DNA of 64,000 nucleotides from Nageia nagi (Eukaryota > Plantae > Pinophyta), in assembly GCA_050084985.1 (NCBI GenBank), contig JBITNC010000001.1, positions 18,786,001-18,850,000 of the forward strand, given 5' to 3'. Of this stretch, positions 1-64,000 are shown piece after piece (position 1 is the first letter of the stretch; the number at the start of each line of letters is the position of its first letter). Both the position numbers and the translations under genes were made by a program. The notes under the pieces were generated by a model. That model was not told the DNA's origin, did no database searches, and saw only the letters and a program-made list of their open reading frames with translations.

Positions 1-280
1 GTTTAGGGTTTAAGATGTAAGGTTTAGGGTTTAGAGTTTAGGATGTAGGGTTTAGGGATTAGGATACAAGGTTTAAGGTTTAGAATTTAGGGTTTAAGGT
101 TTAGGGTTAAATATTTAGGGTTCAAGGTTGAATGCACTAGATTAAATTAGCTAAGGTTTAAGATTTAAGGTTTAGGGTTTAGGATGTAAGGTTTAGTGAT
201 TATGATTTAGGGTTTAAGGTTTAAGGTATAGGGTTAAATATTAAAGGTTTAGGGTTAAATATTGAGGGTTTAAGATTTGA
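1..280 (+). repeat. Degenerate telomere-like tract (TTTAGGG/TTTAAGG), G-rich on +
   Basis: Many GGTTTAGGGTTT and GGTTTAAGGTTT units read directly; heavily degenerate, so interstitial rather than a true telomere. Confidence 0.9.
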
Positions 281-1039
281 ACAACCTATATGTTTAATTA
301 AGAAAAATATAATATTTTTTTTACAACTTTACAAATATACATCAAATTATCTGTATGTCTAATTACTTTATCACACAATACGATGTGATTATTTTTTTTA
401 CAACTTCACAAATTGATTAAATCTTATTAATGTGAGTGATGTGAAAACTTTTTTTAAAATATTTAATTTTTCTAAAATGTATACTACTAAGGTGTTAAAA
501 TAAGGTAGACTAGTAAAACTATAACATGGGTTTACTATATCTTGCCAACGAGTCACATAATGGTATATTAGAAGTGGTCATTACAACTTTGCCTTCACTA
601 TCAACAATTTAACCCTTGCCTAACTGATGTGAGCTCCAAGGCCAATATGGTGGCTAAAAGAATTTCGAGGGCTAAGTCTCAACATGGTGACTATATGTGT
701 TCCCATTTTGCAATGGGACACAGGGAATGCCATCGAGCAAGTAGTTAATGGCTTACTGAGAGTATCAACCCTTAATGATGTAGCCAATGGACTAAATAGT
801 CCATTGGTGTCGCCCATGTAACTCTTATATCCCTTATTTATAGTCGTTCGATGGAAAGTAATGACTCATATTCTAAGGGAAGATTACCTTGGAAATCAAA
901 TCCAAGTGTAGCATGCTCTATGGCTCAATAATTATGGTGATGGGAACTTAAGAAAATTAGAATCAATGGTCATCATCACCTCTAACTTATTTATTTTCAT
1001 TTTAAAGGCATCATGCATATGCATCTAAAAAATTAAATA

Positions 1040-2165
1040 ACTATATTAGCATTGCACTAGCATTAACATCGCATTAACAGTAACATCACATTAACTATAT
1101 TAACATAACATTAACATCACATTATCTACATTAGCATGGTATTTATAACATTGCATTATCTATAATAGCATGGTATTTATAACATCATATTAACATTAAC
1201 ATTGTATTAACTATATTAGCATGGCATTAATATTGCATTAACACTAACATCACAATTACTATATCAACATAGCATTAACATAATATTAACATCGCATTAT
1301 CTATATTAGCATGGCATCAACATCGCATCAACACTAACATAACATTAACTATATTAATATAGCATTAACATAACAAGTAACATTGTGTTAACACTAACAT
1401 AACATTAACTATATTAACATTGCATTAACTATATTAATATGGAATTAACATAGCATTACATTACCATCAAAATAACATGAACATAACATAAACATTGTAT
1501 TGCATTAAAATTGACATAGCATCAACATATCATTAACATTAACATAACCTTAACACTAGCATAACATTAATAGAGCATTCACATAACTTTAATGTTGCAT
1601 TAACATTGTAATCGGATTAAGGTTACTATTAAAATAACATGAATATAATATTAACATTGCATTACATCAACATTGATATAGCATTAATATTGATATTGAC
1701 ATATAGCAGTACCATATCTTGCCAACGAGTCACATAACGGTATATTGGAAGTGGTCATTACAACTTTGCCTTCACTATCAACAATCTAACCCTTGTCTAA
1801 CTAACGTGAGCTTCAAGCTTGATATGGTGGATATAACATTGACATAGCATTAACATTGACATTAACATATAGCTTTAATAGTGATATAACATTAACATTA
1901 AGATTGATGTATAATATTAACATTACCATAACATTAACATTGATATTAACATACCGACATTGATGTATAGCATTAATATTGACATAAAATTAACATTCAT
2001 ATAACATTAACATTAACATGATATTAATATATTAGAAACTTATAACATCAAATCTTAACCCACAAACCCTAACTTGACTCTTAACCCTAACATTATCATA
2101 ATATGTATTAACATAAGTATATTAACATTAACAAAGCATTAATGATATCATAATATTAAAATTAC
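1040..2165. repeat. Degenerate (AACATT/TAACAT)n low-complexity tandem tract
   Basis: Recurring acattaac and cattaacat units; grades into AACCCT-type units near 2055-2090. Confidence 0.85.
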
Positions 2166-3349
2166 ATTTTACTAATTTAATAGTATTTATAATTTAATTT
2201 TTTATGAATTAATTTAAATTATTTGCGTATTTTTAAAAAATATTTAATATTTTTAACAGTATATATTTATGAATTTAATATAATATTTTTAAAGTATTTT
2301 TTAAGTATTTTATGTATGTAATATTTTTTAAGTATTTTTATCTAAATACGATTTTAAATTATGTAGGTATATTTTTTACGTATTTTTAAAACTACTTAAT
2401 ATTTTTTAATTATATTTTTTAATGTAATATTTTTAAGTATGTTGAAATATTTTTTAAGCATTAATTTAGTAGTTTTTGAATTTTTTTATTTTTTTGGCAT
2501 GATGCATTGTTTGACGTATTGTTGCATCAAGCAATTGGTCAAGTTGAACATAGAATCATAAAAAAATAAAAGGGGTATACCCCACTAATCATTTTTTCAT
2601 TTGATTTTCATGAGAGGGACAAGGCAAAGAGTGTTTGCCATGGAAGAGGAGGACATAACAATCAGATTTGGATTAAATCTAACTATTTTTTGTTAGATCC
2701 AGGTCAAATTTGTCAAATTCACAGCCAGATTTAAAGGTAAGTATTGTAAATCTAATTTTTTACTTTCAAAATCATTTTTGCAATAAGTATTTAACTTTTT
2801 TTATAGAAATAGAATATTTTTGTATAGATTTGATATTTTTTATGCCAAAATAAAAACATACAAAAAAAAACCTTCAAAAATAATCAAAAATAAAAACCCT
2901 AGATAATATTTTTTACTAGAATTTGTTGAATTAAACCTAGAAAAATGAAAACCCTAGACTTTAGATAGATTTTTTTTACTAAAATTTGATGAATTAAACC
3001 TAGGGTTTGACAAAAACTAGGTTTTACAAAATTAAACAAATCAAAAAATTAGATTCTCAATTATTTATAAAATTTGTACATTAAGGTTTTAATTTTGTTG
3101 CAAAAAATTAACAAATTTTGAAAAATTCATAAAAAAAAATATATACAAAAACATACCAAAAATTCCTATAGCTCCTTTTTTGTTTTATCAAAATGACCAC
3201 ATGATCCCCATTTTTATAAATAACAAGTCAATAATTCATTTATAATTTAGAATTTTAAATTAAAATTTAACTTAATTTATAATATAATATACTTTTAAAT
3301 TTTAATTTATAATATAATACAATTTGAAATTTAATTTATAATACAATTT

Positions 3350-4980
3350 GAAGGGTTTAGGGGTTAGGGGTTTGGGTTTAATTAAGGGTTTGGGTTACAA
3401 GTTAGGGTTTTATTTTAACTTGGATTAAAATTTAATTTATAATATAATTTTAAATTTTAAACATATAATTTATTATTATTTTTAATTTTAAACATATAAT
3501 TTATTAAAAATTTAAATTATAAATTTTTAAAATATAATTCAAGTTAGGGGTTTAGGTTTAAGGGTAAGGGGTTTGGGTTAGGATTTAAAGGTTTGGGTTA
3601 GGATTATGAGTTAGAATTTTATTTTAACTTAACTTAAAATTTAAGGGTAAGGGTTAGGGTTTGAGGAATATGGTTAGGATTTAAGGGTTATGGTTAGGGT
3701 TTAAGGGTTAAGGTTTAAAATTATGGTTATGGTTAGGGTTATGGTTAGGATTTAGAGGTTGTACTTAAAGGTTATGGTTAAGGGTAAGCATTAAAGGTTT
3801 AGGTTATAGGTTAGGGTTTAAGGGTTAGGGGTTTGGGTTTAAGTTTAGGGTCAAAAATTAAGATTTTTGGAGTTATATATGGTTAGGATTTAGGGTTTTG
3901 GATTAAGGATTAAGGGTTTAGGGTAGCGTTTAATTAAGGGTTTGGGTTACAATTAGGAGTTAGAGTTTTATTTCAACTTAACTTAAAATTTAATTTATAA
4001 TATAATTTTAAATTTTAAACATATAATTTATTATTATTTTTATATTTTAAACATATAAATTATTAAAATTTTGGACTATAAATTTTAAAAATATAATTTA
4101 GGTTAGGGGTTTACGTTTCAGTGTTAGGTGTTTGGGTTAGGATTAGGAGTTAGGATTTTATTTTAACTTAACTTAAAATTTAATTTATAATATAATTTTT
4201 AATTTTAAACATATAAGTAACTATAAATTTAGATTTTTAATTTTAAACATACAATTTATTATAAATTTTTAAAATATAATTTAGGTTAGGGGTTTGGTTT
4301 TAAGGGTTAGGTGTTTGTGTTAGGGTTTAAGGGTTTAGGTTAGGGTTATGGGTTATAGTACTTTAAAGGTTAGGAGTTTGAGTTAGAGTTTAAGGAATAT
4401 GGCTAGGATTTAAGGTTATGGTTAGAATTTAAGGATTAAAGTTTAAAATTATGGTTATGGTTAGGATTTAAGGGTTGCAGTTAAAGGTTTTGGTTAGGGG
4501 TAAGCGTTAAAGGTTTAGGTTAGGGGTTAGGGTTTAAGGGTTTGGGGTTTGGGTTTAAGTTTAAGGTTAAGAATTAAGATTAGGAGTTAAAGTTTTATTT
4601 TAACTTAACTTAAAATTTAATTTATAATATAATTTGAAATTTTAAACATATAATTTATTATTATTTTTAAATTTTTAATTTTAAATATATAATTTGTAAA
4701 AAAAATTAAATTTTAAATTTTAAAAATATAATTTAGGTTTAAAGGTTAGGGGTTTAGGTTAAAGTTTAAATGTTTGGGTTAGGGTTAGGATTAGGATTTT
4801 ATTTTAACTTAACATAAAATTTAATTTATAATATAAGTTTAAATATATAAGTTATTATAAATTTTAATTTTTAATTTTAAACATATAATTTATTATAAAA
4901 ATTAAATTTTAAATTTTAAAAATATAATTTAGGTTAGAGGTTTAGGTTTAAGGGTTAGGGTTTAAGAGTTTAGGTTTAAA
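3350..4980 (+). repeat. Higher-order array alternating telomere-like TTAGGG/TTTAGGG blocks with an AT-only module
   Basis: The module 'ttttattttaacttaacttaaaatttaatttataatataa' recurs near 3407, 3617 (partial), 3966, 4156, 4593 and 4797, between GGGTTA-rich blocks. Confidence 0.9.
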
Positions 4981-5032
4981 TAGTTTTAAATTTTTTATAC
5001 TAATAATATTTTTTGTTATTATCTTTATTTAG

Positions 5033-6600
5033 TGATTATCTTGACCGATGATAGGAGAGGAAAGAATCCAAAACTTTCAAAGACAATTGCAAGCAAGAAT
5101 GGTTTTGTAAATATTTATTTATGAATGTGATTTGTTCATTTTTTATTTAATAATATTCATTTCAAAAGAAAAATTAACTTTATTTTTTTATCTTTTTTAC
5201 ATAGTAAGGTAGTGGCCAAATTATATAAAATGGCCACACAATGAATGGAAATGAGTGAGATTGATAGAGAAATCAATAAACAAATGGGCATTGGGCTTTC
5301 AAGTATTGGGCCTTTTGGGCCTGCTACTGACGTTGATCGATTATCATTGGTGGGCTCATCACTGAATGGTAAAATTATTTGATTTATTAATTTAAAAAAA
5401 TTGATTGAAGTTACCTTTTATTAACTAAATGTTACATTCAATAAAGATAATCTAAGTAATGTTGTAATTGTAGATGTACATTTAGTTAATAAGAAAATTG
5501 TATTTGCAATATGCAAGGGCACCAATGATATTGAGATTAAGGTGGATGAAAAGGATGTTGTTATTAAAGATCATAATGGTAAGAATTGATTTTAAAAATT
5601 ATACATTTATATATTTATTTTGGAATATATTAATTTACTAATATTATTAAATTTTCTTTAGGGCATTTTTTTATGACACTTTCTAGAAATGTATTTTCCA
5701 CCAACTTGATCCTACAATAGATCTCGAGTGGAAAAAATAAAATGAAGTAGGTTTATATATAATTTGTTATACTTAATTTTATAAATTATAAAGTATACTT
5801 AATTTTTTAATTCATTTTCTAAAAATTTATGTATTTTGCAGCATAATAAAGAGTGATAGATATCTTGAAAAAAGAATTTGGTGATGCATGGAATCCAAAA
5901 TGGACAAGAATTTAAATTGGAGGAGAGATAAAATTAGGAATAAAATAAATAAACTTCCTAAAAATCAATGTAGAGGAAGTAGGCTTGCAAATGTTGACAA
6001 AAAGGTGTGGAAGAACTTGATGAAGAAAGTGGAGGAGGAAACACATAGAGAATCCATTGCTGAACCATCATAGTTCGAAAAAGTTGTGCATGCCCAAGAC
6101 AACATATCTTCCATGACATATACCTATAAGTCAGGCAAATAGGGAAAAGTAGGGATTGAATCAAGATATGTAAGTATATTTAATTATTTATTTAATATTT
6201 TATACATGAATGGTTATATAATTAAAATATTATTTAATTAAATATGTATTTGTGTAGTATGATAAATATGGTAGGTATCCTTCAAAAGATGAAGTAAAAT
6301 TTGCCCTTAAAATGGTTTTCAAGCACTAGTCTTTAAGATAGCATCCAAGACTATAAGTAATATTTAAATATTTTTTAATTAATTATATTATTTTGATATT
6401 GATGCATAAAGTTTTTAGTTTTACTTATTTACTAATATTTAGTTAATTATTCTTTTCAAGGTGAGGAGGATCAATCGGAGGGTGGTTGAGATGAGGATGA
6501 ACAGGAGGGTGATCAGGAGGGGTTACAAATTACCATAATGGATGAAGATGATGAGGAGAGAGATGATGAGTACACTAGGCATGGTCATGATAGTGAATAA
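5033..6600 (+). pseudogene. Decayed multi-exon gene of CACTA-1 (probable TnpA/Ptta-like accessory protein)
   Basis: AG/GT-bounded exons at ~5033-5101, 5205-5368, 5474-5578, 5662-5750, 5842-6169, 6258-6355 and 6461-6600, separated by ~80-110 nt AT-rich introns. Stops and frameshifts present; acidic last exon; lies next to a CACTA right end; homologous to 12285-13227. Confidence 0.7.
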
Positions 6601-6929
6601 CCCATTACCATGACTTTCTACTTCATGAGACATTTTTTGTCACCTGAGATTATATACATATGATTATTAATGTGTTAGATTATTTATACTTAATGTATTT
6701 TTAAGTTTTATTTTTATTATGCTTATTTTTAATGCTTATATGTTTAAATTTTAATTTCTTTACTTTTAATATATTATAATTTAATTTTACATTATTGTAT
6801 GGATTTAGAATGTATTAAAAAATGAAATAAAATTTGAATGTATATATATTACTTTTAATGTATTTTGATTGTATTAAACACAAAAAATGGTAATAATAAA
6901 CTATTTTTTTTATTTTTTTAAATGATATC

Positions 6930-7420
6930 AAAATTGATGCCTTAAGCATCCAACATTTGACTCCTACCATGATTCCTAATGCATCAAAATTTTGACCAAA
7001 CTTGACTCCAAATGCAACAAATTCTTAACTCGTAATGCATCAACACATCGACGTTTTATGAGTCATAATTTTGACTCATAATGTATCGATAAATTGATGT
7101 TTTATGAGTCAAAATGTTGACTACTTAAGCATCAATACCTTGATATTTTATGAATCATAATTTTAACAATAAAAGCATCTACAAGTTGATGTTTATATGA
7201 GTCACACTTTTGACTCAAGTTACGTTTGCTTCTAGATATTGATATTTTAAGAGTCAACTGACTTGATGCATTTAGAGTTAAAAGATGATGCAATGTGCAT
7301 ACAATATAAGATGCATCAATTGATATTTCATAAAAAAAATGATGATGCTTAAAATGACACAGTGTTTGAAACTCCCCTTAGCATCAAGTTAGGAGTCAAT
7401 TTGATGACTAAAAAAAGGAA
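6930..7420. repeat. CACTA subterminal repeat region
   Basis: Dense TTGACTC/GAGTCA and GCATCAA/TTGATG motifs in both orientations just inside the TIR. Confidence 0.8.
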
Positions 7421-7479
7421 AAAAAAAGACATAGGGGTTGACATATTGGAGGAAGCAAAATCCCTTAAATGTAGTAGTG

Positions 7480-10400
7480 CATATAATTTAGACTTAGAGG
7501 TGTTAACTGCTTGTCAAAGGTCATTTCATGTGTATTTAGGAGTCTTTTTATCATATGGATTTCTTGTATGGAAGGGCATGTAGCTAAGAGGGTGTTATCA
7601 GCAAACTATGAGTGGGTAATAGGTGGACAAAGATGGTTTAACTGAAGGCCTTTAATTCCACCTGTCTCCTAAAGATTTTGAATGTCTCTTCCTAAAGCTT
7701 TAGCCATAATGATAAATAAGTATGGTGGAGGGGGTCTCCCTACCTCAACCCTTTTGAACCTCTAAAAAAAGCCTTGTGTACTACCATTAATCAATATGGA
7801 GGAAGTAGAACCCTAAATTAAGGTTGAGATCTATTGTATCCAACACTCATCAAAGCCAAACTTGCCCACAGTACTATTTAAATAAAACTCGATTTGCATC
7901 TTTTTTGCATCGAAATGCTTTGTTAATTTTTTCCCATTTTTCTGATGCAATTTTCGATGCAAACTATCATGCCAAAATTTGCGTTAGATTTTGCATCATT
8001 TTTGGAGCACTTTTTGTGTCATTTTTTACATCCTTAAAGCCACTTTTTCCATCCTTAAAGCCACTTTTTGCATCATTTTTTATGTTATTTTTTAGAATTT
8101 GCATCGATTTTTACATTAGAATTTCATTATTTACGTCAATTTATGCATCAAATTTTCATAATTTGCATCAATTTTTAAAATAAAATATAATAAAAATATA
8201 GATATTTTAATTTTATGCGATTTAAAAAAAATGGGCTCAAAACAAGGTTCGGATCAAAAGTTACGACCTCTGTAAGGTACATTATTTTTATTAGGTCTTT
8301 GGGGCAATGCCATAAGTCCATTAAACCAGTTCAAGAATGGAGTTAGTGGTTTAGGTTTTAAAAATTTTAATTTATTATATATTATTTTCTTGAATAATGC
8401 AGTAAGACTTTTAATATTATTTTCCATTTCTTATTTCCTACTTCTTTGTTAGCCTTCGAAGGAGTTTTCTTTTCTGCACTATGGGCTTATTCTCTTTTTT
8501 CTTTTCTGCAATTATGGATTTTTTTTTTCCGTGGGCTCATTCTCTATGGGCTTCTTCTCTACCTTGGGCACCAAGCTACGATCGAAACTTGAAAACTAAG
8601 GAAGGAAAAAAATAGCTAAAGTGTATGAAATGTAAGGATTATAGGGAGGGTTTGTTGATATATATAGATAGGAGAGGGTATTTGGCTATTAGGTAATCAC
8701 TTTTGGTACGGATGGAGGACAAAATGAATATAAGCCATCAATTGGTTGATTGATGAATAGGTAAAATATGTTTTATATTTTTATTAGTGAAATGCGATGC
8801 AAAGTTTACATCGAAATTTATGTTAGAATTTACATCGAAAAAAATGAAAAAATGGAAAAAAAAATAAAACGATGCATGTTGATGCAAGAGGATGCAAATT
8901 AATGTTGATTTTCATTTTTCATGTTTTAAGATGCAAAAGAGATGCAAATTCCATTATATGTTGCAGGAACCTTCAATTAACCCTATCAAATGCTTTCTTC
9001 ATATCAAAGTTTGAGGGCCTTTATTCTTGTTTAAAGATAAGGAGTGAATTAGTTCATGAATTAGAACTACTCCATCCATTAGTTGCCTATTTTCTCATTA
9101 AAGATTATGTATTAGATCATAGTTTTGAGATGACTAACAGCAACCTTCCTAAAATTTATTTTGAATTGAAGAACTCCTAAACTACTCCTACTATTTCAAA
9201 CTTAAGTAAGTGCCAAAAATGCTGATAGAAGAACCCCAAATCTCTTCATTTGGAAGACTACCTTCTCAACTTCTTTATCTAAGATCGGGACTACTAATAT
9301 TGCATTTTGATTTAAACTTAAAAGGGGGGAATAAGATTCTCAAGTATACTTGTGCATCTTCTCTATCTATCTCTTCGTCTGTTAGTAGATTTTTAAAAAA
9401 GGAGATGATGTGTTCATCTATATCTTCCGATTTGGATAAAACTTGACCAGAGGGAGTGTTCAGATTTAAAATTTTGTTTTTTCCCTATGCAATCATAGTG
9501 TATATGTGAAATAATTTATTATTCTTTTCTCCATCCTTAAGCCATTAAACATGTGATTTTTGTTTCCAAAAAATTCCTCTTTAAGATAAACCTCATCCAG
9601 TTTTCTTACCAAGGACAATTCTTGTTCTTGAAGAGCGTCATCATAGCCAACTTGGAGTTTGGTCTCTATCAGTGCTAATTCCTGTTCCAAAGCATATTTT
9701 GTATCTAAGAGTAAACTAAAAGAGCTTTTATTCCATATCTTCATCTTGGATTTAAGCTTGCTTAGTTTGGTAGCAAATTGGTACACAAGTGAGCCATATA
9801 CATAGGATTCTTCACTCCACCATTGTTCATCCAGCTTGAAAAATGTAGGATGAGAGAGCCACATTCTGTTGAATCTAAATGGGAAGCCTCTGCTTTTAGT
9901 TGGGTTGTCTAAGGTAAGGGCAATGGGTGAATGATCAGACCATAGAAGAAATCGATCCAGCTTCTCCAAAATTTTGTATTCTACTTTTTGTCGATTAGAC
10001 CATGTGAATCTACCATGAGTACAAAATGGCTCTAAGAGCTGGTTAACCTCTATGAATTCATTGAAGTGGTTCATGTTAACATCTAAACTTCTTACTCCCC
10101 CCATCTTCTCATCAAGGTTTATGATAATATTAAAATCACTTCCCACGATGCAAGAAATATCGTTGTTTGCTGCCAACTAAATTTTGATTTGGAACCAACA
10201 TTCTTGCTTACTCCTAATGGTTTGAGGGCCATAAACATTTAATAAAATAAAATTATTACCTGTTGAAAGGCATCTAGTCTGAACTACCACCTAAGAGTTA
10301 GTAGAGTAATCCAGAGAGCATGTGATCTTGGAATCATCCCAAAGGATTGCTAAACCACCAGACTTCCCATTGGAGTCCTTAGCAATGCACGAGCATTTAT

Positions 10401-12010
10401 ACCAAAAAAAAATTATAAAACTTTGCCATGTCAACCGCTGGTATTTTAGTTTCCTACAGAAAAAGAACTATGGGTAAAATTGAGCCAATCATAGCTTTAA
10501 CCTTCCTCATTTTCATGGGAATATGAAGACCCCTGGTGTTCCATGAGGTGGAAGACCCCTGGTGTTCCATGAGGTGACTAAAATTGGGAAACTTCATATT
10601 GTTTGGAGCCCAATAGCTCATCAATTTGAGGTTGACTTCCATCCTCTATGTTTTCCATTGCTTCCTAGATCAACTATTCCCGATTTTCCTACGACCTGGG
10701 CCTTTTATCCTGGGAAAACCTGTATTGGTGATCTTAAGTTTGTTGTTCATTTGTTTGATGGGTTATCCTCTAAAGGCATTCTCTTGAAGGTCTTTCCTAC
10801 TTTTGAGGCTAAGAGAGCTCTAGGGTATATGATCTATATTTTGGATCTAGGAATCCGCCATGTTTTGATCTATTTCTTGAAGAGGCGGATCTTGCCGAGT
10901 AGGGGAATCATTGGTCTCCATTATGTTAATGGTGGTAGGTTGTGGTCTAGTTATGGCTAGGATTTGAGGTTGGGTTGGCATTCATTCTGAGGGATCGGGG
11001 AATTGCTAGCAGGACTCTGCTCTTTTCCATTCGGATCTAGGCTATACAGAATTTGAAAAGAGTTTTGATCTCTAACATCTACAATGTTATGAACAGTATT
11101 AGGTTGCTTACCTATTTGGGATTTTCACTTGGGTATTTGGAAACCATTCTCTGGGCAGCCACTAGTTGGATCTAAGGCTCAGCATGTGGGCAAGATCTGG
11201 CTAAATGGCCATATTCAGAGCATACACGATGCCTGAAGGGAACGTTCTTGTAATCCACTCTTGGGTCCAAGTTAACCCTTCATCTGATATTTCAATTTGG
11301 ACCTTACAGTGCAGTGGGAAATTTAGGTTGATCTGAATATAGATTCGAGTATAGGTAGCAGACCTCAACTCCCTGGTATTTTTGAAGGTACTTATATAGT
11401 TTCCTAATGATACACCTCTTGCTTCAAACACATCATCATTCCAATGTTCAAAGATAAATCTATGAGTCTGATCCACACCAGGGCCATGGAGGGGTTTTCT
11501 TCGTTTTTTTTAACCTTGTATGCCAGGGTTTCATGAATACGTTGGCATCTACACAAAACCATGGACCGCCTTCAAATGCAAAGCCTTTATCCAGTTTCGT
11601 AATAAACAAGGCTATGAAATACCCATTGGAAAGATGGGTAATGCTCACTTCGCCCTTCAGTCCCTTCTCACCTTTAGATTCCCAGTTATGGAGAACCCAA
11701 GTCTCTATGGCGTATGGAGCTAACCTTGCTTCAAGGAATTTGCAGATTAAGGCATGTGTTTCTAGCATGTGGATGCCATCATGAACCTTTTCGCTTCTAA
11801 CCATTACTAATGGTGTTTCCGTAGTAGCTTGGAAACATCCATTTTCATTTTTTTGGGGGTCCTCCTTTGTTCATCTAACTCTTCAAAATTGGCCTCGTTC
11901 AGTAGCTGGTTTAGACCCATTAGGTGAGGATTTCCTCAAGACATCATGAAAAGAAATATTTAGAGGGACCCCCTGAAGTCGACGCCATGGCTAGCCTCTT
12001 CCTGCTCAAA
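7480..12010 (-). mobile_element. L1-clade LINE, decayed, interrupted by two insertions
   Basis: ORF1 from ATG ~11988: DUF4283-like segment (ORF 11460-11804) and zinc knuckle CSEYGHLARSC near 11200. ORF2 endonuclease motifs SWNTRGL, GSDFN, LDRFL, SDHSPI, FRFNRMW. RT motifs DMKKAFDRVN (~8990), GLR*GDP (~7740) and *FADNTLL (~7600). Confidence 0.92.
7876..8962. mobile_element. ~1.09-kb non-autonomous element with subterminal inverted repeats, inserted in the LINE RT
   Basis: Splits the RT motif W-x-F-L..xxKFGF. A 20-bp inverted repeat (7892-7911 vs 8930-8949) matches 19/20. GCATC/GATGC motifs cluster at both ends. Confidence 0.75.
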
Positions 12011-12284
12011 ATAGCGTTATAGTATTTTCAGTCATTTCGTTCGAGGATAAAACAACGGTCGTATTCAATACTTAAAGCAAGTGTTGAAAACAACTACTAA
12101 AATATTAACAAAAAAGACATGGATAAGGTGTGAGGTATTAGGTCCTCTCATGCAGCCCATGTACCAACTCACCGCTGCCTCCAACCACTCCACGTGGTAA
12201 TTTTTTCTATGAATTAAATTTTAAAAAATATTTTAAATATTATTATTTTTTCTTTTTTTATTATTTTTTCTTAACGATTAATCA

Positions 12285-13227
12285 TAAATATGGTAAAGGT
12301 GACATGAGTATTGAATCGAGACCCCATACATTCCTCACATCGATCAATTCACTTGGAGTTGAGATAAGAGTGAAACTTGATGGTGAAGTAATTAAGGATG
12401 TGTAGTAGGTACGTAAAATCAATACATTTATGTTTGAAAATCAATACATTTAAAATATTTACAATATAATAATTTACTAATATTTTCAAATATTTTACAG
12501 GGAGAGCTTTTTATGAACATCTAAGGAAGTATTGCACTCAATTTTTTTGCAAATACCTTAGATCTTGATTGGAAATCACAAGATGAGAGCAATACATTTT
12601 TTTATATATTATTAATAATAATATTTTGAGAAAATTTTATTATCCATATAAAAATCTTATTTTCCAAAAAAATAAAAATTAATTTTTATAATTGTGTATT
12701 TTGTAGGTAAAAGAAAATTTATAAATGTTCTCAAAAAAGATTTTGGAGATGGGTTAAGTGCAAATTTTGCACTACAAAGGGCAAGAAGGATTGTGAATTA
12801 GAAGAGAGACCAATATAAATGCATCATAAAGTCTCTTGACGTTGTTGAATGTACCCATTACCACAGAAAGGCTAACAGTGATCCAAAAGTGTGGAAATAG
12901 TTGGTGGCGAAAGTGAATGCAACTGAGGAGCATCATGCATCTGCACAAGAACCCTCACAATAGCAAAAGCTTCATGAACATTTGGATTTTTCATATCATT
13001 ATTCGTAGGTAAGCATTGCATGGGTTCTGCAAGAAACCAAGGGTTGGATGCCATGTTTGTGAGTATACTAATTTAATGAATTCTTTAATGTTTATACTTC
13101 ACATAATTAAATATTTATTATTTTTTTGTAGTTATCCAAATATGATCGACTTCCAATAAAGAAGGAACGCAAATATGGACTTAAAGAAGGTTTTGCAAAG
13201 CTTGTTGAAAAGGTGGATGTTGAAATG
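12285..13227 (+). pseudogene. Decayed TnpA-like gene of CACTA-2 (four recognisable exons)
   Basis: Exons at ~12285-12408, 12501-12590, 12707-13058 and 13132-13227. Peptides VEIRVKLDGEVIKD, LDLDWKSQDE, VLKKDFGD, ANSDPKVWK..AQEPS and KYDRLPIKKERKYGLK align with CACTA-1 IEIKVDEKDVVIKD, IDLEWKK*NE, ILKKEFGD, ANVDKKVWK..IAEPS and KYGRYPSKDEVKFALK. Confidence 0.75.
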
Positions 13228-15183
13228 GTAAGCAAGTAGGAAAACCTTATGTGCTTTAAATTAATTATTTAAATTTAATTTTTAAATGTCAATACAAGTT
13301 TTAAATATTTTACTTAGTGTTAAAAATATTGACTTAGGGATTAAGCGTTAATAGTTTTACAAGGGTTCAAGGTTTAGGGTTTATGGGTTTAGGTTTAAGG
13401 GCTTATGGGTTTTAGGGTATAGGATTTTAAGGGGTTAGGATATATGGTTTTTAGGATTTAAGGGTTTAGGGTTTTGACTAAGGTTTTTCAGGGTTTAAGA
13501 TTTACGAGTTTAAGGTTTAAGGGTTTATGATTTTATAAATTTAATTTAGGGTTTTAAGGTATAAGGTTTAGAGTTTGAAGGATTAAAGGTTTAGAGTTTA
13601 GGGTTATAGGGTTTAGGTTTTATAGTTTAAGGGCTTATGGGTTTTAAGGTTTATAGTTTTAGGAGTTTAAGGGTTTAAGGTTTAAGGTTTAGGATTAAAG
13701 AGTTTAATGTTTTACGATTTTAGGACTTAGGGTTTTAAGGTTTAGGGTTTATAGTTTAAGGGCTTAAGGATTTTAAGGTTTAAGGTTTACAATTTAAGGG
13801 CTTAACTATTTTAGGGTTTAGGAGCTTAGGGTTTAGGTCTTACAATTTTTAGGGTTTAAGGTTTAGTGTTAAACTTAAACTGATATAAATATGAATTAGT
13901 TTCTTAAAAATATGACTTAGCTTAGTAAATATTTGACATAAGTTAGGCTTAAGTTAGTAAACATTTAACTTATATTACAATTGCATTAGACTTAAGTTAA
14001 TAAAAATTTAAATTAGTTTCTTAAAATTATCACTTAGGTTAGTAAAAAATAACTAAAAAGATAATGAAAACCAATCTTAGAAGACTATGTCCATCAAACT
14101 TTGCCCAATGATGTTAACTACAATGCTAAGAACAAAAAATAAAACATAAAATTTTTCTCATAACTCAATTATTGATCGTCCCATACAATAATAATATTTA
14201 AAAAATATATGAGCTCATGATTATCATTAATTGTTAAATCATATAATACATTATACATGATTTTGTATCTAAATATATATTTTTGCATGTACACTAACTA
14301 TAACCCTAAACGCTTACCACTAACACTAACCTTAACTCTAACCCCTAAATCGTAACCATAACCATAATACTTTAACTCAAATAAAACTTATTTGATTAGT
14401 AAAAATTGACTTAGAGTAGATTTATTAAATTTAAGGGTTTAAGATTTTAGGGTTTAGGGGTTTATAATTTAGGGTTTTACAATTTTAAGGTTCAAGATTG
14501 TAACATTTAAAGTTTAGGGTTCAAGGGCTTAAGGGTTTTAGGGTTTAGGGTATAAGGTTTTTAAGGTTTAGGGGTTAGGGTATAAGGTTTTTAAAGTTTA
14601 ATGTTTTAAGGTTTTAGGGTTTTATCTAGGGTTTTTAGGGTTTATGAGTTTAAGGTTTAAGGGTTTTATGATTTTACAATTTTAAGTTTTAAGATTTAGA
14701 GTTCAAGGGTTTAAAGTTTAAGGTTATAGGGTTTGTGGTTATAAGGTTTATGGTTTAAGGGAGTAAGGATTTTAGGGTCAAGGATTTTAGAAGTTTAAGG
14801 TTTAGGGTTTAAACATGTAGGGTTTTACAATTTTAAGGTTCAGGCTTTTAAGGTTTAAGGTTTATAGTTTAAAGTCTTAAGGGTTTAGGGTTTTAAGAGT
14901 TTAAGGTTTAGGGTTTATATTTTAAGGGTATAAGTGTTTTAGGGTTAAGGAGGTTAGGGTTTAAGGGTTTAGGGTTTTATCATTTTTAGGTTTAATTAAG
15001 GTTTAAGGTTAGACTTAAATTTAATAAAAATATGAATTAGTTTCTTCAAAATATGACTTAGGTTAGTAAAATAGAATTGAAAATCAATCGTAAAAGACTA
15101 TGTCCATCAACCTTTGATCGATGATATTAACTACTATGCCAAGAACAACAAATAAAAAATAAAATTCCCACTCAACTCAATTA

Positions 15184-16917
15184 TGAAGGATTTGAACTAG
15201 ATCTAAACAAATCCTCTAGGACCTTAGACTAGGAAACTCAAGTGTACACAAGATAACACAATCACTCAAGATAACACATCAATATAATGTGGTTCCTCCC
15301 TCCTTGGGAGTACATCCACAACTAGTTCTCTTATTCTCAAATCTATGTCTCTCTTACAACTATTCTCTAGCTCTCTCCTACACAACCAAGTAGAGTAATC
15401 TTACTCAAAACTTAGATATGTTTACATGAGGAGAGGCCCTCTATTTATAGGTTGAGAGCACCTCCCTAACCTTCCTTTAACCCAAGGGTAAGGTTAGGGT
15501 TACATTAAATTTATCACCAAACTTCAACCTACCAACTACCCACTTTGGTAAAGTCAAAGTCTACATATTAAAGAATTCTATTAATCACTTAAGGTATCTA
15601 CATACCTTTAAGTGATTAATTGAATTTACAAGGAGTCTAGATATTCACAATATTTCATTACAAATTCTAACACTCCCCCTTAATGCAATATTGGGATAGA
15701 GCGTAGAAGAGAGAAGAGAGAGAGTAAGAGAGAGTTCTCCTCCATAGAGATACAAGTGGAGATGAGAACTTTTACATATTTTGAGAATCTTTTTGAGAAC
15801 TAGTATGAGACTCACTACATTACCATTTGATAAAAATGGTTTACAATACAATCATTAACCACAACTGGTTTCACTGTACATAGTAGTCGATCAACTTTAA
15901 GCTGACATGTGAGTCTCCATGAGCTTGCTTTCACAAGGTGAGTAACCTGCATTTCTAAAGAAGATCCTGCATGCTACAAGCAACTCATGAACAAAATCAG
16001 TTAGATGCATCATATATTCAAATAAGAGAATCAAATAATGCCATCTTATAAATAACTGATCAATGGTGCACTATAAGCCATCACAGAGATGCCAAGCCAT
16101 CACTCATAGTCACCTGTTGTATATAGACATGTGTTGATTTTAAAAATAGAGCATAAAATTGTACAACGAGTTTCTCACACAGAGCAAACTCACCACGGAG
16201 GTATAGAATGTACAACAAGTTCGTCACGCAGAGCGAACTTACCACGGAGGTATATTAATTACATGCTCAAATTTTGTACAATAAGTTTCTCACGCAGAGC
16301 AAACTCACCACGGAGGTATAAAATGTACAACAAGTTTGTCACGCAGAGCAAACTTACCACTAAGGTATAAAATAATCAACACTCTATAACAACAATTGTA
16401 CAACAAGTTTGTCACGCAGAGCAAGCTTACCACGGAGGTAACTAGATCTAAACAAATCCTCTAGGACCTTAGACTAGGAAACTCAAGTGTACACAAGATA
16501 ACACAATCACTCAAGATAACACATCAATATAATGTGGTTCCTCCCTCCTTGGGAGTACATCCACAACTAGTTCTCATATTCTCAAATCTATGTCTCTCTT
16601 ACAACTATTCTCTAGCTCTCTCCTACACAACCAAGTAGAGTAATCTTACTCAAAACTTAGATATGTTTACATGAGAAGAGGCCCTCTATTTATAGGTTGA
16701 GAGCACCTCCCTAACCTTCCTTTAACCCAAGGGTAAGGTTAGGGTTACATTAAATTTATCACCAAACTTCAACCTACCAACTACCCACTTTGGTAAAGTC
16801 AAAGTCTACATATTAAAGAATTCTATTAATCACTTAAGGTATCTACATACCTTTAAGTGATTAATTGAATTTACAAGGAGTCTAGATATTCACAATATTT
16901 CATTACAAATTCTAACA
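15184..16917 (-). mobile_element. Young non-autonomous LTR retrotransposon (1.73 kb, no gag-pol)
   Basis: LTRs 15184-15672 and 16440-16917 show 2 mismatches over 478 bp by eye. TG..CA outer ends; PPT AAGGGGGAG on - at 15673; TATA box CTATAAATAG on -; perfect TSD AATTA (15179-15183 / 16918-16922). Confidence 0.95.
16160..16440. repeat. Five ~45-bp repeats inside the LTR element
   Basis: TGTACAACAAGTTTGTCACGCAGAGCAAACTTACCACGGAGGTA-like unit near 16160, 16210, 16275, 16324 and 16397. Confidence 0.9.
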
Positions 16918-18261
16918 AATTATTGATTGCCCCATGCAATAACAATATTAAAAAATATATGAGCTCACAATTATCATTAATTGTTAAATCATATAATACA
17001 TTGTACATGATTCCATATCTAAATATATATTTGTGCATGCACACTAAGCCCAACCTTAAATGCTTACCCCTAACCCTTACCACTAACCTTAACCCTAACC
17101 TTAACACCTAAATCGTAACCATAACCCTAAATATTCCTAACCCTAACCCTTAACTATTTACATTAACCTTAACCCTTAACCCCTTATCCTAACTGCTTAC
17201 CTTAAACCTAATTGTAATCCCTAACCATTAAAACCTAACCCCTTAACCCTAACCCCTAAATTTGACTTAGGTCAATAAAATTTTGACTTATGTTAGACCT
17301 AGGTTGCTAAAATTTTAACTTAGGTTAGACTTACTAGGTTACTAAAAAATTGACTTAGATTATATTTATTAAGTTACGAAAAATTCTTAGATTATATTTA
17401 TTAAGTTACGAAAAATTTGAGGCAGGTTAGTAAAAATCAAGGTTAAATAATTTGATACTATTTTTTTCCTTTTAATATACACTAATAAGATTAAATCTTT
17501 GATTGGTAATAGTTTTTGTGCTATTAATTAATTAGTTAATTATAATTTGAAATTCATGAAATGATTTTTAATTTATGATTGTTTACTAACATTTTTAATT
17601 ATGTTTTTAATGTGTTTAAAAATTATTTTGAGTTCCAAATTTTTGATTCCATTAAATTTAATAGTATTTAATTTATTTCAATTCAAATAAATTTTAATTC
17701 AACTAAGTTTATTTAATTCAATTAAATATAATCAATACATTAAATTCATTATAATGAATAAATTCATTTAAATATTCATTCAATTTAATATAAATTTTTT
17801 CAAAAATAATATCATTGAAAAAATTGCAAAAAAATAAAATTATTTTTTTAAATTCATTTTTTTTTCAATTCCAACTTCTTGTTTAACGTTACTACCAACG
17901 TCAATACCAACATTATACCTAATGGAAAATACAAAAAAAAAAAAATTTAATTATATTTCTTGATGATATAACTGATGGAAATAGTGACGATAACATAATG
18001 TTTTGCTAGAAATCCTAACAGTATATATGATGTCTCTGACAATATGCATGACATATATTGTGATGGTATTTTATTGATTTTATGATGAAATGTCCAACGT
18101 TGTGTGTGATGTATAATGATGAAATGCTTGACAAAAATTATTTCAATGGTTTTGATAGACACGTTAACCTCAACCATGTCATGAGGGGTTTAAATTTTAA
18201 AAAGTAAAATACAAAGGGCCCTGATGTTATTTCTAATGATTGACCCCTTTTTCTTGTAGTG

Positions 18262-19330
18262 TATTAAATGAATTACATTAGGAAACTTTACAATAATGCA
18301 TTATACATTCCAATAATGCCTCATCAAAATGTAATCTCATGAATTGTAATGTTTGCAGGATATGCAAAACATAATTTTTCCAAAAAAAACTTGCAAACTT
18401 TTATGTAGATGCAAAATGTGGGAGAATACAAACTCTACAACCTTTACCATCATTTTTCCAACATGCCACCAACACGAGAGCTCAAGAAGGAGGTATGGAA
18501 ATCCATCAAAGAGTAGTTCGAAATGGTTTTTCATCGAATGTTATGATTATGAATGCCCTTATTAACATGTATGTAAAATATGGAAGAATACAAACTAGGT
18601 TTTTTGTAGAACATTATGGTTGCAAATTCCATGATAAACAATTGATTATTTTAGTTGTGAAATCAAGCTAGTGTTTTCATCGAACATTGTATTTATGAAT
18701 GCCATGATAAATAAGTACGCAAAACAACATAGGAATAAGGTACAAATAACTTACTTTTGATGGAGAAAATTGTAGACTAAAATCCTTAGCCACTATTTCT
18801 CATTTGGAAAAAAGACTAAACCTGTAACCACCATTGCTCATTTAGAAATTGCAAACTGGCATGTATGCAAAATGTAGAAGAATACAAGCTAAGGTTTCAT
18901 TGAATGTTGTGGAAGAAACAACCTAGACCAACACAGTTTCATCGAATGTTGTGATTTTGAATGCAAGATATAATTTTTTTGGCTTGTAACTTTTCATCAA
19001 ACATTTTGGTTGTAAAATTACGAAAATATGTTTTGAGCGACTGTTGTTCTACATGTATGCAACATGTAAAAAAATAAATAATGCTTGATAATTATTTAAG
19101 AAGATGCATGGTGCAAACACAGTTTCATAGACTAGAATGATCACAAGATATACAAATTATAGAAATGAATTTTAATCGAATGTTATGGTTATGAAATCAT
19201 GCTAGGGTTTTTATCAAACATTGTAGTTGTGAATGCCATGATAAACAATCAAATGTTGTGGTTGTGAATGCCATGATAACCAAGTATGGAAAATAAAATA
19301 ACAACTGGGTATAAATAACTTATTTGAAAT
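18262..19330 (+). pseudogene. PLS-class PPR pseudogene with an amplified motif segment
   Basis: Translates to MPHQNVIS*IVMFAGYAK, NSTTFTIIFPTC and SNVMIMNALINMYVKYGRI, matching the PPR consensus VVSWNAMIAGYAQ and NALIDMYAKCG; many stops and indels. Confidence 0.8.
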
Positions 19331-20479
19331 AAAAAAAAAATTGCAGATTGAAATCAGGAACCACTGCTACTTGTCCAATCACTGTACAACATCAATGTGA
19401 CCAACAATGAGTTAAGCGATAATGTGAAACATATAGGATAAACTTCTTGTTTATCATTAAAGAGTCCTTGAAAGTCAGTATAATGGGAAAACTCCTCTTT
19501 ATCCCTACAAAGACTTTAAAATACATGATAGGGTGTAAAGCCTCATGTTTACTTATATAACTAAAAAGCATTTAACCCCTACCATTAATAAACACATCAA
19601 AGGTGGTTGACCATGTACAAATGCATACACGATGATATGACAGGCTCTAAGATAAATGCCTTATGTTTATCGTGATGGGGGTTAAATGCTTGATGTTTAA
19701 ATATGTAAACAATAAGCATTTAATCTACCCTCATAAATGCATCCTAGTGGCAAGTGACATTCAAATCGAGGGGATCAAAATTTGGGCGAGCAATTGAGGG
19801 GGGTGTAAACGCCTTAAGTTTAACTCCTCTCAATTGCAATGGATGAGACATTGTAAATGCATTGAGTTTACTTGATAAACGTGACATGTTTAACACTATA
19901 TCAAAATCTAGGTAACAATCTTACTTGGAGTAAACACATTTTGCTTATATCGGGCAAAATGAAATGCATTTACATTGTGAGTTAAACACATTTTATTTAC
20001 AATATGAACGAAGTTTGATTTCCAAAAAATTGAAAGAAGTTCAATTTACAAAAAAAGTGATTAGACTTTGGACATTTAACCCATATGGGCATGGGCATAA
20101 GCATGGCTCATGCATGAATGCCTTTCGCAATGACAATAACACCCAAAATGTTAGATAGCTTCCTCCATTTAATTGTATGATTTTTTAACATTTGATTATT
20201 AAATCTCAAAGTTTTAAATATATATTTATATATGTTTTGAATTTCCTAACCCACAAAATTAATTTGAACTCCCACTTAAATATGCTTAATCGACTTTTTT
20301 TTTATTTTATTGTAAAACTATTAATATTTTTTTAATATAATGACCTTTTCACTTAAAAAAAAAAACCGTTTACATGTCTACATTAAATATCCAATTTGGT
20401 AAAGGAGCAAGCTATCCAAATACCAGTTGTACAAACAGAAAAAAATATCATTGGAAAAAACGTGCAACGACTTTCCTTC

Positions 20480-20900
20480 TCTACTGCTAATTGAAACTCT
20501 GTCACCTAACGCCAAAAACTCCTGTTAATATCCGTTCACGTTTCTATGAATCGTCTCCCTTTTCCTTTGTATTCCTATCCAAGGAGCAGGGTTTCAATCT
20601 ACTATATCATGGATCACCACACCAATCCATGAAATTTTCGTCTAACGTCTATCCAATTCTCAAAGAAGTGGTTGTCTTTTTTCGGATTCCGTCCAGAAAT
20701 CCGGATTCCTGTAATCTTGAGGTTCATTTTGAGCACAGATCTGGCGGAAACAGCGCCGGATTCGAAATTTTGGGTCAGAGAAAAGGTATGCGCTCTATAC
20801 AATATCTTATGCGAATTTATGAAAGTGAAGTACGCCCGGCCATGCTAGGGAATACGTATCGTAGCAATCCGCGGAGACTGGCTATTGAAATTTGTATTCT
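20480..20900 (+). promoter_or_regulatory. CpG-rich promoter / first non-coding exon of SPPL1 (putative donor AAG|GTATGC at 20786)
   Basis: Local CpG enrichment in an otherwise CpG-poor window, ~1 kb upstream of the ATG. The TSS cannot be determined from sequence. Confidence 0.5.
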
Positions 20901-21775
20901 TTAGGGAAACTAGGGATCGAAAATTAGGGCATTGAAAATTGTAGAGAAATTTGAATTATCTCCAAAGCTTTGGTACAGTAAACATATCTGGATATAATTT
21001 CGAAGGGTTGAGGGAGGAAACGCCTTACATTGAGGGAAATTAGCCAAAGAGAGGATTTTAGGGAGGGATTTGTATAATGTGACATGAAGTTAGAATTTTG
21101 CATTTGAGGTTGATTTAGCATCAATTACGGAAAAAAATCTTTTAAGTTGGATCCGTTGACCAGTATTGGAACCCTAGGTGAGCGAATGTTTCAATCCAGG
21201 GTTTATAATGACCACTTTGAATGCTTGAGCATAATCTGGGGAGTCTTTTGAGGAGAATGTTATTGGGCGCCGTGGCTGTTTTGAATAGTAGGGAAAAAGT
21301 TAAATAGCTTATAATTCTTTACAGTGGTGGTTTGGAAAAGTCGCCCGGAAAGAACTTGACATTGGTTACAGTTATTGCATTTGGTGTCTTTTGATCACCT
21401 GGATATCTAAGCAAAAGTTGGTCAGTTGTGTGGGAAAGATAGCATTTTGTCTTCTGGGAAATCAGAATTGCAAGAACTAGGAGTAGCTTAGAGTTCTCTG
21501 GCTGTCTTTCTTTCTATTCATATTTGATACAAAAAGTAGAATTTGGCCAGTTCTGTCGAGAGGGGCAATTTGTGCATCTGAAATTTGGAAGGAGAAGGAG
21601 TCAAAGTAGCATATAGTTCTTTATCTAGTGTGTTTTTTAAGCCACTTGGATACCAGAGCGGAATGGTGTTTGGTCCACTGTTAAATTTTGCAGTTGCAGA
21701 ATTTGGGATATCTTTAGACATGCTGTTTTAGGGGCTTCTGAAGTTGTCAGCTGAAATTTAAAAGTGTAATCAGTT

Positions 21776-22570
21776 ATGGAGCCGGTATGGAAGATTGCTT
21801 ACCTCCTGGAGCCAGCGTCGCTTGCGCTTATTTGCACTGCAGTTCTTGTTGTTTTTGCATCAGCTCAGAGAGCTCTCAATTATGAGAAAGAAATGGAACG
21901 TAACCGGGATTTTTCAGAATCTTCCATTACGCTTGACAGTTCTCAGGCTCTGATGATTCCTATTGCGAGCTCGTGTAGTCTTCTGTTGATGTTTTATTTA
22001 TTTGCATCCATGTCACATCTTGTAACCGCTTTTACTGCAGTGGCTTCAGCATCATCCCTTGCATTTTGTATCTCCCCTTATATTTTTTACATAAATTCCC
22101 AGCTTGGGTTGGTGGATCCTGTTACCCGGTGCTGTTGTCGAACCATGACTAGACTACAGGGAATTCTGGCATTGGTGAGTTGTACATTGGTGATTGCATG
22201 GCTTGTATCTGGACACTGGATACTAAACAACCTTTTGGGAATTTGCATATGCATTGCTTTTGTTAGTCATGTTCGGTTGCCAAACATAAAAATATGCTCA
22301 TTGCTTCTAGTCTGCTTGTTCGTGTATGACATTTTCTGGGTTTTCTTTTCGGAGCGGTTTTTTGGAGCCAATGTAATGGTATCAGTTGCAACGCAACAAG
22401 CTTCAAATCCAGTTCACACGGTTGTCAATACACTTAATCTTCCAGGTTTGCAATCGATAACAAAGAAGTTGGAGCTTCCTGTTAAACTAGTCTTCCCAAG
22501 AAATTTGCTAGGTGGAATGGTGCCTGGAAACACTGCAGTGGAATTCATGATGTTGGGCCTTGGTGACATG
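21776..22570 (+). CDS. SPPL1: Signal peptide peptidase-like 1, coding exon 1 (265 codons)
   Basis: Multi-TM ORF with catalytic YD (YDIFWVF) and GLGD motifs; GT donor after GGTGACATG. Confidence 0.95.
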
Positions 22571-24236
22571 GTTTGTATTCCTTTCTTAGGGTTTTAACTT
22601 TGCACATTGTTGTGCCTAAGATGATGAATTTTTGTACTGATTTCTGTGCTATCGTTATCCATTCTGCCGTTTTGAAATTCCAAGTTTATGCATCACAAAG
22701 GATGATTTCGATGGGTCATACATTGTGTAATTTGCATATCTTTCAATAAATCTCTAAACTTTGTATGAATTTCTTTATGTTCATAGATTTGACGAATTTC
22801 TCAACAAATTAAAGTTGTTTTTACAGAAATGAGACAAGTATTCATTTTCATTACTGAATGTTTTTTGAGACAAGTATTTGCTGGCAGTTAATGTCTCAAC
22901 TAGTGGGAAATTGGGAAACTTAATACCATAATAAAAATCTTGGTTTACCATAAAATTTTATCAGAGGGCATACTTTTAAATCTTATAATATTTTGATGCC
23001 AATCTAATCTTTGCCAATTCTGTAGCATCAACTGTTTACTGCTTGTTGATATCCAGCAATACCATATCTCAACACTTAAAGTTGGAACGTTGCTTGCATA
23101 ACTGCAATTGAGATAATAGAATGCAAATGCAATTATGTAACTGATGCATCGCCTACATTTTTTAGGCTTCTCCACGTCCCATATTTGCATATTTAGATGT
23201 TTAAAGTTAAGAGTCAATAGATGCTTGAGATAGAACTTATATCTAAGGAGCTAGGTATTAAGTAATCTAAATCCTTCTTTCAGCTCAAATTTATTTTGTT
23301 TTCAAAATATTCTAGCATGTGAAACTTAGTATGGATTACATAAGTTTTTACTGGCTAGGATAATCTTTGTTGATTAAGGTTTGTGAGACACATAAGCTGA
23401 ATTAATATAAGCATCCTAGGATATGCAACACATAATTTCACTGTGATATTTCATAGTCTTCCATTCATTTTGTTCTCAGTTTTAAGGGTTTTTCCTCTTA
23501 AAACAAGTGCTTGAAAATGATTTTGTAAAATAATAATCCTTTTTTATTATATGTAACGTAGTATATGTCAGTATATGTCAATTTATTGTTGAGCATTAAT
23601 ATCTTTTTGACTTAGGTAATGGTAACTCACCTTGCTTGCGAAAACATATTTTCCTTATTATAACTACATATGCATTAGTCCTTATTCTTTAATTTGAAAT
23701 GTAACAAATATTCATGTATTAGAGAAGTTCATAGAGATTCATAGCTACTGTGAAACTTCTGTGCTTTTGCATGAATCTGTATAGAGAAAAATCTTGTTCA
23801 TTTGATGAGCTATATATGCTTCTTATAGTGTTTTTGGGTATTAGAACAGTTTTTAGTTAGCTTGTGTGAACAATCTACATGTCTTAAGTGGTGGCCCTTC
23901 GTTATCCATTTTTATTGTTTAGGTTTCTCTTCTTTTGGATTTTGGTTGCATTCAGTAATTTTGAAATTGCCAACATTACCCTCTATGGAAATTGTTTATA
24001 GATAAATGGTCATCTATGTCATAATTAATTTGTTTGACAATACTTTTATTTGTCATGTGTGCCTGAGTTCTCATGGTGGTTTGTTTATTTTGAAAAGGTT
24101 TTGCAATTAGCAAATTGGGAAAATTTTTATGAAAATATCATCTTGAAAGTGGTTTGATCACCAGCCTGGTTGTTGGGAGTATCGTTTGACAATTTTCAGT
24201 TAATACTTATTGGATATGTGATGAATTAAAATGCAG

Positions 24237-24419
24237 GCAATTCCTGGAATGCTTCTTGCATTGGTGCTTTGTTTTGATCATCGAAAAAGTCGGGATATCA
24301 CAGATGGAACTGGCCGAAAATACATATGGTATGCTTTGTCTGGTTATGCTGCTGGTCTTATTGCTGCTCTTGCAGCTGGAGTACTGACACGTTCTCCACA
24401 ACCTGCTCTTTTATATTTG
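24237..24419 (+). CDS. SPPL1: SPPL1 coding exon 2 (61 codons)
   Basis: TGCAG acceptor; AIPGMLLALVLCFD...QPALLYL; GTAAGT donor; phase 0 on both sides. Confidence 0.95.
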
Positions 24420-24603
24420 GTAAGTTCACAAAATTTCTAAATAATCTTTTCTGAATATCTTTGTTGTCTCTTTGATTCTGAGTAAAATGTTGGCATTGAG
24501 CCATTCTTCTATTCCCAAATGTTTTACTTTCCCTTTTTGTACTCTTGAATGTTTCCTTGTCTAGTGACATTTTTGAATGTTTATTATTTGGAAAGATAAC
24601 ACA

Positions 24604-26029
24604 TTTTTTTTTTCGATTGTATTGAGGTTGGATTTTTAAAAGGAATCCTAACCTTGTACATCCTTCCCGTAAAAAGCACTGAAGCTTTGGCATAGACTGG
24701 ACTGGGAAATGTCCGTAACAAAACAGTACAAAAATCTTTCTAAAACCAAAAAAGTATGCTATGCTAGATCAATTCTTGCTCCACCACAAGAATCTAAAAT
24801 GAATTGGGGATTCAAAGATTCCCACCGAGATGAAAAGGAGAGACTACAGACAACCATTCCACAAAAATACCAACTACAGTGAAGAGCTTCGAAGAACAAA
24901 AGGGTGGGGAGGAAACTCAACCCAACATCTCAATTAATGGTAAAGGGGTTCCCTCGCTTGACATTCCCACACCTCAAATGTTGCATTGGTTTCCCTTGTT
25001 TGAGGCTTTCAAACCCCAAACTCTGCATTACCTTGAGCTCACAATCTGACACAACACTGCTGTTCTGCACTCATCCATGGAACTGCTTCCACCATTCCAA
25101 ACAATGTTCGTTCAGACACAGTGAAGATCCAGAACAATGCCCATACATTGTTCATCATCCTCCGAGCAATTCCCATACGAAGCTCAGTCACAGTGAGAGA
25201 CCACTAAAAACGGCCCATACGTTAATTAGACACAGTAAGATACCCCTGAAGAATACCCATATATTGTTCAGTCATTGTTCAAACCCAACCATATGTCATT
25301 CAGGTTAGGCTCAACCAATCAGGCTCATCACCGTCTGCCGAAAGAGGGAAACACTGCCCATACAGTCCAATCCTCCAACGACAAAGCCCTCCAACAGAAG
25401 AGGTCAGGAACACGTCGACCAACAGCCCAAAAATCCCTACCGCCCGCAATCTCCCAGATCTCAAAGTTGATGGCAAAACCTTACACCCCATCTAGCCCCT
25501 AGCCAGACTGTTCTTTGTCAAAGACAGATCCAGGACTCTAGGGAACCTCTGTCAGACCCATGGAAGAAGATTTCCAGAAACCCCCTTAACGGCACACCAA
25601 AACCCAAAAAGTCCAGTGATCCCAGACAAAAAAAGCCAGGTTTGCCAATGCCCAAGCTCCCAAACAGCAAACCAGTGGAGCTGGAGCATACCACATCATC
25701 CGGAAGTCTCTAATGAAACCCCTTTGATGGTCGACCCCAAGACTCTCAAGACAGCAAGACGTGGAGGCTAGCAAAGCCTCCAAGGACCAAGTAGCGCTTC
25801 TGAATGCACCTCCACTGGACTGCTTTGCCAAGGCCAACAAGCACCCCGCCCACCACACAACCAGATCCTTGCACCAGGAACACCCTGGCTACTAGAATGC
25901 CAACCTCCCCCCGCCATCATCCTCGCCATTCTCCCTGCTGTCGCTGTCCTCTCCCTCCTCGCCTGAGAGGAACCCTAACCCTCCTCCCCCGATAAGTGCC
26001 ATTTATCAGAATGTTATTGAGCAACCACC
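24604..26029 (-). mobile_element. Non-coding non-LTR retroposon in SPPL1 intron 2
   Basis: Direct repeat AAGATAACACA(TTTTTT) at 24593 and 26030; T10 run at the left end (poly(A) on -); GC-rich 5' head; no RT or EN motifs seen. Confidence 0.85.
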
Positions 26030-27803
26030 AAGATAACACATTTTTTGGATGTGGATTGAGAACTTTATATCTTAAATATTCATAATATATCAATACAGTG
26101 AAAAAATATTTTTTCTTGAATATTAGAGTGTCAGATTGTAGGAATCATCTGTGGATATTTTAAATTTTTGTTTTTCTATGATGTGGGTTTTCTTCACATA
26201 TTGTCCAAATTGATTGAATTTCTTATTGGTCTTCTAAAATTATATTTGTGATGTGAAATTTAAAAATTCATCCTAAAGAACTAACAGAAAAAAATTCACT
26301 GAACTAAATGGATTAAAATTGTCTTGCATTGTGGCATACATTTTTCATTTTGAAATTGGTCTATCACTAAGTGCCATTATAAATGTTAAGCTGTCAACAA
26401 CCTCAGAAGACAAAATTGTTTGCATGTGATCCTTAGGAGGAGCCAGGGGGAGCAACTGATCTTAAAAAATATCATTTAGCCTACAAAGGTTATTGAACTG
26501 ACCAGAGATTTGGATTATCAAGTCCAAGTTTTATTGCAAACATGGATGTCCAAAAACTTTGCATGTGAAATGTTGAAGTAGTTTTTCTTTAAAGGAAATT
26601 TCTACTTTGGATTCATGGTGTCGGCATAAGAAAGTTATTTTGTTATAGGGTAAATGGTGTAGAAACGTATGAAATAAGTGGAAAGAGAGCACGTTTGGGG
26701 CATTCTGGTTCATGATCTATTTCAATGTTTTTTCCTGATTTAGTAGTCCATTAGAAACCTGTAATCTTATGCATGGTGGATGCATGCCAAGTTGGAACCA
26801 TTACAACATAGACATCTTGAATTATGTCTGTCAAAGCAACGTAGAAGATTCTATTATTGTCTATTAGGGGTAGTAAATATTTGGTTATATTTATATGCAA
26901 TGTTTTTCTCATATAATCAATAGTTATTCTCATATTTTGTAATGTGTTAAAATATATGCTCATATTTAGTAATGTGTTCGCTTATTTCCAACTGAAGGCT
27001 AATGATGGCCATAATTAGCAGTAGAGTGACTTTGTGTTGTATTCATCAAATCATATAAATTAGCTTTTTCAAATCTCAAGTTGTCATCCTTGGTGAGCTA
27101 CTTACAATTTTGTTGCTTATCTATCATCTGGAGTATGGACTATCATCAGTATCAGATACAAGAGGAGTTTCAGTCCTGGCATTTCAATTCTAGTCTTTAT
27201 ATTGGTCTGGTTTAGAGCAGGAAATATTTGGACTTGAAGAAAGTAAGAAAAGAGTTCGATGAAATAAAAGCAACTCTGCTGTAGAGGCTGTCAAGAAGCA
27301 TTACTATGGTTCTAATAGGAGACTTGTGGAATTCTGATGGATGCTTACTGAACTTCTCAAGAAACTCAATTGCTTTTTCTGTTGACTAAACTTTTCTGTT
27401 ATTCATCTGGCATGATTAACTGTGATAAATTTTAAAATACACAATACATGTTTCAAATCTCAGTCCATCTTCTTGTGATCATAAAAGATTTAATAACAGG
27501 AGAAATGCAGTAATCATTTACTGTTCAGCATCCAATCCAATTAGCATATGGTACTTGTATAATTGGAGATCTTATCCTGGATATTTCAGAGTAGGTCGTG
27601 CATATCGAGTTGTCATTTATCAGGTGTAGTAATATTGTAGTAGTCAAAAGTATTTTCCAAGTCACACTTTGATTAGTCGTAGAGGAAGGACTAATCTGCT
27701 ATTAAACATAGTCTTTGAGAAAAGTGAATTCCAGGAGCTCGTGTGTAGTGTCGATTGTGTACTACTGTCTTTTTGCCCTTTGTCAGTTATGTTGTGCAAT
27801 ATA

Positions 27804-28915
27804 CATGTCAAGATTTTTGGCAACTTTACATGTGTCGGGGATGGGCATAGGAGGGACTGGGAAATGTGTATCTAGGGATGGTAGGGGACAGGGACCTGAT
27901 TTTACAGGATGTCTTGGAAATTGCAAGGGGACAACAAGTATATAACTAGTAAAAATTCTCAGAATTTTGAGATTTTTGAGAAATAAAGATAGTTTCTGCG
28001 TTCATCTATCAATTCAATGAATTCATTAATGAGATCAAATATGAAATATCAAATACAGAATTGAGAATACTGAAACCTGAAATTTGAAACTGAAACTAAA
28101 ATAATTTAATTCAAATATGAATGAGCATAATCAATGAACCATAATCATATAATGTCATTAAGTTGAATCAAGTACATAATCAATGATACAATGATCATAA
28201 TGTTATATGTGAATAATATTTATGCTGAAGTGAGCAGCTGTGATGATGTTCAAAGAGTAAGGACATTGATGAAAGATAGAATATGTGGTGACTGCCATAC
28301 TGCAGTCTAGTTTATCTCCAAGATTGTTGCAAGGGACATTGTTGTGAAGAATGCCATCCGATTCCATCATTTCAAACGTGGAGAATGTTCTCGTGGAGAT
28401 TAATGATTAATTACTTTATATTTATTGCCTATTGGTAATGCAAGCTGCGAAGTAAACATCATACATGGGAAATGGACAAACCTGTTGAGAGCCTGAGACC
28501 CACGATTCTGCTGAAGAGACCCATGAAAATGCCCAGAAAAACCACAAAAATGCCCAAAACACTGAAAGTGAAAACCCTTTGCTCGTTTTGCTCCCTGGAA
28601 GCCCAACAATGAAGAATATAATCTTAAACTAGCCTTTTAGGTTTACTTTCTGGTTTTATATTATTTTAATAAGCTTTTTTTGGAAAAAAAATGCAAGTTT
28701 TATAAATTTTTTTAATGTTTTGAAGTTCAAAAAAAAGAGGGATGGCCAACCACCCCCTTGCTAGTAGGGGAACGGATGGGGGGCAGTCCCAGATTCCCTG
28801 GACGTCTAGGGACAGCCCCTGCCGTTTCCCTCAAAAACGTCACCATTGATATCCCCTCATCCGAGAAATTTTGCGGATGGGGATGCGTCTCCTTGTTTCA
28901 GTGGCATATGGCATG
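27804..28915. mobile_element. Probable non-autonomous DNA transposon (hAT-like GGGGAC/GTCCC subterminal motifs) carrying a PPR fragment
   Basis: GGGAC/GGGGAT motifs at 27835-27935 and GTCCC/ATCCCC motifs at 28785-28895 bracket an AT-rich core. TIR and TSD not resolved, so ends are approximate. Confidence 0.5.
28215..28406 (+). pseudogene. PPR E-domain fused to the C-terminal half of a DYW domain
   Basis: Single frame [61 protein letters not shown]. Confidence 0.9.
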
Positions 28916-28953
28916 CTATGGTGCCATCCAGTATGCATAGACACCTATGTCAA

Positions 28954-29055
28954 AGGCTTAAGAAGATATTCATTATGCACATTTGCTAGTGAACCTAGGG
29001 TTCGAAAAGTCAAGAGGCTTAAGAAGATATTCATTATGCACATTTGCTAGTGAAC
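28954..29055. repeat. Perfect 41-bp direct repeat with 20-bp spacer
   Basis: AGGCTTAAGAAGATATTCATTATGCACATTTGCTAGTGAAC at 28954-28994 and 29015-29055. Confidence 0.95.
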
Positions 29056-30021
29056 GGTTTGAAAAATGGTGACTTAGCTTTATAGACATACTAAAAATTA
29101 AAAAATACCTGCGAAGTCATAGTAATCAAGAATTTCTAGTCTGATATTTTGTCTTTGTGTTAATGTATGAAGTTGGGTTTAGACTTTGGGTCTTTGTCAT
29201 GACATATTTTTCCTACACTGTTTTGTTGTTATGACTTATTATAATTCTAGAATGTCATTTCTCTGTTCTGTTTATGTCTACTCCCTACTTATCAAAAGTA
29301 ATATGAATTTTACCATTGATAGTTTTTGAAGTGTTTGTTTTATATTTTGTAATTTTTGATGTCGAGAGAAACTTTGTTGTGGTCTCAAGCCTCCAGTTAT
29401 TCAGTGCTACCTGTGTCCATGTAAGTAAATGGTATTCAACCTGGAATTGGTGCTTTTTGTAACAACAGTAAAGCATATATTTCTTGAGTTTCATTTTCTG
29501 TTTGTCTATTTTCCAAGGTCTATGATATATTAAATGATCTCCTATCGTTTTGTATAATTTCATAGTTCATTTCAATTTCATTTTCATTTTCATTTGGTTT
29601 CAAGTGATTCTCCTTTTTACTTCTCAGCATGTAGATTGATAATAATAGATATATTCAAGGTTCTGATTGGTAAGGTGGTTTTACTGTCAAGCTTATAGTT
29701 TATGTCTGAATTATATAGATATGAGTTTTTGTATATGGATTATATCAGAATGAGCACCACAGTACTATGGGAAGAGAGATCCAGTACAAAATCTTCATAA
29801 ATAAAAAACAACTCTGAAAATATTCATACAAATTACATAAAAGAAACTAGCACATAATTACTCAAATGGAAATTTCCGACCTTTTGTTGTACACTTGATT
29901 TGTGAAGGAATGTGACAGAAATTGGGTCAGCGGGATGTCTTAAGAAGTATTATTCATCTTTGTTTGGTCCACCTTTGGTTTATATTTTCAATAACAAACT
30001 ACATGGTTTTCTGTGATGTAG

Positions 30022-30138
30022 GTTCCATCGACACTTGGACCTGTTATTGTTACTTCTTGGCTTAGAAGTGAACTGAATGAATTGTGGGATGGTCCAAGAC
30101 CAATTGTAAATGATAAAACAAGAATGATGGAAGTGTAA
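30022..30138 (+). CDS. SPPL1: SPPL1 coding exon 3 (38 aa + stop)
   Basis: TGTAG acceptor, then VPSTLGPVIVTSWLRSELNELWDGPRPIVNDKTRMMEV*; continues the QPALLYLVP motif. Missing from the ORF track because it is short. Confidence 0.93.
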   Translation, partial: VPSTLGPVIVTSWLRSELNELWDGPRPIVNDKTRMMEV

Positions 30139-32641
30139 CTGTCATGACAAAATGCGAATGAAGTGTAATTTTCATGAAAATCACATTGAGTCCCTCGGAA
30201 AATTTTGGTGGGAAACCCTACCTTTAAAGTATTTTACAATATTCTACTGGAGCATGATGTTTGTTTGTGAAGCATTCATTCTAGTGCTTTACGATAATTT
30301 TTCTTTAATCTTCTGCAACAATGATTTACTTGTTTAAGCACAGCTTTAATATTGATCATTTCATTTCAGTTAGATGAAAACAATGAAGCACTGTGGCTGA
30401 TTTAATATGTTGGATCACTACTATTTTGTTGAACCTATTTTACTTGTAGAGATAAGGTTTATATTTCATTGAGTTCTTTAGTTAACCTCAATTAAAAATA
30501 CCAGAAATGTACTAGGGTCTTACAAATACACAGCAAGTAAATATCGAGCTAGTTGAAGAAAGTGCGATCATAAATCTGTTCTTCTTGTAAATGCCTTATA
30601 TTTTCAAAAAACAGTTTCATCCTGCTAGTCACAAAATCAAGGAAATTGATAATGATATCATCTAGAGTACTATGGGAGAGAAAATACTAGCTGAGAAGTG
30701 TCAACCTCCATAAGATTAGTGTTCATATAGATTATGATGAATTCTACTGTCAAAGTTTACCATAAGATTGACAAGTTTCACACGCACACATACTTCCTTT
30801 ATCTCTGGTTTTCACTTACAACGTTCATCTGAAATGCAGTTGGTAAACAACTCACTATCGGGAGATCTTTCATGCATGTGAGGAATTATTGTAAAGTTGT
30901 ACACCGAGGAACCAGATTGAAAATATATAAAGTAAATTACTCATTTCTATTGCAGTAAACTGCCACCTGGATAGCCAGAAAAAAACTCGTGAGAACATGC
31001 TACAGAACTTTCAAATGCGATGTACTCCCCTCTGAAATATAAGGACTTACTATCTTCATTCATTGTTCTGCAACTTGATGTATAGTTACGTGATTCATAA
31101 ATCTCAGTAAATGATGCATTAAACAAATGCAATTGATTGTTGACGTTGATTGCAAAGAAACAGTAGGGTCGGCTCTTGCACCATGGTGCAATAGCATCAT
31201 GCTATGAATCTGTTGGTGGGATTGATGGATGTTGTTTGATGATCCTTCATTAAATATTGTAATTGTTGGTGAAACAAAAAGAGAGTTTAAGATACTCTTT
31301 GTAAACATTTATTTTGTATGGATTAGTACTACTCTTCTTGTGCTTGTGTTTACACAAGGTGCAAGGACTTTCATATGGTTTTGCAGCGTGAAGACTCAGA
31401 ATATTCTTTTAGGCTCCTTTAAAAAATGAACTTAAATAAGCAAGAGGGGAACAAGAACCTGTAATAGAATTGCGCAATTGTGTTAATGTTAAGAAAAATT
31501 GGATGGCTTTAATTGTAATGAAATCCTTCTTACGAACAGTTGTTATTTTGGTCGATACATTTTTTTTTGTTAAAGTCACCAATATCTTGCAACAGATGGA
31601 TCAAATGGCTAAGTTATGAGAAAATGTTGTGCTATCCATTAATCATCGTAAGCATTCATATGAAATAAATGTTTCAATAACAAAGTTTAAAAAAGACCTC
31701 AAACAAAAGATACGGGCTTTTGACCTTTGAATTTTTAAGCAAATTATTGTAGAATATGTGTAGCAAACTTGAATGTTTTGCGTTTCTCTTCAAAATTCAA
31801 GTACAAAGAAAGAGTTAGCTGCTACAGAATAGAATCAATCCGAGCCGCGCCCTCATATTTAACCAACGTGGCCCGCTGTCTTGAGTTCGCCCATCGTCTA
31901 TATGACTGGCAAAATGGCCACGGTGCTGAAACGCGATATGTCGGCCTGACCCAGCGATCAGTAAATTCACTTCTGTATTGGCGGGTTAACCCTTCCTCTT
32001 AAAGCATCACCCTCTAATTCGTTCATTATCGATTCAATGTCACAAGTGTAGCTTTTACTGTTACAAGGATATGTTCTTATAATCAACAAAATGAAGAATG
32101 TATAGGTCCAATTTCAAATCAATTACATATGTCAAAGGTAACAATATTGCCACATGGTCACTCCAGCATTATATTTTCAACACCTTATAATCCTTTGGAA
32201 TAGCTCATTAAGGATGCTCTTTGTAAACTAGAATTCTGTAACTGAGGATGAGAGATTTGATTGTTACTGTTCCAAATTTCTGTTCCGTATTTCTCTGGCA
32301 AAAGAAATCAAGTAAGTGCAATTTATATAGAATTTGAAAAATAAAAATTGATGTTAACATATACATGGCAAGAAGAGCTGTTGAGATTTTGATGATAAAA
32401 GTATTTGCCACGAAGATTCTTAAATTCAAAATTAAATTTTGTGAGGGCTTCACGAATCCTCATCATTTGGAGACCTTAGATTCTTTAAAATTAAGCATAG
32501 GCAAATAAATCATTCTACTAGCAAGGAATAAAAGAGAATATCAAGAAATTTATAGAAGAATATGAAATTTGCTAATGTAACAAGGGATAAATAATAGATG
32601 CCCTAAGATTTTTATATTGTTACCCATTCTAGGATGATATT

Positions 32642-35600
32642 TATAGACTATTGAAGCAAAATCATAAGTTAAACCTACTAAAAACTCTTAATTCCAAGCC
32701 TACTGTTTTAGCTTTCATGTTTTTGTCTTAGAGTTGTGCATTGCATATCGATTAGGAATCGGACAATCGGTTCCAGCTTGTCGACTACTTCTATATTTAC
32801 ATTCTTTGTTAAAAGTTTTGTCTCTTCTTCTTTTTTTGCTTTTGTGAGTCGAATATGAAATGAACAATCAGGTTACTCTCTGTCTATTGAATGCATATAT
32901 GTCTCTATCAAAGACATTTAGATTGTTGGAGTGTATTTCAATAATATTATACAAGTTTGTTAGGTGTTTTGTGAAATTGTGAGACTTCATTGTTGAATGC
33001 ATTCTTACCTTGAATTGCAGAACTAAGTTTGTCATTGAATTACTTGTGCAATTTGTACATTTGTTTTTATTAAATCACTTCATTTGGTTTTAGAGCTTCG
33101 TTGTATCAACTTGGGTTCAAGAAGTTTGTTCAGGAAGGAGAAGACATGGAAAGCAATTCAAACACAATCTCAATTCTAGATTTTGATGGGAGTCACTATG
33201 AATATTGGAGTGTTCGGATGAAGACTCTCTTAGAGGGAAGAGGCTACTAGGATATTGTAGAAGTTGGCTACAATGATCCCACAGACTGAAATGCTTGCAT
33301 TGCAGATGTTAGGAAGGAGGTAAAAGAGAAAGAGAAGCAAAACTCAATGGCTCTCTCTTTGATCCAAGCAACTCTAGGCAAGAGCAAATTCCCAAGAATC
33401 TCAGCATGTATTTATGCCCAAGAAGCATGGGGAGCTTGAAGGTGAAAGAAGTGAAGCTCCAAACCATAAGAAGAGAGTTTGAAAATCTGAAACAAGAAGA
33501 CAATGAGTGCTGGAGATTATTGTGTGAGAGTGAAAACCATAGTCAATAAAATAGGCACTCTAGGAGAGAAAATTGAGAAAGAAGTGGTGATCAAGAAAGT
33601 CTTGAGGAATTTGACAAAAAAATATGATACTACTGCACTCATAATTGAAGAGACGAGACCTTTCAAACATGGAGATTGATAATTTAATTGACACTCTTAC
33701 ATCATATGAAGAGAGTTCTAAAAAGAGCAAAAATAGTAAATAACAATGATGAACAAGCATTTTCTATCAAAGAAAATAAAGGACAAGGTAGAGGCTCAAA
33801 AGCAAGAGGAAGAGGTGGAAGAAGAGGCAAAGAACAAAATTCTAAAAGTGAACAAACTTATTCTTCAAGGGGTAGACACTCCAGAAGAGAAAGAGGTAAA
33901 GATAAAAGAAATTTGCAATGCTATTATTGTAATAAATTTGATCATTTTGAGAGGGTGCAGATTGAAGTAAGCAAATGAAGGCAAATATGCCCACTATGGA
34001 TAAGAAGAGCAAGGATATGGAGAGCAACATTTGTCCCTCTCAATTGCAAACCCCCAAAATCTTGAAAATAAGACTTGGCTCTTACATAATGGTTGCACAA
34101 ACCATACGACCGATGGACAATCCTTACTTTCTACATTTAATTACTCTTACACGTCAAGTGTGAAGTTAGGAGTTGAGAAGAGCTTGGAGATTGTTGGTAA
34201 AGGAGAAATGCAAGTGCCAACAAAGAAGGGAACCATGAAGGTAAATGATATTTACTATGCTCCAAATTTGAAGCAAATTTTGTTGAGTATTGGCTAAATG
34301 CTTGAGAAGAATTATAAATTGGTGTTAGAAGATAGAATGTGCAAAATATATGATAAAAACCTTGGTGAAAGACATGTTACTACTATTCCAGTGACTGCAA
34401 ATAGACTCTTTCTAGAGAAGTTTCTTAAGAAGGATGGAGGTTTTATTTTTGTGGGAATTGAAGACAAAAATACACTTTGACACATGAGGCTTGGGCACTT
34501 GAATTCTCAAAGTTTGAAGACACTTCCATCAATGGTGAGAGAGCTATCACAAGTAGAAGATTGCAAAGAAGTATGTGAGGGATGTGTACTTGGAAAGCAA
34601 ACAAGGAGCAAGTTTCCAAAGGAAGAGGCATGGAGAGCCAAATATCCTCTACAACTGGTCCATACTGATATTTGTGGACTTATATAAACCCAAAGTTTTG
34701 GTAAATCCTCTTACTTTATTTTATAACTTTCATTGATGATTTCAGTAGAATGTGTTGGGCTTCATTAAAAGTAAAGATTAGGCATTGGACTGTTTTAAAG
34801 AATTCATAAATTTTGTTGAGAAGCAAAGTGACTATAATGTGAAGTGTTTGAGAAGCGATAGAGGAGGAGAGTATTGTAGTAATGAATTCTTTCAGTATTG
34901 TAAAGAAAATGGCATTAGGAGACATCTCACCTCTCCCTACACACCGCAACAAAACAATGTAGCGGAAAGGAAAAGTAGAACCTTGGTTGAGATGGTAAGA
35001 AGCATGATGCAAAGCAAGAAATTGTCGAATGCTTATTGGGCTGAACCAATAAGAACAACGATGCATATTTTGAACAACTCTCCTACAATAAGCTTGAATA
35101 AAATCACTCCCTATGAAGCTTAGTTTGAGAGAAAACCAAATTTGCAGCATTTGAAGGTTTTTGGTTGCATTGCATATGTTCGTTTGAATGATGTAAATAA
35201 GATGAAGTTGGATGCAAAATCAAAAGCATATGTGTTTATAGGATATTGTGAGCACTACAAAGCTTACAAATTCTATAATACCAAGACTCATAAGACCATT
35301 GTCTCAAGAGATGTCATTTTTGATGAAAGGGGAGAGTATGGTAATAGAAAATTGCAACAAAAATGTGTGTAGAAGAGAGTTTGGAGGAGAAAACATCATC
35401 AAATGTTCAACCCAACCATTTTTTGCCTCGTAAAAGTAAAGTTCAGCCATCAAGTGTGAGTGTTCCAAGCTCACCAAGCACCTCTAACTCCTCTACAACA
35501 CCAAAAAGTGTGAGTGCTCTAAGATCACCCAATGCAAGAATGATGAACCAAGGCAACAAAGGTAAGAGATGGTTGAAGGATCACCACCAAATCAAATTAT

Positions 35601-37851
35601 TGATTGTAACACCATGAGAAGAATCACAAGGAGCCAAACACAAGAAATGCAAAATCTAATCATAAGGTTAAAAAATATTCAGTTCTATGGAGATGAAGAT
35701 AGTGGAGAACCAAAAGGTGAAATGGTAAACTATGCACTTTTATCTTCTAGTTCAAATTCCAATTCTAATTCAACAAATACAATTGTTTTTGATCCATATT
35801 GTTATGAAGAAGCTTGTTCTAACTCTGTTTGGATATAACTATGAAAGAAGAGATTGATGCAATTGAAAGAAATGATAATTGACAACTTTGTGAGTTGCCT
35901 AAATGAAAGAAAGTTGTTGGTTCCAAGTGGGTGTACAAGACAAAATGCAAGAGTGATGATAGCATTGAAAGACACAAAGCAAATTTAGTTGCATAAGGAT
36001 TCATACAATAGTGTGGTGTTGATTTTGGGGAGACATTTGCACCTGTAGCAAGGCAAGAAACAATAAGCTTAGTGCTCTATTTGGCTGCAAGCAAGAATTG
36101 GGAGGTTCATCACATGGATGTAAAGAGTGCCTTTCTTAATGGGTACATTTATGAAGAAGTGTATGTAGCTCAACCTCAAGGCTTTGAGGTACAAGGAAAA
36201 GAAAACCAAGTATACAAGCTCAAGAAGGCATTGTATGGGTTGAAGCAAGCTCTAAGAGCTTGGTACATGAGAATATATGGATACTTCAAGGGTGTGGGCT
36301 TCCAAAGAAGTGTTAGTGAGCTTACTTTTTATTCCAAAAAAATATGGATACTTCAAGAGTGTGGGCTTCCAAAGAAGTGTAAGTGAGCCTACTTTGTATT
36401 TCAAAAAATATGGATATGATATTTTAGTTGTTTGTTTGTATGTAGATGATTTGATCTTCATGAGCAAAAATAACAAGATGAATGAAGCATTCAAAACTCA
36501 AATGATGGCTAAGTTTGAAATGAAAGACCTTGGTTTGATGAGCTACTTCTTTGGATTGGAGGTGTATCAAACAAATGAAGAGATATTTGTGTGCCAATCA
36601 AAATATGCACATGACATGTTGAAGAAATTTGGAATGGACAATTGCATTCATGTTCCAACTCCCATAACCCATGGAGAACACCTTTGCAAAGAAGATGGAG
36701 CACCCAAGGTAAACAAGGAGTATAGAAGTATTGTTGGAAGTCTCATGTTTCTAACAAATACAAGACCATATTGCAATTCAATGTTTCAATAGTTGCAAGA
36801 TACATGAGTGATTCATCCATTATCCATCTAAATGAAACAAAGAGAATCCTTAGATATGTGAAGGGAACATATAATTTTGGAATACATTACTCATGCAATT
36901 CCAAGTTCAAGCTCACAGGTTTCAATGATAGTGATTGGGGCAATGATTTAGATGATAGAAAGAGCACAAGTGGAAATTGCTTCTCGCTTGGATCATGTTT
37001 GGTGTCATGGAAATCTAGAAAATAATCCATTATAGCTCTTTCAAGTATTGAAGTTGAGTATGTTGCAGTGACAAATGCATCAATATAAGCATTATGGTTG
37101 AGAAAGGTGTTGAAGGAAATTGGAGAGAAGTAAAAGGGAACAAATTTAATCTTTTGTGACAACTAAAGTGCCATTAAGTTGGCATAAAACCTTGTCCATC
37201 ATTCCAAAACCAAGCACTTTGAGTTGAAGACTTATTTCATCAAGTATTCGATGGATAAAGGGATAGTTACATTGAGGTATTGTTCAACCCAAGACCAATT
37301 AGCACATATCTTTACCAAAGCGATGGGAAAACCTCAATTTTTTGCTGTTAAGAGACCTGATTGTTCACCCTCTTACCAACAAGGGGGAGTATGAAGACTA
37401 TCAAAGCAAAATCATAAGCCTACTAAAAACTCCTAATTATGAACTTAATGTTTTAGCTTTCACATCTTTAACTAAGAACTGATGCAATGCAAACTGTCAG
37501 AAAATTGACCAACGAACTCCAGAACCAACCTATCGGTTAGCAAACCAGCTTGTCGACTAGTTATGTCTTTATGTTTTTTGTTAAAAGCCTTGTCTCTTCA
37601 TTTTTTTCTTTTGTGAGTTGAATATGAAGTGAATAGTCAGGTCACTCTCAACCTAATCAATGTATATATTTCTTTTTCAAAGATATTTGTACTATTAGAG
37701 TGTATTTCAATAATATTATACAAGTTTGTTGGGTGTTTTAAGAAACTATGAGACTCCATTTTTGAATGCATTCTTACCTTGAGTTGCAAAAATGAGTTTG
37801 CCATTGAATTTTTTGTGCAATTCATTTATTTATTTTTATTAAATCACTTCA
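32642..37851 (+). mobile_element. Full-length decayed Ty1/Copia LTR retrotransposon
   Basis: LTRs ~32642-33082 and 37390-37851; PBS TGGTTTTAGAGC (tRNA-iMet-like); PPT AAGGGGGAG; imperfect TSD ATATT/ATATC. Gag CYYCNKFDH, integrase LVHTDICG / LRSDRGGEY / PQQN, RT HHMDVKSAFLNG / LYVDDL, RNase H DSDWG..DDRKSTSG; many stops. Confidence 0.95.
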
Positions 37852-38159
37852 ATATCTCTATAGAATCCATTGAATGACTTCCTAAATTTGAAGGAAAGAA
37901 ATAGTTTTAGTAGTACATAGACTCTCCAAGTACACATTTATATAAATTAGAAATTTATTTTATAATAAAAATATCATTAATCCAAAACTTGAACATCCAT
38001 CCTATCCATATAAGTTATCAATCTAAAAAAGAAGCATGTGATTGTAAAATTAAGAACTAATTCACATGAATTACATAGCAAAATTGGTAGATGAACAATA
38101 CCTAAAACACCTTGTGATAAGAGAACTTGTAAGTTTAGTAACTTAAGTGCCATAGAGGA

Positions 38160-39300
38160 TGAAACCCAATTTTGTTTTTTTATCCACTTTACAAAGAGAT
38201 TAGACAAACGTATAAAAATATTTGTAATTATAGCTTGATCCATGAATTTTTAAATCAAGATAACCAAAAGAAGCTCGATAATTTTATTATACAACTTAAT
38301 TATGTTAGAAACAAGCATTCAAACACACGATTTATATTTATTTCTAGAAAAAAATTTGATAGGTCCTACAAATCATTGGATTTAAAATGATATTAAGAGC
38401 ACAATCAATTTCCTTCTTCCCCTTACTATTTCCCTATCTCAAGGTCAAACAAGCTTAAATCATTTTATATAGTAGGGTGAGAATAATAAAATTCCTTTCC
38501 ACTTCTTGAGTTTGAAAGGGGGGTTAAAAGACTTATATTATCTAATATGGTGGAAAAAGTTTTTTAGATCAAAATTTCAGGCTACATGACATGCTTAAAT
38601 TCATTATGTGTGATAGAGATCTTGCATTCAGGAGTAATTTTTATAAAGAGCTATTAGTTATCAATGAACTTATTTAGTATTAAGAAAATTGAAATAAGTA
38701 ACCTATTAATTTGAATTACTATTAACATTCTATATACACAATTGAGGCTAAAGCTATAAGTAAAAATAAAAAATTTAGAATCAGATGAAGTTCAAGATCA
38801 TGATGGAACTAGAAGTACTAAAGAAATGAGAAAGGAACCTAGACAATATTTGGTTTGTAAAGTGCTCATAAAATGGAAGGACTTTTCAAAACAATACACA
38901 ACTTGGGAACTAGTGAAGATATTGCAAAAGTTCATACATTGAAAATACACAATTCTAAAAGAGGAGGGCATGGAATAGCCTTTGTCTAATATATTATGAA
39001 TTGCATATTTGATTGCCTTAGGCCATTAAGATAGGAATGATACTAATAACATTGGCCCTTGAGCTTAGGGATTAATACTTTTGCTATTTGAATATATAAA
39101 TAAATGGTATTGGAATTGGTTTGGATTATTATTATCAATGATTATTAATTTATCGATTTCAATGAGATTCAAAAATTAACCCTCTTGATGAAATCTAGAT
39201 AATTAAGAATATAATATTGGAAGCCAAGTATTAAAACATAGTTTTCATGGTTACCTAGGGTTTTCATATCCCTTCATCACATTCCTATGTTAGATAATAC
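38160..39300 (+). mobile_element. Heavily deleted chromovirus (Gypsy) relic
   Basis: Chromodomain-like KVLIKWKDFSKQYTTWE at ~38860-38910, followed by a purine run AAAAGAGGAGGG and a TG start near 38971; faint integrase GQT motif near 38445. Confidence 0.5.
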
Positions 39301-42300
39301 TTTTCCTTGGGATTTTTGTGAAAAATTTCTTTGGTCTATATTTACGATAACACTTATCATCAACTCTACATAAGTTGAATTTTCTTTCCTTTTACTATGG
39401 TTCCAGCTCACTTGGGAGCTTCATCATACGCTAAAGCTATTATTAGTGCAAGCCATAGTTCTAAAGAAGCTCCCAAGGAATTATATTCTAAAAGTATACT
39501 ATGATGTAATTCTCCTACCTTAAATGTTATAGTTCCTTTGAATGACTTTAATAATGCAAATGGCTCGAAGGTCACACCCTCATTAGGAACTTCCTTAGTC
39601 GGATATTGAATGATATTTTTATTCAAAATTGGATATAGATGGCTTGGCATCCTCATGATATTAAGGTTGAGGGTATCCCAAACCTTATAAGGGATTCTTT
39701 CATTTTTTTTATACGATCTCCATCATGTAGAGATAATTCTTAATAAAAGATCCCAGTATGTCAAAATCACCATGTTAATATTTCAATATAAAGCTAAAAC
39801 TTTACAATTTCAAATAATGTTTCTTTGCATACACTTGTGTTGGTTGAGTTCCTTAGTCTCCCTCCGCCTTTATGGTTATTTCTTAGTAACATGGTTGAGC
39901 TAATAGGCAAGCTCATTTTATTAGAATAACAAATATTATATATTATTCGACCCCATGGATGCTTATATGCTTAAGTTGACCTCTCTAAATATCTAAAAGA
40001 GTTTATAAACTTGGAAGTTGAGGAAACTCATATCCATCAAAGCATTATACATTTTAACCTCCCAAAAACATATTATCAATGCTAATATACAACCCATAAA
40101 ATTAATGATTGAGTTATTATAGAGGATTATTTGAAGACCAAGTCTCCTTTGATATCATTTTCACCCTCTATTATACCTTCATAAATAAATAATAAGAGTT
40201 AAGATAAATGGATGGTTATATCTAAACATAAAGATAAATATACAAAAACTCATAATATATTTTGTCTCCTAAAATGACTTTGACTCATCCAATCTCCATC
40301 ATTCTTTTAACACATCCAATTGTTCTTACCCTCCCAACCCATATCTCTACTCAAGTCCTTCTACCTCCTACTTATGTCCCTCCTTACTAATTCTTCTCCT
40401 CCTGAGAATACCAAAGTTTCCCCATTGGTTCATTTTTGCACCCAAGAATACTTAGATGAATCCTCATAATCTTAAAGCACATTGACCTTTTGGTGCCTGT
40501 GTACTCTATCTTAAGGTAAAGGGAATGCCCCTCTAGAGAAGAATCACCAAATGTACTTCCTTATTAAAAATCATGAAGACTTTTTTTCAAACACATTCCA
40601 TTCTATCATAGATTTGGAAGACTCAAATATCATTGATGAAGATATGCTCCTTCAAAGTCTCCCATGGTATTCCTACCATGGGATTTTAGAGGTTAAAGGA
40701 GTTAGTAAGAAAGTATATGGTATGAAGCAAGTTATATAACATAACTCAATGTTATGGAAATATAGATTATTTCTATCTATAAGAAGTGAAAGTCATTGAA
40801 TTTATTATGTAGAATATTTGTAACTTTATTTGTATTGATAGCCACTTTTATACGACTAATCACTCTCTTCAGAAATGAGCCATTTTATAACTTAGGGAGA
40901 ATATCCATATAATCAAGCTATATATATCCATATGAAAAGAAATGGGCAATAGTTTCATATGATCAATATCTACATCTTTAATAATACCCATTATAGAAGT
41001 GATATCTAGAAATCACTTATCTTTCTGTAACCCATGTAATGTGGGTCTTATACAATGACCTCAATATGATTGAGAGAAATTATGATAATGTCATGCATAT
41101 TTTGATGTGCCAAAATATAGTGGAATTTATATCCTCATACTCATGAAGAATAGACTAGATCTATCAAATTCTAGTGCATTTTTTTTGTTTGGTGACTTTC
41201 CCAACCATCTTTGATTTAATTGGTCCAACCTTTAAGCTACACATTATAAGGTTCTAAAATATTTGGATTGGGTATTTATTTTTTATCAATATTCCTTTGA
41301 TTTCATCAATCTCTCCAAATCTACACCCTTCATGGAAGTAATTTCTTATACCATTTTATCTAATCATTCTACCATCATTTTCATCATTAATAATCAAGCC
41401 TTGCCACATTGTTATTTCAAGTCATAATTCTTCCTTTAAACCTTTGTCTTGCATCAACTTGTGATGGTTGGTCATATTTGTAAGTATATAATCTAGTCCC
41501 TTAGTTTGCTAGAGACTATGGATGGATTGAATAGAAGAATGAATCCATTCACCACATGATTCCTATTTTATACAAGCCTAGCTAGAAACTAGTTGAATTA
41601 CATTAATCTAGAAAATTGGATTTCTCCATAATCGGGTGGGATATTAATATCACCAACCCATCTCTATTCTTTCAACCTACTTTAATATCATATTGGAGCA
41701 TAATAAAATTCATATTCTATTACTACAATAAATAGGTGAATACACACTTAGAATAGGATAATAACTCAACTAAATTATTATAACAAATATAATAAGTAAA
41801 AAACCTACACATATTACACAAAAAATATTATTGAGATACTACTCAACTTATTACAATAATAAATATAACAATAATACATATAACAAAAAGCCAAAGATAT
41901 TTTGAACTTCAACAATCCAAATAACTAATCTAACTTAGCTTAATAACATTTCAATATTTCAAAAACAAGAACCACATTATAATACCATAAAAAAAATCCA
42001 AGATATTTAATAAATTGAAACCAATGGAAGAAGAAATATATTGTAATATACAAATTCTAAAAAACAAATTGAAGGTAAATCCTACCTATAAAAGTTGGAT
42101 TTATTAACTGGGTAATTTTCGTAATGGAGGTTTAAGTTCAAAACCCAACTTCCATCCCATGGTTTAGTGGTTCTACCTACATCTAGAAGAAGACTGACTA
42201 AATATTAGATATAAAAAAAACAAAAGTTTACATCTCCCATGGCCAACGTTTGAGCTTATCAATTCACTCTTGCATTTTAGTGAGGATTATTTGTATTCTT

Positions 42301-44849
42301 TCTAGGGATTTAACCACCATGAATTGCATCTTTAATCCTAAAGTTATAACTTCTTCCACCATAAATTTGTCTCATTTTAGTAGTTCTAGAGTGTGTCATT
42401 TATAAATACATTTAGATTTTGACCCGAACTTGAATATGTTTGACTCCTTCACCAGGATTTGGATATATCAAGGGACTTATCCTTTGTGAAGTACATCCTT
42501 CTTGCACTCAAAAATATCCATAATATCACTTCCATAGCTCTTGAGTATCCTCCAATTTTTTGTTTTCTTTATAAACCATCTTCCTAGACTTCGTCCAAAT
42601 GGAATTTTCTAATTTTTGGTCTTGATATGGCTCAAATATGCTTGGCTTATCCCTTGTTTGCTATTAGATTACTTTCTTTCACTACAAGGTTGAGGCTAGA
42701 GAATCATAAGAACATGTGTTTAAAGGAGTTACACAAAGGGGAGGAGGATAGGTATAGGAGTTTGGGGTAGTGGATTTGCTGCTTCTTAGCTAGTAGCAGA
42801 TTACCACTATAAGATTTATTATTTCTTGGATGATAGTGGATTCTCTCTATGAGATTCACTACTACTTGGATAACATCACATACTTGCTACATGATTCATT
42901 ATTGCTAGGTTGATAATGAATTCCTATTGCAAGATTCACTACTTTCGGTTCAACAATGAATTATTTCTATGGGATTGACTACTATCGAGATGATAACAAA
43001 TACTCCTTATTTGATAATTTTTTTAATATGTTTATTAAATTTAATTATTTTTCCTAATATTTTGTGACACACTAATAAATATAAAGTACACATTTATGTC
43101 CTTTAAACATATTGGTTTGTAAGACCTATCAAGAGTTTTTAAACATCACCAATGCAGGAGGTGGGAGTAGTATTTGATATGTTCAATGTGGGTGCCATAA
43201 CATCTCAATTATACCTCAAATCCCCTAACAAGAGGTGATAAGTTATTACTTGGAGGTTTCAAAAAACATCATCATATTACGTTTGATCTGGATCTAGAGT
43301 TTTATTTTAATGATTTATTTTCATTGAGTGGGTGTGAGTTATTATGATCAATTATCCTTAGGAGTATTCTTATTTTTATTACTACACTATTCAATTTTTT
43401 ATTTATATGAGAAATAATCATGCAATTACTTGATTGATATATATTTACTTATAGGTCCTTCAAACTAATGGATTTTAAAGGACGTTAAAAGAATCCTATC
43501 TATCTATCATATCTATTAACACTCTAATATTTCTATATATAATAAACATAATCATAATAAGAAAATAAACATAATTAAATTATGTCTACATGTTTTCAAG
43601 GTAGAATAGACTAACTTGTGTAAACTATGTTAGATCATAACACCATTTAAGATCTAACAAACATAAAAATGAATGTGTGGACCTGATTGATAGCAATCCT
43701 CAAATGATATGATCATGAGTAGAATAGGATTGGAGTAGACATGCAATAAATAAAATTTGGATATTCAATTTCCCACATCTATGTTAATTGTCTCTCAAAT
43801 TTGTTTCTCCAGTTACCTTAGAATATAATCATCAACGCATTTGATGTAGAATGCAAGATCACCAAAGATGTCATTCTAGTAATATTAAGGAATCCTTATA
43901 AAATGAAAAACATTAAATAATTTAAGAGTGTAATAGATCCAAGTTTGATAGATGATGGTGCTAAGAAGCATCAAGGAAGATATGTTTTATTATTCTAGTT
44001 GATCTATCAAGATTATATCTGATAAGGAATGCTATGCCTTGCTCCTCCTTTTATACCTTGCAAAATAAAAGAGTATTAGTTGGCATTCCACTAATAATAA
44101 GATAATATTGATAATATCAAGTTAATTCTATATATAATTATGATTAAGAGATATTACCCATGATTAATACATGATTAGTGAGTGATTATCATATTAGTCT
44201 TGATATTTGCATAATTTAAATAATATTTCATTTATATACCATAAATATGATTTCATAATAAATAGAAAATTATTTTTAAGTGTCTACAAATTTCCCCTCT
44301 TTGGATATGTAATGGTGGGAACTAAAATTACATAATCCAAAGAAGAATTAAAATGAAAGAAAATATATGTTTGAATTTGAAATGTACTTCCTTGAATGAA
44401 GGAAGGATGTAGTATGGATGCTTCTATTTGTATGCCTTTTCCATTTCCCTTTTATGACTTAGTTTCCCTATGATTCCACCATAAATGGGAACCAAGAAAA
44501 AAACTTTCATCTTCTAGCTTTAAGAATTAATGAGATAAAACTCCACCATCCAAGATTGATGAAGATGGTTTTGAAAAGGCATGAAAGAAATGATTGCAAA
44601 TATAGATTAAATTTTATATAATATAACATGTTATAAGAAAAGATGAAATCAATATAAAAAATATAACACTTTTAATCAAAGTATAGAGAATGAAGTTATC
44701 TAACCAAGAAAGATCAAGAATAACTTATTCTCATAGTGGAAATTTTAGTGCCTTGAAAGAACCAAAACCATATTTCTAATAAGGGAGATCAATGACTTTG
44801 TCCAAATATAATTGATGTCATCATGGGTTAACATGATGGTGTATCATTT

Positions 44850-45200
44850 GTGATGTACCAAAATATCCAAAAGGAAGTCTATTGTATCATCATGAACTTT
44901 GAATCTTTTGTGATGCACTTAAAGAATAAAAAGGGATTATACTTCTATTATTATGGTATTTCCATGACCTATGAGTATTTTATGATAAACCAAAAGAATC
45001 AAAATGGAGTCTACTATTATTTTCATGATATTTCCATGACCTATGAGTCTTTTGTGATATACCAAAAGAATAAAAAGGGAATATACTATTATTTACATGT
45101 AATCTCCATGGATGTGAGTCTTTTGAGATACCCCTATGGAATCAAAAAGGGACTTTACTACTGATGGATATTTTAATACCCCAAGAGAACAAAAAATGGA
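44850..45200. repeat. 72-bp tandem repeat in the 3' non-coding region of the Gypsy element
   Basis: CATGA-anchored unit starts at 44890, 44962, 45034 and 45106. Confidence 0.85.
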
Positions 45201-48200
45201 TTGACCTATATTTGAGAAATTTTTTATTACATTCTTGCTAGATTATTTGAAATTCTAAAAGTAATGATATAACTATGTTTTTCTTAAATTATGAAAAGAG
45301 AATGATGTAAGAAGTTATATATTACCTAATCTTATTCGTGTTCTTCTTGGAGGTGTTGAGTTTATGAGAATTTAAGAATTTTGGTATTTTTGTTATAGAG
45401 AACAAAAACATTAGTAATTTTGATTATGCTTCAGAAAATGAAATGATGAATTTCCTATAGGATTTGATATGTGCAAAATGGTTTTGATGTTTTCCAAAGT
45501 GATCAAGACCCTTCTTTATTAGTAGTAATCATGATTGCATATGATAAATAATACACATTGTAAAATATATGATAATATTCTTGAAAAAATATATGAAAGC
45601 ATACTTGATAAAATCTATGAAAGTATTATTTATAAGTTATATGAAATCATTATTGAAATGAAGTAATTTGCAATGAAAAAAGATATACCTAATTTTGAAT
45701 TGAATTTGATAGGGTGAAGTTGCATTTGAACTTATAGTGGATTTACTATTAATATTACTAATTTGACCTATATTTTTTCTTTTTATATATTGATGTTATT
45801 TTAGTTATAGACTTCAATACTATTGGTGTTTTTGTTTTATGAATTTTTGCTTATGAAATTGAAACTACCATATTTTGAGTCCTAACTATTCTAAACCTTT
45901 TGATTTCTTATTGATTATTATCCTTGGATGATTCTTATTTATTATTGATTATACTTTATGATTAATGAATTTCATTTGGCACTAGATGGCATTGAACATG
46001 ATTCTCATTTTCCTTCTAGCTAAATTGAATCTAATTCTTACTTATCCCCCTAGCTGAGCTGAATATGATTCTCACTTTCCCCATAGATAAACTGAATCAC
46101 TTTCCCATTAGATGAACTGAATTTGAATCTAACTTTTATTGATATTTCATATTGGAAAATTTTGATAAACATAAAATGCACTTAGCTAGATATGAAATGC
46201 CCTAACTAAACATGATTTACACTTGATTAACATAAAAAGTGCTCGATAAGTTTTTTATGATCATGATATATGAATTATTATTCATAAGATCTTGATGAAG
46301 ATGATGGAGCGTGATGAATGATGATAGATCGATAGATTTGAAATATGGTACAAAAGATGATAATAGATTAGAGATATGATGAAATATTAATAAAGATGAT
46401 AAATATCATAATTATAGAGATGATGCTTTTTGATTAAATCTTGATATGTAGATGAGATATTATCACATCCCACTAGATTGTAGCCTTGAAACATTGTGAT
46501 ACTATAAGACTTAATATGAATATTTGATACTATGGTGTGAATTTTCTATGATGATGGCATATTTTGTAATTTCATTCCTATTTATGATGCATGACTATCA
46601 TGGCTCACAAGACCACGATCCTAAATACATTATGACTCATCAAAAATTTAAATGCATGTTTGATATTGTAGTCTAGATATGCTTCAATGTTGTTGATAAT
46701 AGCACATTATGAGATTGTATTCCTATACATGTTACTTGATTTTCTTATATTATCTTAAAAGCATTGGTACTGCTAATATGTTTTTATCTTGCGAGGTATT
46801 ATTAAGGAGCATACATGGTTTAGATAATAAAGGTACATGGAATTTGCATGAATTCATGAGGTTTGTAAATAATCAATAAATACGTATCTCGTATACTCAA
46901 TGCATCTTAGTCATATAAGTTTTTCCTTTACTTATTTCAAGTTGAAATTTTTTACCATCAAGTCATTGCATTGAAGGAATATCATTATACCAAGCAAGTG
47001 CATAAAAATGACATATTCATTTCAATATAATTGCATAGATTCATTACATAATCACATAAGAATCATTGTACATAATACATAAAATAAGTACATGAGAACA
47101 ACATGATCATTTCAAGATCATTGAGATTGCACTTAGCACATGGAGCAAATGCATGAGACTAGCATATTCATTCCATAAATCATCTTGAAGAATTGCACAT
47201 ATTACATTACTAGATGCACAAAGTAAGTTTAAAAAGGGAAAAAATAACATTTTGTACAAATGAAGAAGCAATCAAAGCTGGGTCTACATAGGATATATAG
47301 GCATCAATGAGATGTAAAGGAACAAGGGAAGTTGGTAAGATTGAAGTGTGAATAGAAAAAATAGAGTAGAATAGTGTAGCAAAAGATAAGATGAAGCATA
47401 CTTAGTTGGATGAGGAGGCTATTGATAGATACAAATAATTTTTCTACAAAAGGCTTTAAAGGTAAACTAGAAACCATCAAACCTCCATAGAATAAACTAA
47501 TCCATAATAGAATGCTAGCTAAAGAAATGTTACTAGCATGGAAATTTAACCTAACATTTGAAGCTTTAGAAGATAATATGACCTTTGAAGAAAGGAAAAA
47601 TTAGGCATGATATGTTTATTTTTACAAGTATAACTATGGAAATCATTATTTCATTTAAGAGGAATTCAAATAAAATATGAAGAACTAGTCAATTTTGAGG
47701 ATCCCAAAAGTGAACTTGCGAATCTATTTCTGTAGTCCTATTCTGCATGTAGAGGATTAAGTTCTATACCTCTTAAACTATGCTTTTATGTATTAGTAGG
47801 AATTTTGTATTTCTTGATATCCTATATAACGTAGATTTGATGATAACATGAATAGAAGATGATAGAAGCTTTAGACTGATTTATAGTGTAATAACTTAGT
47901 TTCCTTGTAATATCAATTTTTTTGGACACTGTGAAGTTTTGGAGGGCTTCTCAAAAATCTATTTTTCTTATTAATAAAAAATTTACCCTAATTAATAAAA
48001 AAAGAAAATTTTTTACATAGTATTTCATACACTGCATAGAGCAATGTAACATTCTATCATTAATATTTTCATGAAAATATGGATTCATGAAGAATTGCAA
48101 TTATCATTATTCATATAGAATTGCAAGAGTACTAATGATAGTTGCATTCAACTAAATGAAATAGTATGACACCTTACATCAAGTAATTGCATTAAAAAAT

Positions 48201-51200
48201 CTAGGACACTTGTATACATGTATGGGATAATAGAGTTTTATGGTATTTTCATGGTCATAAGTGCATTTAGTTATATAAATGCATGAGTCATCCATAGACA
48301 TATGTAAAGTGTCAAGTCCCCATTTTATACCTACAAAAACCCAAATCAAACATTAGCAATATAAACCTAAAAATCCAAGATTACCTATCCTAATTATTAA
48401 TGGTTATACCTAATCTTAAAATTTAAACTAAGCCTAAGTCTTGCTTAGACCTAAGAACCTAGATACCCAACATTTATAACATTAAGTATGTGAAGACATA
48501 CTAAGTGGGGGGGGGGGGCATAGGGGGGGATGCAAAGTTATTAAAAATAAGTTAAAAATCCATATAACATTGGAAAGTATCAATGGGAGGAAATTGAGAT
48601 AGGAAATCATATTTTTGTTGAGTTTGAATTATGAAAATGATTCTCCAATGTGGTTTCAAGGAGATTATTTGATGACCCTCCATTTAGAAATGATCAATGG
48701 CTATGATCCATAGATATCAAGCCATAATCAAATTCATTTGGGATTAAAATATAATGATGATTAGTCACACATTAGGTGAGAAGAATTCCTTATTTGGTGC
48801 TTGAGGACATTCCCCTAGTCTTTTATATGAAAAAATTACCTTTAATTGATTTTTTCCCCAACACTAGTGTTGAGTTACTGAGTAAAAATTGTAACTTGAG
48901 GGTCATCTACTAAAATAATTATACTCTTTGGTTATCAAATATGATCTTTTCAACTTTTGTATTGATTGAAACACTGCATAGAAAAATATTATGATGATAT
49001 TTTACAACACATGATAACATTTGATGACTTAAATAAATTAGACAAACTTTGTATAAACTTGAATAACTTTAGCTAAATTTAAATATACTTAGGAAAAACA
49101 TGATCAATTTAGATAAATTAAGGATTAGAAAAGCATAATGATCATATTCTTAGGAATCGTATGAAAAATAAAGATAATGTACAAGAAAAATTTACATGTA
49201 CTTACCTCTTGGTGAAGACCTAAAAATTAAATCCTTTGGTGAAAATATGCGATGCAATTCAGTACTGGTGTTGCATGCAACACTAGCTCTATGGAATATA
49301 ATAAATATTTCTTTTATTTTTGAAATACATATCTTATATGATGAATTAACTTGAGAGAAATGTAAATGACCTATGTTTTATGGATAAATTTTCTAGAACA
49401 CTCTTCTAAATGATGAGCCTTACTTTGGTGGCACCTTCCTTTTTGAATTTTCCTTTTGATAATTTTGTTATTTTGATGATCATATTTTGAGAATCAAGGA
49501 ATTGACACAACTTTGAAATAAGTGCAAAAACTTAAGTTCTTACTACTAAAATCATTTCTATGTTTAGATATTGAAAATATATAGACCTACTTGTTGTTGA
49601 TCATGCATATAAAGGTTTGAGATGCATGAAATTGGTTGTAAAATTTTTCTCTTTGCCTTCCACAATCTATAACTTATATGCTTCATAGTGATTTTTATTT
49701 GAATATGAATGGTCCAATCCAACTGGATTCAAATTTGCCCTTATTTTCTTGCTCCAATTTGGTTTTATGATGGTTTTCCTTAAGTACCAAATCACCAATT
49801 GGAATTAGTTTGGTAATATTTTCTTACTACATGCCTTTTTTATCTTATTTTGATAAATCTTGAGGTTTTTAAGAGCATTTAACCTCTTTTCATAAAGTCC
49901 TTTCAACTAATCCAACCTTGTAGGTCTTACTTCTTGCTTAGTTGTTGTACTTTCTAATGAGACCCTTAATGATGGAATTTCAACCTCCAAAGGTAAAATT
50001 GCTTCATAAATATATAATAAAGAATATGTAGTGAATCTCATGGATGATATAATGTTAGTTATTTAATCCCATAAAGCATACACTAACTGTTTGTGCCAAT
50101 TTGTATCATGTTTCTTTACTATTTTGTATAATATATTTAAAATTATTTTGTTTATAGCTTCAACTTGTCCATTGCCTTGGGGATAATAGGATAAACCAAA
50201 ATTTTTATAAATCTTGAATCTTTCATAAATGTTTTTTACATCCTTGTATCTAAAGTTAGTACCTTGTCTATAATGATATTTGATGTAATGCCAAATATTG
50301 CAATTATATATTCAATAAAGAAGTTGATTATTTGAGGTAATTTGGAAGATATGAGTAGGATATATTCAATTGAATTTGTGAATTATTTAGTGGTTGTGAT
50401 AATGAATTTATGTCCCTCCCTTGATTTAATATTAATAAATCCAATGAGATCTACAACCCAAATGAGAAATGACCAAGGAGAAACCATTATGTGAAGGCCA
50501 TGAGAAGGTGTCAGTTGTAAATTAACATGTTTTTAACAACTTATACATTTATTTATATGAGTAATGTAGTCATGAAGCATGGATAATAAATAATTTCATC
50601 ATTTTATGAGTTTATAATGCATGGTTATACCATTGAAATGAACTCCACTTTGACCATCATGTACTTGTTCAATAGAAATTTCAATTTCAAAAGGAAGTAA
50701 ATAGCTAAGAAATGTAATTTCAAAAGATATTTTATATAAAGTATCATGAATAAGGATATACCTTACAACTATATTATTGAGCCTTGTATTTTGATTCTTT
50801 GATTTGCAAGTTTTAGATAAGGTTCTATCTTTGAGGTATTTGTATATATATCAACATATCAAGCTTCATGAGGTACCATAAAATAAGCATTTGCATGACG
50901 TGCATCAAGAACTTTTAAAATATCATCAAAATCAACAACATGAGATGGATTTTTAATACTTTTTAGCATTATTATTGTGTATTCATCTTCAACTACATTT
51001 TGTGTCAAATAAGTATCATTCACCATGGTATCAACCATTTTCTATTGATCCTTGGAATATTTTCTACTTAAACCATTTAAAAAATAAGCACTCAAGATGT
51101 ATTCAAATAGCACTTTGTAAGGAACCAATTTCTCATCCTTTATATTGTACACACCATTAATATGATTTAAAACAAGTTGAGAATCTCTATAGATTATAAT

Positions 51201-53417
51201 ATTGTAAACTTTAAGTGATATGGAAACCTTCATTCCTAAAATTAGAGATTCATACTCAACCATATTATTGGTACAGTCAAATGTAAGTTTATATGTCACA
51301 TGAATAATCTCATATTTAAGAGTGCCAAAAATAATTATTTCCCTTGCTCCTTTCATGCATTTGGATACATCAAAATATAGGATCCATTCTTTGTCTTCAT
51401 CTTGTTTATGATCAAAAGTCCATAACCTCATCTCTAAATTCTTCATGACATGGGGTTGATTCTTGAGAAGAATTATTTGCTAGGAAAGTTTCTATAGCTT
51501 TCCCTTTTATGCATATAGAAAAGGTCAAATTATTCAAGAAACATGATCCATTTGGATATATTTCCTTGGATATGTAGCTTGGATAAGAGGTATTTTAGTG
51601 CATCAGCTTGGGCAACTGCAAATATTAAGTTGGTGATCATATAGTATGTCAACATTTTTGAAGCATAAAAATGGCATAAAATAACTTTTCTATTGGAGTA
51701 TATCTTGTTTCATGCTCAAGAAATATCTTAGAACTATAGTAAATCTCACTCTCTTTACCCATCATCAATGTTTTGTACAATCATTTCCCTAAGGCATGTT
51801 GAGTAGTATAAATATACAAGTGTAAAGGTTTGGAATAATCAACAAGAACTAAGATAAGAGGATTGAGTAAATACCTTTTCATGTATTCAAGTGTAGCTTG
51901 ATATTTGGCATTCCAAAAAAACTTTATTTCTTTCTTGAGGAGATGAATGTAAGGTGTATTCCTACCAACCAACTAAGATATGAATCTTCTCATAACTTGC
52001 AACTTTTCTTGGAAACTTCTTAGTTGCTTCAAATTCTTAGGCTGTGGTGTATCATTAATGTTATTAACTCTCTTTTAATCAATATCAATACCTCTATTGG
52101 AAATAATAAATCCTAATAGTTTTCCACTTGAGATACCAAAGATAAATTTTTGGGGCTTTAATATGAGTTTGTATTATTTTAGTCTTTCAAAAACAACAAG
52201 AAGATCCCTTATATGATCCTCATTTTTTGTGATTTTATTAAGAAGTAATACACATATACTTTGACTATTTCATGGATGAAATCATGGAGCATGGCCATCA
52301 TGACCCTTTGATAAGTAGAACTTGTATTTTTTAATCTAAAAGGCATTACCTTGTAATAGAAAGTACCCCAAGGTGTGTAGAAGGCTACCATATGCATATA
52401 AAATGGATTGATTCTAATTTGCTTATATCCTAAAAATCCATGTATAAATGAGAGTGCTTCATAGCTAGTTGTAGAATCAAAAGTCATGTCAATATGTGGA
52501 AGAGGGAAATTATCTTTAGGGAAATCCTTATTAATGCCTTGAAAATCAATGCAACATCTAACCTATCCAATAGGCTTCATGGCTAGAATAATATTTGATA
52601 ACCATGGTGAATAATCAATAGGTTCAATGAATCCAACCTTAAGATACTTATTAATTTTTATTTTTATCAAAAGTGCCATTTTTGGATGCATATGTCTCCA
52701 TTTGTACTGAATAGGTTTAGCATCCTCATGAAATACTAAGTTTTGTACAATGAAATCATGATTAAGGCCATACATGACATCATATGACCAAGCAAAATTT
52801 CACCAAATTGGATTGTAAATTTATAGTAAGTTGACCTTTCATGTTTATCAAATAATACCCCTAACTTTATTAATTTGGGTTCCTCTTGGGCTCTAATATT
52901 CAGGTCCACCAGCTCTTCATTTATGTAAGTAGGATTATCACCCAACTAAGAAGGAATTAGAAATGCCCTTATCCCTAATGTATGAGTACATCAAATAAGT
53001 CATGTTTTTATTTTTTGATTTTCTTATTTTTTGTATAAAATATGGAAAGAGACTTCATGAAAAAGGAAAAAAATCCACTATTATTTGAACCTCAAATCCA
53101 ATGTAGGTATAAGGTTGAAAGAACTTATTTTATCCTTTTATTTTAGCATGAAACATAGGATACTTCATTCATACTCCCATTACATCTAGAATAGAATCAT
53201 TAGTTTCAAATATATCCATAGCTTCAAGGACTAACAAAGATTTGGAGTAATTAGTTAAATTGCACACTATTTGCCCAACATTGATGCTATGATGTATTGG
53301 TCTATGACCTTTCTATGATGGATACTTACTTTCTAAAATCTTGACCATATTTATAATTACACTATCAAAATTTAAGCCTTTGATATCCAAGCTATAACTA
53401 TTGAAACTGAAAGTAGT

Positions 53418-54100
53418 ATTGAAGAAAAAAATGCACTTTAACACATGAGGCTTGGGAACTTGAATTTTCAAAGTTTGAAGACACTTCCATTAATGGTGAG
53501 AGGGATGTCACAAGTAGAATATTGCAAAGAAGTATGTGAGGGATGTGAACTTGGAAAGTAAACAAGGAGCAAGTTTCCAAAGGAAGAGGCATGGAGATCC
53601 AAATATCCTCTACAACTAGTCCATACTGATATGTGTGGACTTATATAAACCCAAATTTTTAGTAAATCCTCTTACTTTATTTTATCACTTTCATTGATTA
53701 TTTTAGTAGAATGTGTTGGGCTTACTTCATTAAAAGTAAATACGAGGCATTGGATTATTTTAAAGAATTCATAAATTTTGTTGAGAAGCAAAGTGGTTAT
53801 AATGTGAAGTGTTTGAGAAGCAATAGAGGCAAAGAGTATTGTAGTAATGAATTCTTTCAGTATTGCAAAGAAAATGGCATTAGGAGACATATCACCTCTC
53901 CCTACACACCACAACAAAATGATGTAGCAAAAAGGAAAAATAGGACCTTGGTTGAGATGGCAAGAAGCATGATGCAAACCAAGAAATTGTACAATGCTTA
54001 TTGGGCTAAAGCAATAAGAACAACAATGTATATTTTGAATAGGTATCCTAAAATAAGCTTGAATAAAATCACTCCCCATGAAGCTTGGTCTGAGAGAAAA
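53418..54100 (+). pseudogene. LTR-less copy of the Copia GAG-pre-integrase/integrase segment 34457-35135
   Basis: Colinear nucleotide match (ORFs 53711-54118 vs 34785-35123); embedded antisense in the Gypsy pol. Confidence 0.93.
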
Positions 54101-57100
54101 ATAACACTAGCTCTATAGTGATGCATGCACAATAATGTTGGTGCTATAGGGAGAACTGACATTGGATCACTTACTTCTTAGGTTATCCATTTTATTGATG
54201 GAACCAATGATGTGTTTGTCCTTGAATTTGTATAGTTCCATATATATCTCTTTGATATTAGATTCTTATGCTTTAGCTTTGGACTTTTCTTCCTTCTTAA
54301 TCTCATTTAATGGAACTAAGGTGGCCTCCACCCTTACAATCATACTTTTGGGATCATCCTTTGCATATGTTATGTGATTTTGTCCTTCATGTCTAAATTT
54401 AAAACACCTATAAAGAGTAGATGAAACTATTGATCCCCATGGAATGGATCTATGATCTTCCCAATAAGATGTTATAAGGTATCCTTTTTTCCAACACATA
54501 AACCTTAGTTTCTACAATCTTTGACCCCACTTGAATTGGAAGATATATGAAACCTACACACTATTTCTCAACATTATCAAACCCCTTTATTTGTACCTTT
54601 AGTTTTCCAATACTTTTAACAATATTCTTATCAAACTCTTGTAGGAATTTCAAGGAAAAAATATTTAGGCCAAATCCTATATCAACAAGTTCCTCTTTTG
54701 TAGTTTTATCATTGATTTTGAACTTAATATGAAGTGCCAAGTTGTAATATATGATATCATCATCGAATCATACCATATTGACTTATTTAAGAGACTCAAA
54801 ACTTATATTAATGCACTTAAAATAATATTAACATTAATTTATTCTTCATCTAATGCTCTAAAGAAATATTTCCTATGCTTATCAAAGGTCATAATTAATT
54901 TATACATGCTAATATTGGTAGGAGTATTCTTTAATTGAGTAGCACAATCACATTTAAATTTATTACAAGGAAAAATAATAGTTAATATACTTTATGATGG
55001 AATTTATTTCAAATTAGGGACACCTTTATATTTTCCTTGTATAGAAACATTTCACTCTTCCTTAGATGAAGAGTCTTGTTCAGATTCTTGTTCTTCTTTA
55101 TGGATAACCATGTTTACTAATTTATGGATGTATTGATTTGTAATAGGCTTTATTATTTCTCCATTTTTGTACTCAATTATATTCTTATCAAGAATATCCT
55201 TTAATACTTTCTTAAGTTCTAAGAAACTATTGGTGTAATGGTTTGTCACTTGATGATAACTAGAAAATGATCCATGCTTGTATGACTTAAGTTTTTCCTC
55301 CTCATGTTTAAATTCTTTCCCTTATAATTTTTCTATTAAACCCTTTTCTACATAATCATCAAAATTTTTATAGGGTAAGCAGGAAGCTTAATGGAATTTT
55401 CTAACCTTTTGGAATATTAAGGAGGATCATTACTAATTTTGGCAATATTAACTTTGGTATCCTCCTTTGTTGGGTATGTTTTCTTAAGGGAATCATTATT
55501 GGTAGATGTATATTTGATTTTTCCTCATTTTACCTTGGCCTTTTCTTTTTGAATTAGTGTATGGGTCATTTCTATAAATTGTTTCTTCATGTAATCAATT
55601 GCAGCATACTTGAGAATAGGATTGATGCTTTGCAAAAATAATTTTGCAATATGCTTTTTAGTAACAAAACCATCAAATGATCTTCATATTTTCTAATATA
55701 AAAATTTTCTAACATTTCACTAAGTCGTTGCTTGTAATTCATCATATCTATCAATATAGTAGCCTACTACACATTAAACTTGAGATGTGTCTTAAATAAT
55801 ATTCTCAACTAATTATATGAAGTAACTAAACTAGGTTCTAATGTATAAAACCATTTATGAGCCTCATTGGTAAGATTGAGAGGGAAATACTTGGACTTTA
55901 ATTTGTTGTTGATTCTGCATTTGAGTTCCTTTAGATACTCAAATCCTTGTAAATGAATGTTAATATCTTCTTCACCATTAAACTTCTCAAATTCTGGTTC
56001 CTTCTTCAAAGTAAGAAAGGTATTTTGAATAACATCACTTAGTGGATTACCTTTGTTGTTAAAATTATTCATTTTCTAAAAATGGATAAGAAATGCATTG
56101 AGTACATGTTTTGAAGTTCTAGATATTTATGGTAACTTAATGCTAATGCTTCTTACAATATTAGCACTACGTTTCTCAATTATTATTGCAATTATTTTGA
56201 AAAAGATGTCCATGTTGTTATAACCTTCCCTTTCTTTGCACTCACAAAATATGATAATTAAATTCATTTGAAAACTCTAGGTTTTTTAAGATGATAGAAA
56301 TATGATAATACTTGGAACATAAATTCAATAAAAACTAATTTAAGATTTGCAAAAATATAAAATGAGTTGGGTTCACCAAAATGTAGATGATAAAATGCCA
56401 TAATAGTTGTATTAAGGATGACGAAAATGTATATATATTTTAATTAAATAATAATAGAATTCAATCACCTGTGATATTGAGTAAATAAGATATATCTAAT
56501 GTAAAAGTGAAATAGAAAATAATTTAGTAATAACAAGATAAAATGAAGTAACTTGGTAACCTATGAGAAGGGAATGATAAATACTGATGTGCTTACTTAG
56601 ATGATCATTGTGTAGCTATTCATACTTGGTTGGATACTCAAGGATGATTTGGATGTACTTCTATCCAAAAGTACTGATGTTAGGATGATTTATGACCTAA
56701 CGATGGTGTTGATAACCCTTTAGCTTGTAACAAACCCACCTTGAGTCCAATAAACTAAGCCTTGATATATATGATAAAGTAGTGATGGATAAATATTGAG
56801 TATAATAGATTCCAATATTTATAGGTGGTTTTTAGAGATACCAAAAAGTTTTTGAGAGATATTCATAGTCCTATAAAGATGAAATCTTTATAATGTTCCT
56901 TGCATATTATTCTCTATTTATTGGATTGAGAGATTACCTAAATGCACTTTTGCATGCTAATATAGATGTTGCTAGTTCCTTGCACAAAATGAAAGAATTA
57001 TACATGAGAAATATATTTGGTGGATCATAATTGATAGTTGAAATATAACATAACATCATATTGATCATAACATAACAAGGGCCATATGACAACTATTTTT

Positions 57101-57435
57101 GGCCCAAAAGGGTACCAAATTAGGTGTTAACAATCCCAATTTACCTTTTAGGATTAGATCTAATAAGGAATTCCATACCTTGATCCATTATTTATACCTT
57201 GAAAAATAAGAAAGAATATTTTTAGTTGACATTCCAAGAATAATAAAATAACATTGATAATATCAAGAAATTTCTAGATATAATCATGATTAGGATATAT
57301 TAGCCTTGATTAGCATATGATCTAAGTGATTAGAACATTAGTATGAAATATATTTAGATAATTTAAAAACTATTTCTCTTATATAATATAAATATAATTT
57401 TATAATAAATGAAAAATCATTTATAGGTATCTACA

Positions 57436-58960
57436 ACTTCTCTAAAAGAGGATTTTTATAGATCTTCTCTCAGTATAGAATGCATATGGTTAAATATGTG
57501 TCATGAGATTAAACTTGTAGAACTTTATGAATCTCACATCATTAATATTAAATACAATATGCATTATCTAAATATAATGGATTAGTTATACAAGTAGGTT
57601 TTTCAAAGGCTCCATATTTATTTCCAATATACTCATATTATAGACATTTAGGATGTAGGGAATATTTGACATCTCTTTCACCCATATCTTAGGCCTATAT
57701 TCATCATATTAGGTGAATTTTTCCTATTTAGATATTTCCCATGATAAAGTGCAACCTTTAAAGTATTATATTATTGTAGTCCCTACCTAATCATCTACTT
57801 TTCAATAGGTAGCTCATGATAGACCCTTATCTCTAACTGATTTATATGATTATCTATCCTAAATGGTTGGTAAAAACATGCTTAGGTTAGATGATTTCCA
57901 TTGTGAATTTATAAAATAAATTGTAATATGATGGATCTTGATCTTCTCCATGCTTACCTTGAGATCACAAGCTCTTATTCCATAGGTATTTTAATTAATC
58001 TATGGAATATCAAGTTCATCACTAATTTAGGGATCTAAAGTGTATCACAAGCTAGAGACCCATTGGAAATAACTTTACTTAATATTTCCTATAAAATTAT
58101 TGCCAAGGAATTGGCTTTGTGTATTTGTCCATTACTTCCTCTAATTGTAAAACCCAAGTAAATTATATTCATCCAAAATTGATACATCCTAGTATGTCTT
58201 GGTTATTTTGGAAGTTATGGTGTGGGCATGAATTTAAATTAGCCTTATTTGTTTACCAAAATTAACTTTTAAAAGATTTACAATAAGATTGAAAAGTGTT
58301 TTATTATTTCCATACTTCAAGCCTTAAGTTTTGGTGATATATCTATTCAATCTATATAGATTGTTTTAAGGATACCTCAATAGTTCTCACACTAAACAAG
58401 TCTCAATTTCAAAAGAATGGTTTGGTACTCTTTATTCATCAAGACTTACCTTTATCTCTTTCTATATATATGTTGGTAACTGTATGGTTTGGTTTTTTAC
58501 TTGTTCACCTAGTTTCTTAGAGATTGGTAAGAGTAATATCCTTCCTAACACCCACCTTCATGTCACAAATGGATAATTTTTGGATGGTTCCTTATTAACC
58601 ATGCAGAAGGATGAAGCATATTACAATTAGGGCTTGCAATGATTAGAAATTTATTGTAAGATCTCAAGATCTAGTATCCAATGGAGAAATATGTTCTTTA
58701 GATAATATATTTTTATACTTCCTCATTATATTGCTTGCTTGCAACTGAAATGGTTATAACATAGGTAAATGTTTAAGAAACTCCCTCTAGAGGGAAACTT
58801 TCATATTTCTTTTTAAGATTTTTTCTACCACTTACATTTATTATTCCTCTTATTGGGTACCTTCTGAGGATAGTTACCAAAAACTAGAAAAATTATTATT
58901 AAACTTTTTATGGGTCAAACACCCTTAAGGAAAATATTTTCATTGAGTGGATTAGGGTAT
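57436..58960 (+). mobile_element. Old LINE ORF2 (RT) relic
   Basis: Degenerate motifs LDDFHCEFYK (GPDGF..EFY), ITLLNISYKIIAKELA and KIYNKIE (KAYDRV); possible endonuclease half at ~43100-43440. Confidence 0.65.
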
Positions 58961-61900
58961 ATTTTACCTTCAAAAGGTGTCATTGTAACACATATTTGCA
59001 TCAAACAAATCACTAAATTTTAGACCTTATTTTTTTTAGTTTAGCACTTGATATTCTATGAATGAACTAGGCAATCCCACATGAGATTAATAATGTTACT
59101 AGCTAGTTCAACACTCACATGGAAAGATTGGTTAAGAATTTAGGGTAACCAACCTGATAAACTTTTCTAATGTTCACTTCTCAACACTCTCCTTATTGAG
59201 AAGATGCCTCAAAAGTAACCTCACCATTCCTATTCCATGTCCCATGTGAAATAGGCTTTCTAGTCATAGTGTAGTGGTTTTTTATTAGGATCCCATACCA
59301 CTCGAGAGATCGCACTTCCACTAAGTTAGCATCATCACTTGATGATAACTCTCCATATAATTGGAGCAAATAGTTTTTCCTAGAAAAAATTCCATATGAG
59401 AGGGTAGCATCACCTATGGAACAATCATCATACCCTATCTACTAATTGCAAATGGTATGACTACTAGTTACCCTAACCTGATAATAATAGTTTTTTTGAT
59501 TGCTATCCCCATATTACTCACCTATTAGAAGATATGAATTACTAGCCTTTCCATAAATATTGGCTAGGCCCACCTTGTAGTTTGGCATCCACTTGCCCAT
59601 AACTTGTGGAGCCATGGATATTAAACAATATCCTCGAGTGATTGTTTAGTGTAATTTATTATTAAATGTGTTGAAAAAAAGAACCACCCATAGCCTAATA
59701 ACCATAAACTAATGTTACCATGCACAATACAAGTTCTAAGGTTTAACACCATTCATTTTTTCCCATGAGGTGTACATCAAAAGTCTCAGTTATAGGCTTG
59801 CTAAGGAAGTATCCTAACTCTATTTGTCCCATATGCATTGTATCATGTATATGGGTCTACTTTTTAAAAATCTTCATGCATATGTAAAGTAGAAAATCAT
59901 GAGGTAAGGTATAGCCACTATTCTACAAAAGTAATGTAGTGCTAAGTGGTCCTGACATAAGGAATATTCTTTTTATTTGTTGTTTAGCAGGGTTGGTTTA
60001 CTTGGCAAAGGTTCTCTACGATTTTTCTTTGCATTATTACATGTATTATTGAATATCTTGACCTTATTATCTAAGAACTTCCATTTTATTCCAAAGGATC
60101 CTAAATGGTCCCATTTATTTTGATTGGATCCCATTCATATCCATTTTGATCCCAAATTATCTTTTGGAATCGTAATTTTAATTTAGGATTATTTCTAAGT
60201 CGTTGGGATAATTTTGGATTTATTGTTATTAATAGCCTAATCCATCTACTTCTTGTAGGAGTCTTGATAAAATATTCTACTTAAATTGATTTATACTACC
60301 CACTACTAATCATGCGATAAAAAATATTAATCCCTACTCCTATTCATGTAATCATTACTAGTAAAAGCTTAAATCATAAAATGTAACAATCACAATGTTG
60401 TTCGTAAGGAGAACTCATTAAATCACAATGTTAACATTTTTTCAAACAATTCATTTAAACACAAAATAGTATACTTTTCATTGACCATTAATTATACTAA
60501 TAAGAGATAAATACAAAATAATCCTCATTAAATATTTCTAAGTTAATAGTCAATTACAAGAAGATTGAATACACCTCATAACTTCATTTGTCAACATCTA
60601 AGATAATGATAAAGCTTTCATAAACTTATTACAAAGCATATTAATACATCATAAGGATAATACAAATATCTTATTAATGAGTTTGTGATTCATCATTATC
60701 TTGTAGTACAAAAGTAATACAAAAGCCATTATGTTATCTTATTGACTCATATCTCAGTAGAACACCTCCATCAAGCAATGAGCATCAAACATCGAATAAC
60801 TCCATAGACCTTCGGTGAATGGGTCGAGTACTAGGAGGTAGGAGGATCAGGACATACCCATTTATTCATAATTGATCATAATATATGCAATGAAATCCTA
60901 ATATTCTTATTGACCTTGTGAGGATTTTTACTCCACTAGGGTACCCTTACTTCCTTGGTCAATACCTACTAGCCTTAATAACACCCATTTGTATTCCTCC
61001 AATTATTCTTCAAAATTTCAAAATACCTTGCTATCCTTTTTCTTTTTATTTTAAAATAAACCCTAATGAATAAATTTTTTTCTATATTATCATATTATTA
61101 AAGGATAACTTTTGGTCTCAATTTATTATCTTATAAAAGGTAATCTTCCATCATTTGCATATAAAAAATTACTTGTCAAACACTTTCTACTTTATCTCCA
61201 TTTTATGTTATATCCATATCCTTTCTTTAAAGAGGCTAATTATTTATTTAGTATTTAAATTAATCATAAAGAAGAAGACTATTAATATGGAGTCACTAAT
61301 TAATTTTAAACAACAGCTATCATGAAATCGACTTTTAGAAGACAAAGACCATTAATGTCATTGTTTACCTTCCTGTAAAAAATATTCGACATTGAATTGC
61401 CATACCATATTTCCTTTTTGCTTTTGCCTATGAGTCAGGTGAAACCAATACATTTGGGAGGATCAATGATAGGTGATGATGGCAAAGAAAATGCCTTCCA
61501 ACAAGTCTCTTTACATAGCGATGCTAAGATAGAAACTCAGGCTTTGTAAAAATAATAATCAATCTCTATAAAGTTTTTGTCACTACGCACCCTCTTAAGA
61601 GATCGCAGAGGGAAGTAATGACCCTGTGAACATTTTAGGTGAACTCAGATCTTTCAAAAGGACTTTTAATCGATGCAAGATAATTTTAGTTGGTTTTTAT
61701 TAGAAGGCATGAATGAGAAAAGCAAAGACTCAATCTAATTAGTATGGTGAAATCTAAAACCCATCTTATGAAGAAGAAATTTGTTATATCGATGAACAGG
61801 TTTGGTCTCATCTTGGTAGAGCCTATGCATTGGCAAGAGAAGGGCATCCATTCATACTTAGGCTAGATTTTAGAATGTAATTACTATTCCTGCACCATTG

Positions 61901-64000
61901 AAAATCAGATTCAAAAATCTCATGGGTATCATTTGGAGCTTATGGCGTGAAAGTGGTGAGTTGCAAAGTGTGGAAAAGTTACTCTAAACTCAGATCCTGA
62001 GTAAAATTATTATTTTGGCACAATGTTAAATATTAAAATCCTACTATGAAACCTTTGCCAACATTTTTTAGGCAAAGGCCATTATGGAAGCTTTTTGAGA
62101 AGCATGGACAGAAGACTAAGGAGAAGTTCAAGGCTTTTGCAAATACATTCTATGAACATACACAGTAAGAGGGTGCATAAGGAGTAGTCTAATTAGCTAT
62201 TAAATAAATATAGAAATTGTATTCAAATCCAATGTGATTGAAAAAGAAAATATTATTTTCTTCTTCTTTCCAAGACATAAAGTGCCCAATACCACATGTA
62301 ATATATTAATTACAACAATTAGTATGTCTCTATTAAAAGAACAAGACTTTTATCTATAATTAAATTCCATGAACTTTAAGAAAATAATCCTACTATAAAA
62401 CTTAATAAATAACATGAAAATGGGACTACTTTTAACTAGACATTTTAAAAATGCAAAAGAATGCAGGAGAGACTTATTTTCTTCACCCAAGATTAAGAAT
62501 AACATAAATGGAATAAATATAGATAGGTAGGTATTTTTGTAATGTTCCACCTCTTTATTTATAGCCAAGGAGGTTCAAATGTGTCCAAATGAACGTCTTC
62601 TCACACCTTTGATAATTTTTGGGTTAGGTTTGCTTAAAGTTGTTGATGATTGAAATGGTATTAAATACCTTGGAGCCTTTTTTATTAACTAACAAATTAG
62701 TGCCAACTATTATCCACACCTAACACAAGAAAATGAAACTAAGTAACGTCATTACTCCATTATTTTCCTACTCATTAAATATCTTGTAATACCACAAGTA
62801 GACCTTAGTCTTTTTCTAATAGTATTTATACTATTCGCCCCATGTGGTAATAGCATGGGCACTCATATTCAAATTTTACCCCATTAAATTTATTTTTCTA
62901 ACCTTATATAAATTTTAAAATTTAAATAAGGTATATTCCTTTTTCCCTCCATTTCATATTCGAATATCAAAAACATAAAACAAGGGAAACACACCTTTAC
63001 CTATGATGGTCACCTCGTCTTCCAGAGTAAGATTAATCCACATATTTTTACAAACATATTTTCATCAAGAAATAAAAAATCATAGCAATTATTCTACATG
63101 CAAATACATGATTTATGATGATCATAGGGTTTTTCATCGAATCAACTTCAATCATTTCCTCCTTCTTATCCTTTCATTCCTATCACCAATTCACATTTGG
63201 TCCTTTAGATCTTTGGATCTCTTTCTCTTTCTCGAGGTAACCTGTTACTTGCATCATGAAATACCTCAAAGCTAGCATCACATTGTCACAAATGATACAT
63301 ATTCCCTTATCAAACTTATCATTACCATATCATTATTCAAATATAATCCATTCAAATCCTTGATGGTACTCGAGGTCAAACAGTATCTTGAGGTGGGTCA
63401 TGATAGTCACATAATATAGCTCTTCTTAACTAAAATTGTCAAGGTATGAAACTTTGTACCAAATAGAATACCAAGGATCTCAAAAGATATGAGGCTTGAA
63501 AAATCCTTATATAATACTTCATCTCTACTATCTTACCTTTAGGATGCAAAGCTTGGAGAGGGATTGAATTTTTTATCTTCTAGTTTTCTTAATCGTTATC
63601 AATATTTTGGGCTTATTTATTCTTCAAAGTATTTGGAAATATTGGGAATTTGTTAAGCCTTAGCTCAAATGGAAAGGTGTTAAGTTTCAAAATAGGTAAA
63701 TTATCAATACCCTAAATCTTTGGTATTCCCCTGTATTAACCCTTCAAGGAACCCCATTTTCCTAGGTGGTTCCAAGCACTGCTCATGTAGTTGAACCCTA
63801 ACTCCACCTCAATATATGTATCATGGTGTTATTCTAGTTAATTATCCTCTTGATTGGTCTCAACCATCATCCAATCCTAAGCAAATAAAAATTGGATACC
63901 CTGCCTCCTCCTGCTCTCATAGTAGTTTGGATGGTCATCCTGAACCTTCTATTCCTATTACTAGTTGGGGAGATGTATCAAATATCACACCTCAAGTGGT

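Follow-up and report, generated by a model that had tools for sequence, protein, structure and literature searches.

The 64-kb stretch of Nageia nagi DNA analyzed here (the window) carries kilobase-scale runs of telomere-like sequence at a non-terminal site, which raises the question of whether these runs are part of the transposons that surround them and how they came to be there. We scored motif-dense bins along the whole window and found them confined to positions 1–280, 3350–4980 and 13335–15010 on the G strand and to 17040–17262 on the C strand, with two additional small C-strand tracts at 2040–2095 and 14290–14360. The first-pass annotation had placed all long telomere-like tracts of the window within positions 1–18261, and the bins bore this out over the full 64 kb. 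Exact TTTAGGG occurred 43 times on the plus strand and 6 times on the minus strand of the window, and 36 perfect telobox 8-mers were counted within the approximately 3.9 kb of tracts vs 6 within the remaining 45.7 kb. The flanks of these tandem arrays of the host-type telomere motif consist of transposon and LINE sequence, and no reverse-transcriptase remnant was found adjoining the tracts.

The fit of the tracts was assessed by wrap-around alignment to TTTAGGG, with composition-matched shuffles as the null. The long tracts reached z = 15–27, and the small C-strand tracts z = 5.4 and 3.9, the weak value of 3.9 belonging to 2040–2095. The tracts were degenerate, with about 77–80% of the aligned bases agreeing with TTTAGGG, and G>A changes made up 216 of the 501 mismatches. 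Base periods and higher-order units of 7, 16, 21, 23, about 200 and about 1050 bp were detected across the arrays; of the composite units, L001, a further copy of the first element, showed those of 16, 21 and 23 bp, element 1 that of about 200 bp, and element 2 that of about 1050 bp. Minisatellites and higher-order repeats are organized in this way. When conservation was scored position by position in the arrays of L001, no protected core emerged, and because the G positions were the least conserved ones, the arrays of these dead copies show no sign of constraint.

Structure of the two elements

Element 1 is seen in the window from 1 to 7479, a stretch headed by a plus-strand G array (T0, 1–280; 7-bp base period, 21-bp higher-order unit, z = 19), which lies within the element, runs past the window start and is colinear with L001 1034–1336. 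Downstream are a plus-strand TAACAT-type satellite (1030–2030; conserved in L001 2103–2640), catalogued together with direct repeats of about 120 bp at 530–650 and 1710–1833, and the short minus-strand tract at 2040–2095, which stands head-to-head with T0. A decayed multi-exon gene follows on the plus strand. Its putative exon 1 (2590–2737) ends in a GT donor at 2737, and both the exon sequence and the donor are kept in L001 at about 3000–3140. Intron 1 contains the composite telomere-like array (3350–4980, plus strand), built of 5–7 tandem units of about 190–560 bp, in each of which a G-rich telomere-like segment is paired with an AT-rich one; arrays occupy the homologous position in L001 (3566–5600) and in a further copy, L005 (1–155). 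Exons 2–8 (5033–6600, plus strand) are 81–87% identical to L001, L003, L005, L006 and L007. The element closes with a plus-strand 3' subterminal region and terminus (6900–7479), in which non-telomeric repeats with a 46-bp unit (7020–7217) precede the terminus itself (7462–7479), reading CACTACTACATTTAAGGG on the minus strand.

The sequence beyond this terminus is a minus-strand L1-type LINE (7480–12195), the host of the insertion. Its reverse-transcriptase motifs continue up to 7480 in the minus-strand translation, and domains assigned by eye include an endonuclease-like ORF (9496–10176) and a sub-threshold DUF4283 match (11463–11870); another small insertion lies within the LINE at about 7866–8965. 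Element 1 sits inside the reverse-transcriptase gene of this LINE and, since it interrupts that gene, is a discrete insertion.

The visible part of element 2 includes a decayed plus-strand gene fragment (12290–13228), homologous to element-1 exons at about 5475–6355 and followed by a duplicated cassette. The first cassette copy comprises a plus-strand G array (G1, 13335–13870; 7–8-bp base period, z = 27) and a minus-strand C tract (C1, 14290–14360); the second comprises G2 (14430–15010, plus strand, z = 19) and C2 (17040–17262, minus strand). Each cassette copy has its G array ahead of its C tract in head-to-head orientation, the arrangement also seen for T0 and 2040–2095, and the G and C arrays of the cassette lie about 420 bp apart and are very unequal in length. 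Cassette copy 2 is split by a later plus-strand LTR/TRIM-like insertion (15184–16917) with terminal direct repeats of about 480 bp, identical at 99% over 300 nt, and a 5-bp target duplication, AATTA; its borders were set against the uninterrupted copy at 14160–14180. The minus-strand terminus of element 2 (18246–18261) reads CACTACAAGAAAAAGG on that strand, starting with bases that we take to be those of the maize En/Spm terminal repeat. Order and orientation, together with one weak AT-rich match (73% between 6369–6456 and 17522–17608), suggest that the gene fragment and the terminus at 18261 form one element. Element 2 is thereby defined from one copy, one terminus and a gene match at the protein level. 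A candidate motif with a spaced core, shared between GACTTAGGTTAGTAAAA-type repeats of element 2 and the 16-mer of L001, was weakly supported and set aside, its 2 matches being equalled by 6 of 100 shuffles.

Both elements had been described as ending in CACTA termini, at 7479 and 18261. Such 3' ends are indeed present on the minus strand at both sites; that at 7479 was confirmed by further copies, and that at 18261 is single-copy, with exact scans of metagenome and viral contigs returning no others. A partner 5' end was seen for neither element in the window, nor in the fetched loci. Short subterminal repeats accompany the terminus of the element-1 family, namely the 46-bp unit at 7020–7217 and a 23-bp unit present 16 times in L001 (7787–8154), and these are not telomere-like; near 18261 no clear tandem array was found. 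No EnSpm-type DDE transposase gene was detected in 1–18261 or in the loci of relatives. This absence does not exclude CACTA membership, since the 5' half of neither element is visible; it does mean that assignment to the superfamily depends on the termini and the subterminal repeats. A TIR-plus-duplication search for an element to use as a control showed no complete CACTA element in the rest of the window.

Further copies and the relationship between the elements

Further copies of the element-1 family (family 1) came from public metagenome contigs, which as short-read assemblies of a repeat family may be chimeric. Four distinct copies, represented by the window, L001/L002, L006/L008 and L007/L009, have identical terminal bases followed by unrelated flanks, and position 7479 is a genuine transposon boundary. 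L001 is colinear with window 1–7479 at 77–79% identity by local search and 81–87% by paired exon and intron comparison, and it has arrays at both of the positions homologous to those of element 1. Its first 126 nt repeat its positions 1334–1459 perfectly in inverted orientation, probably an assembly artefact. In L005 an array lies directly upstream of exon 2. The proposal that the tracts are a trait of the transposon would have been undermined by family members lacking them; arrays were present in all three informative copies (window, L001 and L005), a sample of three only, and hence belong to element 1 and travel with its transposition. The copies of family 1 are independent insertions, and the arrays are a component of the element itself. 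Exon identity between the copies equals intron identity, from which we conclude that they decayed neutrally after one burst; persistence over many rounds is therefore shown only by the comparison between lineages. The sequencing runs with matching sequence contained it at a low share and included several air metagenomes, and none was recorded as RNA.

The first-pass annotation had also held that both elements encode the same decayed protein. A colinear translated alignment of 5591–6358 with 12433–13233 scored 145, compared with a shuffle null of 36.5 ± 5 (maximum 48), in agreement with that claim, and the splice landmarks at donor 2737, acceptor 5032 and donor 13228 all read as annotated. From sequence, element 2 thus appears to be a distant relative of element 1, with genes homologous at the protein level. 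Searches for the upstream exons and the last acidic exon of element 2 yielded nothing above the null. Exons were searched piece by piece: phmmer with an exon piece of 62 aa, run on 1.8 billion representatives, returned only two short relatives, on contigs of 774 and 908 bp, and a protein scan of viral contigs gave no match. Pfam assigned no credible family to stop-free pieces of both genes, to P0001 and P0002, which are relatives of the element-1 gene, or to an ORF of L001.

The arrays of the two elements also have non-telomeric sequence in common. The 12-mer GGTAAGCRTTWA occurred 4 times vs 0.01 expected, twice in the element-1 intron array and once in each C-strand tract of element 2. The non-telomeric signature block that contains it, built around GGTAAGCRTT, measures 65–95 bp, is about 80% identical between the elements and is found in C1 and, at 17057, in C2. 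Because this block is common to both, the arrays of the two elements are related and not independent additions. The best-preserved intron stretches between the elements are 72–75% identical. Judged by the three splice landmarks, the tracts do occupy different gene positions in the two elements, as had been noted. The earlier description of the tracts as a lineage trait, repeatedly gained or maintained, therefore stands in part: they are heritable within the CACTA family, where independent copies hold them at the same internal positions, and the shared signature block speaks for their having been maintained or exchanged and against independent gain.

Origin of the arrays

We consider it likely that the tracts are internal tandem-repeat modules of an old CACTA-type lineage, copied with the element and later reshuffled and decayed. 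The family 1 master copy would have held tracts upstream of its plus-strand gene and within the first intron, and transposition would have carried these arrays to new loci, where slippage and unequal recombination may have made them grow, shrink and reshuffle while methylation-driven G-to-A change eroded them. In element 2, a related set of arrays takes the form of a head-to-head G-array/C-array cassette of about 1.05 kb, tandem-duplicated and located in the last intron or 3' region. Such a lineage would seed interstitial telomere-like loci across the genome, and in an active element the dense telobox-type motifs at non-coding regulatory positions may have served as platforms for host telomere-repeat-binding Myb proteins, with either a silencing or an activating effect; the chromatin camouflage through TRB and PRC2 suggested at first pass would be one such possibility.

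The arrays might instead constitute a separate mobile or recombining module, such as a satellite, non-autonomous element or gap-repair filler, that entered both CACTA elements secondarily and made them hosts and not the source. We regard this as unlikely, although several observations lean towards it: the signature block is about 80% identical while the genes are recognizable only at the protein level, the array positions relative to the gene differ between the elements, and the cassette of element 2 is inserted sequence when compared with the intron of element 1. However, intron stretches are themselves 72–75% identical, so the block is in no clear excess, and no nested-element termini or target duplication were found at the edges of the cassette (13229–13335 and 17260–17520), where decay could hide them. 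Moreover, the master copy of family 1 already had arrays, which move with the element, and the 45.7 kb outside the two elements are without them. Synthesis by telomerase, or telomere-templated repair, on broken or gap-repaired elements was another origin suggested at first pass, and one that we judge improbable. If both nascent 3' ends were extended inward, head-to-head pairs of G and C arrays would result, which is the order of the two cassette copies and of T0 and 2040–2095; the 7–8-bp base period of T0, G1 and G2 is that of the seed-plant telomere unit, and the G>A excess fits arrays that were once perfect. Against this, the tracts are not the uniform head-to-tail runs of a single unit expected of telomerase: their composite 16-, 21-, 23- and about 200-bp units with fixed non-telomeric spacers are beyond the enzyme, and the unit of about 1050 bp does not fit either. 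About 420 bp of other sequence lie between the G and C arrays, whose lengths differ greatly, several copies inherit arrays at fixed positions, and the common non-telomeric block reflects shared descent and not repeated new synthesis, so that telomerase would account at most for a single ancient founding event.

A further suggestion had been that the arrays are sites for a TnpA-like protein of the element itself, evolved to read telomere-like DNA. The arrays do consist of short repeated motifs in both orientations, as TnpA sites do, and the elements encode a lineage-specific second protein. Nevertheless, the repeats in the place equivalent to En/Spm, beside the terminus (46-bp unit at 7020–7217, 23-bp unit in L001 7787–8154), are not telomere-like, whereas the telomere-like arrays lie at least 2.5 kb from the visible terminus, and the element protein has no recognizable Myb or other DNA-binding domain, which leaves this reading disfavoured and, to our mind, very improbable. 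Chance co-location or an assembly artefact in a genome where telomere-like microsatellites are simply common is harder still to credit. Conifers do possess very many interstitial (TTTAGGG)n loci, about 23,926 in loblolly pine (PMC4053751), but in this window the tracts all fall within two related elements with zero in the remaining 45.7 kb, independent copies from other assemblies hold arrays at matching positions, and the signature block is common to both elements. Chance co-location is thus largely refuted, and internal modules copied with an old CACTA-type lineage remain our preferred explanation. A more far-reaching version, in which an ancient gymnosperm lineage keeps telobox-dense arrays as a functional chromatin or promoter module read by telomere-repeat-binding proteins of the host and, by way of its bursts, is a major source of the thousands of interstitial telomere-like loci in conifers, is one we entertain with considerable doubt.

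Comparison with known systems

Internal or subterminal tandem arrays of CACTA (En/Spm) families are known to seed satellites in the Triticeae. The elements described here resemble En/Spm in their CACTA-type 3' ends and subterminal arrays of short repeats, and they likewise have a second gene with several exons and internal minisatellites that differ from copy to copy. Unlike known CACTA arrays, the present internal arrays are based on the telomere motif of the host and attain kilobase length; in our literature search, kilobase arrays of telomere motifs within CACTA elements were not found described. Associations between mobile elements and telomere repeats exist in other systems. Endonuclease-deficient Penelope-like retroelements of the Athena/Coprina type are found attached to chromosome ends, with short terminal repeats, and the likeness lies in a mobile element joined to telomere repeats, whereas ours is a DNA transposon with long internal arrays. 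Helitrons of Caenorhabditis are associated with telomere-repeat tracts and so provide a case of a DNA transposon taking the host telomere motif to internal sites, but superfamily, host kingdom and array architecture all differ.

Repeats of the telomere motif at internal sites have long been known in conifers and other gymnosperms, and the arrays reported here have the same motif and the same interstitial location. Transposon cargo would be a concrete source of such loci, spread by transposition and not by chromosome fusions, and array-carrying CACTA copies could partly account for the abundance of telomere-like repeats far from chromosome ends. In the loblolly pine genome, for example, the origin of the approximately 23,926 interstitial telomere-like loci was not explained (PMC4053751). 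In practical terms, elements of this kind will, in large plant genomes, mislead tests of assembly completeness that rely on telomere repeats as well as the interpretation of telomere FISH signals. They also offer a natural system in which to ask if telobox-type motifs let transposons engage host TRB proteins and Polycomb or drive their own expression.

Parallels in array structure come from Arabidopsis, where the ATREP18, ITR-1R and ITR-4L domains attract PRC2 upon loss of H1 (10.1101/2020.11.28.402172). As in the present elements, the telomere motif there forms degenerate arrays that have a higher-order structure and are dense in teloboxes. The Arabidopsis interstitial telomeric domains grow by block duplication and are enriched in ENSPM elements, and ATREP18 units are, according to the authors, not true transposons and arise in place from centromeric satellites (10.64898/2026.05.10.723265). 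In those domains, ENSPM elements sit among the arrays, whereas in the elements described here the arrays lie inside the transposon and move with it.

Telomere-like tracts and their composite structure

All telomere-like tracts that Tandem Repeats Finder and motif counts detected across the 64 kb window fell within its initial 18.3 kb, and the motif-dense bins agreed with the placement of every long tract within 1–18261 in the first-pass annotation. G-strand tracts were located at 1–280, 3350–4980 and 13335–15010, and a C-strand tract at 17040–17262; two small C-strand tracts, at 2040–2095 and 14290–14360, were absent from the earlier list. Exact TTTAGGG occurred 43 times on the plus strand and 6 times on the minus strand over the 64 kb, with all motif-dense bins inside these tracts. 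When aligned with wrap-around to a cyclically repeated TTTAGGG pattern, the long tracts exceeded composition-matched shuffles with z scores of 15–27, and the two short tracts with z scores of 5.4 and 3.9. The tracts were decayed, with ~77–80% of aligned bases agreeing with the pattern. G>A accounted for 216 of 501 mismatches, as expected of methylated-C deamination on the C-rich strand in an AT-rich genome (GC range 0.15–0.43). Perfect telobox 8-mers numbered 36 in the ~3.9 kb of tracts vs 6 in the remaining 45.7 kb (both strands). From this density and knowledge of Arabidopsis, it is plausible that host TRB-type proteins bind the arrays.

Rather than being plain runs of 7-mers, the tracts are tandem repeats of composite structure. 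In element 1, the CACTA-type element ending at 7479, the array at 3350–4980 consisted of 5–7 tandem units of ~190–560 bp, each combining a G-rich telomere-like portion with a fixed AT-rich portion. In element 2, which ends at 18261, a ~1.05-kb cassette was present in tandem duplicate (13335–14420 and 14430–17420), the order being a ~550-bp G array, GACTTAGGTTAGTAA-type repeats, ~250 bp of unique sequence and a C array; the unique portions of the two copies were 83–85% identical. The second copy was interrupted by a later insertion at 15184–16917 with terminal direct repeats of ~480 bp (300 nt at 99%) and a 5-bp target duplication, AATTA. This insertion resembles an LTR/TRIM-like element much younger than its host cassette; it also has a TG...CA-type outline and an interior 115-bp tandem repeat at 16155–16440.

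The two elements and their surroundings

CACTA-type ends were found on the minus strand at 7462–7479 (element 1) and 18246–18261 (element 2). A 5' partner was sought for both and none was present within the window, so that each element is visible only from its interior to its 3' end. No transposase was seen for either element, the 5' parts being out of view. Element 1 also contains a TAACAT-type satellite (1030–2030), with a ~120-bp direct repeat before it (530–650) and inside it (1710–1833).

Stop-free exon pieces, searched one exon at a time, matched no Pfam family. The translation of 5591–6358 aligned to that of 12433–13233 with a score of 145 (shuffle null 36.5 ± 5, maximum 48), and the gene regions of the two elements are colinear at the protein level, in line with the proposal that both encode the same protein. 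At the nucleotide level their alignment was limited to ~80–90-bp stretches of 72–75% identity, consistent with paralogs recognizable mainly as protein. For element 2, no upstream exons were found, nor any match to the acidic exon with which the element-1 gene ends. Four TGGGCY-type (site-II-like) motifs cluster at 5280–5345, inside putative exon 3 and ~300 bp downstream of the array, and are partly kept in the further loci L001, L003, L004 and L005; in coding sequence, this cluster may be a coincidence.

The minus-strand translation of 7480–7866 contained plant L1 reverse-transcriptase motifs reaching the element-1 terminus; rightward, to ~12195, followed an endonuclease-like ORF (9496–10176) and a sub-threshold DUF4283 match (11463–11870), these domains being recognized largely by eye. 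We annotate 7480–12195 as a decayed L1-type LINE on the minus strand. As the motifs run right up to 7480, element 1 was inserted into the LINE, and as the 5' end of the LINE abuts the element-2 gene fragment, element 2 was the earliest insertion, the LINE followed and element 1 came last. The absent 5' part of element 2 may be located upstream of position 1 of the window. The LINE carries a perfect 26-bp tandem duplication (10525–10576) and a ~1.1-kb segment (~7866–8965). Short repeats of the TTTGCATC / GATGCAAA type cluster in inverted orientation at the edges of this segment, which thus resembles a small, non-autonomous transposon of the DNA class. Past element 2, a 273-aa multi-pass membrane ORF (21776–22597) and a PPR-like coding sequence (18400–19300) presumably represent genes, or fragments of genes, of the host.

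Further copies of family 1

Among 1.8 billion representatives, a phmmer search whose query was an exon piece of 62 aa returned two short relatives, P0001 and P0002, from source contigs of <1 kb. Scanning JGI metagenome contigs with an alignment of these relatives and window pieces (A1) yielded 11 loci of AT-rich composition as in the window, ~6 of them distinct once near-identical pairs were counted singly. Identical contigs recurred between samples (L001 = L002, L010 = L011). Three "metagenome" sample sets with host-plant DNA bear family 1, that is, element 1 and its further copies (Ga0115846/48/51, Ga0181464/66/67 and Ga0068628/29/30); several of the sequencing-run holders are metagenomes from air, consistent with pollen.

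The 9978-bp contig L001 was colinear with window 1–7479 at 77–79% identity (blastn), with L001 1034–2402, 2800–3568, 5751–7416 and 8179–8315 corresponding to window 1–1383, 2407–3214, 4976–6611 and 7343–7479, respectively. Both homologous positions in L001 held arrays (735–1336 and 3566–5600), and this colinearity, together with the upstream array, supports the earlier assignment of tract 1–280 to the inside of element 1. L005 had a G-strand array immediately upstream of exon 2. The other contigs begin too near the gene to reveal the array site, and L010/L011 is a 560-bp element fragment; hence arrays were present in 3/3 informative copies (window, L001, L005). L001 also keeps the satellite (2103–2640) and direct repeats (1597–1719 and 2426–2534) in the same arrangement.

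Terminal bases were identical in the window copy, L001/L002, L006/L008 and L007/L009, each followed by unrelated flanking DNA; position 7479 is therefore a genuine end of the transposon, and the copies are independent insertions. Exon identity among copies (0.81–0.87) equalled intron identity (0.82–0.89), so the copies decayed neutrally following a burst, and the master copy behind that burst was already array-bearing.

The L001 arrays were built of a 16-mer, TTAGGGTTGTAAAAAA (~14 times), a 21-mer of three heptads (~16 times) and a 23-mer, TTAGGGTTAATTTTTGTAAAAAA (~57 times). These unit types differ from those of the window at the same positions, so the arrays change far faster than their flanks; G positions were the least conserved, giving no sign of core constraint in dead copies. 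Contigs of family-1 repeats may be chimeric. A perfect 126-nt inverted repeat in L001 (1–126, at the contig start, vs 1334–1459) is probably an artefact of the k = 127 assembly graph, and we therefore give no weight to a minus-strand ORF that begins ~60 bp from the upstream array and would put arrays between divergent genes.

Origin of the arrays

The non-telomeric variant GGTAAGCRTTWA occurred 4 times in the window vs 0.01 expected: two occurrences lay in the element-1 intron array (plus strand), and the two C tracts of element 2 had one each (minus strand). It sits in a 65–95-bp block, the signature block, that shows ~80% identity between the elements and includes other non-telomeric variants (alignment A2). 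Given such a common block, an independent origin of the arrays in each element is rejected in favour of shared descent or exchange; of a trait "repeatedly gained or maintained", the repeated gain thus falls away. The ~80% identity exceeds the 72–75% of the best intron stretches, yet not decisively enough to separate descent from exchange. Element 2 is known from one copy.

Telomerase healing of breaks at these loci, one of the original suggestions, does not fit composite units, arrays inherited at fixed positions and a signature block common to both elements. A single ancient founding event by telomerase healing is possible, and the head-to-head G-then-C orientation would fit it. Recognition of telomere-like DNA by a TnpA-type protein is disfavoured, since the repeats arrayed immediately within the terminus do not resemble telomeric sequence. 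The telomere-like arrays are best read as internal repeat modules of this CACTA lineage, which transposition copies to new loci and which slippage and unequal recombination remodel. The first-pass observation is confirmed and its interpretation is supported in part: the arrays are a feature of the lineage carried by transposons, but the mechanisms proposed for them are disfavoured or, in the case of TRB binding, plausible.

Full-text literature searches found no description of CACTA elements with telomere-like arrays. The Arabidopsis ITR/ATREP18 domains are not true transposons according to their authors (10.1101/2020.11.28.402172) and are enriched in ENSPM insertions (10.64898/2026.05.10.723265). 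In loblolly pine, ~24,000 (TTTAGGG)n loci were reported without explanation (PMC4053751), and the idea that telomeric repeats may be moved by mobile elements appears in PMC6410037.
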